Source: Deltaproteobacteria bacterium RIFCSPHIGHO2_02_FULL_44_16
Lineage (GTDB): Bacteria > UBA10199 > 2-02-FULL-44-16
Assembly (NCBI GenBank): GCA_001798185.1
Contig: MGRM01000012.1
Coordinates: 88,120 to 152,119, forward strand
DNA: 64,000 nt
Reading direction: 5' to 3'
Shown: in pieces, positions 1 to 64,000 of the stretch
How the letters are laid out: each line of letters starts with the position of its first letter
Position numbering within the stretch: position 1 is the stretch's first letter
Notes under the pieces: model-generated
Told to the model about the DNA's origin: nothing
What the model saw: the letters and a program-made list of their open reading frames with translations, nothing else
Database searches by the model: none
Made by a program: the position numbers and the translations under genes

Positions 1-62
1 CCAAGCATGAAACAGGTTGAAGTCATGCTTCAAGAAGGAAAAAAACATATCGGATTATAACG

Positions 63-1190
63 ATGACGATTACTTTTACATCACAACCAAAACCAACGAT
101 CGGCGTTGAACTTGAAATCCAGCTGATCGACCGTGAAACAAAAAATCTTTCGCGCGCTGCAGTGCAAATCCTTCAAAAAGCATCCAAATTGCCACACTTT
201 CATATCAAGGCTGAACTGACAGAAGCGATGATCGAAGTGAATACCGATATTTGTCAGAACATTCGTGAAGTGGAAAAAAGCTTGCGAAAACAATGTGCAA
301 AACTGCGAGAAATTGTCGAACCGTTAGGGGTTGAACTCGCTTCTGCAGGAACACATCCCTTTCAGGATTGGCGTGAACGACGTGTCGTGCCAACGACGCG
401 TCATCTTTCGATTCTTGAAAAATATCAATGGCTCGCGCGGCGCTGGACAACTTTTGGAATGCATGTGCATGTCGGCGTTCGTGATGGTGAACGCGCCATC
501 CACATCCTCAATGTCCTTATCTCCTATCTCCCCCATCTTCTGGCACTTTCTGCAAGCTCTCCCTTTTGGGGAGGCACTGACACGGGACTTGCTTCAAGCA
601 GAATGGCGGTTCTTGAATCATTTCCAACAGGAGGACTTCCCTATTATTTTCCTGACTGGAAAGGTTTTCAAAAATACTATGAAACCCTCATAGCAACAGG
701 AGCTATCGGATCCATCAAGGATCTCTACTGGGACATTCGTCCTCACTTTGATTTCGGCACTCTGGAAATACGTGTATGTGATGGTCTCCCGACATTTCGC
801 GAAACTCTTGCCCTTGTTGCACTCATCCACTGTCTCGTTGTCTGGATTGATGATGGACTCGATCGTCAACTTCGATCTCCTCACATTCATATGCAGCAAT
901 ATTGGCTCGCACCTGAAAACAAGTGGCAAGCGACACGCTATGGTCTCGATGGAATGATTGTCGCCCAAGAGAGCAGCGAACGTATGCAAATACGCGATGC
1001 CGTGAAGCTTCTTTTGCAAGAACTCAATCCCATTGCGCAATCGCTTCATTGTGTAGATGAGCTGGAATCAATTTTTGAAATACTGGAATCAGGTCCAAGC
1101 GCGGTACGTCAACGTCAAATATTTGCAAAAACAGGATCGCATCGAAACATTGTTGAATCTTTGATCAAGGAATTTCAGCAAGAAAGATAA
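63..1190 (+). CDS. ybdK: carboxylate-amine ligase, glutamate-cysteine ligase family 2 (YbdK-like)
   Basis: 375-aa ORF with GCS2-family motifs (GVELEIQLID, GTHPF, GMHVHVGV); length typical of the family. Confidence 0.75.
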   Translation: MTITFTSQPKPTIGVELEIQLIDRETKNLSRAAVQILQKASKLPHFHIKAELTEAMIEVNTDICQNIREVEKSLRKQCAKLREIVEPLGVELASAGTHPFQDWRERRVVPTTRHLSILEKYQWLARRWTTFGMHVHVGVRDGERAIHILNVLISYLPHLLALSASSPFWGGTDTGLASSRMAVLESFPTGGLPYYFPDWKGFQKYYETLIATGAIGSIKDLYWDIRPHFDFGTLEIRVCDGLPTFRETLALVALIHCLVVWIDDGLDRQLRSPHIHMQQYWLAPENKWQATRYGLDGMIVAQESSERMQIRDAVKLLLQELNPIAQSLHCVDELESIFEILESGPSAVRQRQIFAKTGSHRNIVESLIKEFQQER

Positions 1191-1307
1191 ATTACGGTAG
1201 AGGAGAAGTTCCTCCGGATTCCGTAGCAAGGACACATGGTATGCTGAAGCTCCAACCAAGACGCAAGTAGAGAAGATGCTTCTTTTTAGAAAAGATATCT
1301 TGGGAAT

Positions 1308-2759
1308 TTAATTTTGTGGTGGGATCATAGGGGTACTCTTCAACCGAGTTCGTTCTTCATAAATTGGCTTTATCTGCGGCACAGCGCCTCTGGCGAGCAT
1401 ACTATTCCGCACTGCTTGGAAGACCATTATATGGAGATCTTCTATATTTGCATCTTCTTCACTTGCAAGGCGTTTTGCTTTGACCATCCATACATCCGAA
1501 ACTTGCATCAGAAGCCATCGTGCATTACGGATTTCTTCCGGTTGAAATGGCACTCTGATGGTATCAATAAATGGCCGCATAATTTCTTCAAATTCCATAT
1601 TCGTAAGATTTGCTCCTGATCTTTGATAATACGCATATTGAAGATAGGGAAGATAACCACGTTGCATGACTATTGTTTCTGCATTGCGGATTTCAATATC
1701 CTCCGAAGGATCTATACCAAAAGCTCCAGCAGCAGCGAAGAAGGCAAAATAGGCTTGTTCATAATGTACTAATAAATTTCTGTGTTGATTTAATACCGCT
1801 TGATGACGACTCACTTCCATTTGATACTGCAAGACATTACCTGTGTCAGTGTCCAAAGAAGTAGGAAGACGCTTCAGATCATCTACTCTATTAACCATTC
1901 TTTCGAAACTGAGCATCGCACTTGATGTTTCAATCACTTTCGCAAGAGCAATGACTTTGACCCTCTGATTCCAATACTCTCGAGCCTTGTGAACGGCAGA
2001 AAAAACGAGCTCAGCACTCACTCGAAAATAAGCATCTGATTCATAACCATTACATCTTCTAAAATTATCAAAACCAATGTCTGATGTGCTGGAAAAACCA
2101 TACAATCGACGCATTAATTCGACCAAACAGGCTTTATAAGGATTATGTTGCTCTGGAATTTTCGTTCTCAAAATCCATGTTGTATTTTCATCTTCATCTT
2201 GAAGCGTGCCATATGCTGAGGCACGTACGTTTTCTAGCCGGGTTTCGTCGTTTTCTGAAGGGACCTCGATATGGAATGCATCCATTGCGGATAAAAGTGC
2301 AGCATGGGTTGTATCAATAACAATACCATCTCTTCTTGCATTGAGAGCAAGTGTTGAAAGATCAGCGATAATACTAGCATGTGATTCAGGATGAACCACT
2401 TTCACATACAAAGCTTGATAGCGTTCAATATATTTTCTCAATGCTTCAGGAGTTGTTTCAGGACGCAGATCGCGGATGCCGTGCTGCCATAATAATTTTC
2501 TGGCTTCGTCTATATAATCAATGTTGACGATATCATTGAGATATTGTGGCGCTGTCGATGTGACGATTGGTGACAAAAAATTCCGAATATCTTCAGTCTC
2601 AAAACAGAGGGGGAGATCATCTCTGCATACTTCGCCGTTTCGATTCGCAACAACACGAATAGCTCCCTGAGAAGTGTTGATTGTTGTAAACTCACCACTT
2701 GCGTAGCACATAAGAAACTCCTTCTTCACCCAAGTCTGTTTGATCGTCTCATCTCTCAA
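1308..2759 (-). CDS. hypothetical protein (483 aa), convergent with ybdK
   Basis: long uninterrupted ORF; no family recognisable by eye. Confidence 0.45.
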
Positions 2760-2864
2760 AAGGTTGCTTCCTTATTGATTCCTTGTTGATGAGATGAACA
2801 AGAGCTTGATTGCAATTCATGAGTGATTCTGTTTGGATACTCTGTTTTCGCCAGGGAGAAGGAT

Positions 2865-5744
2865 ATGCGCCAGGAACTGGTCATCCGAGGGGCCCGGATG
2901 CACAATTTAAAAAATATCGATGTGACGATTCCGAAGAATAAACTCGTGGTCATTACAGGGCTTTCCGGGTCAGGGAAGTCGTCACTTGCCTTTGACACCA
3001 TCTATGCCGAAGGCCAGCGGCGCTATGTCGAATCGGTCTCAGCCTATGCTCGCCAATTCTTGGAGCAGATGGAAAAACCCGACGTCGACTCTATCGAAGG
3101 ACTCTCCCCTGCGATTTCGATCGAACAGCGCACAAGTTCCCGAAATCCTCGCTCAACGGTCGGTACCTCTACTGAAATTTATGACTATCTCCGTGTTCTC
3201 TTTGCTCGTGCGGGTCGGCCCCATTGTTACAAATGCGGACGTGCGATTCAGGCACAAACAGTTTCACAAATGATCGATCAGATTTTAAAACTCCCTTCAG
3301 GAACAAAGATCGGAATTTTAGCTCCGATCGTACGCGGCAGAAAGGGCGAATATACGAAGGATCTTGAACGACTGGCCCGACAGGGCTTTGTACGGGCGCG
3401 CGTTGATGGCAATGTGGTGTCACTCGATCAAAAAATCACGATCGATAAAAAGAAAAAACATAACATCGATCTTTATGTCGATCGGCTCGTGATTAAAGAT
3501 GATATCACCACGCGTCTTGCCGATTCTCTTGAAACTGCTCTCGGTCAAGGCGAAGGGCTTGTGAAGATTGAACTGATAAGCAATGCTGTCATTCCCGCGA
3601 AGGCGGGAATCTCAAAAAATTCACTGGATCCCCGCTTACGCGAGGATGACAATCAAGAAATTCTTTTCTCCGCAAAACATGCGTGTGCTTATTGTGGGCT
3701 CAGTTATCCCGAAATTAATCCTCAACTCTTTTCGTTCAACAGTCCTCGTGGAGCTTGCCCAGCTTGCGAAGGTCTTGGGACGCGACTCTATTTCGATCCG
3801 AATCTCGTCATTCCCAACCACAACCTTTCACTTCGCGAAGGAGCGATTGCGCCATGGCGAACAAAAGCTTCAACAGCCTATATTAATCTCTGCGAAGCGC
3901 TCGCAAAGCATTATGGATTCGATATTCGCACGGCATTTGCCAAACTTCCTCCTCACATTCAAAATGCGATTCTTATGGGTTCGGGGGAAGAAGAAATTAC
4001 CTTTGCCTTTGAAGGGACAGAACGAGAAAAAATAAAAACACGTTTTGAAGGAATCATTCCTCAACTCGAACGACGATGGAAAGAGACAAGCTCCATGGAC
4101 ATTCGTGAAGAACTCGAATGTTTTATGAATCGTCGTCCCTGTCCTACGTGCCAAGGAACTCGTCTTCGTCCTGAAGGAAGAAGTATTCTTATTGGTGGAA
4201 AAAACATTTCACACGTCACGGCATTTTCTATTCGCGAATGCATGCGTTTTATTTCGACGCTTGACCTCACCAAAAAAGAGGCAACGATTGCGGAAAAAGT
4301 TTTAAAAGAGATTCGTGAACGTCTCGGTTTTCTGATTGATGTGGGACTTGACTATCTCACACTCGATCGCACAAGTGGAACACTTTCAGGAGGAGAAGAT
4401 CAACGCATTCGACTGGCAACGCAGATTGGATCTGCACTTACGGGTGTTCTCTATGTCCTTGATGAACCTTCGATTGGTCTTCATCAACGCGATAATGATC
4501 GTCTTCTTCAAACCATGAAACGATTACGCGATTTGGGAAATACGCTTATCGTCGTTGAACATGATCGCGACACCATGGAGCACGCTGATCATATTATTGA
4601 TCTCGGGCCTGAAGCGGGTGTGAGGGGGGGCTATGTCGTTGCCACCGGAACTCCGAGTGATATCAAACGAAATTCTAAATCGCTTACCGGACAATATCTC
4701 TCTGGAAAAAAGAAAATCGATGTTCCACGAGATCGTCGCACTTCTTTGCTGGACGAACTTATTATAAAAGGAGCACGCGAGCATAATCTCAAAAACATCG
4801 ATATTTGTATTCCCTTGGGAGTTCTTACCTGCGTCACCGGAGTCTCAGGCTCGGGAAAATCGACGCTTGTGAATGAAACCCTTTTACAAGGTCTGAAGCA
4901 AAGACTCGAACAATCCAAGGAAACCGCAGGAAAGGTAGATGACATCATTGGATGGCAGAAGCTCGATAAAGTCATTGATATCGATCAGTCTCCGATTGGC
5001 CGAACTCCTCGCTCCAATCCCGCAACCTATACGAGTATTTTTACGCATATCCGCGATCTCTTTGCAGAACTCCCTCAATCGAAAGCGCGCGGATATAAAC
5101 CAGGTCGGTTTTCTTTTAACGTCAAAGGGGGCCGATGCGAAGCGTGCGAAGGCGATGGCATCATTCGAATCGAAATGCATTTTCTCCCCGACGTGCATGT
5201 CGAGTGTGAAGTCTGCGCAGGAAAACGCTTTAATCGCGAAACACTCGAGGTTCATTATAAAGGATCTTCTATTGCAGATGTTTTAAGTATGACCGTGAAT
5301 CAAGCTTTTACTTTTTTTGAAAATATTCCGTCGATTCATCATAAACTTCAAACGCTCATCGATGTTGGCATGGGCTACATTGAGCTTGGCCAATCAGCCA
5401 CAACTCTTTCAGGCGGCGAAGCTCAGCGCATTAAGCTTTCGCGCGAACTTGCGCGACGCGCAACCGGGAGAACTCTTTATATCTTAGATGAACCAACAAC
5501 TGGTCTTCACTTTGATGATGTGCGAAAACTCCTCACTGTCCTCAACCGGCTTATCGATCAAGGAAATACTATTGTCGTCATTGAGCATAACCTTGACGTG
5601 ATCATGTCTGCTGATTACTGTATCGACTTGGGACCTGAAGGGGGAGAAAAAGGTGGCTTTCTCATCGCCACAGGAACACCTGAAGAGCTTGCTGCCCACC
5701 CTACTTCATATACCGGATTTTATTTACGAGAACTTCTTTCATGA
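2865..5744 (+). CDS. uvrA: excinuclease ABC subunit A (UvrA); carries an in-frame repeat insertion
   Basis: two ABC ATPase modules ([25 protein letters not shown]; LSGGE signature twice) and zinc-finger cysteines CxxC; start taken at [17 protein letters not shown]. Confidence 0.95.
3588..3651. repeat. family-1 double-hairpin MITE-like element, inserted in-frame inside uvrA
   Basis: GTCATTCCCGCGAAGGCGGGAATC...GGATCCCCGCTTACGCGAGGATGACA; same element as the intergenic copies; adds the peptide [21 protein letters not shown]. Confidence 0.8.
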
Positions 5745-6697
5745 AACATTTTCTTGCGCTCATGACTTTTCTTTGTCTATGCAACCGACCTCTCATGGCT
5801 TCTACGGAACTTCGACAATTCGTTCAAGAAGCCGCGCTGACAGATGGATCTCTTCTTGAAATCACCATTGTCGATAATGCATCAGAAGAACAACGCGCCA
5901 ACACCACTATTGACCGCGCTCTTGCAGCGATTCGAAAACTCGATCAGGACTTCGGGGCTGCGCCCGCTGCTGCGACGGGAAACTTACATGATCAACTCAA
6001 TCATTTAAAGCCACATACCCCTTTGAAACTCCCCGAAGGTTATTTTCTTCTCTTTGAACAAGCCATTGAACTCGCAAAACTGACCAACGGATGGTTTGAC
6101 ATTACCGCTCCTTCAAAAAAAGGAATTTTTGTTCAGCGCGATTATCGTCGCGTTGAGCTACGTCCCGCTTCATCTGAAATGGTGCTCACCAAAAAACATC
6201 TCAAATTTGATCTTCGTTGGCTTCTCTCTGGAACAGCGTGCGATGCAGCGCTTGCGATCATTCAAGAAGCGGGTTTTCAGCGAGCGGAAGTGAAGGTGGG
6301 ACCTGTCTCCAAACATATCGGCCGAGATATTCACACGCCATGGGGACTTCAGATCGATATCCCAGGAGTTCAAGATGCGTATGCGCATCGAGCTTTTCAG
6401 TATCGCTTGTCGGATATTGCTGTCGCACAACTTATTCCTGAAAAAATAACTCCTCCTCTGATCGATCCAAAAACAAAAAATCCGGTGAAGGGACAAGTCA
6501 AAAGCATTACGGTGATGGCCAAAGATGCGCTCCATGCCATTGCGTTTGCAGTCGCAATAGCGCCCTTCGATGCTCTCACCGGTATTCGCTATCTTGAAAA
6601 ATTTCCAGGGCTCGAAGGAATTATTGTAGATCAAACAGGAGCACTTTTTATTTCTGAAGGATTGAAACAAAATGAGAAAAAGGAGAAACCAAAATGA
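5741..6697 (+). CDS. apbE: FAD:protein FMN transferase (ApbE family) lipoprotein
   Basis: signal peptide with a lipobox-like Cys; conserved IDPKT/IDPRT motif ([12 protein letters not shown]) followed by SITVMAKDA..; start overlaps the uvrA stop (ATGA). Confidence 0.65.
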
Positions 6698-6720
6698 AAC
6701 TTCTGAAAAATCACCGAGAA

Positions 6721-6806
6721 GTCATTGCGAGGAGCGTAAGCTCCGAAGCAATCTCCTGGAGATGCTCTGCTCGGGAGATCGCCACGCCCTTCGGGCTCGC
6801 GATGAC
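6721..6806. repeat. family-3 repeat, copy a (inverted orientation)
   Basis: reverse complement of GTCATCGCGAGCCCGAAGGGCGTGGCGATCTC...CTCGCAATGAC; its terminal ...GCGATGACA supplies the ATG of the downstream apbE paralog. Confidence 0.75.
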
Positions 6807-7731
6807 ACTCACTCGGACTTTTTTCAGAGGTATCTGCGCGTTAATCCTTCCTTTGCTATGGCTCTCTTTCTCATCATCTGCACACGCCCAAACAACAGAA
6901 GACATACGACAAATGAGTCGCCGCTTTGAAATCGGAAACTCTCAAGGGGCCATCATCATTTTAGGCTATGTCAAAGATCAGGCAACGATCGAGAAAATTC
7001 TCGAAATCGCAGCAGGTGAAGCAAAACGCCTTCATGAAATCATCGACTGGAAAAATCCCCAAAGCGAAGTCGCTCGTTTAAATCAAGTCAGTGGTTCCAA
7101 ATTTTATCCGGTGAGCAAAGAAGTGCTGAATATTTTTAAAGCTGCGGCCAGACTTTCCGAATGGACCGAAGGCGCTTTTGATATTGCCGCAGAGTCTCCG
7201 GTAGGCACGTATGAAAATATTAAACTCGATGAAAAAGGTTCGCGCGTACGTCTTCAAAAGAAAAAAATGACGGTTCGTTTCGACGCTATTTTTGATGGCT
7301 ATCTTGCCGATTACCTTATTCGCTATCTTTATGGAGCTGGCATCCATCATGCGATGGTCAAGGTAGGAAATACATTTCGTGGAGTAGGACGTTCGCTCAA
7401 CGGTCCCTGGCGCATTCAAGTTCAGGATGATGAAGGAACCTATGCGCATCGCGCCATGAAACTCACCGTTGGCAACGCAGGTGTTGCTACCGTCAGCGCA
7501 GCTCAGTTTCGCCAAACTCCTCCGATCGATCCCAGAACAAAGCAATCTCTTCCTGTCTGTTGCAAAGGGGCCACGGTTGCAATGAAGGAAGCCGCTCTCG
7601 CGCAAGGCATGGCATACACCATGTTTATCTTAGGTCCTCAAGGCGGTGTTGTTCTCATGGAGCAACTCGGTAATGCCAAAGGCATGGTCGCCGATAATGA
7701 AGGAAAATTTGTGAAAACGAGCGGGTTTTAA
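6802..7731 (+). CDS. FAD:protein FMN transferase (ApbE family) paralog
   Basis: signal peptide (LILPLLWLSFSSSAHA); IDPRTKQS motif; ATVAMKEAALA..; tandem paralog of the upstream gene. The long ORF start at 6694 reads through the repeat and was trimmed. Confidence 0.6.
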   Translation: MTLTRTFFRGICALILPLLWLSFSSSAHAQTTEDIRQMSRRFEIGNSQGAIIILGYVKDQATIEKILEIAAGEAKRLHEIIDWKNPQSEVARLNQVSGSKFYPVSKEVLNIFKAAARLSEWTEGAFDIAAESPVGTYENIKLDEKGSRVRLQKKKMTVRFDAIFDGYLADYLIRYLYGAGIHHAMVKVGNTFRGVGRSLNGPWRIQVQDDEGTYAHRAMKLTVGNAGVATVSAAQFRQTPPIDPRTKQSLPVCCKGATVAMKEAALAQGMAYTMFILGPQGGVVLMEQLGNAKGMVADNEGKFVKTSGF

Positions 7732-7743
7732 ACCTCTCTCCTC

Positions 7744-7772
7744 TTGACGTAGTGTACACTTTTCTGTATACT
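7744..7772 (+). promoter_or_regulatory. sigma70-like promoter with an embedded palindromic operator, upstream of the phd/relE pair
   Basis: TTGACG, 17-nt spacer, TATACT; a 10-bp perfect palindrome AGTGTACACT lies in the spacer; AGGAGG RBS before the ATG at 7796. Confidence 0.6.
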
Positions 7773-7795
7773 CTCAGACGACGCCAGGAGGAACC

Positions 7796-8068
7796 ATGTA
7801 TCACTATATTACGCTTAAAGAGTTGCGACCAAAGCTTCCCAAAGTGATTGAAAAGATTGACACAGCCCTTGAACGCTACATTATTTCCAAGCATGGAGAG
7901 CCTATTGCGATTCTTCTCGCACTCGACGATTTCGAAAGTCTTCTTGAGACTCTCAATGAACAAGAAGATAAAGAAAATTTAAAACGCATTCGAAAAGGGA
8001 TTCAAGAAGCTAAAAAAGGTAAAACCGTTGATTGGAAAAGCGTGAAGAAAAAATATCATCTTTCTTAA
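7796..8068 (+). CDS. Phd/YefM-family antitoxin
   Basis: 90 aa; YefM-like N-terminus (ITLKELRPKLPKVIEKI...ISKHGEPIAILLALDDFESLLETL). Confidence 0.7.
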   Translation: MYHYITLKELRPKLPKVIEKIDTALERYIISKHGEPIAILLALDDFESLLETLNEQEDKENLKRIRKGIQEAKKGKTVDWKSVKKKYHLS

Positions 8069-8084
8069 AGCATGTTTAAAGAGT

Positions 8085-8174
8085 GTCATCGCGAGCCCGG
8101 AGGGCGTGGCGATCTCTAGCAATCACTGTCTGCAGGAGATTGCTTCGTCGCTAACGCTCCTCGCAATGACATAC
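8085..8174. repeat. family-3 repeat, copy b, between the antitoxin and toxin genes
   Basis: GTCATCGCGAGCCCGGAGGGCGTGGCGATCTC...GATTGCTTCGTCGC...CTCGCAATGACATAC with terminal inverted repeats of about 11 bp. Confidence 0.75.
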
Positions 8175-8206
8175 TAGGATTTGCAAACCAACTCTAAGGA
8201 CAGCGT

Positions 8207-8467
8207 GTGTATATCCTCGAACTCACCCGACAAGCAGAGAAAGCATTCGATGTCCTCATGCATGCGCAACCCCACATGGGAAAACGGGTCGCGATTGCCC
8301 TTGATCATCTCGCCAAAGACCCAGAAATAGGTATTCCTCTTCGAGGAGTATTGAAAGGATATTACAAATATCGCGTTGGCACGTATCGGATTATTTACGA
8401 GATTCAAAAGTCAAAACTGCTTGTCATTGTCATCGACATCGGCCATCGAAAAGAGGTGTACCGTTAA
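8207..8467 (+). CDS. RelE/ParE-family toxin (GTG start)
   Basis: 86 aa; C-terminal YRIIYEI...LVIVIDIGHRKEVYR is typical of the RelE/ParE superfamily. Confidence 0.7.
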   Translation: MYILELTRQAEKAFDVLMHAQPHMGKRVAIALDHLAKDPEIGIPLRGVLKGYYKYRVGTYRIIYEIQKSKLLVIVIDIGHRKEVYR

Positions 8468-8732
8468 AAATCTCAACAAGTGGATTTTAAGAAAATAGTT
8501 CGAAAAGCCATAATAATAACCGGTTTCCTCTTCTTTCGATAACCACACGCGGCGGAGTGTATACTGCGGAGAAGCAGGTGGGACCTTGATGTGGTCGAGT
8601 GCATCGACCACATCGCGATCAGCGCTTCCACTTCCATGCGCAATCCAGACTCCACCTGTTGCCTTGAGCATAGGATCCAGGGCCGTGACGACGCCAGACG
8701 TTGGCGTGGTTACCGTAATTATTTTTTCAGGA

Positions 8733-8756
8733 GATCCCCGTTTTCACGGGGATGAC
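8733..8756. terminator. single family-1-like hairpin overlapping the hpt stop codon
   Basis: GATCCCCGTTTTCACGGGGATGAC hairpin resembling one arm of family 1. Confidence 0.4.
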
Positions 8757-9271
8757 GAAGAAGTAAAAGCGCCGATAAAAGGAAGCGACCGAAAAAGTCC
8801 CTCCGAGTCAAGTCCATATCCGATCACATAACGATCTGGAACTTCAAAGCCGATATAATCCACAAGCGTTCGACCTCCATTTCCGGTCTCTTTATACAGC
8901 AACGTTGCGACTTTGAGGGATTTTGGTTCTTTGTCTTTGAGATGCTTGATGAGATGACGAAGTGTGGAACCGGTATCGACAATATCTTCAATGAGAAGAA
9001 CATCTTTCCCCTGAATCGGTTGAGTGGTGTCAAATTCGAAGCGAATAATACCGGTGCTTCGATCATTTTTATAACTGGAGACGCGTAAAAAATCGCATGC
9101 AATCGGAAAAGAAAGAGCGCGAACAAGATCCGCCATAAAAATAAAAGCCCCCTTCAAGACTCCAATCACTACCAACTCTTTCCCTCGATATTCCTCTTCA
9201 ATTGCGCGAGAGAGTTCTTGAATGCGATGCGCAATTTCTTTTTCTGAAATGAGTATTTCAATTTCTTTCAT
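8744..9271 (-). CDS. hpt: hypoxanthine phosphoribosyltransferase
   Basis: PRTase motif LLIEDIVDTGSTL; ...YVIGYGLD...LPFIG C-terminus. Confidence 0.85.
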   Translation of the reverse strand: MKEIEILISEKEIAHRIQELSRAIEEEYRGKELVVIGVLKGAFIFMADLVRALSFPIACDFLRVSSYKNDRSTGIIRFEFDTTQPIQGKDVLLIEDIVDTGSTLRHLIKHLKDKEPKSLKVATLLYKETGNGGRTLVDYIGFEVPDRYVIGYGLDSEGLFRSLPFIGAFTSSSSP

Positions 9272-9978
9272 AAGGCATTCTCAGCAATCAACTTACAAAA
9301 AGTTTCAGCTGCAACTCTCATATTTTTTGCTCCGTACAACGCCCGACCGATAATGGCATGGAATTTCGAGCCTGCGGTTTCTGCTATCTGAACATAATCT
9401 CCTCCCTGAGCACCGATACCAGGAGCATAAAAAGAGGCATCAACACCTTCATCAGTGATGATTCGTCGGATATGACGAACGATCTCAAGTTTTGTTGCTG
9501 GAACGACAAAATCGGTAACACCGCAGCGAGCCGCAGTAAGATAGATTTTGTCGATCGCTTTATCATCGATCCAACCACCATCAGAAAGCGTATAAGCTTT
9601 GTGTGTCATCACCCCACCAACGATAACACCGAGTTCTTGTTCTCTCGCTGCTTCAATCCATGCTTTCTCGGTTTCAGGCCCTGCTTGAGGAAAAAAAATG
9701 ACCGCATCAATTCCCGCATCCTTGCACGTTTTCGCAAATGAAATACCGGTATCAGGAATATCAGTTCCAGCTTTTTGATGATCATAGATAAGGGGTTTGT
9801 CCGTATAACGGCGAGCGATCTCTACTGCCTTCGGAAGTCCAATCGAAAGTCCGAGCATGAATCCAATTTTATAAGCGCCGATTCCTGGAAGATCATGCGT
9901 TGCCTTGATCAGCGCCTCATATTGTATTACTGAAACATCACACGCTGGAATGATACTTCGATTTTGTTCGAGGATCAT
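9268..9978 (-). CDS. pyrF: orotidine 5'-phosphate decarboxylase
   Basis: KIGFMLGLS, DHQKAGTDIPDT, GIDAVIFFPQAG and APGIGAQGGD motifs match long-type OMP decarboxylase. Confidence 0.8.
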   Translation of the reverse strand: MILEQNRSIIPACDVSVIQYEALIKATHDLPGIGAYKIGFMLGLSIGLPKAVEIARRYTDKPLIYDHQKAGTDIPDTGISFAKTCKDAGIDAVIFFPQAGPETEKAWIEAAREQELGVIVGGVMTHKAYTLSDGGWIDDKAIDKIYLTAARCGVTDFVVPATKLEIVRHIRRIITDEGVDASFYAPGIGAQGGDYVQIAETAGSKFHAIIGRALYGAKNMRVAAETFCKLIAENAL

Positions 9979-10002
9979 AATGTTTCCTTAACAGAATATC
10001 GA

Positions 10003-10150
10003 AATGTCTCTCGGAGGCGTTGTCTCGCTACGGCAAAAATCCTCAGACGCCAGATTTTTGCCTGCGCTTCAGCCTGCCGGGTATTGAGGCTTCGTTTCCG
10101 GCGTCTGAAGACGCCGCTCGACAAACGCTTCCTGCGGCCATTTCGATATT
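10003..10150. repeat. family-2 ~150-bp structured element, copy a, intercistronic between pyrE and pyrF
   Basis: about 90% identical to 55402-55560; strong hairpins GGCAAAAATC..GATTTTTGCC and GGCGTCTGAAGACGCC. Confidence 0.75.
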
Positions 10151-10828
10151 GAAGTTACATGGTTTAACACCTATTTCAGCAAATTCCTGTTGAAGCGATT
10201 TCACAATTTCTTGCGATGGATGAAATCGTTTCATTGCTTCAGGTAAAAAGTCGGTTGCTCGACTCATGGCAAAATACGTGATTCCTTTTTTTACGAGAGC
10301 CTCTTCAACACTTTTGCCATCATCTCTTTTCTGCATTCGATTCGTCAGTCCAATTGCCGCTACAACTTCAACCTCTACTTGAGCAAGAGATTCGAGTGTT
10401 TCAAGAAGTGAACCGCCAGTAGTCGTCACATCTTCAAGCACAATCACTTTTCCTTTTGGAACACCGATAAAATATTTATCCTGCAGCGCGCCATGTTCTT
10501 TAGGCTTCGCCCTTCCCATCGAAAGAACATATTTTCCTGGAACGCAGTCTGATTGAGCCATCGCCCATTTATAATTGGTAAGAATACCGAGCTTCGTTGC
10601 ACCTTCAGGAACTCCGTAAAATCCATCAAACTGCAGACGTTTGCTGTGAGCAAAAGCGATGACAAAATCGGTCAATTGATCCAGGAGAACAACATCATTG
10701 GAAACATTTCGCCAATTGACATACCAACACGACTGACGGCCCGACTTCAGCGTCATTGGTTTTTCGAAAAAACCGACGACATTATGGGTAAGAAGAAAAT
10801 CGTTGAAACGTTGTTGATCAAAATTCAT
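10043..10828 (-). CDS. pyrE: orotate phosphoribosyltransferase
   Basis: TLKSGRQSCWYVN and VLEDVTTTGGS PRTase motifs; start trimmed to MNFDQQ because the longer ORF reads through a family-1 repeat; the C-terminal ~35 aa are encoded by the family-2 repeat. Confidence 0.8.
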   Translation of the reverse strand: MNFDQQRFNDFLLTHNVVGFFEKPMTLKSGRQSCWYVNWRNVSNDVVLLDQLTDFVIAFAHSKRLQFDGFYGVPEGATKLGILTNYKWAMAQSDCVPGKYVLSMGRAKPKEHGALQDKYFIGVPKGKVIVLEDVTTTGGSLLETLESLAQVEVEVVAAIGLTNRMQKRDDGKSVEEALVKKGITYFAMSRATDFLPEAMKRFHPSQEIVKSLQQEFAEIGVKPCNFNIEMAAGSVCRAASSDAGNEASIPGRLKRRQKSGV

Positions 10829-10845
10829 ATTTTCTCTCACATTTT

Positions 10846-10915
10846 TGTCATCCTCGCGAAAGCGGGGATCCAGTGTTTTGGATATTTCTGGATTCCCGCT
10901 TTCGCGGGAATGACA
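10846..10915. repeat. family-1 double-hairpin element, copy b (intergenic)
   Basis: TGTCATCCTCGCGAAAGCGGGGATCC...GGATTCCCGCTTTCGCGGGAATGACA. Confidence 0.8.
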
Positions 10916-10919
10916 ACTT

Positions 10920-12782
10920 TCATAACACAAGAAGCAAAAGAGCAAGGAGAAAAATCACACCAAATCCCATACAGGACGCAATATAGATGAGTTCTGATCG
11001 ATGTCGCACGAGTTTCACATTTCCATGAAACATTTCTTTTAGGAATCTTAAAGTACGTGCGCGAAGGTTCGGTGATTCCAAAAGATCTGCAAGAAAATAA
11101 TATCCATCAAAATCAAGGAGAGGACAGAGATTCAAAAGAACAACAACATACGAAAGAGAAGCAAAGAGGAGCGCAAGAGAATCGAACATCGCATGATCGA
11201 TTACGAATGCCATGATCGAAGCAATCCCGGCTGGAATCATATGAGCATAAGGGCCTGCGAGTGTAACAGACATGCGGGGGAAACGTGATGCAGTCCACAT
11301 ATCAGAGGTATCGACAAAAAACATGGGGCCGACCCAATACCAGCCAAAACCGACTCCAAGCACGCGACGTTGAAAATGTTTTACCGTGAGCGCATGCCCT
11401 GCTTCGTGAAAAAGAATGCTCATGAAAAAGAGAGGAAGAAGCCACCATAACCAGATGGGAAAAGTCATCGCACGCTGAAATGCAGAAACAATCGAAACCT
11501 TCTGAGACGAAAAGGAGAAAAGACCGAAAAGGACAACAGAGCCAATAATGCATTGGCCTTTTTTGGAAAAGAACAAACAAGATATTTTTTGGAAGATGCC
11601 TGCAATCCATGCATCAACATCTGAAATATAGTATCTCCACTGAAGAATGCGTGAAAGAACACTGAAACATAAAACGAGACGGGAATGGAACGTATTCTTC
11701 AAGTCTCTTGTTTTCGCATTCCTCCCCTCAATCATGCCTGCAGCACCAAGGTCACTTATTTGCTGGGCAATCACATGAGGGGCAAAAGCTTTGTATTTTT
11801 CAAAATAGGATAAGGTGAGTTCTTTGAGTGTATGATCACCATCGAGAAGTTCCCACAAAAACAATCCTTCTGGTGTCAGCCGATAATAAAGATGCGCCGT
11901 TGGATCGTTCAGGATGAAAGAACGAATTCCATCTTTCGTTTCATATTCTTGAATGATAATTGTTTTGCGTCGGCATGGACGATCGCGAAGTTGCAAAAGA
12001 TCAATAAATTGGAGTCGGGCGCTCGGCTCATCGTGCAAGAACTGAAGCAATGCATCGCGCGAAATAACGAGTAGCTCTGAAGGTTCAACGGCTTTGACTG
12101 TCGCATTTCGTTTCTCTCCTGAAAGCAAAGCCGCTTCCCCGAATGTTGCTCCGGTTTCAAGAAAAGCGAGGGGCTTTTTATTTCCCACTTGATCTGAAGT
12201 TGTCACTTCAACTTTTCCCTGTCTCAACAGATAACATTCTGATCCCATTTCTCCCTCGCGAAGAAGAATTTCTCCTGACCGAACACTTTTCGACTGAAGA
12301 GATGTTGCAAATTTTTTGAGTCGATCAGCCGAAAGTGAAGAAAAAGGAGAGAGTTGTTTCAGAAATGAGGCTCGAAGCAATATTTCGGCCGTCTCTTCAA
12401 AAAGTTTTTTTGCATCTGGCGACTCATCAAGAGCGGCAAGAAAATCCTCACGAGAAAGTGAAAGTGCATGAAGTGTGGTAAGAGCAAATACCGAAGCGGT
12501 CCGTTTTTGATGTTTTGAAAGAAGCGCAATCTCGCCAAAATATTCTCCTGGACCAAGTGTTGCCATGACGACTGGTCCTGAGGAAGATGAAACAGCAACT
12601 TCGGCTCTCCCCTGAAGGATCAGGAAAAAGCGCTCCCCTTCTCCTCCTTCAGCGACAATCTTCACTCCGGAAGAAAAAACCTCTTCCCGAAAATGTTCTG
12701 AAAAAAAAGAAAGCGCCTTGTCGGAAAATAAAGCAAACAAGGACGCTTTCTTGAGCAACCTGACGTAATCTTTGGATGTCAT
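10920..12782 (-). CDS. membrane protein with tandem cyclic-nucleotide-binding domains fused to a site-2-protease-like M50 metalloprotease domain
   Basis: two CAP_ED-like segments (FFLILQGRAEV..GEYFGEIALL and YLLRQGKVEV..GATFGEAALLSGEKRNATVKA); C-terminal hydrophobic helices with HEAGHAL (HExxH) and LLDFDG motifs. Confidence 0.7.
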   Translation of the reverse strand: MTSKDYVRLLKKASLFALFSDKALSFFSEHFREEVFSSGVKIVAEGGEGERFFLILQGRAEVAVSSSSGPVVMATLGPGEYFGEIALLSKHQKRTASVFALTTLHALSLSREDFLAALDESPDAKKLFEETAEILLRASFLKQLSPFSSLSADRLKKFATSLQSKSVRSGEILLREGEMGSECYLLRQGKVEVTTSDQVGNKKPLAFLETGATFGEAALLSGEKRNATVKAVEPSELLVISRDALLQFLHDEPSARLQFIDLLQLRDRPCRRKTIIIQEYETKDGIRSFILNDPTAHLYYRLTPEGLFLWELLDGDHTLKELTLSYFEKYKAFAPHVIAQQISDLGAAGMIEGRNAKTRDLKNTFHSRLVLCFSVLSRILQWRYYISDVDAWIAGIFQKISCLFFSKKGQCIIGSVVLFGLFSFSSQKVSIVSAFQRAMTFPIWLWWLLPLFFMSILFHEAGHALTVKHFQRRVLGVGFGWYWVGPMFFVDTSDMWTASRFPRMSVTLAGPYAHMIPAGIASIMAFVIDHAMFDSLALLFASLSYVVVLLNLCPLLDFDGYYFLADLLESPNLRARTLRFLKEMFHGNVKLVRHRSELIYIASCMGFGVIFLLALLLLVL

Positions 12783-12792
12783 TTTATATTGA

Positions 12793-12993
12793 TTACATCC
12801 CCTTATTCATTTTTGCTGTAAGCTGTTGATCATTTAATTTCCAGTCGATCTTGCGAAATGCATTTGTTTCTTCTGCCGTTAGCTTCACACCAGTTGATTG
12901 CAATGTTCCTATCGGGTTCTTTCGCATCTTCGTTCTAAAACCAATGTCATTCGCCCACTTCTCAACTAACATTTCAATCTCTTTGCGTGCCAT
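12793..12993 (-). CDS. small paralogous peptide 1 (66 aa), NHLP/Nif11-leader-like
   Basis: MARKEIEMLVEKWANDIGFRTKMRKNPIGTLQSTGVKLTAEE...; AGGAGG RBS 6 nt upstream of the ATG; trimmed from the longer ORF. Confidence 0.6.
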   Translation of the reverse strand: MARKEIEMLVEKWANDIGFRTKMRKNPIGTLQSTGVKLTAEETNAFRKIDWKLNDQQLTAKMNKGM

Positions 12994-13006
12994 TCTTCCT
13001 CCTTGT

Positions 13007-13210
13007 TTAAGCAAGCCATTTACTGACACGTGATTGCAATTCTTGATCACTCAACTTCCAATCAATGTTTTTAAAAGCATTCATTTCTTCTGGTGTCAGC
13101 TTCACTCCTGTTGATGTAAGCGTTGCCATCGGATCTTTTCGCATCTTGGTTCTGAAACCAGCATCACTTGTCCATTTTTCGACTAACATTTCAATTTCCT
13201 TGCGCACCAT
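13007..13210 (-). CDS. small paralogous peptide 2 (67 aa)
   Basis: MVRKEIEMLVEKWTSDAGFRTKMRKDPMATLTSTGVKLTPEE...; own RBS. Confidence 0.6.
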   Translation of the reverse strand: MVRKEIEMLVEKWTSDAGFRTKMRKDPMATLTSTGVKLTPEEMNAFKNIDWKLSDQELQSRVSKWLA

Positions 13211-13240
13211 ATAACCTCCCTATGATTTTCGTTCTCATGA

Positions 13241-13438
13241 CTAATACTTATTTATCCTTGCCTTAAGTTCTTCGTCATTTAAACTCCAGTCAATTTTGCG
13301 AAATGCACCCATTTCTTCGTTTGTTAGTTTCACTCCTGTCGATGTGATCGTTCCCATTGGATCTTTGCGCATCTTTGTTCGGAATCCCATATCATTCGTC
13401 CATTTCTCAACCAATCCTTCAATCTCCTTGCGCACCAT
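13241..13438 (-). CDS. small paralogous peptide 3 (65 aa)
   Basis: MVRKEIEGLVEKWTNDMGFRTKMRKDPMGTITSTGVKLTNEE...; AGGAGG RBS. Confidence 0.6.
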   Translation of the reverse strand: MVRKEIEGLVEKWTNDMGFRTKMRKDPMGTITSTGVKLTNEEMGAFRKIDWSLNDEELKARINKY

Positions 13439-13453
13439 ATATCCTCCTTTTGA

Positions 13454-13654
13454 TCAAGGTATCTTAGAAACTCTGGTTTTTAGTTCCTCATCACTTAGTT
13501 TCCAATCAATCTTGCGGAACACTGACATTTCTTCGGGGGTAAGTTTCACTCCCGTTGTTTGCAACGTGTCCTCAGGATTCTGCCGCATGTTCTTGCGAAA
13601 CATCTGGTCGTTCATCCACTTGTCGAACAACATGTCGATTTCTTTTTTTCCCAT
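13454..13654 (-). CDS. small paralogous peptide 4 (66 aa)
   Basis: MGKKEIDMLFDKWMNDQMFRKNMRQNPEDTLQTTGVKLTPEE...; GGAGGAGG RBS; trimmed from the longer ORF. Confidence 0.6.
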   Translation of the reverse strand: MGKKEIDMLFDKWMNDQMFRKNMRQNPEDTLQTTGVKLTPEEMSVFRKIDWKLSDEELKTRVSKIP

Positions 13655-14621
13655 CGTCCTCCTCCTTTGAAAAAAATGAAGCGTTGCGAATAAGCTTCTG
13701 CAGCACTTTTGCTGCAGGCTCAAAAGGTCGCGCTTCCATAAGCGCAGAACGTGCTTTCTCGCAATAAATTTCAGTCACAATCGCTGTCATCCACTTTGCT
13801 CCTGTTGCACTCAGCTGTGTTTGAATTGCACGTCGACTTTTGAGAGAAGATTTTGCATCTTGAAGCGACGTCAAAAAAATTTGCTTTTCCACTCCCTTCA
13901 AACGCTCGAGACAAAAAGCGATTGGAAAGGTTCTCGTGCCATTGGAGATATCCTTACTCTGTTGAGATTCAAAAAGATCATAACAATCTGACGAAAGTTG
14001 ACCCGCAACACCAAGAGCCCTGGCGTATGCCATATAATGTTCAACACATTCTGGATGAGCATTTGCCGTATGTGCTGCAAGGGCTGCAAACATCGCTAAT
14101 TCCTCGCCACTCTTTTTCATGACACTTAACTCAACTGCGTTCGTCGATACTTTACTCTTGTTCACAGATGCAATGTCTTGTTGCTGTCCATCGCTCATGA
14201 TGAGGAGCCCACGCGCAATCGTTTCATGCATGAGATTTTTCTGCTCATGCGAAAGAGAGAGTTTTGCAAGAAGAAGGTGAGGAAACGTGCTGACAAGTGT
14301 TGTTCCTAATATCAATCCTTCTTGAGGAGTTAATTTTCCCTCGTGTTGCAAATCTCCATCCGCAAGATCATCGAGGATATCGATTCCCAAATAGAGTATT
14401 GACGTGAGAACTGGAAGCAAGATGGGAACTTTTTTTGCGGTAATCCCCTCATAGACAGCCGATGGAAGCGAAATAAAGAAAAGTTCACTCTCTTCCGAAA
14501 CGTAGGTTTGAAGACGTTCAACAGCATATGCAAAAAGCCGTCGCTGTTCAGAAGATTGCGACCAGGAAGAGAGTTCATCTTGAAGACGTGACAGAACTTC
14601 AGATGTTTCCGAAGACTTCAA
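13572..14621 (-). CDS. trans-isoprenyl diphosphate synthase-like (polyprenyl synthetase fold) protein
   Basis: first Asp-rich motif DILDDLADGD at the expected position; second motif degenerate (GQLSSDCYDLFE); the 3' end overlaps peptide 4 by about 80 nt in another frame. Confidence 0.55.
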   Translation of the reverse strand: MKSSETSEVLSRLQDELSSWSQSSEQRRLFAYAVERLQTYVSEESELFFISLPSAVYEGITAKKVPILLPVLTSILYLGIDILDDLADGDLQHEGKLTPQEGLILGTTLVSTFPHLLLAKLSLSHEQKNLMHETIARGLLIMSDGQQQDIASVNKSKVSTNAVELSVMKKSGEELAMFAALAAHTANAHPECVEHYMAYARALGVAGQLSSDCYDLFESQQSKDISNGTRTFPIAFCLERLKGVEKQIFLTSLQDAKSSLKSRRAIQTQLSATGAKWMTAIVTEIYCEKARSALMEARPFEPAAKVLQKLIRNASFFSKEEDDGKKRNRHVVRQVDERPDVSQEHAAES

Positions 14622-15899
14622 TCACTTTCCTCCCGTTGTTGTTTTCAAAATTGCACCCGTATTTGTCGCTGTATTTCCGCAAGCTGCGTATCCAACAAGA
14701 TCACTCACCATTTCGATTTTTTGCACAATGTAGGTTGTATTGCTCGTTTGAGCCGTCCATGTTGTGCCAGAGTTTTCAGAATAAAGAATGGTTCCATTGA
14801 ATCCACCAGCCCAAATCTTCTCACTACGAACATCCAGCGCAGAAATATCTTCGGTCGTTCCTGTTGTCAGCACGGTCCAGGTGGCAGCAGCATCTGTCGT
14901 TTTTGCAATGAGTCCACCCTCTCCTCCGATATAGCACGTATTCACATCTGAACAGGAAACTTCATGCAGATCACAACTATCGGGATCTGAATTGGGACAG
15001 GTGAACGTACTTGAAATATTTGTCCACGTTGTTCCTCCATCAGTCGTTTCAAGAATTGCCGCGCGATTTCCGACAGCATAGCCATTTGAGGTATCGGCAA
15101 AAAAGATACGATTGATTTCGTCATTTGTTCCTGTTGTTTGAGTATCATAGACTGTCGTCCATGTGCTTCCACTATTGGTGGTTTTCAGAATAAAACTGAC
15201 ATTGCCACTATAACCTCCGGCAGCATAACCGGTATTTTCATCGAAAAAGAAAAGAGAATTCACACGATCAAGTGTTGTTAAACTTCGATTGGGAAATGCA
15301 GTCACCGTATTGAATTGAGAACTCCAACTCGTGCCACCGGTTGTCGTGACCCAGATCGATGCTCCTAAATTAACGGAATCCTGTCCGCCAATCCAGACAT
15401 GTGTGGTAGTAACAGGAGCAACTGCCCGGAGCCGTGAAGCAGAGAGTGTTGAAAAATCGAGACGAGTTGAAGTAGTGCCACTATCAGTTGATTTGAGCAC
15501 TTCGCCCAAACTTCCAACTGCCCAACCATTCGTCGTATCGGAATCGACAATCGCAATATCAAAATCACCAGAAGATGATCCTTGCGTCACTCCACCTGTT
15601 GCAATGAGACCACTTTGATCGGTGCCGATAAAATCGGTCCCGTCAATGACCGTACCACTGGATGTCACTACATCCCAAGCAGAGGCTGTACTCGTTGTCG
15701 TAGAACTCGTGCTTGTTGTTGAACTTGAGCCGCAGGCGAAAATGAAAAAACAGATAGAAAAAAGAAGACAAGATCGAACAACTGGCATCATCCCCCCTGC
15801 TGTTGTTTTTATGTGTTTAGCTCTTTTTGGTAGAGATGACAAGGTTTTCGTACCCGTTGTCATTCTGAACGGAGTGAAGAATCTCGTTGAGATCTTCAT
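14622..15899 (-). CDS. secreted BNR/Asp-box repeat beta-propeller protein (Ycf48-like)
   Basis: signal peptide, Ser/Thr-rich linker, at least 5 SxDxGxTW-type repeats (TDGGTTWTN, TNSGSTWTT, TTGGTSWSS, ENSGTTWTA). Confidence 0.6.
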   Translation of the reverse strand: MKISTRFFTPFRMTTGTKTLSSLPKRAKHIKTTAGGMMPVVRSCLLFSICFFIFACGSSSTTSTSSTTTSTASAWDVVTSSGTVIDGTDFIGTDQSGLIATGGVTQGSSSGDFDIAIVDSDTTNGWAVGSLGEVLKSTDSGTTSTRLDFSTLSASRLRAVAPVTTTHVWIGGQDSVNLGASIWVTTTGGTSWSSQFNTVTAFPNRSLTTLDRVNSLFFFDENTGYAAGGYSGNVSFILKTTNSGSTWTTVYDTQTTGTNDEINRIFFADTSNGYAVGNRAAILETTDGGTTWTNISSTFTCPNSDPDSCDLHEVSCSDVNTCYIGGEGGLIAKTTDAAATWTVLTTGTTEDISALDVRSEKIWAGGFNGTILYSENSGTTWTAQTSNTTYIVQKIEMVSDLVGYAACGNTATNTGAILKTTTGGK

Positions 15900-15965
15900 G
15901 GGATCCTTCCCCGCTAAGAATCGTGGCGGGTCAGGATGACATCAAGAATGATTTTGCAACAGAAC

Positions 15966-17126
15966 CTAGATTCGATTCTCTTTTGTCTCTTCAATCAATT
16001 TTCCTAAAAACTTCTCATAGTCCGTGCCACCAGTGGCAATAGGACCGCGACCTTTCTTTTTGATGTACTGAATCGCTGCTTCCAGATGCAACATTCGAAA
16101 TGCGGCAAGAGCGTCATGAGCTTCGTTAAAAGCTTTCCGAATATTTGCGTCAGTTTTATTTTTTGTGGCATAGGCGCGTAGTGAAGGACCAGCTTCGATC
16201 GCGAGAATCCATTCACGTTCGCGTGGAGCACGATAATCTTTGAGCTCTGTTAAGTGATCAATCAACTCACTCGGCTGATGATGTACGCCGAGCACACAAT
16301 CAAATGAAATAATAGACGGCGACTCAGCGCCTGTCTCCCCCTTCAATCGTTCAAAATGTCCAACACCTTCATAGGTAATATCTTGAAAGTAAAAGATCCA
16401 AGGACGAACATGTTTGAAATAGACTTCAGGACTACAGACACTCGGAATGGTTTTGAATGTCTCTCCCATATCGAGCAATGCATGGTGCATGCTGTTCAAA
16501 GCATTGATAAAACCCTCTTTGTTCTCATTTACCACCGCAAGTTGCGCTGCCGGAATTGCACGGAGCCCAGGCGCGGCTTTGGCCTCGATTTCAACGTGCG
16601 GCAAGATGAAACCATATTCGTCACGCGTATAAGGTGGAATCGTAAAATGTTGAATGAGTTTTAAATTCTCAAAACGGATCGGTTTTTTTTGATCAACACG
16701 AGTCCAATTCTGCGTTGCATACATATTGTAAGCAAGAATTGGTTGCATATTGAGTTTCTTGCCAAGCTTTACAAAAGGAATTGCAAGTCCTTGCGGCATA
16801 TTTTTCGCATGTGGAGCATCGATGTCATTGACACAATCAGCCCAAGCATACGCACTCGTAAGAAAACAGAGGTGACGAAATGCCACAAGCGCTGCTTCAT
16901 GATTCATTTTTTCAACTGGCAACACCGGGATTTTTTCAAGCTTCGCACGAATCGTCCCATCATAGAGCATCTGCGGAAGTTCAGCCGCAAGGTCATCATA
17001 AAGCGCAAACTCTTCGTTGCCTTTCGGAAGTTTTGGAAGTGGGTCTGGGTACGGTAGAAATCCTCGATCTTCACGAACAAGATCGTTGTCGATAAATTGA
17101 AGTGCTGGAACTTGCTGTGTCATCAC
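15966..17126 (-). CDS. indoleamine 2,3-dioxygenase family protein (heme dioxygenase)
   Basis: C-terminal GPIATGGTDYEKFLGKLIEETKE parallels eukaryotic IDO ...[20 protein letters not shown]; the central YEGVGHFERLKGETGAESPSIISFDCVLGV parallels IDO ...[31 protein letters not shown]. Confidence 0.7.
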   Translation of the reverse strand: MMTQQVPALQFIDNDLVREDRGFLPYPDPLPKLPKGNEEFALYDDLAAELPQMLYDGTIRAKLEKIPVLPVEKMNHEAALVAFRHLCFLTSAYAWADCVNDIDAPHAKNMPQGLAIPFVKLGKKLNMQPILAYNMYATQNWTRVDQKKPIRFENLKLIQHFTIPPYTRDEYGFILPHVEIEAKAAPGLRAIPAAQLAVVNENKEGFINALNSMHHALLDMGETFKTIPSVCSPEVYFKHVRPWIFYFQDITYEGVGHFERLKGETGAESPSIISFDCVLGVHHQPSELIDHLTELKDYRAPREREWILAIEAGPSLRAYATKNKTDANIRKAFNEAHDALAAFRMLHLEAAIQYIKKKGRGPIATGGTDYEKFLGKLIEETKENRI

Positions 17127-17198
17127 ACCCTCCTTTTGATAAAGTGAAAGACTCTATGCCAAAGGAAGGAGAAAAGGTCCAGTATTGAGATTGATTTT

Positions 17199-17897
17199 TT
17201 AGGGCATCACAAACGTTTCGAAGCTTAACCAAAAAAGTGGCTCTTGCGAAAGAGCCTTGGCAAACGATTGGTTCTGAACTGCAATATCGCGGTCATTGCC
17301 AGAGACATAAGCGGTGGTAGGAGAAAGAAACTTGCGAAACGTGTTGGTTCTTGAAACTACATGATCTCTATAATTCTCAAACTCTTCTTCAGGTTGCTGT
17401 AATACTTCTTTTGAAAGCGAAGCTTTGTAAATGCCAGTTCCTGTCACGATACGATGATCAAAGGTAACGTTAAAACCCACTTCAGAAATAATTCTCGCAT
17501 CGTCAAAGGCTTGATTGACGTCCTCTGGAGATGGTGTTTCAACTTTAGCTCTTGAAGCAAGAGAAACCGATTTTTGAGGATGAATATGATAAACAGAAAT
17601 TTGTGTCTCGAAGCCATCTTGAAACAAAAGCAAAATATCTAATAGTATTTCGTTTTCATATTCTGCCCTTGTTTTTCTTTCTTCGGTTCCGATTTCATAC
17701 CAATTTGTAACTTTTTGACCAACAGCATTTGTCCCTTCAATATAGATCCATATCTCTTCCACCTCACTTGAACGCGCAAGCGCCACAAGCTGCTCTTCTC
17801 CGGCACGACGGTTCATCGCCACGACCTCGTGCTCGGAGGACGTATTGACACGAAGTGCTGTTTTTACGAGATATTGTGAGACACTTGGGGTTGACAC
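17199..17897 (-). CDS. hypothetical protein (232 aa), same orientation as the IDO gene
   Basis: ORF only; weak HIHP...SPED pattern of unclear meaning. Confidence 0.35.
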   Translation of the reverse strand: MSTPSVSQYLVKTALRVNTSSEHEVVAMNRRAGEEQLVALARSSEVEEIWIYIEGTNAVGQKVTNWYEIGTEERKTRAEYENEILLDILLLFQDGFETQISVYHIHPQKSVSLASRAKVETPSPEDVNQAFDDARIISEVGFNVTFDHRIVTGTGIYKASLSKEVLQQPEEEFENYRDHVVSRTNTFRKFLSPTTAYVSGNDRDIAVQNQSFAKALSQEPLFWLSFETFVMP

Positions 17898-17982
17898 AGC
17901 GCACGCTCCTCACCGTTATTATCGGCTCAGAGCATGCTCATGTTGTGCACTTGGCACAAAAAAAACATCATTTTATTTCTTG

Positions 17983-18069
17983 TGCCCGGGGCCGGACTCG
18001 AACCGGCAAGGGGATATACTCCCCGAAGGATTTTAAGTCCTTTGCGTTTACCGATTTCGCCACCCGGGC
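17983..18069 (-). tRNA. tRNA-Leu (anticodon TAA)
   Basis: cloverleaf by eye on the reverse complement: GCCCGGG acceptor stem, GGTTCGAGTCC T-arm, anticodon loop CTTAAAA, long variable arm. Confidence 0.8.
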
Positions 18070-18187
18070 ATACGAAATTTCCAACAATCAGCCATATCAA
18101 AAAAAACTCGATGGGGATTCTTAAGGGGAGAGCAATATCTCCCCTTAAGGTAAAGCGATTGCGAATTTACTTCGCAATCGCGAATTG

Positions 18188-18259
18188 AGGCGGCGACCGG
18201 GTTCGAACCGGTGAATAACGGTTTTGCAGACCGTCGCCTTACCACTTGGCTACGCCGCC
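18188..18259 (-). tRNA. tRNA-Cys (anticodon GCA)
   Basis: reverse complement GGCGGCGTAGCCAAGTGGTAAGGCGACGGTCTGCAAAACCGT...GGTTCGAACCCGGTCGCCGCC; anticodon loop CTGCAAA. Confidence 0.8.
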
Positions 18260-18347
18260 GAATAATTTTGAGGGACTACCATTCACATTCACTTCGGTCA
18301 AGAAAACGCTTGAATGTCGATATCCAGGCATGATACGAATAGCACCT

Positions 18348-19043
18348 ATGAAACAATTTTTTCTTTTGCTCTTCATTGCAGGAGGGGGAGCACTTTTTTT
18401 TGGTTGCGCTTCTCCCCAAACTGAACACGCCAAAACAGGGAATGGTCTTTCCTGGACGGTTGAAGAGCTGACAGAAAAAGCAAAAGAAGCTTCGTCAAGC
18501 GCTCAACATGCAACAGAAGCTTCCGAGATCAAAAATTTTGCACAACGTGGCCGTGAGTTTGCAGAAAAATGTATTGAACGCGCTCCAGAAGAAGCAGCCT
18601 GTTATTACTATCGCGCCACTCATGTTGGTCTCTATTATAAAGCTCACATCTTTGGATATCAGGACGGTGTCAAACAGATGATCAGCGACTGTGAACGGGC
18701 CATCTCCATTGATCCCTCTTATGATTATGCCGGGTGCCATCGTCTTTTAGGCCAGCTCTACACCAATCTTCCCAAAACCACGGCGCGCTCTAATGGAATC
18801 ATTCGCGATCTTTCCAAAGCAGAACAGCATCTTCGTGAAGCGCTGCGCATTGCTCCGGAATATCCTGAAAACCATCTCGCTCTCTCCGAAAACCTGCTTG
18901 CCCAAGGCAATGTCGCAGCATCCCTTGATGCACTGGTTCGTGCAAAAAAGTTAGCGCCGCAATGGAAGCTTGATACTTCATTTCGTTTGTGGGAGATGAC
19001 GGCACATGAGCTCGAAAAAAAGATCGCGCAGGTTACCCAATAA
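18348..19043 (+). CDS. TPR-like lipoprotein (hypothetical)
   Basis: MKQFFLLLFIAGGGALFFGC lipoprotein signal; helical repeats; start trimmed to avoid overlapping tRNA-Cys. Confidence 0.45.
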   Translation: MKQFFLLLFIAGGGALFFGCASPQTEHAKTGNGLSWTVEELTEKAKEASSSAQHATEASEIKNFAQRGREFAEKCIERAPEEAACYYYRATHVGLYYKAHIFGYQDGVKQMISDCERAISIDPSYDYAGCHRLLGQLYTNLPKTTARSNGIIRDLSKAEQHLREALRIAPEYPENHLALSENLLAQGNVAASLDALVRAKKLAPQWKLDTSFRLWEMTAHELEKKIAQVTQ

Positions 19044-19055
19044 AAGGAGTTTTCT

Positions 19056-19481
19056 ATGGCAAGTCTGAACAAAGTTATTCTCATCGGCAATTTAGGACAA
19101 GATCCTGAAAAAAAAGTGACTGGAAGCGGCCAAACCGTGGTTCATTTTAGTGTCGCTACTTCGGAGCGCTGGAACGATAAAAGTGGACAGAAACAAGAGA
19201 AAACCGAGTGGCATCGTATTGTGGTTTGGGGACAGCAAGCTGAAAATTGCGCGCAATATCTTGCAAAAGGTCGTCAAGCTTACATCGAAGGACGACTTCA
19301 AACTCGTCAATGGGAAGATAAAGAAGGCAACAAGCGTTACACGACAGAAGTCGTAGCTCAGCGCGTTCTCTTTTTAGGTGGAAGCAAAGGAGAGTCGCAG
19401 GCGTTTGAAGGTGCGACTGCTACAGCTCCATCGATGCCTTCTTTTGATGCTGATGCTGTGCACGATGATGTGCCGTTTTAA
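19056..19481 (+). CDS. ssb: single-stranded DNA-binding protein
   Basis: OB-fold N-terminus [12 protein letters not shown]...; acidic tail ending DDVPF. Confidence 0.9.
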
Positions 19482-19627
19482 AAAAACCAATTTCAAAACT
19501 GACAAATGATTCGGGTGGCACCGACGGTGTATCCCAGGGGTGCCCCACCCACGGTTTATGGGTGGGGAGGTGGAACGCCGGAGGTGACAGGACCCGTAAC
19601 AATTAAATGTTTTGAAATTGGTTTTTT
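19481..19627. repeat. family-4 element, copy A, lying inside a perfect 19-bp palindrome between the ssb stop and the stop of the convergent gene
   Basis: core 19500-19608 (AATGATTCGGGTG...CAGGACCCGTAACAA) flanked by AAAAAACCAATTTCAAAAC / GTTTTGAAATTGGTTTTTT. Confidence 0.65.
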
Positions 19628-19631
19628 ATTA

Positions 19632-20654
19632 TTACTTACCAAACAATGACGCAGTTCTTATCCCAATCGAAGCAAAGAGCGTGAAATCGACTGACGGGCC
19701 GTGTCCGGTAATGTCCTCAGCAAAACCAAATTGCCAAATAAAATCTTGTTTTCCCAAAAGTTCTTTGTGATCACCTTTCAACCCAACAATAAGATCGAGG
19801 GGAACACCGCCCCATTGATCGCTTAAGCTCTTGAGTAATGGCGAACCGCCTTGCAACTGAGCGATTACTGACCAGTCTTTGTAAAGATTGATGTCTCCGG
19901 CGACCATAAACTGAAATGAGACTTCGTACATATAATCTTCAATCTTCGAATTGCCAGGAGTGATGTAGGGTCCCGCATTGGCATAGAGATGAAATCGATT
20001 TCCCAGTTTTTTCTCAAGCGCAACTCCAAGACCAAAATCAGGACTGCCACTGCTCAGCCCACGTTTTTGTTGACCGGTTGGAATCTTAAAATCCAAAAAC
20101 CACGCAAGGGCTAACGCCCTTTTCTGGGTTTCTTGAAATTGGTGTTTAAGATGCAATGTCACATCTCCCACTCCCCATCCAAGATCAGGATAGTTGATGC
20201 GATCGACACCATACGAAGTCAGTCGATAGGAAAAGCGACCGTTATTGACCGTTTCTCTCCCACCGCGCGGGAAATGAAAGAGACTATGATAGTCCTCGAT
20301 AAAGGAATCGAGAAAACCGCCATCAAAACGATAGAAAGGGAGTTCGGCCCCTACTTCAAAACCCTTTCCAAGTCCGAGCTGAGCAATAATTGCTGTTCGC
20401 AACAACTCCATATCAAGATCAGCGTCACTATGCTCAGCAACTGCTTCTTCAAACAGATTTGAAAACGCAACGTCAGTGCGTAACTCCAACTTCCCCTGCG
20501 GAAGTGCAACTGGACGCATGGGAGTGAGACCTAAGTTTTGAAGATAGATCGGATGCTGGATGCGATTCGTCAGTGGCCCGAGCGCGGGAAAGTCATTGGC
20601 AAAGCCAATACGTGGAAGAAGAAAAAATACCCCGAAAATAAAAATTCGTTTCAT
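19632..20654 (-). CDS. predicted outer-membrane beta-barrel protein (hypothetical)
   Basis: signal peptide MKRIFIFGVFFLLPRIGFA; alternating amphipathic strands; C-terminal aromatic residue. Confidence 0.4.
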   Translation of the reverse strand: MKRIFIFGVFFLLPRIGFANDFPALGPLTNRIQHPIYLQNLGLTPMRPVALPQGKLELRTDVAFSNLFEEAVAEHSDADLDMELLRTAIIAQLGLGKGFEVGAELPFYRFDGGFLDSFIEDYHSLFHFPRGGRETVNNGRFSYRLTSYGVDRINYPDLGWGVGDVTLHLKHQFQETQKRALALAWFLDFKIPTGQQKRGLSSGSPDFGLGVALEKKLGNRFHLYANAGPYITPGNSKIEDYMYEVSFQFMVAGDINLYKDWSVIAQLQGGSPLLKSLSDQWGGVPLDLIVGLKGDHKELLGKQDFIWQFGFAEDITGHGPSVDFTLFASIGIRTASLFGK

Positions 20655-20656
20655 AA

Positions 20657-20795
20657 ATAAGAAGTCATTTCAAAAGTTCATTTGTTACGGGTCCTGCCGC
20701 CTGCGGCATTCCGTAAGCTCCGCTTATATGCGGAAGCTTCCGAAATAGCCTCCGGCGTCACCCGAATCATTATCTCTTTTGAAATGACTTCTTAT
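20657..20795. repeat. family-4 element, copy B (inverted relative to copy A), inside a perfect 20-bp palindrome overlapping the trxB stop
   Basis: core 20677-20775 is the reverse complement of the copy A termini; flanked by ATAAGAAGTCATTTCAAAAG / CTTTTGAAATGACTTCTTAT. Confidence 0.65.
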
Positions 20796-21721
20796 TCAAG
20801 AGTATGCAGATACCTTTCCGCATCAATAGCTGCCATGCAGCCGGTGCCACACGCGGTGACTGCTTGACGATAGACGTGGTCTTGGACATCACCTGCTGCG
20901 AAGACTCCGGGGACACTCGTTTCCATCGAAGATTTTTTCGTCACGATATATCCGTTCGGCTCAAGTTCAAGCTGACCGCGAAAAACATCCGTATTTGGCT
21001 GATGGCCAATCGCAATAAAAACTCCTCCACATGAAATCTCCGAAACTTTTCCTGTTTTGAGATTTTTCATGCGAACGCCGGTGACTTTATCCGCTTTGAC
21101 ATCGAGAATTTCTTCAACAGCAGAATCCCACACAAAATCGATTTTCGGATTTTCAAAAGCTTTCTTTTGCATTGCTTTTGATGCACGGAGTTCATCGCGA
21201 CGATGAACAATGGTGACCTTGCTTGCAAATTTCGTGAGATAGGTTGCCTCTTCAAGAGCTGTATCTCCCCCACCCACGACCACCAAATCCTGACCTTTAA
21301 AGAAAAAACCGTCACATGTCGCACACGCAGAAACTCCTTTGCCCATAAGCTTCATCTCCGCGGGAAGCCCAAGCAACTTGGCACTCGCACCGGTTGCTAC
21401 AATGATGGTGTGAGATTCGTATACATTTTTTCCATCGACTTCGACCTTGAATGGTCGTTTTGAAAAGTCGACTTTGGTCACCGTCCCGTTCACAAATTTC
21501 GTCTCAAACCGTGCTGCTTGTTTGCGCATGGCGTCCATCAGCTCAGGACCGAGAATCGGATTTTCAAAACCGGGATAATTTTCAACGTCACTGGTAATCA
21601 TGAGCTGACCACCGGGTTGCGTTCCATCAATAATAAGCGGCAGAAGATCAGCGCGGGCTGCATAAATAGCAGCCGTGAGTCCCGCACCGCCTGAGCCAAG
21701 AATAATCACTTTGTGAACCAT
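20792..21721 (-). CDS. trxB: thioredoxin-disulfide reductase
   Basis: GSGGAG FAD motif, CATC redox centre, GGGDTA NADPH motif; start at MVHKVIILGSG. Confidence 0.9.
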   Translation of the reverse strand: MVHKVIILGSGGAGLTAAIYAARADLLPLIIDGTQPGGQLMITSDVENYPGFENPILGPELMDAMRKQAARFETKFVNGTVTKVDFSKRPFKVEVDGKNVYESHTIIVATGASAKLLGLPAEMKLMGKGVSACATCDGFFFKGQDLVVVGGGDTALEEATYLTKFASKVTIVHRRDELRASKAMQKKAFENPKIDFVWDSAVEEILDVKADKVTGVRMKNLKTGKVSEISCGGVFIAIGHQPNTDVFRGQLELEPNGYIVTKKSSMETSVPGVFAAGDVQDHVYRQAVTACGTGCMAAIDAERYLHTLE

Positions 21722-21796
21722 GGATACCTCCTGAAGAAACACGCACATTTGCGGATTCAACATAAAAGGTCAACGCCACTTATTCAAACACATTAT

Positions 21797-21815
21797 TTAG
21801 GTGCCGTGCACTTAA
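21797..21815. repeat. REP palindrome (RAYT-associated type)
   Basis: TTAGGTGCCGTGCACTTAA, same motif as the copies flanking the RAYT gene. Confidence 0.6.
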
Positions 21816-21953
21816 CTGGGAAAATTCTGATCTCTATTGCTTCAATCACCATTTTGGGGATAAAGGTGAGGAGGATCAAAAGCCGTTATTGTTCGCAACT
21901 TTTTTTCGAGAGCAACGATAATAAAAACGTCAGTGATACTGTAAAGGAATCTT

Positions 21954-22421
21954 ATGGGATTCAGAGTCAAACCCGAAATTCGTGACATTTTAAGTCGCCA
22001 CGATTGTAGTAATCTTCAAGGTTACGAACAACTCGCATGTAACATGCAACGTGAAGTTGAAAAATGCGCCAAGCTGACAAGGAATGATGGAAATCTGCTT
22101 GCTCGCTTGGAGGAAGATGGGAAGTTATGGGTCAGTCGTCAAAATTGGTATCTCTACACGACGCTTACCAGAGCTGGCATTGGCGGTTCTGTAGACTGTA
22201 TCAATGACGGAGAAAAATTTCTCGTAGCGGCAAATGTTTCCTCTTTTTCGTTTGTGCCCAATTCAGATGGGCGCTTTGGTTTACAATATCACACACATCC
22301 TTTTTCAACAGAATACTATTTCACACCTGATGAACTTGAAACACGTCTCCAACCTCTTTCACGTCGAATTGCACAACAAGTTTCGCAGCTTGTTACAATT
22401 TTTTTGAATACTGGCCAGTAG
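21954..22421 (+). CDS. hypothetical protein (155 aa)
   Basis: ORF only. Confidence 0.35.
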   Translation: MGFRVKPEIRDILSRHDCSNLQGYEQLACNMQREVEKCAKLTRNDGNLLARLEEDGKLWVSRQNWYLYTTLTRAGIGGSVDCINDGEKFLVAANVSSFSFVPNSDGRFGLQYHTHPFSTEYYFTPDELETRLQPLSRRIAQQVSQLVTIFLNTGQ

Positions 22422-22557
22422 GATAACGAAAAAAATCTGTTTTCATTTAAACTGAAGCGTTTTCGTACAAAATGTAAAAAAACGCTCCACTTTTATTTTT
22501 ACGATCATTGAAATTTAACCGTTTTCTTTGGCATCACTTTTGCTTTGCATCATTTAT

Positions 22558-24075
22558 ATGCTTGCTCAAGTTTACGCCGCTGCACTCGTGGGAATCGAAA
22601 CGCAACTCGTCGAAGTGGAAGTCGACGTTCAAATGCAAGGCCTTCCTGGTTGGAGCATGGTCGGTCTCCTTGAAACCGCGGTCAAAGAAGCGCGCGATCG
22701 CGTGTTGCCAGCGCTTCGAAATTCTGGATATAAACTTCTCAATCGTCGCACCATTGTAAATCTCGCTCCAGGAAATGTGAAAAAAAGTGGAGCTCATTTT
22801 GATCTCCCCATCGCCATCGGCATGCTCACGGCCTGGAATATTTGCAAACCTCATCCAGACAAACGCTATCTTCTGGCTGGCGAATTATCGCTGACGGGAG
22901 AACTTCTTCCCATTAATGGCGCGCTTCTCATGGCTATTGCTGCGCGGGCTCATCAACTCACGGGCATTATTCTTCCGGTTCAAAATGAAGAAGAGGCAAA
23001 ACTTGTCACTTCAACAGAAGTTGTTGGATTTTCAACATTGACCGAAGTCGTTCAATTTCTCAATGGAGAGTTTGTTCCCACAAAACAGATGCCTCCAAAA
23101 AAACAAAAACGAACTGCGCCGCCACTTAATTTTGGAGAAGTGCGCGGTCAGCCGATCGCGAAACGCGCGCTCGAAATTGCTGCTGCGGGCGGACACAACA
23201 TTTTGATGGTCGGAACACCTGGCTCTGGAAAGACAATGCTTGCAGAGAGATTACCCACAATTCTTCCTCCACTGACTTCTGAAGAAAAATTGGAAACGAT
23301 GAAGGTCTTAAGTCTGCATGGACTTCTTCACGATACGATTCTTTCTGACGAACGCCCTTTTCGTGCTCCGCATCATTCTGCTTCGTATGCAGGGCTTATC
23401 GGCGGCGGTGGAGGGATACCGAAACTTGGAGAAATTTCGCTCGCACACAATGGCGTTCTGTTTATGGATGAGCTTGCTGAGTTCAATCGTAATGTCTTGG
23501 AAGTTCTGCGTCAGCCACTCGAGTCTGGTCTCGTCCGTCTTGTTCGCACTGGAGCGAGCGTCACCTATCCTGCTCGCTTTATGTTGGTGGCTGCGATGAA
23601 TCCGTGTCCTTGCGGATATTATGGTCATCCAAAACGTGCGTGTATTTGTAATATGCATCGTATTCAGCATTATCGACGAAAAGTTTCAGGACCACTGATT
23701 GATCGAATCGACATTCACATTGAAGTCGAACCAGTTCCTCATAAAGATCTGATGGGAGATAAACCGACAGAAACATCTGAGATGATTAAACAGCGAGTCC
23801 TCGCAGCACGAAAAATTCAAGAAGCACGCTACGATTCACGCATTGGTTGTAATGCTCAACTCCATGCTCGTGATTTAAAAAAATTCTGTCCTTTTAAAGG
23901 AAATGCAGAATCGCTTCTCGAAAAAGCGACCGAGAAAATGCACCTCTCAGCTCGCTCAACCCATCGCGTATTGAAAATTGCCCGAACCATCGCCGACCTC
24001 GAATCCTCCGACGCCCTCGGCCCACCTCATATCGCCGAAGCACTGCAGTATAGGCCTACGGATGATGTGCATTAA
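22558..24075 (+). CDS. comM: Mg-chelatase-like AAA ATPase YifB/ComM
   Basis: N-terminal MLAQVYAAALVGIETQLVEVEVD; Walker A GTPGSGKT; C-terminal ChlI-like region. Confidence 0.85.
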   Translation: MLAQVYAAALVGIETQLVEVEVDVQMQGLPGWSMVGLLETAVKEARDRVLPALRNSGYKLLNRRTIVNLAPGNVKKSGAHFDLPIAIGMLTAWNICKPHPDKRYLLAGELSLTGELLPINGALLMAIAARAHQLTGIILPVQNEEEAKLVTSTEVVGFSTLTEVVQFLNGEFVPTKQMPPKKQKRTAPPLNFGEVRGQPIAKRALEIAAAGGHNILMVGTPGSGKTMLAERLPTILPPLTSEEKLETMKVLSLHGLLHDTILSDERPFRAPHHSASYAGLIGGGGGIPKLGEISLAHNGVLFMDELAEFNRNVLEVLRQPLESGLVRLVRTGASVTYPARFMLVAAMNPCPCGYYGHPKRACICNMHRIQHYRRKVSGPLIDRIDIHIEVEPVPHKDLMGDKPTETSEMIKQRVLAARKIQEARYDSRIGCNAQLHARDLKKFCPFKGNAESLLEKATEKMHLSARSTHRVLKIARTIADLESSDALGPPHIAEALQYRPTDDVH

Positions 24076-24090
24076 GTGCCGTGCACTTAA
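24072..24090. repeat. REP palindrome overlapping the comM stop
   Basis: TTAAGTGCCGTGCACTTAA. Confidence 0.65.
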
Positions 24091-24111
24091 TTGAGAAAAA
24101 AGAGGCTTATA

Positions 24112-24741
24112 ATGCCCCGCTACCCCATAATTCATATTCCCGACGGAATTTATTCAGTAACCAGCAAATGCAACAATAATGAATTTCTCTTTGACGCTGA
24201 AGAGAAGTTTCAATTGTATTTACATCATCTCCTAGAATGTAAACGCAAATTGAATTTCATTATCTATGATCTCTGTTGTATGTCGAACCATGTGCATGAA
24301 CTTTATCGTGTCACCCGTGGAATTACGATTGCGGATATTCTTCACACCGTTCGTGGACATTTTTCTCAAAAATTTAATACTCGTTTTGGGCGAAGCGGAC
24401 ATTTTTGGAAAAGCAAACCTTACTATCGTATTGTTGAAGACGAGCAATATGCATTTCATCTCATGAATTATTTTCACTTAAATCCTGTAAAGGCCGGCCT
24501 TGTTGATAAACCTGAAAATTGGCCTTATTCAGGATATCGCTTTCATATGCTCGGGGACCGAAAAGGACTTATGGGGAGACTACTTAATCAAATTCCTGGA
24601 ACTTCGAAATCCACAACATCAGTCGATTCTGAAAACTTGTATTTGAACAAGTTACTTCAACGACGTCGATTACGATTTATTGGAACAGAAGAGTTTATAA
24701 ACAGCATGCAGACAAGATATAAACGAGATAGCGAGAAATAA
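24112..24741 (+). mobile_element. REP-associated tyrosine transposase (RAYT, IS200/IS605 TnpA-like HUH Y1 transposase)
   Basis: MPRYPIIHIPDGIYSVTS N-terminus; HuH motif SNHVHEL; YFHLNPVKAGLVDKPENWPYSGY catalytic-Tyr motif; flanked by REP palindromes. Confidence 0.8.
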
Positions 24742-24815
24742 GTGCCGTGCACTTAAATGAAAAAATTCTCGCTTTAAATGCATTTTTCTTCCAAATAAGT
24801 GCACGGCACTTAAGT
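24739..24815. repeat. inverted pair of REP palindromes (BIME-like) immediately 3' of the RAYT gene
   Basis: TAAGTGCCGTGCACTTAA at 24739-24756 and the inverted copy TAAGTGCACGGCACTTAAG at 24797-24815, separated by about 40 bp. Confidence 0.65.
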
Positions 24816-24819
24816 AAAG

Positions 24820-27468
24820 TTGACACCGTTCTTCATATCAGCACAAATCTCTCCCATGCCAATAACCTTGATCACAGGCCCGGTAGGCTCAGGGAGAACC
24901 ACTCTTCTTTTTGAAAAACTTTCGGATGCGCTTGCCAAAGGGAAAGCGGTTTACATTGCCCCCAATGAAACACTGGCAACTGAGCTTCGTACGGCGTTTC
25001 TTTCCTTTCTTGAAGAGAGTGGAAAGCGCGCAGCGCTCGTGGGCGACATTTTTCTCTCTCTTCGCAGCTTTGTTTATCGTCTGACACAAAAAACACCGAC
25101 GATGACTTCATTTCAGCAAACTCTTCTCTGTTTTGAGCTTCTTCAATCACAACAGCTCCGCTATTTCGATCCTCATCACATTTCATTTCAAATCGCTCGA
25201 GATGCAGCGAGCAGCATTCATACACTAAAGAAAAACGGAATTTCTCCGGAGCAACTTGAAGTCCTTCTCGAAACTCGTGGTTCATTACAGGAGTACGACC
25301 TCCTCACTCTTTTTAAACGTTATGAAACAAAACGAGAGGACCTTCATCTTCTCGACGAAGGTGATCTTTTTCAAAGGGCTTGCAGCCTTTCATATACAGG
25401 AGAGATATTTGTCGATGAATTTACTCATCTTCAACCAGGCGAACGGACTCTTTTCCAAAACCTTGCAGCGCAGACACACATGCATCTCACGCTTCCCGAA
25501 GCTGATGATGAGCATCAACCTTTTGCCTCTTTTTTGAAAAAATCAATCAGTACCCTTCAACCACTCACTCACACACATCAACAATTACCAAAAAAAAATC
25601 ATGAAATGGCGCAAACCACGCTTCTTTCGTTACGTTCTTCTTTAGATGAAACACGATTTTGTCTTCAACAACTCCTTGGGACTGAGGATGAATCTTTTTC
25701 ACCTGCCATGATCGTCACTCGGCAGCGATCTGCTTTTCCAAAAATCTTATTTCAAGAATGGAAAAACGTGCAAAACCCAGAAAGAGCGCCAGCTCCGGTT
25801 TCTCGAATCTTTTCCGAAATCCTTCAGATTTCGTTACCAGAAGAGGCTTCACTGCTTACGTTTGCGGAACAACTTCGTAAATCATTGCAACCCACGCACA
25901 GCGATCCTTCTCTGCATCTTCGTTTCTTACATCTTCTTCAGACTCTCTCTGCACAAGCACATCTCCTTCAATTGAAAACATTTTCGCGAACCGAATTTTA
26001 TGAAATCATTCAATTTCATTTGGAACAAGAGAACATCCATCAACCACAACTCCCCTTCGAGACACGGAGTTTTGAAAGAAGTATTTCACAACCACACCCG
26101 AGAATCATCATTCCTGAAATGAACGAAGGGAATATTCCTTTTCTTGCTCCGGAACATTTTTTCTTCTCAGACCAGCTCGACTTCTCAGCCTCTCCAAACC
26201 CTCTGTTAGATGAAATTTTTCCTGCAGCAGATCAACTATTAGCACTGGATGCTTTTCGATTTTATACGTTTCTCACGAAAGCTACCGAAGAAGTTGTGCT
26301 GACCTTTTCTCTTCTCGATCACAAAGGGCAGGAAACAATCCCGTCCTCTTTTGTCAAAAACTTTGGTCCCCCACTGCCCATAGAATCTCAGGTTTTTTCA
26401 CCTGAAGCTCTGCAGACCCTCGGAACAGAGGCGCTTCTTCAGCGCATCACTATTGAGCAAGAGCGAAGAGCGATGCGAAAAGATCATCTCTCCTACCACG
26501 GTCTTATTCAAGACCCGGAAGCGCGAAAGCTCCTCAAAGAGCGCTTTACTCAGGAATGTTTCAGTCCCTCTCGTCTTGAAACCTACGCTGAGTGTCCGAT
26601 GCGTTTCTTTTTTGAAAAAGTTTTAGGACTCAAACCTGAAGAAGAGATCACTCCTGAAGTTCAACCCAAAGACCGAGGAACTATTATTCATGCTCTTCTA
26701 GAATGCTTTTATCGCGACTATCGCAATCTTTTTTCAGCGGCGCTTACTGATGCTTCAAAAGAGAAAGAGATCTCAGCACTTCTCGATCAACTTCTGGATG
26801 AAGTTTTTCTTCAGCACGATCATCTCTTGCAACAAAGCGCTCCGGCGCTTCGCCCCTTTGAACGAAAAGCTATTCGAAAAGTGATTGAAAAAACACTTTT
26901 CCTCGAACTTGAAACAGCCCGCGCTCTCTCAACTCCTCTCTTGCCTTCACACTGTGAGTGGATTTTTGGAACAGAACACGTAAAACCACTTTCGCTTTCT
27001 CTCGAAAATGATGATGACATTTTGATTCAAGGACGTGTCGATCGTATCGATGTGTCGCACGATGGTTCTTCTTTTCTCATTGTCGATTACAAAACCGGAA
27101 AATCGATTGAAAGCATTCGAAAAAAAATTGAAGATGGGCTTCATCTTCAAATTCCACTGTATATTGCCGCAGTCCAAAAACTTCTTCTTCCACACGCTTC
27201 CGCTCTTGGCGGACTTCTGTTTGCGGTCATGAAAGGTGAAAAGACCTCAGGCATGTTGAAAAAAGAACATAACGAAAAAAGTTTTTCCCTTTCATCTCGT
27301 TCGCGCGCGTTGATTTCGGAAGAAGAGTGGGAAGATCTTTTAGAGACAAGTTTCAAATATACCCGTGACTATGTCACCGCGATACGAAATGGAAATTTTT
27401 CACATCTGACATCTGAGCCGTGCAAGTACTGTACATTCGCACAAGCGTGTCGCAGAGGAACGTCATGA
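24820..27468 (+). CDS. AddB/RexB-like helicase-nuclease subunit (PD-(D/E)xK nuclease)
   Basis: N-terminal Walker A GPVGSGRTT; C-terminal nuclease motif RVDRIDV...IVDYKTGK and cysteine cluster C..C..C..C; the true start may be at the internal Met at 24856. Confidence 0.65.
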   Translation: MTPFFISAQISPMPITLITGPVGSGRTTLLFEKLSDALAKGKAVYIAPNETLATELRTAFLSFLEESGKRAALVGDIFLSLRSFVYRLTQKTPTMTSFQQTLLCFELLQSQQLRYFDPHHISFQIARDAASSIHTLKKNGISPEQLEVLLETRGSLQEYDLLTLFKRYETKREDLHLLDEGDLFQRACSLSYTGEIFVDEFTHLQPGERTLFQNLAAQTHMHLTLPEADDEHQPFASFLKKSISTLQPLTHTHQQLPKKNHEMAQTTLLSLRSSLDETRFCLQQLLGTEDESFSPAMIVTRQRSAFPKILFQEWKNVQNPERAPAPVSRIFSEILQISLPEEASLLTFAEQLRKSLQPTHSDPSLHLRFLHLLQTLSAQAHLLQLKTFSRTEFYEIIQFHLEQENIHQPQLPFETRSFERSISQPHPRIIIPEMNEGNIPFLAPEHFFFSDQLDFSASPNPLLDEIFPAADQLLALDAFRFYTFLTKATEEVVLTFSLLDHKGQETIPSSFVKNFGPPLPIESQVFSPEALQTLGTEALLQRITIEQERRAMRKDHLSYHGLIQDPEARKLLKERFTQECFSPSRLETYAECPMRFFFEKVLGLKPEEEITPEVQPKDRGTIIHALLECFYRDYRNLFSAALTDASKEKEISALLDQLLDEVFLQHDHLLQQSAPALRPFERKAIRKVIEKTLFLELETARALSTPLLPSHCEWIFGTEHVKPLSLSLENDDDILIQGRVDRIDVSHDGSSFLIVDYKTGKSIESIRKKIEDGLHLQIPLYIAAVQKLLLPHASALGGLLFAVMKGEKTSGMLKKEHNEKSFSLSSRSRALISEEEWEDLLETSFKYTRDYVTAIRNGNFSHLTSEPCKYCTFAQACRRGTS

Positions 27469-30293
27469 ATCAGCAGGTTTTTACAGAAGCGCAAAGTCAA
27501 GCCATCCAGAAAGATGGCTCCATTGCGGTTTTGGCAGGAGCTGGATCTGGAAAAACAAGAGTTCTCATTGAACGATGCAAGCGACTTCTTTTTGAAAAGA
27601 ATATTTCGTTCGATCGTTTTCTGATCATGACCTTTACGGAAAAAGCAGCCGGAGAACTGAAAGAGCGCCTTCGTCCTCTCCTCTCTCCCCAAGATATCCC
27701 TTTACTTGAACGAGCATGGATCGGAACTTTTCATAGCTTTTGCGCACGCGTGCTGCGACTTCATGCCCCTCTTTTAAAACTCGACCCCTCTTTTCACATC
27801 CTCGAGGAAAATCGCGCAGACTTCATGATTCATCAACTTATTGATCAAACGCTTTTTTCTTCTCTGGAACATAAACAGCCTGAAGCTCTTCTTCTGATGG
27901 AATGTTTTGGATACCGCAATACAGTGCAGCTTCTCGAAGAGCTCATGGGATTTCGATGGCATGTCACTCGTTATCTTTCTCAGGGCCAAGATGACGTGAT
28001 CAGAGCCTGTTTTACTCTTTTTCAAGCTGTGGAGAAAAAATTCCAGCAACAGCTTCAAAAAGAGAGAAGCCTCGATTTTCAGGAACTCGAGCGTTACACG
28101 CTCACACTTTTTCAAGAGCATCCTTCCATATTACGCGAATATCAAAAACGATTTCTCCATCTTTTGGTAGATGAATTTCAGGACACCAATGACCTTCAAA
28201 CAGAACTGATCACCCTTCTTTTTCATCCCAAGATAAATCATCTTTTTATTGTCGGCGATCCTCGCCAATCCATTTACCGATTTCGAGGTGCCAATCTCAC
28301 TTCATTTTTTACGATGATCTCTCGTATTCGCGAAAGTGGAGGAGAACTGATTGCGTTATCAGAGAATTTCAGAACACGACCACATATTATAGATTTAATC
28401 AATATCACCGCCCGTCCACTTGAAGAAAATCTCTCGCTTCATGCTGACCTCCGTCCCTTTCGAAAAGAGCGAGATCAAAAAGATATCACCCTTCTTCAGT
28501 GTCATACGTCAGAAAGTTCAATAGCAGAGAGACGTCATAAAGAAGCAACGTGCATTGCAGCACATATTCGTGAACTCGTTGACGTCGAACATATTCCTTA
28601 CGGAAATATAGTCTGTCTCTTTCAGGCGATGACCAGTATCGATATTTACGAGCAAGCATTTCAACAACATCAGATTCCCTATCGTATTCATGGAAGCCGG
28701 CATTTCTTAGGAAGTAGTGAAATTCAGGATCTCCTTTGCACTCTTCTTTTTGCGGCCAACCCAAAAAATGATACTGCCCTCATGGGACTTGTTCGCTCGC
28801 CTCTTTTGGGACTTTCTGATGATGAATGTGTTTTGCTTTCCGGAAAAGAAGGAAAAGATTTTCGAAAAAATATTTTACATCACGCTCACGCAGGTCCTTT
28901 TTTAAAAAAACTCTCCTCCCTTCAAAAAAGCATGCTCCCTTCGGAAATTCTTTCGTGGGTTTTACAAACAACGGGATATGAGTGGATCTGCGCACAGCTC
29001 GATCCTTCAGGAAAAAAACGGGCTCATCTTGAACAATTTCTCACGTTATTACGATCTCTCGAAACAGAATCTTTTCTTTCTCTTCCTGCATGCGTCGATT
29101 ATCTTCAGGATCTTTGCGAACGAGAAGCTCGCTTTGGAGATGCGCCTGCGTCTGCAGACAGTAGCAATGTTGTTCATTGCATGAGTGTGCACGCGGCGAA
29201 GGGACTTGAATTTCCGATCGTCATTTTGCCCGATCTCATTCGTCGCGCATCTCTCTCCACGAAGCCGTGGTGTTTTATTCGAAACCGAGGACTTGGACTC
29301 AAATTACACAATCCCGATTCCCCTTTTGACTCACTTGTCGCAACCAAAAGCTATGAAGAGCTTCACTCGCTGAATAACAAAGAAGAAGAACAAGAATCTC
29401 GTCGTTTGTTGTATGTGGCCATGACCCGCGCAAAAGATCGATTGATCCTTCCGATCCACCAAGATGAAAAAATTCGCGGAGAGTGGCATGGTTGGCTTCT
29501 TCCAGCACTGAAGCAAATATCTGCTTTTACGGTAAACACTCAGCTCCCAGAAAACGAAGAAAAAACTTTCTCACGTGAAAAAGTTGAATTACCTCTGACA
29601 TATAAAGTACCAAAAAACACTTCACGTTTTCTCCATCAATCTCCCATCATCAGTGTTTCTGAAATTGAAACATACGACCGTTCTCCTGAAGAATATGAGC
29701 AAAAATATATTTTCGGTTTTTCTCCTGAACTCACACTCCCAAATTCAGAAACTCTCTCTCCTACTCTTTATGGATCTCTTCTCCATGAAGCGCTCGAAAT
29801 ACTTTCGCACTCTTCCACCGACTCGATTGCGACAGCTTTGACAGATGCATGTCACTCACACCATCTCATCCCCGAGGCCTCATGGATGAGCTCACTGACA
29901 ACAACACTTGAACCGTTTATGACGACTTTCGGTACACAGTTTTGCGAAGGAGAACATGAACTGCGCTTTGATTGGAAACGAAAGGACAGTATCATCACCG
30001 GAAAAGTCGATTGGCTCCGACCAAAAAACGGAGGATATGAAATCATTGATTTTAAAACAGACCGAACTTTCAACGGATCAATTGAGGAACATGCAAAAAT
30101 GTATGATCTTCAAATGATGATCTATGCACTTGCATTAGAAGAAGGCCTTGGACTTTCCATTCTTGAAACAACGCTTTATTTTCTGGAAACAGGAAAAACC
30201 ATTTCAACACCGATGACAGTTCAACGAAAAAAAGAGGGAAAAAAACGCCTTGCAGCGATTCTTAAAAAAATGTGCGGTGAATTTATATCTTAG
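27465..30293 (+). CDS. UvrD-family helicase with C-terminal PD-(D/E)xK nuclease (AddA/RexA-like)
   Basis: GAGSGKT Walker A, DEFQDT, UvrD motifs; C-terminal IIDFKTD...Y nuclease; start overlaps the upstream stop. Confidence 0.75.
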   Translation: MNQQVFTEAQSQAIQKDGSIAVLAGAGSGKTRVLIERCKRLLFEKNISFDRFLIMTFTEKAAGELKERLRPLLSPQDIPLLERAWIGTFHSFCARVLRLHAPLLKLDPSFHILEENRADFMIHQLIDQTLFSSLEHKQPEALLLMECFGYRNTVQLLEELMGFRWHVTRYLSQGQDDVIRACFTLFQAVEKKFQQQLQKERSLDFQELERYTLTLFQEHPSILREYQKRFLHLLVDEFQDTNDLQTELITLLFHPKINHLFIVGDPRQSIYRFRGANLTSFFTMISRIRESGGELIALSENFRTRPHIIDLINITARPLEENLSLHADLRPFRKERDQKDITLLQCHTSESSIAERRHKEATCIAAHIRELVDVEHIPYGNIVCLFQAMTSIDIYEQAFQQHQIPYRIHGSRHFLGSSEIQDLLCTLLFAANPKNDTALMGLVRSPLLGLSDDECVLLSGKEGKDFRKNILHHAHAGPFLKKLSSLQKSMLPSEILSWVLQTTGYEWICAQLDPSGKKRAHLEQFLTLLRSLETESFLSLPACVDYLQDLCEREARFGDAPASADSSNVVHCMSVHAAKGLEFPIVILPDLIRRASLSTKPWCFIRNRGLGLKLHNPDSPFDSLVATKSYEELHSLNNKEEEQESRRLLYVAMTRAKDRLILPIHQDEKIRGEWHGWLLPALKQISAFTVNTQLPENEEKTFSREKVELPLTYKVPKNTSRFLHQSPIISVSEIETYDRSPEEYEQKYIFGFSPELTLPNSETLSPTLYGSLLHEALEILSHSSTDSIATALTDACHSHHLIPEASWMSSLTTTLEPFMTTFGTQFCEGEHELRFDWKRKDSIITGKVDWLRPKNGGYEIIDFKTDRTFNGSIEEHAKMYDLQMMIYALALEEGLGLSILETTLYFLETGKTISTPMTVQRKKEGKKRLAAILKKMCGEFIS

Positions 30294-30317
30294 GACCATC
30301 TGAAAAACTTCAAAAAT

Positions 30318-30387
30318 GTCATTCCCGCGCAGGCGGGAATCCAGTATTGTCAGTAACTTCTGGATCCCTGCCTTCGCAGGGATGACA
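30318..30387. repeat. family-1 double-hairpin element, copy c (between convergent genes)
   Basis: GTCATTCCCGCGCAGGCGGGAATCC...GGATCCCTGCCTTCGCAGGGATGACAA. Confidence 0.8.
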
Positions 30388-30423
30388 ACATCAACAGTAA
30401 GTCAGAATTTTTTAGAGATTCCG

Positions 30424-30789
30424 TTATTCGGCGTAACCGCGTTCGACGCGTTCCAGTTCTTCTTTGCAACGAATGCACATTTCAGCAACTGGACGCGCTT
30501 CAAGACGTTTCACATCGATCTCTTCTTCACAACGTTCACAGACGCCGTATGTTCCGAGTTCGATTTTTTGAATGGCTTTATCGATTTTTTTGAGTAAGAC
30601 CAATTCACGATCACGAAGTCGCAAATTCATTGATTGGTCAGCTTCAGTGGCAGCAAGGTCGACTTCGTCAGGAAGATCGGCCTGCTCAACCCCAAGACCT
30701 GCTTCACGCGTCAGATCAGCTGTTTGAACCAGTTCCTTACGTCTTTCATCCAAAATCTTTTTAAATCGGTCGATATCACGTTTTTTCAT
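30424..30789 (-). CDS. dksA: DksA/TraR-family zinc-finger transcription factor
   Basis: coiled-coil region plus C4 zinc finger CERCEEEI...CIRCKE. Confidence 0.8.
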   Translation of the reverse strand: MKKRDIDRFKKILDERRKELVQTADLTREAGLGVEQADLPDEVDLAATEADQSMNLRLRDRELVLLKKIDKAIQKIELGTYGVCERCEEEIDVKRLEARPVAEMCIRCKEELERVERGYAE

Positions 30790-30882
30790 AAACCCTCCCA
30801 AAGCGCTGCAGTATTCCCGGATCATTATTTCTTGTCAATAAGGGGCTTGCAGCGCCACTCCTTTTTTTGTTATTTTTCAAGA

Positions 30883-31338
30883 GTGAAGAAGCCAAAGTTC
30901 CTGACGCGACTTGATCATATCCTTGAAACCACCTCTTCCCGCCTCGGTTTACGAAAGAAGATGAAACAATACCATCTCTGGCATCAATGGGAATCGATTG
31001 TGGGTCCCACCCTCGCTGCGAACACCGAGCCCTCCTCGTGGAGAGGTTCTCTTCTGGTGATCAAAACAAAAAACTCTTCATGGCTTCAGGAACTCTCCTT
31101 TATGAAAGCCGAGTTACTTTCCAAAATCCAAGCAGCTTCGCCTCAATATCCTATTCGCGATATTCGTTTTGAAATTGGGACGATATCGACAGGACATTCG
31201 CCAATCCAAAAAACTGCAACTTTAACTGCTGAAGAAAAAGAATTTATCGATCAAGTCACTTCAGAGCTTGTCGACACTGAACTTCGCGAAGCAGCAAAAC
31301 GAGCCATGGAAAAAGGATTTGCGAGGAAAAAGGGATAA
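30883..31338 (+). CDS. DUF721/DciA-like protein
   Basis: WESIVGPTLAANTEPSSWRGSLLVIKTKNSSWLQELSFMKAELLSKI pattern; GTG start chosen because the annotated longer ORF runs antisense through dksA. Confidence 0.45.
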   Translation: MKKPKFLTRLDHILETTSSRLGLRKKMKQYHLWHQWESIVGPTLAANTEPSSWRGSLLVIKTKNSSWLQELSFMKAELLSKIQAASPQYPIRDIRFEIGTISTGHSPIQKTATLTAEEKEFIDQVTSELVDTELREAAKRAMEKGFARKKG

Positions 31339-31348
31339 CTATTGCTCA

Positions 31349-32185
31349 TTAAAGAAAACGTGAGCCACCAGCATGCGATGGGGTCCAACCTTGACGTCGA
31401 GACAAAACGCCAACACGTTCGAAAATGCGTTCTCGAACAAGATCCTGGCCAAATCGATCCGGAAAAGAATCGCCACTTAATCTATCAACTGCATCTGTGA
31501 TTGCTTGTCGTTTTGCTGCGACTTGGCTTCGATATGGTTCTCTCAAATCATCCGCATGGGCATAGCGAAGTGCTCTCATTTCATTGGGGAATTTTTCTCC
31601 TAATATCTCCATAATTTGTTTTATTTTTTTGCCAAATTCATTTTTACCAGAAACCAACTTAAGATCCAAATTATCTGCAGCAATTGAAAAAGCACCTTTT
31701 GATGGACAAATTTCAGTTTCTTCTCCAGCGACATAATAGAAAAAGCCATCTTGTCGCATTCCCTTTTCATCTACCTCAAAACCAAAACCGGTAATTCGAA
31801 CCTGAGAAACACCAAACTGAACTAAATCCCCAATGAAAAACTGCGCTGACACCTGCGGTGACATCCCAAAAGAAACACCATAATTTTCTGCTTTGGAATC
31901 TGTTCGATCAAAAGCAAATCGCCATCGTCGAGGAAGGCTTGTCGGAAAAGAAGGAGAAAGCGATTGAAGTCGAAACTCTGTTCCATCTTTTTGTAATAAT
32001 AATGCTAAAAGCGTTACCAAAGTTGAATTACTACCATCAGGACACTTTTCTTGATAAATTCGATCACGAATTCCATCACCATTCAAATCAGGGGTTGAAA
32101 GGAGTAAACGCTCAGGATGAGCGCACCCAACCAGATTTCCGACACTTATCATTTCCTCCTTGGTATTTAGAGTTTCTAAAATCAA
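31349..32185 (-). CDS. hypothetical protein (278 aa)
   Basis: ORF only. Confidence 0.35.
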   Translation of the reverse strand: MILETLNTKEEMISVGNLVGCAHPERLLLSTPDLNGDGIRDRIYQEKCPDGSNSTLVTLLALLLQKDGTEFRLQSLSPSFPTSLPRRWRFAFDRTDSKAENYGVSFGMSPQVSAQFFIGDLVQFGVSQVRITGFGFEVDEKGMRQDGFFYYVAGEETEICPSKGAFSIAADNLDLKLVSGKNEFGKKIKQIMEILGEKFPNEMRALRYAHADDLREPYRSQVAAKRQAITDAVDRLSGDSFPDRFGQDLVRERIFERVGVLSRRQGWTPSHAGGSRFL

Positions 32186-32228
32186 TATTCCAAATAATGT
32201 CGAGAATAAATTCGATTGACTGAAAAAG

Positions 32229-32252
32229 CTTTCTAAAGCATACTTTAGAAAG
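32229..32252 (+). promoter_or_regulatory. perfect inverted-repeat operator upstream of the RHH antitoxin gene
   Basis: CTTTCTAAAG-CATA-CTTTAGAAAG, followed by AGGAGG and the ATG at 32267. Confidence 0.5.
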
Positions 32253-32266
32253 ATTTAGGAGGAAAT

Positions 32267-32485
32267 ATGTCCCGAGAAGCCTTTGCCACCAAACTACCGC
32301 CAGAACTTGTCAAAACACTTGATGAAGTGTGTGAGCGTTTTGGATTTCGCAAAAACTATATTATTGAAACTGCTCTTCGTGAAAAACTTGAAGATATTCT
32401 CGATACCCACGATCTTGATGAATCAGTCAAAGAAGCAACGGGCTTTCATTCCTGGAAAGCCCTCAAAAAAGAATTAAAATTATAA
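32267..32485 (+). CDS. ribbon-helix-helix (CopG/ParD-like) antitoxin
   Basis: 72 aa; N-terminal beta-strand/helix pattern; located directly 5' of the RelE-like gene with a 1-nt gap. Confidence 0.55.
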   Translation: MSREAFATKLPPELVKTLDEVCERFGFRKNYIIETALREKLEDILDTHDLDESVKEATGFHSWKALKKELKL

Positions 32486-32486
32486 T

Positions 32487-32741
32487 ATGCCATATCATGT
32501 TGAACTTGAGACAAAGGCACTTAAAGAATTTCGCTCTCTTCCAAAAGAGATTCAACGCAACTTTGCAGATATCATCAAAGATCTCGAACAAAATCCTCGT
32601 CCACCAGGAATAAAAAAACTTACAAACTATGAAGGTTATCGTGTACGAAGCGGTACCTATCGGCTTTTATATACTATCGAAGATAAATCTAAACTCGTTC
32701 GAATTTATCGGATTGGTCATCGAAGAGAAATTTATCGCTAA
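32487..32741 (+). CDS. RelE/ParE-family toxin
   Basis: YRLLYTIEDKSKLVRIYRIGHRREIYR C-terminus. Confidence 0.7.
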   Translation: MPYHVELETKALKEFRSLPKEIQRNFADIIKDLEQNPRPPGIKKLTNYEGYRVRSGTYRLLYTIEDKSKLVRIYRIGHRREIYR

Positions 32742-32745
32742 TCTT

Positions 32746-33384
32746 TTATTTCCCTTGAAAACACTTGATAAGATCTTCGGCAGGAATCGCTCCCTCACGA
32801 ATAATGCGCATGGACTCTTCAGCAACATCGACCACGGTCGAACCTCGAGAAGGTTCGTATTCACCGCCATCAATAATACAGGGAATTTTATTTCCAAAAT
32901 ATTTCAGCACATGTTTCGCCGTTAGTGATGGGGGATAATCTGAAGGATTCGCACTTGTCGTGGTAATAGGACGACCAAACGCACGCACAATAGCAGAGGC
33001 AATCGGATGAGAAGAGATTCGAATGCCAACTTTTCCGGTATTGGTCACATACGTTTTTGAAATAAGTTTCGACGCTGGAAAAAGAATGGTCAGTGCTCCG
33101 GGCCAAAAAGTACGAGCAAGTTTTAAGGCTTGATCAGAGACAGAAGAAGCACACTGACGGAGCATGGCGAGATCTGAAATGAGAATAGAAATGGGCAATC
33201 CCACATCGCGCGCTTTGAGTGCATAAATATTTTTGACCGCTTTCTCATTAAAAACATCAGCGCCAAGTCCGTAGATCGTTTCCGTCGGATATGCGATCAC
33301 TTGTCCATCGCGCAAAAAGGTAACAGCTTGTTCAATGAGTTCTTCTGAAGGTTGTTGAGAATCCACAGTAAGAATGGTGGTCAT
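32746..33384 (-). CDS. tsaC: L-threonylcarbamoyladenylate synthase (TsaC/YrdC)
   Basis: YPTETIYGLGAD, SANPS and VVDV... motifs of the YrdC/Sua5 domain. Confidence 0.8.
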   Translation of the reverse strand: MTTILTVDSQQPSEELIEQAVTFLRDGQVIAYPTETIYGLGADVFNEKAVKNIYALKARDVGLPISILISDLAMLRQCASSVSDQALKLARTFWPGALTILFPASKLISKTYVTNTGKVGIRISSHPIASAIVRAFGRPITTTSANPSDYPPSLTAKHVLKYFGNKIPCIIDGGEYEPSRGSTVVDVAEESMRIIREGAIPAEDLIKCFQGK

Positions 33385-33385
33385 A

Positions 33386-33886
33386 CTATCGATTGATCTC
33401 CCGATCTCGTTCTTCGATCTGATCCGCCATCTTCTTTCGAAATTGTCGTAATTTTTCTTTCAGTGGTTGATCTGAAAGCGCGAGAATTTCAGCTGCAAAA
33501 ATTCCCGCATTTTTTGCTCCTGCATTTCCAATGCACATCGAGGCAACCGGAATTCCACCAGGCATTTGTGCAGTTGAAAGAAGCGCGTCCAGTCCTTGCA
33601 GTGGAGAGGAATCAAGCGGAACACCAATAACCGGAAGAACAGTTTTTGCGGCCACCACACCGGCAAGATGAGCAGCATAGCCAGCTCCAGCGATAATCAC
33701 CCCGATGCCGCGACCTTCCGCTTCCGCAACAAGTTTAGCTACCTTGTCAGGAGTACGATGCGCTGAAGCAACGTGTTTCTCCGAAGGAATCCCAAACTCC
33801 GTCAGTATTTTTTCCGCCTCTTCCATCACCGGCAGATCACTTGCAGATCCCATGAGAATAAGCACTTGTGGTTTAGTCATAGTCAT
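33386..33886 (-). CDS. purE: N5-carboxyaminoimidazole ribonucleotide mutase
   Basis: [36 protein letters not shown] and PVIGVP motifs; start trimmed to MTMTKPQ. Confidence 0.85.
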
Positions 33887-33969
33887 CCTTTCATGAAGAC
33901 CACCGACTATTGACCATGGACCATTGACTAAAACTAAAAGGTCTATGGTCCGTGGTCCATTGTCTATGG

Positions 33970-35238
33970 TCAGCGCAGAGCGCGTTGTCCAATATCTTTT
34001 CGGTACTGACATCCGTTCCAATGAATTCCTGAAACCGCTTCATACGATTTTTGAAGAGCCACCTGCATATTTGAACCGAGCGCTGTGACCCCGAGCACGC
34101 GACCGCCATTCGTGACAATGCGGCCATCCACTTCTGCGGTCCCTGCATGAAAGACAGTGACATCCGGAAGTGAAGCAACGTTCTCGAGACCGGTGATCAC
34201 ATTTCCTCGATCTCCTTTTTCCGGATAGTCTTTAGCCGCCATAACAATGCAGACAGCAGGACGAGCATCCCATTCCAGTTCAAAACGATCGAGTCGTCGA
34301 AGCATGGCTGCTTGAATGACATCAATCACATCATTTTTCAGACGCATCAACAGTGGCTGTGCTTCAGGATCGCCAAAACGAACATTGAATTCCAGAAGCT
34401 TCGGCTCACCTTGAGCAATCATCAGACCAGCATAGAGAATGCCAGTGAATGGCGTCCCTGCCATCGCCATCCCTCGCAGTGTCGGAAGCATAATCTGCTC
34501 CATCACTTTTCGATGTACACTTGGCGTTACAATCGGAGCAGGAGAATAAGCTCCCATACCTCCCGTGTTCGGCCCGCGATCGTGATCGAGAAGTCGCTTA
34601 TGATCTTGCGATGAAGCTAAGGGGAGAACATGCATCCCATCAGCGATAGCAATAAATGAAGCCTCTTCTCCATCAAGTTTTTCTTCGATCATGACGGTGG
34701 TGCCAGCATCTCCAAATACTTTTTGCTTCATCATGAGTTCGACAGCATCCTGAGCTTCCTCTTTTGTTTCACAAACAATGACGCCCTTTCCACTTGCAAG
34801 ACCATCTGCTTTCACCACACACGGACCATCAATTTTGGAGAGAGAGTGAAGTGCACTTTTAAGATCTGTAAAAATTTCGGCCCGTGCTGTTGGGATTGCA
34901 TATTTTTGACAGAAGCGTTTTGTAAAAACCTTTGAAGCTTCAAGTTGTGCTGCAAGTTTAGTGGGACCAAAAATATGGAGTCCCCGTTTTTGAAATTCGT
35001 CTACAATGCCCAACACTAATGGTCTCTCTGGTCCTACAATGGTGAGATCAACTTTTTTCTCTGCAGCAAAGTTCACAAGTTTTTCAATATTATCAGCGGC
35101 AATATCAACACACGTTGCAAGATCAGCAATGCCAGCATTTCCCGGAGCGCAATAAATCTTTTTGATTTTGGGAGACTGCGCTAGTTTCCACACAAGCGCA
35201 TGCTCTCGTCCGCCACTGCCAATCACCAAAACTTTCAT
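33970..35238 (-). CDS. purD: phosphoribosylamine-glycine ligase
   Basis: MKVLVIGSGGREHALVWKL; ATP-grasp motifs. Confidence 0.9.
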   Translation of the reverse strand: MKVLVIGSGGREHALVWKLAQSPKIKKIYCAPGNAGIADLATCVDIAADNIEKLVNFAAEKKVDLTIVGPERPLVLGIVDEFQKRGLHIFGPTKLAAQLEASKVFTKRFCQKYAIPTARAEIFTDLKSALHSLSKIDGPCVVKADGLASGKGVIVCETKEEAQDAVELMMKQKVFGDAGTTVMIEEKLDGEEASFIAIADGMHVLPLASSQDHKRLLDHDRGPNTGGMGAYSPAPIVTPSVHRKVMEQIMLPTLRGMAMAGTPFTGILYAGLMIAQGEPKLLEFNVRFGDPEAQPLLMRLKNDVIDVIQAAMLRRLDRFELEWDARPAVCIVMAAKDYPEKGDRGNVITGLENVASLPDVTVFHAGTAEVDGRIVTNGGRVLGVTALGSNMQVALQKSYEAVSGIHWNGCQYRKDIGQRALR

Positions 35239-35248
35239 TTCTTCTCCA

Positions 35249-35671
35249 CTATGAGATATGAATTCTTTTTTGTAAATTTTTTGAAACCGCAGTAATCGCC
35301 GGAATAAAGGAATTCCTGATCAACAGATAGATCTCATAGGCTTTATCAGCAGAATAAATGTGAACAATTTCATTTCTTTTTTTTACGATAAGAGGGAAAA
35401 TTTCTTCGCTTTCTTGCGATACCAATCCGATCTTAAAAGCTTCTTTAAAACATTGAAGAGGAGTTGCTGTTTCAACCCCTTCTTCCAGGAGCAATTCTTT
35501 TAAAAGTTTCCAAAGAGTTTCATAGGTATATTCGAAACGCTTTGTGACAATTTCAATAATGATCTCTTCTTTATATTGAGCACGAAACGTATCTGAGACC
35601 GCTTCATTTAATTTTTCGAAGCTTGCTTTAAAGTCTTCAAAAGATCGCTGCAATTTTTCCCCACGTGCCAT
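35249..35671 (-). CDS. nucleotidyltransferase substrate-binding (HEPN-like, HI0074 family) protein
   Basis: 140 aa helical protein; pairs with the upstream MNT gene. Confidence 0.55.
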   Translation of the reverse strand: MARGEKLQRSFEDFKASFEKLNEAVSDTFRAQYKEEIIIEIVTKRFEYTYETLWKLLKELLLEEGVETATPLQCFKEAFKIGLVSQESEEIFPLIVKKRNEIVHIYSADKAYEIYLLIRNSFIPAITAVSKNLQKRIHIS

Positions 35672-35955
35672 ATTTCAATCTCCTTTAAGGCTTCTTTCTT
35701 GACTTTTTGGTCCACACTCGAAAAATCAACAAGATCGATTTTTTTGAGCATTGGTGTCTCTTGGTTGAGGATCTCTTCAATCTCGACAAATGCAGCTGCT
35801 GGTATTTCGCGATGTGCAAAAATTCCAATATCGATATCTGAACTTTTCAGCGCAACTTTTTTTGCCCGTGAACCAAAAAGAAAAACAATACAATCTTCTT
35901 CACGAAGCCAGTGAAAAATTGTATTAAGAATAAATGTCTTTTCAAGATCTTTCAC
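35608..35955 (-). CDS. minimal nucleotidyltransferase (MNT) domain protein
   Basis: LFGSRAKK...SDIDIGI nucleotidyltransferase motif. Confidence 0.65.
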   Translation of the reverse strand: MKDLEKTFILNTIFHWLREEDCIVFLFGSRAKKVALKSSDIDIGIFAHREIPAAAFVEIEEILNQETPMLKKIDLVDFSSVDQKVKKEALKEIEIWHVGKNCSDLLKTLKQASKN

Positions 35956-36035
35956 TCGACCACCAACATATTCACAAAACCTCCATTAAGCCACGCACAT
36001 ACGCTATTTTAAGAGTGAGGACAAGGAGGAGAATA

Positions 36036-37199
36036 TTACTCAGAAATGCGCGTTACATAAATCGGATTATGCCCACTAGACGCTCCTTTAAAACTAAGAG
36101 TTCCATCTACGCCAATGCTCGAAATCTCATAAATTTCTGGTACGCTATCCCTGCTTGTCTGACATCGAACTCTGGTTCCGGGGTATAGCCCGTTTTGCTC
36201 GATAGCCTGAAACCTTTCAGCAGTTGAAAAACCATGAGGACCATCAATCCTTCGGAATTCGAATCTATTGCGCGGAACAGGTTTTCTCTTTAAACTTTTC
36301 ATGAGCGCACAATATCGACCATATGCATGATCAACCTTCAAACGACTCTTGAATTGTTCAATCAAGTTGGAAGCAAGCTCACTTAAAGATTTACTTCCTT
36401 TTGCCATCTCGACCGTCGCACGAAGAGAACGTAATAGCGTTGGTCTTTCTTTTAAATATGCACTTCGATCAGCTTGTTCAATAAGTTCATCTGTTGCATC
36501 ATCTAGCGCTTGCGCAAGGTCATTATCTGTAGGACCAGATTGTCCAGATCCTTCTCCACCATCAACTGATGACATAAAGATGGGAACACTTCCGACAGAA
36601 ACAATGGCCGCAGTATCAATGGAGATGGCCATTCCACTTGCTGCAGCAGCTTGAACCAAAGCCCCTTGACTTCCTGGAACAAAGGCAGGCATTGGAAAAG
36701 TTTCCGCTGGAGTGAGACGCAGTGGAGTTGTTCCACTCAGCGGAGCTCCAGCAGCCGCTACATCGAAGGCAATAAAAAGACCATCACTCACTGCAGCTCC
36801 TAACTCAGATTCATTGCGAGCATTTTGCGCCATTTCTACTCGATCAGGGATTGATTTTAAAACTTCGGGAATCATTGCCATTCCCCAGACGGCATAACAG
36901 GAAATCATGGAAAAACCATACATAGGACCAAAATCAACACCAAGAGCCACAGAAACAGCATCATCACATTTCTCCCAATGAGAACGAACCCCAGTATCTC
37001 TTTCCCAAAAGGCATCGACTGTTCTGGATGAATACCCCAAACCAAATTGATACCAGTTAAAGGAGGGGCTGTAAGCATCAGAGAATTCAGCAATTGATTG
37101 AGTTGAGTTGAGTTGAGTTGAGTTGAGTTGAGTTGAAAACAGCTCTTCACTATTGAGGCAACTCGTTACTAAAGGATCACAGCGATCGATATTGGTCAT
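36036..37199 (-). CDS. hypothetical protein with a pentanucleotide repeat tract in its 5' coding region (putative phase-variable)
   Basis: 387-aa ORF; codons about 21-33 are encoded by (CTCAA)7, giving STQLNSTQLNSTQ. Confidence 0.4.
   Translation of the reverse strand: MTNIDRCDPLVTSCLNSEELFSTQLNSTQLNSTQSIAEFSDAYSPSFNWYQFGLGYSSRTVDAFWERDTGVRSHWEKCDDAVSVALGVDFGPMYGFSMISCYAVWGMAMIPEVLKSIPDRVEMAQNARNESELGAAVSDGLFIAFDVAAAGAPLSGTTPLRLTPAETFPMPAFVPGSQGALVQAAAASGMAISIDTAAIVSVGSVPIFMSSVDGGEGSGQSGPTDNDLAQALDDATDELIEQADRSAYLKERPTLLRSLRATVEMAKGSKSLSELASNLIEQFKSRLKVDHAYGRYCALMKSLKRKPVPRNRFEFRRIDGPHGFSTAERFQAIEQNGLYPGTRVRCQTSRDSVPEIYEISSIGVDGTLSFKGASSGHNPIYVTRISE
37093..37136. repeat. (TTGAG)7 pentanucleotide microsatellite
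   Basis: 7 perfect tandem TTGAG units plus partial flanking units. Confidence 0.9.
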
Positions 37200-37345
37200 A
37201 TTTTTCTCCTCTTTGAATTCACCTTATTTTCGTCAAATCAAAATATTATCGGAGTAAGAATCTTTTGGTTGCTCATAAAAGCTTTTTTAGTTTAAAAGCA
37301 AACTATCCACAAAAATAACAATCTAATTGACTTATAGTCGTTTGT

Positions 37346-37888
37346 TTGTCATTATCTAAGTGCATGAAAAAAAGCGAAATGTTACAGGCACTTAAGCTCC
37401 TAGATAGTCGACTTCCAAAAAAAGTCACGATGCTTATTGGAGGTGGATCGGCGATGCTTCTGGCTCACGATGTTCCTCTTACAACGGCAGACATTGACGG
37501 ACTTCCTCTCTCAACTGATCTGAGTCCCGCTGAACTCGACAATATTGTCAAGGACGTTGGCCAAGAATTGAAAATCGGAGGTCAATGGTACAACTCTTAT
37601 TTCAGCACCTTCACCTACTCTCTTCCCAAGGATTTTCGCGATCGACTCATCACCGTCTATAAAGGAAAAATGCTCCACGCTCTTGCTCTCGGTGCAGAAG
37701 ATATTCTCATCATGAAATGTTTTGCAGGAAGAGAAAAAGATATCGGGCACGCCAAAGCTTTGATCAAACGTGGCGCTGACACCGACCTGGTGGAACACCA
37801 GCTTGATAACCTTCAGGGAAAAGGACTTCCTGGAGCTGAAAATGCTTTGGATTTTCTACATGATTTACTCGATCAACTTGAGGTTTGA
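37346..37888 (+). CDS. hypothetical protein with a nucleotidyltransferase-fold-like motif
   Basis: LIGGGSAMLLAHDVPLTTADIDGL resembles the GS...D.D NTase signature; translationally coupled (ATGA) to the next gene. Confidence 0.35.
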   Translation: MSLSKCMKKSEMLQALKLLDSRLPKKVTMLIGGGSAMLLAHDVPLTTADIDGLPLSTDLSPAELDNIVKDVGQELKIGGQWYNSYFSTFTYSLPKDFRDRLITVYKGKMLHALALGAEDILIMKCFAGREKDIGHAKALIKRGADTDLVEHQLDNLQGKGLPGAENALDFLHDLLDQLEV

Positions 37889-38653
37889 ATGATCAAAAAA
37901 ATTCCAACTGATCGACATTTAAGCCGTCTCTATTTTGAACTTCGAAAGCATGGCGCTCATTGTATCGGCGAGAAATATCGGTGGCCATATCGGTTTCGTT
38001 CGCTTGAAGAACTTATCGCCTTAGCTTGTGATATGTCACGCTATGATCCACGCTTGATAACTATTCTGGTCAATTTCTTTATCGAACATCGGAATAAACT
38101 GAATCCAGCGCAGATTCGCTCTTTTTATTCTGCTATGAAAACAGTTCAAACAATTGCGATCATTTGCGAATTTGTACGTGATGCTGGAGATGACGAACTC
38201 AAATATTTCTGCAACTATCTTCAAGCGGGTCTCGCCCCTCTTCCCCTTCAATTCTATTTCTATCATCTTTCATCTCCAGGCGGAGCGATTGCAGAGCGCA
38301 CTCTTGAAGCATCTCTTACGCAATATAAGCGCTGGGGGTTTCTCGCGCGAGAAGCACCTCGCTTGGAGAGTGACCGTCATGCTTCTCTTGGAAAACTTGA
38401 TCTAGCTTCCCGTCGCAATATTCTCCGTCGACTTCTTGCGACTCGAAAACAAATTAAAGTTTCAGATTATCTCGAAGCAACGGGTCATATAATCTCACGA
38501 CAACAAGCTCTCCTCGATCTTTCCAATTCTTCTTTTGCAAAACTCGCAGGCAAAGGTCGCGGCAGCCATTGGATTGCCAAGAAAAATATTCTTCAAGGAT
38601 TTCTTGGCGACATGGACACGCGAAATGTTCGTGATGAAAATGATCGGTTGTGA
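37889..38653 (+). CDS. hypothetical protein (254 aa), partner of the upstream gene
   Basis: ORF only; coupled start. Confidence 0.35.
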   Translation: MIKKIPTDRHLSRLYFELRKHGAHCIGEKYRWPYRFRSLEELIALACDMSRYDPRLITILVNFFIEHRNKLNPAQIRSFYSAMKTVQTIAIICEFVRDAGDDELKYFCNYLQAGLAPLPLQFYFYHLSSPGGAIAERTLEASLTQYKRWGFLAREAPRLESDRHASLGKLDLASRRNILRRLLATRKQIKVSDYLEATGHIISRQQALLDLSNSSFAKLAGKGRGSHWIAKKNILQGFLGDMDTRNVRDENDRL

Positions 38654-38687
38654 CCAATAAGTGTCTGACACTTATTGGTCAACCACT

Positions 38688-40331
38688 CTAATGATGAAAA
38701 TGCCGTTTACCGGTGAAGACCATGGCGATATTATGTTCATTGGCAGCTTCAATGACTTCATCATCGCGAAGAGAGCCACCGGGTTGGATGATGGCTGTGA
38801 TCCCTGCTTTTGCTGCAATATCAACACCATCACGAAAAGGAAAAAAGGCATCCGACCCCAGGGACTGCGTCCCTCTTCTGGGTATTTTTTGGGAGTTCAA
38901 TTTTTTAATTGCTTGTTCAACTGCATCCACTCGACTTGTCTGGCCAGCGCCGATACCAAAGGTTTGATCTTCTGATGCAATCACAATGGCATTAGACTTC
39001 ACATGTTTACACAGTCTCCATGCAAAGTTAAGAGCTACACCCTCTTCCTGGGATGGTGAACGTTTGGTCACGATTTGATATTGATGAATGTTTTCTTCTC
39101 CCACATCTCGATCTTGAACCAGCAAACCACCTGCAACTTTGCGAAGGGTCAATCCTGGAGAAGCTCCTCGTTTTCCTAAACCCTCCACTTCCAGCAAACG
39201 AAGATTTTTTTTCTTCGACAAAAGTACTTTTGCTTCATCTGAAAACGATGGCGCCAAAATCACTTCAAAAAAAGTTTCCCCGATCGCCTCTGCAGTCGCT
39301 TTATCGAGTTCTCGACTCAGCGCCACAATACCACCAAAAGCCGAAAGCGCATCGGCATCTCGCGCTTTGCAAAATGCATCCGCGAGAGACATTGATGAAA
39401 CTGAGGCCCCGCAGGGATTTGCGTGCTTGATGATGACAGCAGCAAAAGGAGCATCATTGAAATCTTTGATCACCGAAAGAGCCGCATCAGCATCCATAAT
39501 ATTGTTGTAGGAGAGCTCTTTCCCGTGAAGTTGTCGCGCATTGAAAATGCTTGGCTCAGACAAACTGTCATTCCCGCGAAGGCGGGAATCTCCTGAGATC
39601 CCTGCTTTCGCAGGGATGACAACCATATTACTCACATCACGATAGAGCGCAGCTCTCTGATGCGGATTTTCTCCATATCTCAAGGCTTGCGCCTTTTCAT
39701 AGATAAGTCCTAGCGTTTTGGGGAAATCTGCAACCTTTTCTTCATTCTCAAATCCAGTAAGATAGTTTGCAATCGCTGCATCATACCGAGCCGTCGTTGC
39801 AAAAACTTTTTGTGCTAAACGGAACTTCGTTCCTTTCGAAAGTTCTCCCTGATTTTTTTTCATTTCTTCAAGCACCGACACATAATCAGCATGATCCACA
39901 ATAACCGCAACATCGTGATAATTCTTCGCAGCAGCGCGAAGCATGGTCGGACCACCGATATCGATATGTTCGATGGCGTGAGACAAGGAGCAACCATCAG
40001 CAACGGTTTTTTCAAAAGCATAGAGATTGACCACAACAAGATCGATCGTCTCGATCTTTTGTTCTTTCAGTTCCTGCAGATGAATTTTGTTTTGACGAAT
40101 CGCAAGCAGACCACCATGAATTTTCGGATGAAGTGTTTTCAGTCTTCCATCGAGAATTTCAGGAGAACCGGTGTAATCGGAAACATCTCTCACTACAATT
40201 CCAGCATCTCGCAAAACTTTTGCCGTTCCTCCGGTCGAAAGAATTTCAACGCCAAGCGCGGCAAGCTCTTGAGCAAAAGCAACAATGCCGGTTTTGTCGG
40301 TAACACTGATAAGAGCACGTTTGATTTTCAT
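38688..40331 (-). CDS. purH: bifunctional AICAR transformylase / IMP cyclohydrolase; carries an in-frame repeat insertion
   Basis: MGS-like N-terminal domain; YGENPHQ; ELSYNNI; AICARFT C-terminal domain. Confidence 0.9.
39557..39612. repeat. family-1 double-hairpin element inserted in-frame in the purH interdomain linker
   Basis: GTCATTCCCGCGAAGGCGGGAATCTCCTGAGATCCCTGCTTTCGCAGGGATGACAA; adds [19 protein letters not shown] between YGENPHQ..LYRDVSN and ..[12 protein letters not shown]. Confidence 0.8.
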
Positions 40332-40379
40332 AAATTTATAACGTCATCCTGAACGAAGTGAAGGATGACATTTTAGACT

Positions 40380-41747
40380 TCATTTACCCAATAAGCTGGA
40401 CCCACCTGTAAATCGTGCAAGTTTTTTAAAGTCATCTTCTACAATTTTAAAGCCTGCTCCGACAAACCAATCGGTTTTTTGCAAAGGATTGAGCATGTCA
40501 TCAGCGCCGCCAACCACAAAAAAGTTCTTGGTCACATCCACATCACCTAAAAGTTTTAAGTGAACTTTTTCATTCGCAGCAGAGGGAAAGTCAAACGCGG
40601 AGAAATGCACCCCAAACGGTCCATGATCATAGTCAAGTCCAAGACCGCCGGTGGATTCAATAATTCCACCTCGAATTTGAAAATCATAAAACTGTTTTGC
40701 AAGCTGGACTGAAAAAAGAAGACTGTTGCGATTCGTCGTCGAGGTATCGGTCGTTACATTCGTCGTTGCGCCGCCAACCGTCACACTTGTTTGTTGAAGC
40801 ACATGCTTGGGAGTTGGATCAGGATCAGAAACCAGATCGATAAGAAGCGCTTTATCGGGGACAGGTCGCAGAGAGAGAGAAATATAATTTTTAAAGTCTT
40901 CGGACTCACCAAGAAATTCAGTATGAAAACCGAGTTGCGTTTCTAATTTATTAAATCCTCCGAGTGTTTCATTCAAACCATCCAACGATTCATTGAGTTT
41001 CTCAACAGTCTCTTCATCGTTCACGAGCTTGCCGATGGTCCCCTCGCCACGATTAATTTTTCCGGTAATCGAAGAAATATTTTCAATGGAATGCTCCACA
41101 TCCTGTCGCCCCTGCTCAATCAACTCACGAAGTTCCTGGGTGAGCGCCGCCATATTACTCGCAATACGATCGATGTTTTCGGTATTGCGAAGTGTCAGCT
41201 CTTTAATCGCCTCCGTAAATTCTTCAAGATTATGAATCGCATTATTCACCGGGGCTCCGCTATCTCCCGCCAGATTTCTCATGTTTCCCGTAATGGCTTT
41301 GACATCATTCCCAATCTCTGAAAATTGAGAAATAATATCGTTCAAATCTCCTGAACGTGTGCTGTCTTTGATTTCATCCCCATCGCTCAAACGATTCTCA
41401 TCGCTTCCGGGAACAAGCTCGACATAGGTTTCGCCCAGATAACCACGACTGCGAAGCTTTGCCTTGCTATCAACAGGAAGTTTGACTTCAGGATTAAGAC
41501 GCAATCGAATCCGAGCTTTGCGAGAATCGACCAGATCGATCTCTTTCACCACTCCCACGGCAACGCCGGCAAGTTCAACAGGAGCTTTCTTTTTTAAACC
41601 TGTCGCCGAATCGACTTCAAAGGTCAGATCATAACCTCGACCAGTCACAGAAGTGCGATCAGCAACTCGAATCGTGGCCCAAAAAAGCACGATAAGAATG
41701 AGAAAAGTAAAGAGGCCAACTTTGACTTCCGTGGTTCGTTCTCTCAC
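40380..41747 (-). CDS. MCE/MlaD-domain protein with an extended coiled-coil C-terminus
   Basis: N-terminal TM helix, MCE domain, long helical region; operon with mlaF and mlaE. Confidence 0.7.
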   Translation of the reverse strand: MRERTTEVKVGLFTFLILIVLFWATIRVADRTSVTGRGYDLTFEVDSATGLKKKAPVELAGVAVGVVKEIDLVDSRKARIRLRLNPEVKLPVDSKAKLRSRGYLGETYVELVPGSDENRLSDGDEIKDSTRSGDLNDIISQFSEIGNDVKAITGNMRNLAGDSGAPVNNAIHNLEEFTEAIKELTLRNTENIDRIASNMAALTQELRELIEQGRQDVEHSIENISSITGKINRGEGTIGKLVNDEETVEKLNESLDGLNETLGGFNKLETQLGFHTEFLGESEDFKNYISLSLRPVPDKALLIDLVSDPDPTPKHVLQQTSVTVGGATTNVTTDTSTTNRNSLLFSVQLAKQFYDFQIRGGIIESTGGLGLDYDHGPFGVHFSAFDFPSAANEKVHLKLLGDVDVTKNFFVVGGADDMLNPLQKTDWFVGAGFKIVEDDFKKLARFTGGSSLLGK

Positions 41748-42499
41748 TGCGTCCTCCCTTTATGATTAGCACGGTGTGCAGCCTGCAAAAAATCCTGAAC
41801 GACTGACTGAGGAGAAGCCTGAAAGGCTTCTGGTGGTGCACATTCAATCACTTTTCCTTCATGCATCATCGCAATTTGATCTGCAACACGAAGAGAAGAT
41901 TGAATATCGTGACTAATGACAACCGAGGTGACTGAAAGCTCCTGCTGCATGGACAAAATCAGATTATCGATCGCAACAGTCATGATGGGATCGAGGCCGG
42001 TTGTCGGTTCATCGTAAAGAATAATGCGGGGTTCAAGCGCAAGCGCTCGCGCAAGGCCAACTCGCTTTCGCATTCCTCCTGAAAGTTCGCTCGGCATTTT
42101 TTCCGCAGCATCGGGAAGACCCACGAGTTTGAGCTTTTCTTTGACGATGCGTGAAATTTTTTTGGGATCACGTTCTCGATCATGTTCCACAAGAGGAAAT
42201 GCAATATTTTCCGTAACTGTCAATGAATCAAAGAGAGCTGCATGTTGAAAGACCATTCCAAAACGTTTTCGAAATTCATTGAGTTCATGACGTGAAAGTT
42301 TGTTGATATCAGTTCCGTCGACAATCACTTTTCCTTGCTCTGGCGTAAAGAGTCCGATGATATGCCGCAGGAGCACTGTTTTCCCGCATCCTGAAGCTCC
42401 GAGAATAACCGTAATCTTCCCTTTCGGAATTGTCAGATCGATTCCTCGAAGAACCTTTTGTTTGCCAAACGATTTATGGATGTTTTTCAGTTCAATCAT
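41744..42499 (-). CDS. mlaF: ABC transporter ATP-binding protein (MlaF-like)
   Basis: Walker A GASGCGKT, LSGGM signature, ILYDEPT; start at MIELKNIHKSF, overlapping the mlaE stop (ATGA). Confidence 0.85.
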   Translation of the reverse strand: MIELKNIHKSFGKQKVLRGIDLTIPKGKITVILGASGCGKTVLLRHIIGLFTPEQGKVIVDGTDINKLSRHELNEFRKRFGMVFQHAALFDSLTVTENIAFPLVEHDRERDPKKISRIVKEKLKLVGLPDAAEKMPSELSGGMRKRVGLARALALEPRIILYDEPTTGLDPIMTVAIDNLILSMQQELSVTSVVISHDIQSSLRVADQIAMMHEGKVIECAPPEAFQASPQSVVQDFLQAAHRANHKGRTQ

Positions 42500-43302
42500 T
42501 TTGAAATAAATTCCAGTATCCACGTCGTTAAAAAATAATCGAGCACAAGGACAGTAACAGCAGAAGCGACAACTGCTTGCGTTGTTGATTTTCCAACTCC
42601 AGCAGCCCCTGATGTCGTGCGAAAACCCATAAAGCAACTGATCGAAGCAATCGCAAAACCAAAAATAGCGGATTTAAGAAGTCCTCCTAAAAGATCGTCG
42701 ACGTCGACATAATAATAAAGAAGCGTCAGGAATGGTCCTTCATGAATCGAGAGAAGGTGAACGCCCACAAGATACGCGCCAATAATACCGATAAAATTAA
42801 AAAGCATGGTCAGCAGCGGCATCATGACGGTTGTCGCCGCAACACGCGGAACAACAAGATACTGAATCGGATCGACCGCCATTGTCTCGAGCGCATCGAT
42901 CTGTTCGGTCACCCTCATGCTTCCAAGCTCTGCTGCCATAGCAGAGCACGCACGAGCAATGACCATGAGCGCGGTAAACACCGGAGAGAGTTCTCGTGTG
43001 AGCGACATGCCAACGGTAGCTCCCACCATACTTTCCATATTAAAAAGTTCGAACACTTCTCCTGATTGAAGCGCAAAGACTGCACCTGTAAAAAATGAGG
43101 TGAGTGCAATAATCCCGGTTGATTTCACACCAACAAATTCCATCTGACGAAAAAACTGGCGCATGCGAAACGGAGGACGTAAAAACCAAACAAAGGTAAG
43201 CTTTACAAAATGACACCACGCTCCGAGGGTGTGCAGAGAAGAGAGAAGACGAGCGCCTACATTCCCTGCAATGGATGTGATACTAAGCGCAACACGATTC
43301 AT
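42496..43302 (-). CDS. mlaE: ABC transporter permease (MlaE-like)
   Basis: polytopic membrane protein with MlaE-like topology. Confidence 0.8.
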   Translation of the reverse strand: MNRVALSITSIAGNVGARLLSSLHTLGAWCHFVKLTFVWFLRPPFRMRQFFRQMEFVGVKSTGIIALTSFFTGAVFALQSGEVFELFNMESMVGATVGMSLTRELSPVFTALMVIARACSAMAAELGSMRVTEQIDALETMAVDPIQYLVVPRVAATTVMMPLLTMLFNFIGIIGAYLVGVHLLSIHEGPFLTLLYYYVDVDDLLGGLLKSAIFGFAIASISCFMGFRTTSGAAGVGKSTTQAVVASAVTVLVLDYFLTTWILEFISK

Positions 43303-43317
43303 GCTTCACTCCACCTT

Positions 43318-44469
43318 TCATTCTTTGCAGACACGAGGTATCCGTTTTGAAATGCCGCAAAAAATTTCATACGGAATGGTTTCAGCCCATGTTGAAATTT
43401 CACTCACATCAATGAAAGCATTCCCCTGTTTTCCGAGAAGGATGACTTCATCGCCTACTTGTACGGTGAGCGCAAGCGCGGAAACATCGAGCATAATCAT
43501 ATCCATCGTGACTCTTCCTATCACCGGAACACGTGTACCTCGTACAAGCACGCAAGCCCTTCCAGAAACATTCCAGGGATAGCCATCTGCATAGCCGATG
43601 GGCACAACAGCAAGACGCGTTTTGTGTTTTGTCACAAAGGTGCCGCCATAACTGACACGCGATCCCGCGGGAATCCATTTTAAAAGTGAGATGGCGCTTC
43701 GCAACGACATTACGGGCTGAAGTTTTATCTGAGGAGGAAGCACATGACTTGCAACAGTACCATAGAGTGCAATGCCAGGTCTTACTCCCCAACACTCTCC
43801 CTCACGCGATGTCATTACGTTTCGCATAATGGCTTCTGAGTTGGAGGCATGCCACAGGGAGACAGAAGAAAAATGCGAAAGGATCATTGTCCGTGCGAGT
43901 TCAAATTGTTCTGCTTGATACGCGGTATAGACAGCATCTTCTGCCGACGCAAAATGGGTCATCACTCCGACAAGTTTCAATACCTGCGATACTTGAAGTC
44001 GGAGAAGCACGGACTTTAAACTTTCAAGACGAACACCGAGACGATTCATCCCGGCATCGACCTGGAGATGCACGGAAAGTTCTGTCGACGCCGAAGCTGC
44101 ACCCTCAAGAAGCTCAATCGCATCGAGCGAATGAATCACCGGAAGAAGTTTTGCTTGGATCATCGCCTTTGCGGCAGCGCTTCCGCAGCCGAGCATCCCT
44201 CCCATCACAATAATTGGAACCGCAATCCCAGATTCACGCAGCTCAATTCCCTCTTCGACCGTTGCAACCCCGAGCGCGTGAACTCCCTTGACAATAAGTC
44301 GCTTCGCAACAGGAACAGCGCCATGACCATAAGCATCAGCTTTTACAATCGCGATGATTTTCGTCGTTTTCGGAAGGAGAGACGTGATGTGAACAAGATT
44401 ATGCTCGAGCGCTTTCAGGTGAATCACGGCTTCTGTAGGACGAAAATTCATATTCTCATGTCTTTTCAA
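43318..44469 (-). CDS. alr: alanine racemase
   Basis: PLP-lysine motif IVKADAYGHG; length and C-terminal domain fit. Confidence 0.85.
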   Translation of the reverse strand: MKRHENMNFRPTEAVIHLKALEHNLVHITSLLPKTTKIIAIVKADAYGHGAVPVAKRLIVKGVHALGVATVEEGIELRESGIAVPIIVMGGMLGCGSAAAKAMIQAKLLPVIHSLDAIELLEGAASASTELSVHLQVDAGMNRLGVRLESLKSVLLRLQVSQVLKLVGVMTHFASAEDAVYTAYQAEQFELARTMILSHFSSVSLWHASNSEAIMRNVMTSREGECWGVRPGIALYGTVASHVLPPQIKLQPVMSLRSAISLLKWIPAGSRVSYGGTFVTKHKTRLAVVPIGYADGYPWNVSGRACVLVRGTRVPVIGRVTMDMIMLDVSALALTVQVGDEVILLGKQGNAFIDVSEISTWAETIPYEIFCGISKRIPRVCKE

Positions 44470-44566
44470 TGTGTTAGCTGTTGATTTCTAACAGGCAAAA
44501 CAATGGTTGTCAATGCAGCGATGACCACAATTCATTTTCAATGAAGATGACATGAAATAGCATTCT

Positions 44567-45049
44567 TTGACATTCTTCACGCCATCTGTGAACTTCATGA
44601 ATATGAAAGATGCGGGATTGACACGACAAGAGCGGTCACTCAGAGCCTGGATGAAACTTTGGACCGTGCTGTTTCTTTTAGCCGCAGCGGTTGTCGCTTT
44701 TTTCCCTGATTGGATTTTGACGTATATCACCAACATCGGTCACACCCTTCTCGGATGGAGAGGTCCTCGTCCTTCTCTGACACAACATTCTTTCTGGCTC
44801 GTCCTTGCCGTGAGTCTTATGCTCACCCAGGCATACCTTTGTTTTCTTGTCGCCTACGATCCTGTTCGAAATGCATCTTTTTCCAAAATCATTATCTTTG
44901 CCAAAGCATGTTCCACGATTGCCTATGTCATCTCTTACTTTTTTATGGATCCTTATTTCATCTATGTGACAGGCGCCGTCATTGACGGCATTATTTTTTT
45001 CGCCATGCTCATGACGTATCGATTATCTGTTGTGAGCCGACCCGATTAA
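44567..45049 (+). CDS. hypothetical membrane protein
   Basis: several hydrophobic helices. Confidence 0.35.
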   Translation: MTFFTPSVNFMNMKDAGLTRQERSLRAWMKLWTVLFLLAAAVVAFFPDWILTYITNIGHTLLGWRGPRPSLTQHSFWLVLAVSLMLTQAYLCFLVAYDPVRNASFSKIIIFAKACSTIAYVISYFFMDPYFIYVTGAVIDGIIFFAMLMTYRLSVVSRPD

Positions 45050-45059
45050 CTGAAACCTC

Positions 45060-45836
45060 ATGATTCACGATCCTTTTGATTTTGTTGATGAAGGTCTTCT
45101 CCAGAAACTTCGTCCCGTTTTTCAATTTCTTTATTCACAATATTTTCGCGTCACGGTCACCGGAGAAAAAAACATCCCTCAAAAAGGAAAAGTGCTTCTC
45201 GTCGCCAATCATTCAGGCATGCTTCCGTATGATGGCGCCATGGTACATCTCGCAGTTTTTAATACTTCTGGTGGAAAAAGAAGAGTTCGATTTTTAGTGG
45301 ATGATTTTGTTTTTCATCTTCCCTTTTTGGGTGACTTCATTCAGCGCATTGGCGGAGTACGTGCGTCTCACGAAAATGCCACAACGCTTTTGTGTGCTGG
45401 AGAATGTGTCGCTATTTTCCCCGAAGGGGTCAAAGGAGTCGGGAAGCTTTACGATGATCGGTATCAACTCGACCAGTTTGGACATGGCGGTTTTGTCAAA
45501 CTCGCCATGCGTACGAAAACAACCATTATTCCGACAACGATTGTGGGAGCAGAAGAGATTCATCCGATTCTCTACAAAGAAGAACTTCTCGCGCAACCGC
45601 TTGGAATTCCTTATATTCCGATTACACCGACGTTTCCGTGGCTTGGCCCTTTAGGTCTCATTCCTCTTCCGAGTAAATGGCACATTCATTTTGGAAAGCC
45701 GATCAGCTTTACGAAGGAAAAAAAATCAGACGCCGAAAATGAAAAACTCGTCGAAAAAAAATCGGAAGATATTCGCAAAACGATTCAAACCACAATCCAT
45801 CGCCTTCTCAAAAAACGAAAATCGATTTGGTATTAA
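45060..45836 (+). CDS. lysophospholipid acyltransferase (PlsC-like)
   Basis: NHSGMLPYD (HxxxxD) and FPEGVKG motifs. Confidence 0.65.
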   Translation: MIHDPFDFVDEGLLQKLRPVFQFLYSQYFRVTVTGEKNIPQKGKVLLVANHSGMLPYDGAMVHLAVFNTSGGKRRVRFLVDDFVFHLPFLGDFIQRIGGVRASHENATTLLCAGECVAIFPEGVKGVGKLYDDRYQLDQFGHGGFVKLAMRTKTTIIPTTIVGAEEIHPILYKEELLAQPLGIPYIPITPTFPWLGPLGLIPLPSKWHIHFGKPISFTKEKKSDAENEKLVEKKSEDIRKTIQTTIHRLLKKRKSIWY

Positions 45837-45845
45837 TACACTTTT

Positions 45846-45898
45846 TGTTTTGTTGAATCGTAGGGGCGAACGGCGTTCGCCCGGGCGTGCCACTCGCC
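45846..45898. terminator. bidirectional nested hairpin between convergent genes
   Basis: TTGAATCGTAGGGGCGA...TCGCCCCTACGATTCAA with an inner GGCGAACGGCGTTCGCC hairpin. Confidence 0.4.
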
Positions 45899-45899
45899 C

Positions 45900-47183
45900 C
45901 TACGATTCAATTAAAATTTGTCTCGTTAATCGTTTGGAAAGTTCCACACCCGGCTGATCAAAAGGATTGATCTGCATTAAGGCTCCCATCAGAACTGTTG
46001 CTATTTCATACGTCATTAAAAGCGAACCGACCGATTGTTCATGAAGTTTTGATAAGGTGATGGTGAAATTCGGACGATGCGCTTGCGCAAGCGCTCGCAT
46101 GGTTCCCTGTTGCCCTGCTTGTACAATACGATCAAAACTTTTTCCTTCTAAAAAAGCAAACGCCTCGGGCACATTGTGAAGACGGGTTTTTTCAGGCGCA
46201 GTACGATATGACTGAACGTTCAAAAAAGTAATGAGTTTATCATTTGGACCTTCCATATACAGTTGAAGCTGAGAATGTTGGTCTGTCACGCCGAGAGCTT
46301 TGACTGGCGTCATCCCTCTTCCGTTTTTTCCTAAACTTTCAGCCCACAGTTGCGCATACCATTCTGAAAAATCTCGAAGTGAATCGGTATAAGGCATCAT
46401 CACAGAAATTGTTTTTTTCTTTTTTGTTGCCATCAAAAAATGAAAAGCGGCAATGCGTGTTGCCGTTTCAAGAGATGTTAACGTCGCTCCTTGCAAAAGA
46501 CCTTCAATATCGATCCCAACGCAGGCAGCAGGAAAGAGTCCAACTGGAGAAAGCACGGAAAAGCGTCCACCTAAAGATGGAGGAATTACAAATGAAGTGA
46601 TTCTCTCTGTTTCAGAAAACGCACGGAGTGCCCCTTTTTCAGGATCGGTCGTAATAATGAGATGGTCTTTCCATTTTTTACCAATACTTTTTTGAAGCCA
46701 CTCAATGATGAAAAAAAATTGAGCCATGGTTTCAAGTGTTGTCCCTGATTTGGAAATGACATTAAAACAAGTTTTTTCTAAATCCAAATACTCGAAGAGA
46801 AGAGAAAAGGTATCGGGATCAAGCGTGTCACACACAAAAAGTCGTGGCTTCCCTTGTCGTTGCTTTTTGTCGAGGAGATTATGAAAAGGATGAAGCAACG
46901 AATGCGCAATGCATCGCAAACCGAGCGCTGAACCACCGATGCCAAGAACAACCAGATTTTCAAACTGTCTCTGAATACGTGAAGCTTGCTTTGGAATATC
47001 TTCGTAAAGATGAGAAAGATTTGGAAGATCAAGAAAGATGGCATCTTTATTTTTATGCCAGGTGGTCAGTTGAGCGCTCGCTCCTTTGAGTTGGGGCTCA
47101 AGCAGGGCCAAATCTTGTGAAGTAATTCCGTGCTCTTCACCAATCACTTCACTCATACAATTATTGAAATCACACTGGAGCAT
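45900..47183 (-). CDS. pgi: glucose-6-phosphate isomerase
   Basis: SIS-domain motifs (GIGGSALG..), PGI family length and pattern. Confidence 0.85.
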   Translation of the reverse strand: MLQCDFNNCMSEVIGEEHGITSQDLALLEPQLKGASAQLTTWHKNKDAIFLDLPNLSHLYEDIPKQASRIQRQFENLVVLGIGGSALGLRCIAHSLLHPFHNLLDKKQRQGKPRLFVCDTLDPDTFSLLFEYLDLEKTCFNVISKSGTTLETMAQFFFIIEWLQKSIGKKWKDHLIITTDPEKGALRAFSETERITSFVIPPSLGGRFSVLSPVGLFPAACVGIDIEGLLQGATLTSLETATRIAAFHFLMATKKKKTISVMMPYTDSLRDFSEWYAQLWAESLGKNGRGMTPVKALGVTDQHSQLQLYMEGPNDKLITFLNVQSYRTAPEKTRLHNVPEAFAFLEGKSFDRIVQAGQQGTMRALAQAHRPNFTITLSKLHEQSVGSLLMTYEIATVLMGALMQINPFDQPGVELSKRLTRQILIES

Positions 47184-47184
47184 G

Positions 47185-47652
47185 TTATTTTTTTTGTTTC
47201 TCTTTTTGACGCTTGATTTCTCGAAGATATCGAAGATCTTCTTTATCTTTCGGTCGTCCAGCTGCTTTTTTCATTTTGATGAGATCATCAAGGGAAGCAA
47301 AAAATGTTGGTACGCCTTCGTACTCACCTGGAACTTTGTTCTGCAATGCTGATTTCGTTTCTATTCCGGCTGCAAAGGGGTGAATATCTGTTTCAATCCA
47401 GTATTGGCGAAAAAGAATTTTTCGGGTTTGAAAATCCTGTACACTTGCATCTGCCGTGTCATAACCAAACATTTCCAGAGCGCTTTTAACACGGAGAATA
47501 TTTTCTTCTTCTGGGTCAACGAGTATATCGATATCTTCCGTTGCCCGAACAAAACCGTGCGCTGCACATGCCTGAGCACCGATGATCGCATAATGAACTC
47601 TATTTTCGTTTAAGAATTTGATAAGGTTTTCGATCTTCATATTTCTTTGCAA
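47185..47652 (-). CDS. hypothetical nucleotidyltransferase-fold-like protein
   Basis: IIGAQACAAHGFVRATEDIDILV pattern, similar to the protein at 37346. Confidence 0.35.
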   Translation of the reverse strand: MQRNMKIENLIKFLNENRVHYAIIGAQACAAHGFVRATEDIDILVDPEEENILRVKSALEMFGYDTADASVQDFQTRKILFRQYWIETDIHPFAAGIETKSALQNKVPGEYEGVPTFFASLDDLIKMKKAAGRPKDKEDLRYLREIKRQKEKQKK

Positions 47653-47782
47653 GTTTCAACATACGTTGTGAGAGTTCAAGAAGTTTGCGAATACGCTGGG
47701 CTTGCGTAAAAGTGAGACTGCACTTGACATCAAACTCAAGTTCTTTTTTTGGATCATCTTTTTCAAGTTTAAGCATCGCCAT
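47600..47782 (-). CDS. small hypothetical protein (60 aa), possible partner of the downstream gene
   Basis: short ORF overlapping the next gene's start; weak. Confidence 0.2.
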   Translation of the reverse strand: MAMLKLEKDDPKKELEFDVKCSLTFTQAQRIRKLLELSQRMLKLAKKYEDRKPYQILKRK

Positions 47783-47821
47783 GCATATAAACTAGCATAG
47801 CTTCAGAAGTGGCACAAGTTC

Positions 47822-49006
47822 TCAAAGGGCGAGTTCACCGCGCATGACGACAATGACATCAGCACCACCTAAGAACTGATCAAAGAGTTCGTTGCCAGTG
47901 GGATGCGAAGAAAGCGTTGTCTCCAAATGAAGAGCGATTTCACCGTGATCATAAGGTTCAATGGTTTTCAATGTAAGTTTCTCAATCACGATATCGACAA
48001 TGGCCGCCATTCCCACCGTAACCTGATCGACCGGCACTTCACCAAGCACCACGCGAATACGAAACGCAACATTGGAAAGTTCCAAACGCGAACCATCGAA
48101 CGTTCCTTCAGCCACTTCTCCTGGCGCTCCTGAAATAATAAGTGTCGCCGTAACACCTGACGGAAGTTGAGAAATTTCCTGACTTCGCAAATACATCACG
48201 ACCGGTGGAAACTCGTCCATACGAAGCGTTGCAGCAGTTCCAGAAATCGAAAGACGAACAGGACCGGTCAGTTCCAAATCTTTTGGGCCGTCGGGAATCA
48301 GTCCCGGAATATCGAGCGCAAATCCACCCGTGTAACATGCCGTCCCATCACCTGGACTGCATTCACCAGGAACGACACCACTCTCTTCTTCTCCTCGCGG
48401 CCCTGGAAGGGCCTTCCCGACAAGCTGCACAAAAACAATCCCCTCGCGCGGAAAATCGTACACCAATTGCACAATCGCCCTCTGCAGGGCTCCGCCCTTT
48501 TCTATGCCTTCGTTTGTTGCTTCCTCGAGAGGCTGAGGTTGCCATCTTTCCGGAACACCTGTTTCCCAACCACCGTAATTTGCGAGTGACGTTTCTAAAT
48601 TAAGAGGAGAATAGGTGAATTGTAATTTCAGAATACTTCCCGGTGGAACAACAATATCTTGAGGAGAAACAATTTGATCTCCAACCATAATGGAGTCGAG
48701 ATGAAAATGACCTGCGGCATTACTGACCGCATCAAATTTCACGAGCCGGAGATGCTGCTCTTCTGTGGTACTCGGATTTCCAATCGTGATCGTTGTTTTT
48801 TTGGATTCCGTAATACGTGTTTCACCGAATTCCTGCAGACGCATATCCGCAAACTGCCCACCACTGCCGCTGCAAGAATTTAAGACCAGAGGGCAAAGAA
48901 CAAAAACGAGAGAGTAGAAAGTTAAGCACCAAACTGGTGAAGATTTTTGAGAAATGTGAGCCAGTTTGGTTTCCTTGAAACTAAAAAATGTTGAGTTCAT
49001 GGTCAT
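47822..49006 (-). CDS. hypothetical lipoprotein
   Basis: hydrophobic signal ending ...LVLNSC followed by SGSG. Confidence 0.4.
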   Translation of the reverse strand: MTMNSTFFSFKETKLAHISQKSSPVWCLTFYSLVFVLCPLVLNSCSGSGGQFADMRLQEFGETRITESKKTTITIGNPSTTEEQHLRLVKFDAVSNAAGHFHLDSIMVGDQIVSPQDIVVPPGSILKLQFTYSPLNLETSLANYGGWETGVPERWQPQPLEEATNEGIEKGGALQRAIVQLVYDFPREGIVFVQLVGKALPGPRGEEESGVVPGECSPGDGTACYTGGFALDIPGLIPDGPKDLELTGPVRLSISGTAATLRMDEFPPVVMYLRSQEISQLPSGVTATLIISGAPGEVAEGTFDGSRLELSNVAFRIRVVLGEVPVDQVTVGMAAIVDIVIEKLTLKTIEPYDHGEIALHLETTLSSHPTGNELFDQFLGGADVIVVMRGELAL

Positions 49007-49082
49007 AGGCCTAATCTTTGAGTCAAGTCTTGCCAAGACACACTGCATCAGCTGCACTGTGTCACTTATCGCTGGATTTTAT

Positions 49083-49136
49083 GAAAGGTTGCGGCTTTTT
49101 ACCTGTTCCATAATATGCGGGGCGTCGGTGAGGGGG
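49083..49136. repeat. duplicated purF 3'-end fragment (distal direct repeat)
   Basis: 41 nt identical to 50921-50961 (TTTTTACCTGTTCCATAATATGCGGGGCGTCGGTGAGGGGG) plus an upstream AAAGGTTGCG match with an indel. Confidence 0.8.
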
Positions 49137-49180
49137 CACGTTATGAATTGGTGTAAGGGCCGAGAAGGGATTTATTAACC

Positions 49181-49774
49181 TCAAACTCTCATAGCATCGT
49201 AAAGCGCATTTTTTTCAGCAGAAGTTAGCTTTCTTCCGAGATCATATAGGGTATATTGATATCCGTTATCGCTCAATTGTTGAACCCAGCCTGCTTTAAG
49301 GATACCTACGAAAATTCTGGATGGTAGCTCATGCACACAGGTTGAAGTTGAAACAAGAACTGCGTCTTTGATGCCCAGCATCTTGCTCGCATCTACAGTG
49401 AGCCATGAGGGAGTAATGACCTGTGTTGGCTTCCGTATTGCTGACATACTTTTAGTAGCTTGTTCACGAAGTCTTTCATGGAGTTGTCCGCTTGTTTCAC
49501 CCGGTTTCTGTAATATTTGTTGTGTTCTTGTAAAAATTAACCTTTCAAACTGAAGTGGTCTTATATTTTTGTCCACCGGAAAACCTGATCGAAAAACACC
49601 GTTTGAGTCCCATCCAGTGGGTAAATGTTCTAAATTTGGTTGTGGGGGCGAGGAGGCTCCAGCATCTCCATCAAAATGCGGAGGGATGCTCGTTGAAGCA
49701 TCGGGCTGACCTGCGCCTTTGATAGCTGGTTTTCCCGGGTCTACTAGTGGCGGTCCTGCCATAAAACCTCCCAT
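49181..49774 (-). CDS. hypothetical protein (197 aa)
   Basis: ORF only. Confidence 0.35.
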   Translation of the reverse strand: MGGFMAGPPLVDPGKPAIKGAGQPDASTSIPPHFDGDAGASSPPQPNLEHLPTGWDSNGVFRSGFPVDKNIRPLQFERLIFTRTQQILQKPGETSGQLHERLREQATKSMSAIRKPTQVITPSWLTVDASKMLGIKDAVLVSTSTCVHELPSRIFVGILKAGWVQQLSDNGYQYTLYDLGRKLTSAEKNALYDAMRV

Positions 49775-49804
49775 TTAGGGCCTGTTTCCTTTAAAGAGGA
49801 GGAT

Positions 49805-50836
49805 TTAAAGCGATGCGACGCGCGTGTTAACAGGACCTTCCGAAAGATCGGGAAGCTCGCCCCTTTGATCGAGAGCATCGAGAGTCTCAGCTATGTCCAT
49901 CGCGATGGCATCGAGAATGCTGTGATCTTCAATGGTAGTAACCCACCTTCCATTCTCAATCCATTCTGTGTCCTTATGGAGACGTTCATGCGCAAAGACT
50001 CGCCAGATGTGCTTGCTGATCCAACGAGGGTCACGAGGATCTCGTCCCATTCGCTTGATCGCGGCAGTGAAAAATTCATGAGGTTCATGAAGAGCATTGA
50101 TGAATTCAGTATCGACAAAGATTGCCGTTTTTCCCTCACCAATCGAAACGGTCGAGGCCAAGATATGCTGATTTGGGTGTTGTGGGTCCTTCGGGAAAGC
50201 ATCATTTATTCGCCCTTTGACAACCACATATCTCTGATCCGTGCTCACCATTCGTCGATACAGGTTGCTCCACTCATTATCCGTAAGACCCGTCTCTCTG
50301 CCCGAGAGCTTTATTTCTGAGGCGATAAAATCGTGTATATACTTTGCGACCTCGGGCACAGTGAAGAGACGAGAGACAATTCTATTTCTCCGCATCAGCC
50401 AACGATGCTCCGAAGGCGTAGGATCTCGATATGAAATCACTTGTCCTTCAGCCACAAGGCTATAGGGATAAACTTCTGCAGATTCTGCTAATGCTTGAGT
50501 TTGATTCGACAATGATACTGCGCTGCCTGTTTCAATGATGGGTTGACTTTGAGTTGGTTCTGGTTGAACGGGATCTGTTTTGACTGGTTTTTTCTCAGAA
50601 AAAAAGATCCTCTGACCTACAGATATAAGATTGGGATTGAAGATCGTATTGATCGCCGTGAGACGTTGAACTTCACCCCAAATCTGTTTTGCCGTAAAAG
50701 TGGTTGAATCGGTGGTCTCTTGAAGATGTTTTTTAGCAATACCCCAAAGGGTATCGCCCCTATCGACATCTTTATAGGAACCTTCTTTTGTTTCTGCCCT
50801 CTTTGGACGGCAGGGGGAAAGGCCTTTGATCGCCAT
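49805..50836 (-). CDS. LysM-domain protein
   Basis: GDTLWGIAKKH...NPNLISVGQRIFF LysM-like motif near the N-terminus. Confidence 0.45.
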   Translation of the reverse strand: MAIKGLSPCRPKRAETKEGSYKDVDRGDTLWGIAKKHLQETTDSTTFTAKQIWGEVQRLTAINTIFNPNLISVGQRIFFSEKKPVKTDPVQPEPTQSQPIIETGSAVSLSNQTQALAESAEVYPYSLVAEGQVISYRDPTPSEHRWLMRRNRIVSRLFTVPEVAKYIHDFIASEIKLSGRETGLTDNEWSNLYRRMVSTDQRYVVVKGRINDAFPKDPQHPNQHILASTVSIGEGKTAIFVDTEFINALHEPHEFFTAAIKRMGRDPRDPRWISKHIWRVFAHERLHKDTEWIENGRWVTTIEDHSILDAIAMDIAETLDALDQRGELPDLSEGPVNTRVASL

Positions 50837-50899
50837 AAGGTCGCTCCGTTAATTCCCACTCCCCCGACATCTCGTATGGATTATCGGCCGATGGCCCCA

Positions 50900-50961
50900 A
50901 AAGGTTGCGTCAATTTTTACTTTTTACCTGTTCCATAATATGCGGGGCGTCGGTGAGGGGG
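50900..50961. repeat. proximal direct repeat, which is the authentic purF 3' end
   Basis: see 49083-49136. Confidence 0.8.
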
Positions 50962-52295
50962 ACGGGATAGTTTCCGGTAAAGCAGGCATCGCAAAACCAT
51001 TCGCGCGATTCGAGCTTGTTGAACCAATAGAGCCCTTCGTGGGAAAGATAGCCAAGAGAATCGGCCGTGATAAACGCACGAATCTGTTCGATCGATTGAT
51101 TCGCTGCAATGAGTTCTTCGCGCGTCGGAAGATCAATACCATAAAAACAGGGCCAGGTAATGGGTGGACTGGAAACACGCATGTGGACTTCTTTGGCTCC
51201 TGCAGCGCGAATCATCTTGATGATTTTCATCGATGTGGTTCCACGAACAATCGAATCATCCACAACCACAACACGTTTTCCTTGAAGCACTTCTTTGACT
51301 GGATTGAGTTTTACGCGAACACCAAAATGACGAATCTCATTTTTCGGTTCAATAAACGTTCGACCGACATAATGATTTCGAATCAGTCCCATTTCATACG
51401 GAAGACCGGATTCCTGCGCATACCCAATCGCCGCAGGGACACCTGAGTCCGGAACGGGAATCACGACATCGGCATCGACCGGATGTTCACGCGCCAGTTG
51501 CTGACCAAATCCTTTTCGAATCGGATAAACATCGCGACCAAAAATGTGACTGTCAGGTCGCGCGAAATAGATGTACTCAAAAATACAGTGCGCTTTTTTT
51601 GGTTCTGAAGGAAATGGTTTGAACGACTGCAGCCCTTTTTTATCAAAGGTGACGATTTCTCCTGGCTCCACTTCGCGTAAGAATGTTGCATCCATCAGAT
51701 CGAGCGCACACGGTTCAGAAACAACGACAAAGGCATCAGCCAGTTTTCCAATCACCAGCGGACGAAAACCTCGAGGATCACGAGCAGCAATGAGCATATC
51801 CTTTGAAAGAAAAACCAGGGAGTAGGCCCCTTCTACTTTTATGAGTGAACGCGCAATGCGATCAACTAAAGTTCCTTCGCGTTCGCGCGCAATCAGATGC
51901 ATAATCACTTCAGTATCCATGGTGGACTGAAAAACAGCTCCCTCTTTTTCGAGCATTTCTTTCAAATAGAGTGCATTGGTCAGATTTCCGTTATGGGAAA
52001 TCGCGAGCGCTTCCCGCGCTCCCCCTGCAGCAAAAGGTTGTGCATTTTCGATCGTTGAAGATCCTGTGGTGGAATATCGCACATGACCAAGCGCAGCATT
52101 TCCACGAAGCGAAGCAATCACATCGTTTGTAAAAATATCGAGCGCCTCTCCCATCGCTTTATGTCGATAAAAAGTTTCATTCGAAACAGAAATAATCCCA
52201 GCGCTCTCTTGTCCACGATGCTGCTGTGCACAGAGCGCAAGATACGCCAGATTCGCTGCTTCATTATGATTCCAAACTCCAACCACACCGCACAT
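50910..52295 (-). CDS. purF: amidophosphoribosyltransferase
   Basis: MCGVVGV N-terminal nucleophile; PRTase domain. Confidence 0.9.
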
Positions 52296-52324
52296 AGAAT
52301 AAATCCTTTAGTTAGGGTCTGATG

Positions 52325-52486
52325 TCATCGCGAGCCAAAAGGGCGTGGCGATCTGACCGAAGGTCATCCTGAGGCAAAGCCGAAGGATCTCCCGGAGATC
52401 CCTCGCTTTCGCTCGGGACGACACTTTGTGTCGGATTGCTTCGTCGTCCCCCAAGATTCGTGGGGGACTCCTCGCAATGACATACA
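52325..52486. repeat. family-3 repeat, copy c; composite form with a nested insert about 75 bp long
   Basis: family-3 termini GTCATCGCGAGCC...CTCGCAATGACATAC enclosing GTCATCCTGAGG...CTCGCTTTCGCTCGGGACGAC. Confidence 0.7.
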
Positions 52487-52504
52487 GATCTTTGCAAACA
52501 TACC

Positions 52505-54718
52505 TTAAGAAAACATTTTCCCAAACGCATCTTTCCACACATTATAGAGTTCCACTAAATCCGTATGAATCCATTGATTGATGGAGAGCGAACGACCTCC
52601 AACCTGTCCAATCACCGTAGCCTTCACTCCCTCTTCTTTGGCAATCGTTAAAAATGTTTCCACCATATTTGGACTTACCGAAATAACAATTCGCGAAGCA
52701 GCTTCACCAAAAAGGATCGCATCCGCTCTTATTTCCTCAGCGATTTCAACCTTTACACCAAGAAGTCCTGTGGGGCGTGCGAACGAACATTCCGCCAAAC
52801 AGATCGCAAGTCCTCCCTCCGAAACATCATGCGCTGATTTTATAAATCCTCGTTTGATGCCGAGACGACATATTTTCTGCACCCCCACTTCCTGACGCAA
52901 ATCCAAATGAGGTGGAAGACCTGCGGTCTTTCCATGCATCACGGAGAGATATTCACTCCCTCCAAATTCCGCAGTATTCGCTCCAAAAAGGATAATGATA
53001 TCTCCTTCATCTTTCCACCAAGGCGTTGCATGTTTTTCAACATCATCCAAAAGACCGACCATCGCAATGGTTGGCGTGGGATTGATCGCTTTTCCTTTGG
53101 TCTCATTATAGAGACTGACATTTCCGCTGATCACAGGTGTTTCAAGCGCGCGACACGCATCTGAAATCCCACGCACCGCTTGCTCAAACTGCCACATGAT
53201 TTCCGGTTTTTCCGGATTTCCAAAATTGAGACAATCGGTAATTGCCAAAGGTGTTGCGCCAACACAGGAAAGATTTCGAGCTGCTTCAGCAACTGCTAAC
53301 GCCGCGCCGGTGTAAGGGTTCAAAAGACAGTAACGACTGTTACAATCGCTTGTGAGCGCAATCGCTTTTTTTGTTCCCTTGATTCGAATGAGCGCAGCAT
53401 CAGCTCCGGGACCGATGACGGTGTTCGTCATGACCGTATGATCGTATTGTTCCCAGACCCATCCTTTGTAACTCAGGTTTGGCGAAGAGATGAGTTTTAA
53501 GAGTACGTGATTAAAATCACGAGGAACAGGAAGCGCATCGACATCAAGTGTATTGAACATTTTCTGTGTTTCGGGTTCTTTGCGCGGGCGATCATACAGC
53601 GGTGCTTCGTCTGAAATGGGTGCAACCGGCATATCGACCACAAGCTTTTCATGATGATAAATCTGCACCCGACCCATATCGGTCACTTCACCCACAACTG
53701 CCATATCGATGTCCCACTTTTTGCAAATGGCTTCGACCACTTCTTCTTTTCCTTTTTGCGCGACAAGCAGCATTCGCTCTTGAGATTCAGAAAGCATAAT
53801 TTCATACGCTGTCATCCCCTCTTCGCGCTGTGGAACATGATCTAAATTCAGTTTCATCCCCATCGCTGCGCGACTTGCCATCTCAAAGGAGGAGCATGTA
53901 AGACCTGCTGCTCCCATATCTTGAATTCCGATAATCGCATCGGTCTGCATCAGTTCCAAACAGGCTTCAAGCAAAAGCTTCTCCATAAAGGGATCGCCGA
54001 CTTGAACTGTCGGACGACTCTCGTCAGTATTTTCATCAAATTCATCAGACGCCATCGTTGCTCCATGGATTCCATCTCGTCCTGTTTTGGAGCCAATATA
54101 AATAACGGGATTTCCAAGGCCTGCAGCCTTCCCTTTAAAGATTTTATTCGATGCAAGAAGACCGACGGTAAAAGCATTCACCAAAATATTTTGATCGTAA
54201 CACTCATCAAACGAAACTTCTCCACCCACAGTGGGGATCCCCATTGTGTTTCCATAACCGCCAATGCCTGCAACCACACCCTTTACGAGCTGTTTGGTTT
54301 TGGGATGATCAGGTTTTCCAAAACGAAGACTGTTAAGATTTGCAATCGGGCGAGCCCCCATCGTGAAGATATCGCGCAAGATTCCACCAACACCGGTCGC
54401 AGCCCCCTGATACGGTTCTATATATGAAGGATGATTGTGACTCTCCATCTTGAAACAGACAGCGAGTCCATCTCCGATATCAACAATCCCAGCGTTCTCT
54501 CCAGGACCTTGCAGGACACGAGGACCACTTGTCGGAAATTTTTTTAAGTGTATGCGCGAACTTTTATACGAACAATGTTCAGACCACATGACCGAACAGA
54601 TACCGAGTTCAGTAAAATTCGGTTCGCGTCCGAGAAGCGAGCAGAGATGCGCATACTCTTCTGGTGTCAGACCATGCTGATCAATAAGCTCAGGTGTTAT
54701 CTGTGTTGCTTGTTCCAT
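52505..54718 (-). CDS. purL: phosphoribosylformylglycinamidine synthase subunit PurL
   Basis: PurM-like duplicated domains; typical N-terminus [22 protein letters not shown]. Confidence 0.9.
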
Positions 54719-55395
54719 TGTAAAAGCGACTCCCAAATTTTAAATCCATCTCTATTCCCTAACATTTCTTCTGAGCATCGCTCAGGATGCGGCATCAAAC
54801 CAAAAACATTCTTGGTTTCATTACAAATCCCTGCAATTGATTCCACAGAACCATTCGGATTCGCATCATCATCAAGGTCACCGGATGCTGTGGCATAGCG
54901 AAGAATAATTTGGTTATTTTGTTTCAGTTTTTCCAAGCCTCGCGGTTCAAGAAAAAAACTTCCATCCATATGCGCAATCGGAATTTTTAAGACTTCATTT
55001 CGACGATTGGAAAAAGTAAACGGTGTTTCATTATTTTCAACGCGTACAAAAAGATCCTTACAAATAAATGAAAGAGATTTATTGCGCATGAGCGCACCTG
55101 GAAGAAGACGAGCCTCTTGCAAAATTTGAAATCCATTACAGATGCCAAAGACTAAACCACCACTTGCCGCATAATCGCGAACCGATTTCATAATGGGAGC
55201 GCATGCCGCCATAGCACCTGAGCGAAGATAGTCGCCATAGGAAAAGCCACCCGGAAGGACTACGCAGTCGACACCTTGAAGATAGGTTTCTTTATGCCAC
55301 AAAAAAATCGCTTCTTCGCCGAGCACGTTGGTAATCACGTGATGACAGTCGTGATCGCAATTACTTCCTGGAAAAATGACGATACCAAATTTCAT
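54697..55395 (-). CDS. purQ: phosphoribosylformylglycinamidine synthase glutaminase subunit PurQ
   Basis: class-I amidotransferase; [14 protein letters not shown]. Confidence 0.9.
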
Positions 55396-55401
55396 ATTAC
55401 T

Positions 55402-55560
55402 CCAAATTCAAAACGTCTCTCGGAGGCAACCTCTCACTACGGCAAAAATCCTCACACGCCAGATTTTTGCCTGCGCTTCAGCCTGCTGGGTATTGAGGCT
55501 TCGTTTCCAGCGTCTGAAGACGCCGCTCGAGGCTCGCCTCCTTCGGCCGTTTTTAAATTA
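55402..55560. repeat. family-2 structured element, copy b, intercistronic between purS and purQ
   Basis: about 90% identical to 10003-10150. Confidence 0.75.
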
Positions 55561-55800
55561 ATTCTCAAATTCAACTCGATAACTTTCAATCACGGTGTTT
55601 GCTAAAAGTTTTTCACACATCTCTTTAAGTTTGATTTCTGCAGCATCACGATTTGTTTCATTCAGCTTCACTTCAAGATATTTTCCGACTCGAACTCCGG
55701 CGACCTCTTTATATCCCATGGAAGAGAGTGCATGTTGTACGGTCTCTCCTTGCGGATCGTGGACACCTTTTTTTAATGTCACATAAATTTTCGCTAACAT
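55558..55800 (-). CDS. purS: phosphoribosylformylglycinamidine synthase subunit PurS
   Basis: 80 aa; YVTLKKGVHDPQGETV motif. Confidence 0.85.
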   Translation of the reverse strand: MLAKIYVTLKKGVHDPQGETVQHALSSMGYKEVAGVRVGKYLEVKLNETNRDAAEIKLKEMCEKLLANTVIESYRVEFEN

Positions 55801-55826
55801 AATAACTCCTATCCCAAACTGATTTT

Positions 55827-55911
55827 GTCATCCCTGCGAAGGCAGGGATCCAGAAGCTTGTCCCCACGAAGGTGGGGATTTCACTGGATTCCCGCCTACG
55901 CGAGAATGACA
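55827..55911. repeat. family-1 element, copy e (three-hairpin variant) between purB and purS
   Basis: GTCATCCCTGCGAAGGCAGGGATCC...GTCCCCACGAAGGTGGGGAT...GGATTCCCGCCTACGCGAGAATGACA. Confidence 0.8.
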
Positions 55912-55914
55912 TAG

Positions 55915-57210
55915 TTATTCTTTAAACACCCTCTTAAAAATCGTATCAATGTGTTTCAAATATTGTTTCAAATCAAAAATTTCATCGAGCTCTTTTTCAG
56001 AAAGATTTTTTTGAATCTGTTTCTCAGCAGCAATGAGATCGTAAAAATGCTTTCCTGTTTTCCATGACTCCATCGCACAAGATTGCACAATTTTATAAGC
56101 CTCTTCGCGTGTCATGCCAGCACGCACCAGATCAAGCAACAAACTTTGGGATGCATACAATCCGCGCGATGATTCTAAATTTGCTGCCATGCGTTCTGGA
56201 AAGACATCCAAGTTGGCCACAACATTTTTCATACGAGCAAGCATAAAATCGACCAGAATCGTCGCATCTGGAGCTATCACACGTTCGACAGACGAGTGAG
56301 AAATATCGCGCTCATGCCAGAGAGCGACATTTTCAAGTGCTGCTTGCGCGTAACTTCTTACAAGCCGTGCAAGTCCCGTCACATTTTCGGAAAGAATGGG
56401 ATTTCGTTTATGCGGCATGGCGCTCGAACCTTTTTGACCTTTGCCAAAACTCTCGGCAACTTCAAAAACTTCGGTCCGTTGCAAATGACGAATCTCGGTT
56501 GAAATTTTTTCAAGTGAGGCTGCAATCCCTGCCAACACAGAAAAGAAAAAGGCGTGACGATCACGTTGAACCACTTGCGTTGAAACCGGCTCAGCTCTGA
56601 TACCGAGCTCATGACACACTTCTTCTTCGAGATCAGGTGAAAGATGAACAAACGTTCCTACAGCTCCAGAAATTTTCCCAACCGCAATATCATTACACGC
56701 AAACGTAAAACGATGTTGGTGACGAAGAAATTCTTCGTACCAAAGTGCACATTTGAGTCCAAACGTAATGGGCTCAGCATGCATGCCGTGTGATCTTCCG
56801 ATCATCGGAGTGTCTTTATAGGTGTGGGCTTGTATTTTGAGAACAGTTAAAAATTCTGTAATATCGTTCTGAATCAACGCAGATGCTCTTTTGAGTTGAA
56901 GCGCAAATGCGGTATCAACTAAATCAGATGAAGTCATTCCCAGGTGAATGAATCGCGAATCGGGTCCTACTTTTTCCGCAACGCTCGTCAAAAAAGCGAT
57001 CACATCATGTTTCACTTCTTCTTCAATAACAGGAATCCGTTCAAGGTCATAGGATGCTTTTGTTTCGATCACCTTCAAACTTGCAGCAGGAATTTCTCCA
57101 CGCTTTGCCCAAGCGCGGCAGACTGCAAGTTCGACCTGAAGCCAAAGATCATACTTCGTTTTTTGACTCCAAACACTTCCCATCTCTTTTCTGGTATATC
57201 GTTCAATCAT
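55915..57210 (-). CDS. purB: adenylosuccinate lyase
   Basis: fumarate-lyase signature region SSAMPHKRNP. Confidence 0.9.
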   Translation of the reverse strand: MIERYTRKEMGSVWSQKTKYDLWLQVELAVCRAWAKRGEIPAASLKVIETKASYDLERIPVIEEEVKHDVIAFLTSVAEKVGPDSRFIHLGMTSSDLVDTAFALQLKRASALIQNDITEFLTVLKIQAHTYKDTPMIGRSHGMHAEPITFGLKCALWYEEFLRHQHRFTFACNDIAVGKISGAVGTFVHLSPDLEEEVCHELGIRAEPVSTQVVQRDRHAFFFSVLAGIAASLEKISTEIRHLQRTEVFEVAESFGKGQKGSSAMPHKRNPILSENVTGLARLVRSYAQAALENVALWHERDISHSSVERVIAPDATILVDFMLARMKNVVANLDVFPERMAANLESSRGLYASQSLLLDLVRAGMTREEAYKIVQSCAMESWKTGKHFYDLIAAEKQIQKNLSEKELDEIFDLKQYLKHIDTIFKRVFKE

Positions 57211-57357
57211 GGTTTATCCTTGAAAAACGTAAAGGGCCCAAGGTGATTTAAAACCTAAGGCCCCCCGAACAACCTATTGAAATGAAAGAAGTTAACTGCT
57301 ATCACCAAGACGTCGATTGTATAGCGGAGCGATCACACACTTGCAAGGCAAACTTTC

Positions 57358-58164
57358 ATGAAACTTTTTTTCTCCATATTATTTTTTTCTTTTTTTCTGA
57401 CCTTTTCTTCTCCAAGGACATCAGCTCAAACACCTTTGGACAACACAGAAGATATCCTTGAAGAAGAGATTCTTCCATCAGACGACCAAAAGAAACCGGT
57501 GAACGAAGATGAAGAGATCGAAGAAGAATTTCAAGAAGATGAGCCTCCGTTGGAAGATGCTCTTCCTGAATCCCCTTCACAGAGATCAGACACAGAAAGC
57601 GCAAACAATATTCTTTTGGTCGGCATTGATGGAGTGGTGACGTTAAGTTATGTTTTTGAAAATTCTCCTGAAAGCTTTGAAATTAAATATCGAATTCACC
57701 TTAAAGGAGAAACAGCAGCGGATACTGCGGTCATCAATGGCGATGCTGAAATCATTGCTGATGTTCAAGGCATGCTTGCGACGTGGCCCGGGGGTGAATG
57801 CAAACTGGAAATCCAAATTCCACAAGTTTCCTTTGAACTCGTGTATAAAAAAACTGGTGAAGAAGCAGCAGTGGTAAATCTTCGCTTTAAGGGAAACATT
57901 CTCGAACAGTGGCAATCAAAATGTTCGTTCAAAGATGGTGGACCCAATTTCGAAACTTCCGGTCCACCTGAAAAGTGGCTCACCGAAGCGTTGCAACTTG
58001 CCTCCCCTCCGTTGACCTCCATCGCTCTTAAATTTGACGATGATAAATCAGCATCAACCACCTTTCAAATTCGCCAAAAAACTTTTAATGACCCGCCTAT
58101 CGGGAGCGCTCAGATTGAAGGGACTGGAATCGTAACGGTAAAACCGAAGAATGCGGAAGAATAA
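57358..58164 (+). CDS. hypothetical secreted acidic protein
   Basis: signal peptide; Glu/Asp-rich N-terminal region. Confidence 0.35.
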   Translation: MKLFFSILFFSFFLTFSSPRTSAQTPLDNTEDILEEEILPSDDQKKPVNEDEEIEEEFQEDEPPLEDALPESPSQRSDTESANNILLVGIDGVVTLSYVFENSPESFEIKYRIHLKGETAADTAVINGDAEIIADVQGMLATWPGGECKLEIQIPQVSFELVYKKTGEEAAVVNLRFKGNILEQWQSKCSFKDGGPNFETSGPPEKWLTEALQLASPPLTSIALKFDDDKSASTTFQIRQKTFNDPPIGSAQIEGTGIVTVKPKNAEE

Positions 58165-58887
58165 TTATTTTTCGATATTTTCAAGAGATTCAATTCCATA
58201 ATTACGAAGTGTAGTTTCAGTGGTAGATCCAATCGCCAAAAATTGAAGCCGACACATTTTTTCCTGAAGACCTCTCTCCAGAATCATCTGCATAAAATGT
58301 TTCACTGCTGATGGACTGGCAAAATGAACGACGTCAAGTTTTCCCTCGTCCATAAGATGAATGAACTGCTCGTGATCAAAATCTTTGGGAAAGATGGTTT
58401 GATAGGTTTCAACAACATCGACAATCGCACCTCTTTTTTCAAGACCCTGCACAAGCATATCTCTCCCCTCTTTGGCTCGCGGAAAAAGAACACGTTTTCC
58501 TTCAAAGGAGTAATTTCGAAGTATTTCCAATAAACCCTCTGCACTTGGAGTTTCCGCAATAATCATATCGTGCACATCGAGGTCATGAAGCAGCTTTGCT
58601 GTTTCTGGTCCAACAGCTGCAACGCGACTTGAAAGATCTTTTCCACAAGGGGCATGCGGACGAGAAAAAAAACGCGCAACAGCATTTCCACTGGTGAACA
58701 AAATCCAGTGGTATTGGAAAAGAGACGCCAGCGCCTCATCAAGCGTTGCATAATGATCCGAAGGATCTGTAATTTCAATGAAAGGAATATGAAGCACTGA
58801 TGCTCCTTGGGCTTCAAATTCGCGAATTGTCTTCTCTGCTTGTTCCTGAGGGCGCGTCACCAGAATTGTTTTTCCTTTGAAGTTCAA
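58165..58887 (-). CDS. hemD: uroporphyrinogen-III synthase
   Basis: GKTILVTRP...GASVLHIPFIEI N-terminal pattern; about 240 aa. Confidence 0.7.
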   Translation of the reverse strand: MNFKGKTILVTRPQEQAEKTIREFEAQGASVLHIPFIEITDPSDHYATLDEALASLFQYHWILFTSGNAVARFFSRPHAPCGKDLSSRVAAVGPETAKLLHDLDVHDMIIAETPSAEGLLEILRNYSFEGKRVLFPRAKEGRDMLVQGLEKRGAIVDVVETYQTIFPKDFDHEQFIHLMDEGKLDVVHFASPSAVKHFMQMILERGLQEKMCRLQFLAIGSTTETTLRNYGIESLENIEK

Positions 58888-58986
58888 CTAATCTCCTTCC
58901 AAATTTCCGCGCAACTGTTTTAGAAGTTCATCGATAAGTACAAAGACATACACCATGCACAAATTCAAGTAACTAAAGGAGGCTTT

Positions 58987-59397
58987 ATGGCAGAAACAAT
59001 ATTACAATTTTCCCCAGCAGTAAAAGCAACCGAAGCAGAAGCAACTCGCTGGGAGCAATCGCCCAGACTTCTACGAACAAGTAATACAGTGGGAGAACCA
59101 GATCGATACAGCGCAGATATTCCTTTTCCCAAAAAATTAAGTACTATTCATTGTTGGCGCTCTCCTTCAACAGCGCCTGAGAAAATGAACACCGTTGTAT
59201 GTAGCATTAGTCCTCAAGATAAAAGTGAAAGCTTACAGCTCAGGTTTGAATATGAGAAAGGTAAAAATTATCCAGTTACCGACAACATTCGTTGGGGTGA
59301 TTTTGATAATGATGGTGATATTGACCTCGCATTTATGCTCCAAATGCATGACGCTTCCAGACAACTTTACGTATGGCATAACGTCACAAAAAAATAG
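58987..59397 (+). CDS. hypothetical protein with a DxDxDGxxD-like motif
   Basis: FDNDGDIDLAF. Confidence 0.3.
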   Translation: MAETILQFSPAVKATEAEATRWEQSPRLLRTSNTVGEPDRYSADIPFPKKLSTIHCWRSPSTAPEKMNTVVCSISPQDKSESLQLRFEYEKGKNYPVTDNIRWGDFDNDGDIDLAFMLQMHDASRQLYVWHNVTKK

Positions 59398-59408
59398 GGA
59401 GTGACAGT

Positions 59409-60542
59409 TTAACGCGTCGCCAAATAGTGTCCAAGAAGTGGGTCCGAAATACGATAGCCTTTTTCAAGTTCATACTCGATCAGACCTCGATCAAGAAGTT
59501 TCTTCATGATTTTTCCAACACTCGATTTTGAAGTGTTGACCAATTTCAAAAACATTTCTGAATGCGGCTCCAAGGTAAAGCGCTGTCTCGCAAGAGCACT
59601 CATCACACCACACTCTTTCTCTGTGTAACTCTGAAGCAAATACGCATAGCTCTGTTTGCTTTCGACCATTTTATCCAATTCCTGTTTCAAGTGTCCTATC
59701 GTGAATGTCGTTCCTGGAGCAATATTCTCAAGAAGCCATGCTCCAAACTCACAAATAGCATTTGGAACATCGCAAAGAGTTTCGAGGATCCATTCCATTT
59801 CTTCTTGATGAAGAAGAATCTTTTTTGGTTTCATTCGCTCGCGGAAATAGACAAGCCAATCTTGAAGAGGAATAGGGCCCAAATGAACTTCATCACCATA
59901 GTGAAAAAGAGGAGCATGTGCATCTTGAAACATAAGCGTCAGCAAATGACGCTTTGAACCGAGTATAAAAACCGCAGTATCCCCAAGTTCCTGAAGAAGA
60001 CTTCGAAAGAGAGCTTCTGCTTCAGGAACAAAAGTAATATCAGGAAACTCATCCAAAATAATCATTGTGGGATATTTACGAGAAAGCTCTTTGACAGTTT
60101 CCATAAAGTGCAGCATTTCTCCTTTTGCTTCTTTTGTTTTGGATATGAGTGACAGTGATGGCTGACCCGTTACGGAATCCATTTCTACTTGCAATGAAAG
60201 TCCGCGCAGATAATCTCCAACATCTCTCAGAAGCGTTTTCACAGGAAAGCGTTGAGAAAGAGCAAAAGAAACACCGTGGTGAAATCTTTTTGCGATGGAT
60301 TCAAGACTTTGAACTCCCATCAGATCAAAAAAAAGAACAAGATGACGACGACTTAAGGAAAAAAAGGCAGTTCCAATGACATTTTTCACCAGAGATGTTT
60401 TTCCATACCGTCGTGGAGCAAAAACAATGGTGCGTTTTTTAGCTTTCGCTCGCTTGAGCAAATCAGTTTGCTCCAACTTTCTATCGCAAAGATCATCTGT
60501 TTCAATAAGGACATCGTATTTAAAATTCTTGTTTGGTTTCAT
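59409..60542 (-). CDS. AAA-type ATPase with C-terminal winged-helix domain (PF01637 'archaeal ATPase' / DUF234-like)
   Basis: Walker A APRRYGKTSL; Walker B IILDEF. Confidence 0.55.
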   Translation of the reverse strand: MKPNKNFKYDVLIETDDLCDRKLEQTDLLKRAKAKKRTIVFAPRRYGKTSLVKNVIGTAFFSLSRRHLVLFFDLMGVQSLESIAKRFHHGVSFALSQRFPVKTLLRDVGDYLRGLSLQVEMDSVTGQPSLSLISKTKEAKGEMLHFMETVKELSRKYPTMIILDEFPDITFVPEAEALFRSLLQELGDTAVFILGSKRHLLTLMFQDAHAPLFHYGDEVHLGPIPLQDWLVYFRERMKPKKILLHQEEMEWILETLCDVPNAICEFGAWLLENIAPGTTFTIGHLKQELDKMVESKQSYAYLLQSYTEKECGVMSALARQRFTLEPHSEMFLKLVNTSKSSVGKIMKKLLDRGLIEYELEKGYRISDPLLGHYLATR

Positions 60543-60571
60543 GTTCTTTTTGTAACAAAAAGGAAGCTATT

Positions 60572-60619
60572 TGTCCACTAAAAGTGGTCCACTTTTAATG
60601 GACCACTAAAAGTGGTCCA
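60572..60619. promoter_or_regulatory. two copies of a palindromic motif between the paralogous ATPase genes
   Basis: TGTCCACTAAAAGTGGTCCA and GGACCACTAAAAGTGGTCCA 28 bp apart, each containing CCACTAAAAGTGG. Confidence 0.5.
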
Positions 60620-60670
60620 ATTCATCAAGATTTTACAAAGCAACTTTTCTGGTGAATTTCTGAAGAAATA

Positions 60671-61798
60671 TCACCGAAACTTTTTCAGGAAATAAAAAAG
60701 CAGAGGATCAGCAATACAGAATCCTTCTTCATTCCTTTCAATCACTGATTTATCAAGAAAGGAAGAAATGGTAAGACTTATAGTTCGCGCCGTAGAATGT
60801 ATCTCTTTTAAAAAAACCTGGCTCGTAGGATGTTTGATCGGTCCAAATTTTGCCAAAGCAACAAGAATCTCTTCTTCTTTTTCGGAAAAATGTGAAAGCC
60901 ACTCTTCAAAACGACTTCGACGTTTTTCAAGTACATGATCAATGGATTGGAAAATATCCTGTGGTTCAATCTTTTTTCGTTCGTGGTTTTCACAAAGATC
61001 AGCACAAACAATATTGATCGATTCTGGAATACGGAAAAGAGCATCCTGAAGTTCTCGTGCTGTTGGAAAATCGATCTTAAGTTTTCGGAAGTGAAAACGC
61101 TCTGAAATATATTGATGATAGACTTCATACGCAATCTTTTCAAATTCAAGATCTTCACCAAATGATGCGAGGGGAGCATTTGGTTTTGCAAAAAGTTGCG
61201 AAAGAATATGTTTTTTTGATCCCATCAGAATAAGCGGGATTTTTCGCAATTCCTGAAATGCTTGTCGAAACAGTCCCTGCGCTTCCGGTATAAGAGCAAT
61301 ATCCTGAAATTCATCCAGAACAAGAAGAACTGACATGTTCTTTGAAATTTTTTTATTGATAATAGTAAAGATTTCAAGAAATGAAATTGATTTTTTATCT
61401 CGTGAGATTCCAAGTGAAAGCGTTGGCGATCCCGTAAGTGAATCAAAACTCACTTCGGGCCTTAATTGTGACAAAAACTGCTTTGTCAACGCCACAAGAT
61501 TTTTTGCCGGAAAGGCAGAACTAAAAGCGGATTCAAAACCGATCTGTATTCTTTGATGAATGGATTCAAGACTCTTGACCTCCATTAAATCGACAAAAAG
61601 GGCAAAGCTTTTGGAATGTTTTTTTTGAAAATAGGGAATCACAACATTTTTGACAAGAGAGGTTTTTCCAGTATTTCGCGCACCACAAACCACAAATTTC
61701 TTCTTTTGGAGCACTCCTTGTTGGAGCATTTTCTTTTCTCTCTCGAGATTACAGATATTTTCTTCATCCAAAAGTGTATCGTAAAAAAACCCTTTCAT
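60671..61798 (-). CDS. AAA-type ATPase, paralog of the gene at 59409-60542
   Basis: Walker A GARNTGKTSL; LVLDEF; colinear with the paralog. Confidence 0.55.
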   Translation of the reverse strand: MKGFFYDTLLDEENICNLEREKKMLQQGVLQKKKFVVCGARNTGKTSLVKNVVIPYFQKKHSKSFALFVDLMEVKSLESIHQRIQIGFESAFSSAFPAKNLVALTKQFLSQLRPEVSFDSLTGSPTLSLGISRDKKSISFLEIFTIINKKISKNMSVLLVLDEFQDIALIPEAQGLFRQAFQELRKIPLILMGSKKHILSQLFAKPNAPLASFGEDLEFEKIAYEVYHQYISERFHFRKLKIDFPTARELQDALFRIPESINIVCADLCENHERKKIEPQDIFQSIDHVLEKRRSRFEEWLSHFSEKEEEILVALAKFGPIKHPTSQVFLKEIHSTARTISLTISSFLDKSVIERNEEGFCIADPLLFYFLKKFR

Positions 61799-61958
61799 AG
61801 AAACCTCCCCCTTGAAAATTTTATACTGTTAGTATAATACAAAAAGTATAATATCAAGAGTATCTTTGTAGAAAATGGGGTTGCTTCAAGTAAAGATATT
61901 CAAAGCAACTTTCTGACGTTAGCGTCGAGACAATAAAAGCAAAACAAAGGAGATTTTT

Positions 61959-63224
61959 ATGCGTGCAATTGGTGACAGCACAATAGTTGTAAGAGGACCT
62001 CAGATAGGAGAACATATGATCTTTTTACCTTCTGCGGGACAAAAAGTTTCACAGCACGAGATAACAGCTTCTCTTCGAGAAGCTATTCCAACGCTCAGTA
62101 CTTCTGAAGCCTTGAGCATTGTAGAAGCAATTGATCATGAAGAAGGAGTTGGCCAAGGCGATGGTTATTTAACGATAAAGAACAATTCATCGATAAACAA
62201 TTTTCGAAATCTCGTCGAACTTCGACTCTGCACATTCTCCGATGAAGCTTATGATAAAAGAACTTGCCGATGGAGTGATATTTCCGCAGTTGAACAGACT
62301 CTACGTCAAAAACTGATTGATCCACATCTCGTCGATGAAGAGCCTCTGACAACTTCTGAGCTTGCTCAAAAAATTGTTCAACGAGCAAAATTTCTTGGCC
62401 ATGAACCAAAATTACTTGGCAATGAAATAACTCTTCATGAAGCGCATCAAATAGCGGTCGCTGTCCAACAAGAAGAAGATTCCATAGACGGACTCATTAC
62501 TCCTCGCTCTTCCGATGCAGCGTCCAAAGCACAATTGCGAGATCTCATTACTGCTCGACTTCCAATGTATGCAGGAAATGAAAACATTATTACTGCCCTG
62601 TCAGCTGCACTGGATCCTTCTATTGCTTTGTACATCCCCAATGAAAATCAAATTGAAGATTCGGATCTACCACCTCTCTATGTCGGAGCGACAATGGTTA
62701 TGCCCACCGATACAGAAGGACTTCTGCAACTCATTACAGTACTCCAGGCGCAAGGAGGAAGGACTGCAGCGATTTCCCTGGGAGGGTTAAGATCCATGTT
62801 AATCGGAAGCACAGAAGCGCTTGCTCGCGCACCGAGGGAATTTTTTTATGCTCTTGGACAAGCTCTCGTATATGCGCGCAGAATTCATCCTGATCAAGCA
62901 TTTGCCAGCTTTGTTACAGCAACTTCTTACCGCATCAGCACACTTCTTCCTTCAACATCTTACGGTTCGATAACACAACCGAAACTTTTAGCACGGTTAG
63001 TAAGCCTTTCAGCCCTTACTCTTCGTGCGGAAATGACAAATATAATGTTGAGAGGGCAAGCAGTTACACCGATTGTTCTTATCAATGCTCAGCAAGTCAA
63101 TCAACAAGTGGCAAATAGTACCGGGATACCATTAGCACGCGCTGCGGTTTTGGTCACGGGAGCTTTTATATTCGGCTTTGGAATTGGTGCTACTGTTTGT
63201 TATTTCAACAGAGATGACGAATAA
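61959..63224 (+). CDS. hypothetical protein (421 aa) with a C-terminal hydrophobic segment
   Basis: ORF only. Confidence 0.35.
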   Translation: MRAIGDSTIVVRGPQIGEHMIFLPSAGQKVSQHEITASLREAIPTLSTSEALSIVEAIDHEEGVGQGDGYLTIKNNSSINNFRNLVELRLCTFSDEAYDKRTCRWSDISAVEQTLRQKLIDPHLVDEEPLTTSELAQKIVQRAKFLGHEPKLLGNEITLHEAHQIAVAVQQEEDSIDGLITPRSSDAASKAQLRDLITARLPMYAGNENIITALSAALDPSIALYIPNENQIEDSDLPPLYVGATMVMPTDTEGLLQLITVLQAQGGRTAAISLGGLRSMLIGSTEALARAPREFFYALGQALVYARRIHPDQAFASFVTATSYRISTLLPSTSYGSITQPKLLARLVSLSALTLRAEMTNIMLRGQAVTPIVLINAQQVNQQVANSTGIPLARAAVLVTGAFIFGFGIGATVCYFNRDDE

Positions 63225-64000
63225 GTTTCTCACCAGCTTCTTTCCCAAGTTCTTTTGCTTTCGATTTCTTTCCCTTTTTCTGAACTGAGAAAAATTTTTC
63301 CCCTTTGGCACCAGCGAGAAAAGCGTTCAAAAGAATTTCATCTCCTTGCACTCGCGCATAAGCACCAACGGGAGTGTGGCAGTCGCCACCGATGGCTTGA
63401 AGTAAAGCTCGTTCGGCTTCGGTTGCAATCCAGGTCTCTTCGTCGTTAAAAAGTTTTTGAAGAACTCTTATCAGTGCTTGATCATTCTCTCGAGTTTCAA
63501 GTGCAAGCGTTCCTTGCCCGATGGCCGGAATGAAACGAAAAGTTTCAAGGTATTCAAAATGCACGATATGCTGGCTGCTGTGAAAGTTGTTAAGAATGTC
63601 ATCGCGAGCCCGAAGGGCGTGGCGATCTCCTGAAAGCACTGTCTGCATGAGATTGCTTCGTCCCCTTCGTTTCTTCTCAGGGTCCTCGCAATGACCTTCA
63701 GACTCTAATATTCCAAGCCGCTTGAGTCCTGCTGCCGCAAGAACAATGGCATCAAACTCTCCTGCTTCAAGTTTTTTAAGTCGGGTATCGACATTGCCGC
63801 GCATCGGAACAATTTCAAGATCAGGGCGCAGTCGCTGTAACTGAATCCGCCGGCGAGGACTCGATGTTCCGAGCTTCGCTCCCTGAGGCAACATCGGTAG
63901 GGGCACACGGCCGTGCGCCCCTACATCAGTAGGGCCACATACTATCACGACATCCCTTGCATCCTCACGCTTAGGTGTGCACGCAATTGTCAGTCCTTTT
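63205..64000 (-). CDS. hemC: porphobilinogen deaminase (partial; N-terminus lies beyond the window end); carries an in-frame family-3 repeat
   Basis: LGTSSPRRRIQLQRLRPDLEIVPMRGNVDTRLKKL, AIVLAAAGLKRLG and IPAIGQG match HemC; the ORF is open to the window edge. Confidence 0.8.
   Translation of the reverse strand, partial: KGLTIACTPKREDARDVVIVCGPTDVGAHGRVPLPMLPQGAKLGTSSPRRRIQLQRLRPDLEIVPMRGNVDTRLKKLEAGEFDAIVLAAAGLKRLGILESEGHCEDPEKKRRGRSNLMQTVLSGDRHALRARDDILNNFHSSQHIVHFEYLETFRFIPAIGQGTLALETRENDQALIRVLQKLFNDEETWIATEAERALLQAIGGDCHTPVGAYARVQGDEILLNAFLAGAKGEKFFSVQKKGKKSKAKELGKEAGEKLIRHLC
63598..63695. repeat. family-3 repeat, copy d, in-frame inside hemC
   Basis: GTCATCGCGAGCCCGAAGGGCGTGGCGATCTCC...CCTCGCAATGAC; encodes ...LSGDRHALRARDD... 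in a region absent from canonical HemC. Confidence 0.8.

Follow-up and report, generated by a model that had tools for sequence, protein, structure and literature searches.

A putative inverted dimer of CGTC/TGTC-tagged REP hairpins carried in frame within hemC of a groundwater 'Deltaproteobacteria' MAG

Palindromic repeats that lie in frame within housekeeping genes are already known, both from Rickettsia and among the GTAG and CGTC REPs. The Rickettsia elements, or RPEs (Ogata 2000, 2002; reviewed in PMC10969869), are palindromic repeats inserted in frame in housekeeping genes. CGTC REPs (Di Nocera, De Gregorio & Rocco 2013, BMC Genomics 14:522; PMC3733652) have a terminal CGTC tag, which is TGTC in many repeats, and the recorded tag variants include TGTC and CCTC. 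Their stems start with complementary A-T residues and their tails are CCA. They are found in 5 phyla and fall into four families with uninterrupted 8-9-bp stems and 4-5-nt loops, mostly arranged as HH dimers (tags outside) and often as heterodimers. No dedicated transposase is reported for them, and intragenic copies occur in several species. The same study identifies Rickettsia RPE-6 as CGTC-1, RPE-4 as CGTC-4 and Neisseria dRS3 as CGTC-1.

Here we describe a repeat of this general kind within hemC. The stretch analysed, which we call the window, comprises 64,000 nucleotides, and hemC reaches beyond its end. The gene, the insert and its parts are arranged as follows.

63205-64000, reverse strand: hemC (porphobilinogen deaminase / hydroxymethylbilane synthase), C-terminal 264 codons plus stop
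63597-63695, reverse strand: inserted REP dimer, 33 codons, from G187 (two of its three bases) to D219
63598-63629, forward strand: REP unit 1 (C-type), GTCAT-CGC-GAG-CCCGAAGGG-CGTG-GCG-AT-CTC
63630-63648, forward strand: spacer between the REP units, 19 nt, CTGAAAGCACTGTCTGCAT
63649-63695, forward strand: REP unit 2 (T-type, inverted), whose longer inner module, TCCCCTTCGTTTCTTCTCAGGG, sets the 98-nt subtype apart
63571-63596, reverse strand: codons for (I)LNNFHSSQ beside the core, without counterpart in homologues and with pLDDT <50 through residue 228
63696-63707, reverse strand: codons for LESE, plus the first base of G187, placed by alignment on the other side of the core

The palindromic core measures 98 nt (63598-63695; GTCATCGCGAG...CTCGCAATGAC), or 99 nt with the invariant flanking T at 63597. 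On the coding strand, the insert takes in the last two bases of codon G187 and everything up to and including codon D219, and the T-type REP unit comes first in the hemC mRNA. Unit 1 is predicted to fold into a tag, a 5-bp stem, an internal loop, a 4-bp stem, a 3-nt loop and a 3-nt tail, and its C-type arm is near-invariant across all copies. The insert dimer as a whole is predicted to form a long hairpin (-39 kcal/mol, z -3.4 to -4.0), and the corresponding hairpins of all four copies in the window have z values of -3.4 to -6.9. By its sequence, the hemC element is an HH (tags-outward) inverted dimer of two CGTC/TGTC-tagged REP hairpins.

The arms of this family, hereafter family 3, have the form tag(C/T)GTC - AT - NGC - GAG - inner hairpin - G(TG/AA) - GCN' - AT - 3-nt tail. 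In a set of 704 units drawn from many genomes, 76% have CGTC as the tag and 19% have TGTC, and the 3-nt tail is CCA in 527 (75%) and CTC in 119 (17%). The tag is unpaired in the predicted fold of the units and the stem begins with AT, giving (T)GTC-AT...AT-CTC, as in the published class. Positions N and N' form a Watson-Crick pair within the unit in 697 of the 704 (C-G 363, T-A 324, G-C 10), whereas the same position is Watson-Crick between the two units in 16 of 288 dimers, in a sample that is dominated by one genome, Rhodocyclus, so that the co-variation may partly reflect shared descent. Heterodimers of a C-type and a T-type unit account for 266 of the 288. Single REP units are thermodynamically weak (z -1.4 to +0.7) whereas the whole dimer folds strongly; the view that each unit folds alone therefore rests on the co-variation.

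Each family-3 unit has a 5-bp outer stem followed by a 3-nt internal mismatch (GAG/GTG or GAG/GAA) and then a variable inner hairpin, which is either a 4-bp stem with a 3-nt loop or a longer module. These units lack the uninterrupted 8-9-bp stem and 4-5-nt loop of the published CGTC REPs, and with their interrupted, longer stem we place them as a variant within the CGTC-REP superfamily. The window contains a second repeat, TGTCATTCCCGCGAAGGCGGGAATC..., in five copies, whose unit is predicted to fold like a typical CGTC-1 REP, with a tag, an 8-bp stem, a 4-nt loop and a tail, and thus conforms to the published stem and loop sizes; in-frame copies of this sister CGTC-1-type family are present in uvrA and purH. 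The first-pass annotation had called family 3 a second, unrelated repeat family that tolerates coding insertion. Set against the repeat in uvrA and purH, this view does not hold, because both families have the TGTC tag, the AT stem start, the 3-nt tail and the tags-outward dimer, and so belong to the same CGTC-REP superfamily.

Family 3 resembles the CGTC REPs in its unpaired CGTC/TGTC tag, its A-T/T-A stem start, its CCA/CTC tail and its HH dimers with a spacer, and also in being dispersed, often within operons, with some copies in genes. It differs from the four described families in its interrupted, longer stem and variable inner hairpin, and its arm is also found in Nitrospirota and Patescibacteria, which adds to the phyla reported in PMC3733652. 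The part of that paper's supplementary tables available to us lists neither hemC nor the peptides LAMT, PRND and VIAS. The tie between family 3 and the RPEs runs through the statement in the same paper that RPE-4 and RPE-6 are CGTC REPs.

RPEs, like the hemC insert, add extra peptide segments that are compatible with the fold, and do so in unrelated housekeeping genes. The hemC insert, as far as the sequence and the AF2 model indicate, likewise appears to be an in-frame insertion at a fold-compatible site. The coding fraction of RPEs is high, and so is that of the window, where 3 of 10 REP-type elements lie inside housekeeping genes (uvrA, purH and hemC). The hosts differ, in that RPEs are carried by an obligate intracellular alphaproteobacterium whereas the hemC insert comes from a groundwater MAG. 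RPE-1, at about 150 bp, is also the longer element and its peptide is conserved, whereas family 3 uses three different frames.

Two inverted REP hairpins that make one larger hairpin are likewise found in REPIN/RAYT systems (GTAG REPs; Nunvar 2010, Bertels & Rainey 2011, Quentin 2018, PMC6006769), and both those hairpins and family 3 probably act single-stranded. REPIN/RAYT systems have a GT[AG]G guide tetranucleotide at the hairpin's foot and copies flanking the RAYT gene, neither of which is seen in family 3. ERIC, Correia/NEMIS and QMITE1 elements (Delihas 2007; Wachter 2018, PMC5896051) are also small and non-autonomous, with inverted termini and in-frame copies in genes, but they have target-site duplications and IS-like terminal inverted repeats (TIRs), and we found none of these in 23 copies of family 3. 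An intein, an intron and programmed bypass were considered for the hemC insert and dropped, as it has none of their features and is of the same kind as the intergenic copies.

Rfam returned no family for the whole window at gathering scores or for 63500-63800 at E<=10, and a full-text literature search with the terminal sequences recovered unrelated primers only. There was no match in phage records and none among 2.9 million viral contigs, and plasmid records gave two partial matches (Methylocystis) that are without annotation. These searches lend no support to a phage or plasmid vector for the element.

Three further family-3 elements are present in the window, one of them with a second palindrome inside it.

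8085-8170, forward strand: 86-nt copy between a phd/yefM antitoxin gene and a parE toxin gene
6721-6806, reverse strand: 86-nt copy at the 5' end of an ApbE-family ORF (6694-7731), open as VIARSVSS...GLAMT
52324-52481, forward strand: 158-nt copy between purL and purF
52363-52422: 60-nt related palindrome, GTCATCCTGAGG...CTCGGGACGAC, nested in the spacer of the 52324-52481 copy

The sequence GTCATYGCGAG occurs exactly 8 times in the window, at both ends of the four elements. When one mismatch is allowed there are 10 matches, whereas 100 shuffled sequences gave a mean of 2.5 and never as many as 10. Over 71 nt the hemC copy shares 90% identity with 8079-8149, over 67 nt it is 84% complementary to 6744-6810, and the four copies align across both arms. 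The copy that starts at 52324 is long because of the related palindrome nested in its spacer. These shared termini bear out the first-pass annotation's family-3 repeat at 63598-63695. All four of the elements it listed are real, but two of its ends have to be moved, from 8174 to 8170 and from 52486 to 52481, and the purL-purF copy starts at 52324.

More copies came from a metagenome scan that required both arms and the 19-nt spacer and that returned 21 loci, most of them on scaffolds of IMG record Ga0155275. The copy-bearing contigs match the window in GC content (44.1% versus 44.2%) and in tetranucleotide composition (r=0.992, compared with 0.985 between the two halves of the window), which indicates that they come from the same or a near-identical organism, the groundwater 'Deltaproteobacteria' MAG. 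This brings the number of distinct copies to 23, of which 4 are in the window and 19 in the contigs of this organism. All 23 are tags-outward dimers and all have T at base -1 of the core. The left arm is nearly invariant, and the right unit contains one of several alternative inner hairpin modules. Core lengths are 77, 83, 85, 86, 95, 98 and 101 nt, and in three further copies (143, 153 and 158 nt) an additional REP-type palindrome is nested within the spacer. Most of the organism's copies have a 19-nt spacer, a length that the scan pattern itself demanded. A sibling of the 98-nt subtype at L139:5900-5997 is identical to the hemC copy at 89 of 98 core positions.

Several further copies lie directly upstream of start codons, where the ORF finder merely reads through them.

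The arm itself is distributed much more widely. A scan of one genome per species with the pattern GTCATCGCGAGNNNNNAGGGCGTGGCGATC gave at least 120 stretches, and exact matches to this 30-nt arm pattern (25 fixed bases) are found in Alpha-, Beta- and Gammaproteobacteria, in Nitrospirota, in a Bdellovibrionales MAG and in Patescibacteria. The matches listed also include Inquilinus limosus, Sterolibacterium and Thiobacillus, the complete 'Deltaproteobacteria' MAG CP064976, and MAGs of Woeseiaceae, Hydrogenophilales, Nitrospirota, Bdellovibrionales and Patescibacteria (among them a Gottesmanbacteria MAG). Across genomes the centre of the element varies and the two arms do not. Rhodocyclus purpureus DSM 168 carries numerous copies spread over many of its scaffolds, and these often form tandem arrays that repeat every 144-245 bp. 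An ORF census over the copies in the first 120 stretches listed was uninformative, since Rhodocyclus, with its 67% GC and tandem arrays, yields long spurious ORFs.

The product of hemC is a recognizable porphobilinogen deaminase. It matches Pfam Porphobil_deam (4.7e-37) and Porphobil_deamC (9.8e-17), and solved HemC structures are retrieved in a PDB search at 3e-37. The window product is 100% identical to a full-length HemC of 349 aa (P0001) that is annotated as coming from 'Deltaproteobacteria bacterium RIFCSPLOWO2_02_FULL_44_10'; the proteins that come next in similarity share 44% identity with it and have a length of about 300 aa. When it is aligned with 11 homologues, every invariant column is kept, including D79, R134, R135, R152, R158 and the cofactor cysteine C292. 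The protein thus has both domains, the cofactor cysteine and the catalytic Asp/Arg residues expected of a HemC. The AF2 model has a pTM of 0.82 and is confident apart from residues 112-115 and 187-228, which are the only residues with pLDDT <50. It superposes on 1pda, 4mlv and 5ov6 with target-normalised TM scores of 0.87-0.90, and on the E. coli, B. megaterium, V. cholerae, Arabidopsis and human enzymes with target-normalised TM scores of 0.77-0.91. In this model the porphobilinogen deaminase fold is otherwise normal around the insert, and we infer that the insert-bearing enzyme is still active.

From 63999 onwards the reading frame is uninterrupted until its stop codon at 63205-63207, and both junctions of the insert are in frame and run into conserved HemC sequence on each side. 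The insert loop is 42-45 residues longer than in the 11 homologues and in solved HemC structures: LKRLG and EYL are about 51 residues apart in P0001 and about 6 in the homologues, and residues 178-183 of B. megaterium HemC align opposite query residues 98-148. Taken together, the homologue alignment and the AF2 model indicate that the insert loops out in domain 2, between the helix that ends in AGLKRLG and the next strand (VHFEYL). The modelled loop would lie on the protein surface, and the charged segment gained by the enzyme is probably disordered or a loose helical hairpin. By comparison with its relatives, the segment is not native to HemC, since it is absent from the 11 homologues and from all solved HemC structures and the same DNA occurs in non-coding positions. 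The first-pass annotation had proposed an insertion between AGLKRLG and IPAIGQG that leaves the ORF unbroken, and its placement, its quoted peptide and the foreign origin of the segment are all upheld. Its figure of about 30 added residues fits the core, with 33 codons, but falls short of the whole loop. Two tryptic peptides predicted from the insert-bearing HemC, SNLMQTVLSGDR and DDILNNFHSSQHIVHFEYLETFR, would be markers of insert translation.

With 42-45 extra residues and a core of 33 codons, 9-12 residues are not explained by the core. They comprise ILNNFHSSQ and perhaps LESE, the latter being possibly native and possibly derived from the element. About half of the other copies have common outer flanks, with TTTRCAAAGRRT before the element and ATAC..CTTTGCAAA after it. 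The hemC flanks match these shared flanks no better than random window sequence does (p about 0.2 on each side), which gives no significant support to a longer version of the element as the possible source of the extra residues.

No insertion-free allele or close ortholog is present in the searched databases, in which the next match is 44% identical, so the insertion event is deduced from the homologues. The insert is found in every assembly and in all recovered alleles. An identical 349-aa protein is encoded by 14 assembled contigs, and the six of these that are listed belong to six separate samples, with assemblies from ENA and JGI. Within the 90% cluster there is one other full-length member (P0122), which also has the insert and whose one substitution lies outside it. 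An assembly or binning artefact, in which a repeat was collapsed or spliced into hemC, is conceivable in metagenome-assembled data with a multi-copy repeat, all the more as contig L128 joins the halves of two kinase paralogs exactly at an element copy and could be a chimera, but it is scarcely credible for hemC given this agreement between contigs and samples and the in-frame junctions with conserved HemC sequence on each side.

We consider it very probable that hemC contains a CGTC/TGTC REP dimer that was inserted in frame and is passively carried, which is the best explanation of these data. A small, non-autonomous REP dimer would have inserted into hemC where the gene encodes a loop of the C-terminal part of domain 2. 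Together, the element and its tag base would have added 99 nt in a frame without a stop, which is why the gene would have stayed open. The insertion would since have been carried passively, as selfish or neutral DNA at a permissive site, in the manner of the Rickettsia RPEs. Survival within genes would require a frame-preserving length, a stop-free frame and a site that tolerates the excursion, and hemC appears to offer all three.

The elements most plausibly spread as single-stranded hairpins, with an enzyme acting in trans; this is suggested by the co-variation within units, by the lack of duplications and by the parallel that the literature draws with GTAG REPs and RAYTs. The window does contain a RAYT gene at 24091-24741, which matches Pfam Y1_Tnp and scores 84.1 bits with NCBIfam REP_Tyr_transpos (cut-off 80). 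The hairpin on its flanks, TAAGTGCCGTGCACTTAA, is of another kind than the TGTC REPs, so nothing ties this RAYT to them.

The strongest competitor to passive carriage, though itself quite unlikely, is that the insertion has been exapted, so that either the mRNA hairpin (through stability, pausing or RNase processing) or the charged loop (through a protein contact) is now functional. That all recovered alleles have the insert would fit such a role, as would the strength of the RNA hairpin (-39 kcal/mol, z about -4), and REPs are reported to influence mRNA stability and termination. Two paralogous hybrid histidine kinases of the same organism also both keep an in-frame copy, located between the first receiver domain and the C-terminal receiver-like region. 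These kinase copies are, however, in the opposite orientation to the hemC copy and encode CHREPEGRGDL...APRND, and the 6721-6806 copy is open in a third frame at the 5' end of the ApbE-family ORF. The three coding copies of family 3 thus have three different frame and orientation combinations and no common peptide, which argues against a selected peptide. The insert segment is of very low confidence in the AF2 model, and nothing sets the hemC copy apart from the intergenic ones; it is neither more nor less diverged than they are (89/98 to its sibling).

A second possibility is that hemC is decaying or has been inactivated by the insertion, with the open frame a recent accident. There is indeed a second, small insertion in the gene, a 28-nt GTAG...CTAC palindrome at 63897-63924 that could have contributed; it has no second copy in 248 kb of the organism's DNA and is at most a candidate repeat. 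The larger insertion begins 8 residues past the conserved Arg of AGLKRLG, which we take to be E. coli R176, important in chain elongation. Against decay, all 349 codons are open and every invariant residue is kept, the fold is confidently predicted outside the inserts, and hemD is intact 4.3 kb away. That 14 contigs encode one and the same protein, and that P0122 differs from it by one substitution located outside the insert, also speaks for a maintained gene, and we regard decay as very improbable compared with passive insertion into a working enzyme.

The element could also be a classical MITE, that is, a deletion derivative of an IS moved as double-stranded DNA by a DDE transposase acting on the 11-bp terminal inverted repeats. 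Its 11-nt terminal inverted repeats, its length of 77-158 nt, its dispersal and its nested insertions are all of this type. Yet no target-site duplication of >=3 nt was found at any boundary offset in the 23 copies, and no transposase gene or IS partner was evident by inspection at 12 low-copy loci (Patescibacteria, Nitrospirota, Bdellovibrionales and other MAGs). The apparent TIRs are parts of two self-pairing units in which the internal pairing co-varies and the inter-arm pairing does not, and the tag, AT stem start and tail match the definition of a REP. A MITE origin is thus most unlikely, and the REP-dimer assignment is the one we retain.

The core length is 2 mod 3 in 20 of the 23 copies and in 8 of the 10 length classes, intergenic copies included, a pattern that was noticed post hoc, and sampled copies usually have three or four of six frames open. 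We think it unlikely, if worth stating, that the TGTC REP dimers of this lineage are adapted to coding sequence and that the near-invariant 30-nt arm implies a conserved CGTC-REP mobilisation machinery.

The hemC case opens no new mechanism. What is new is the host, the target gene hemC and the structurally extended CGTC-type unit. The window clearly exemplifies, outside Rickettsia, how palindromic selfish DNA can lie in frame in essential genes, with hemC, uvrA and purH all affected within 64 kb. It extends the CGTC-REP class to units with a longer, interrupted stem and adds the phyla Nitrospirota and Patescibacteria to its range. For annotation, it means that the recurrent peptides '...VIAS..GLAMT', '..HCE..RSNL..RHALRARDD' and '..CHREP..PRND' are translated REPs.

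Two dimers of the window's other REP family, the CGTC-1 type, which belongs to the same CGTC superfamily as family-3 (Di Nocera 2013), lie in-frame within genes:

3586-3651, in uvrA (2823-5744, plus strand): CGTC-1-type REP dimer (TGTCATTCCCGCGAAGGCGGGAATC...), in-frame
39565-39621, in purH (38688-40331, minus strand): second CGTC-1-type dimer, in-frame

The uvrA dimer encodes 23 residues and is placed with the UvrA_inter domain on one side and the UvrA_DNA-bind domain on the other; uvr genes have already been recorded as REP carriers (Di Nocera 2013). The purH dimer encodes 20 residues, and the match of the purH product to Pfam AICARFT_IMPCHas extends over 344 residues against a profile of 311 positions.

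In addition to its family-3 element, hemC contains a second palindrome:

63897-63924, in hemC: GTAG...CTAC palindrome, 28 nt (GTAGGGGCGCACGGCCGTGTGCCCCTAC on the coding strand)

This palindrome coincides in position with a second HemC insertion, of 8 residues (VGAHGRVPLP), at which residues 112-115 have pLDDT values below 50 in the AF2 model. The palindrome looks like a GTAG-tagged REP, and 248 kb of the host organism's DNA yielded no other copy. The window also encodes a REP-associated tyrosine transposase (RAYT) with hairpins of its own:

24091-24741, plus strand: RAYT gene (NCBIfam NF047646, 84 bits; Pfam Y1_Tnp)
~24073-24091, 24740-24758, 24794-24812 and 21799-21817: RAYT-associated hairpins

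The RAYT gene is bordered by its own palindrome, TAAGTGCCGTGCACTTAA, which carries neither a GTAG nor a CGTC tag, and its neighbours are a comM-like Mg-chelatase gene on one side and addB/addA-like genes on the other.

The 23 family-3 copies in the window and the metagenome loci L127-L147 fall into 10 length classes. Counted without the flanking tag T, the core has a length of 2 mod 3 in 20 of the copies and 8 of the classes, intergenic copies included (binomial p ~0.01, calculated post hoc). Copies in Rhodocyclus purpureus DSM 168 do not keep this phase, with lengths of 112, 113, 126, 127, 131 and 132. In that genome these REP dimers also occur in long tandem arrays, with periods of 144-245 bp (L026, L048, L081, L091 and many other loci), which ORF finders turn into repetitive pseudo-proteins (...VIASPQGVAIQ...RRYAPRNDG...).

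A possible start codon (6694) precedes the family-3 copy at 6721-6806, and the stretch after this copy encodes what resembles the signal peptide of an ApbE-family protein. An ATG at 6801-6803, within the terminal CTCGCGATGAC of this copy, would yield M-TLTRTFFRGICALILPLLW..., and the element may thus supply the start codon of the ApbE-family ORF. The copy at 8085-8170 separates a Phd/YefM antitoxin gene (7796-8068) from its ParE toxin gene (8207-8467); it lies in the 138 nt between them, within an operon of a kind that is normally tightly coupled.

Other features of the window are the following:

12793-13723, minus strand: four tandem small genes (65-89 aa) for Os1348-family NHLP-clan RiPP precursors
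10920-12782, minus strand: gene adjoining the precursor genes; its product has a pair of cNMP-binding domains as well as an M50/HExxH intramembrane protease region
9999-10150 and 55408-55559: direct repeat, 152 nt, 87% identity
49095-49136 and 50920-50961: perfect direct repeat, 42 nt, overlapping the 3' end of purF

The precursor genes score 52-63 bits against NCBIfam NF038399 (cut-off 40), and the genes at 10920-13723 are likely to constitute a RiPP cluster. Neither direct repeat is a member of the REP families.

Two paralogous hybrid histidine-kinase genes carry a family-3 element at the same linker (L134, L141 and L128), followed in both by ~40 near-identical bases. In metagenome contig L128, the left portion of one paralog runs into the right portion of its counterpart exactly at the element; either the paralogs recombined at the repeat or the assembly is chimeric there.

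Spacers of family-3 dimers also hold nested related palindromes, at 52363-52422 in the window, in a 143-nt copy (L139) and in a 153-nt copy (L142). In one of these three copies the spacer holds a CGTC-1-type dimer. Because the same GTCATCCTGAGG...CTCGGGACGAC insert occurs in the other two, which are separate copies, the family-3 dimer and its nested insert seem to have been copied together as one unit.
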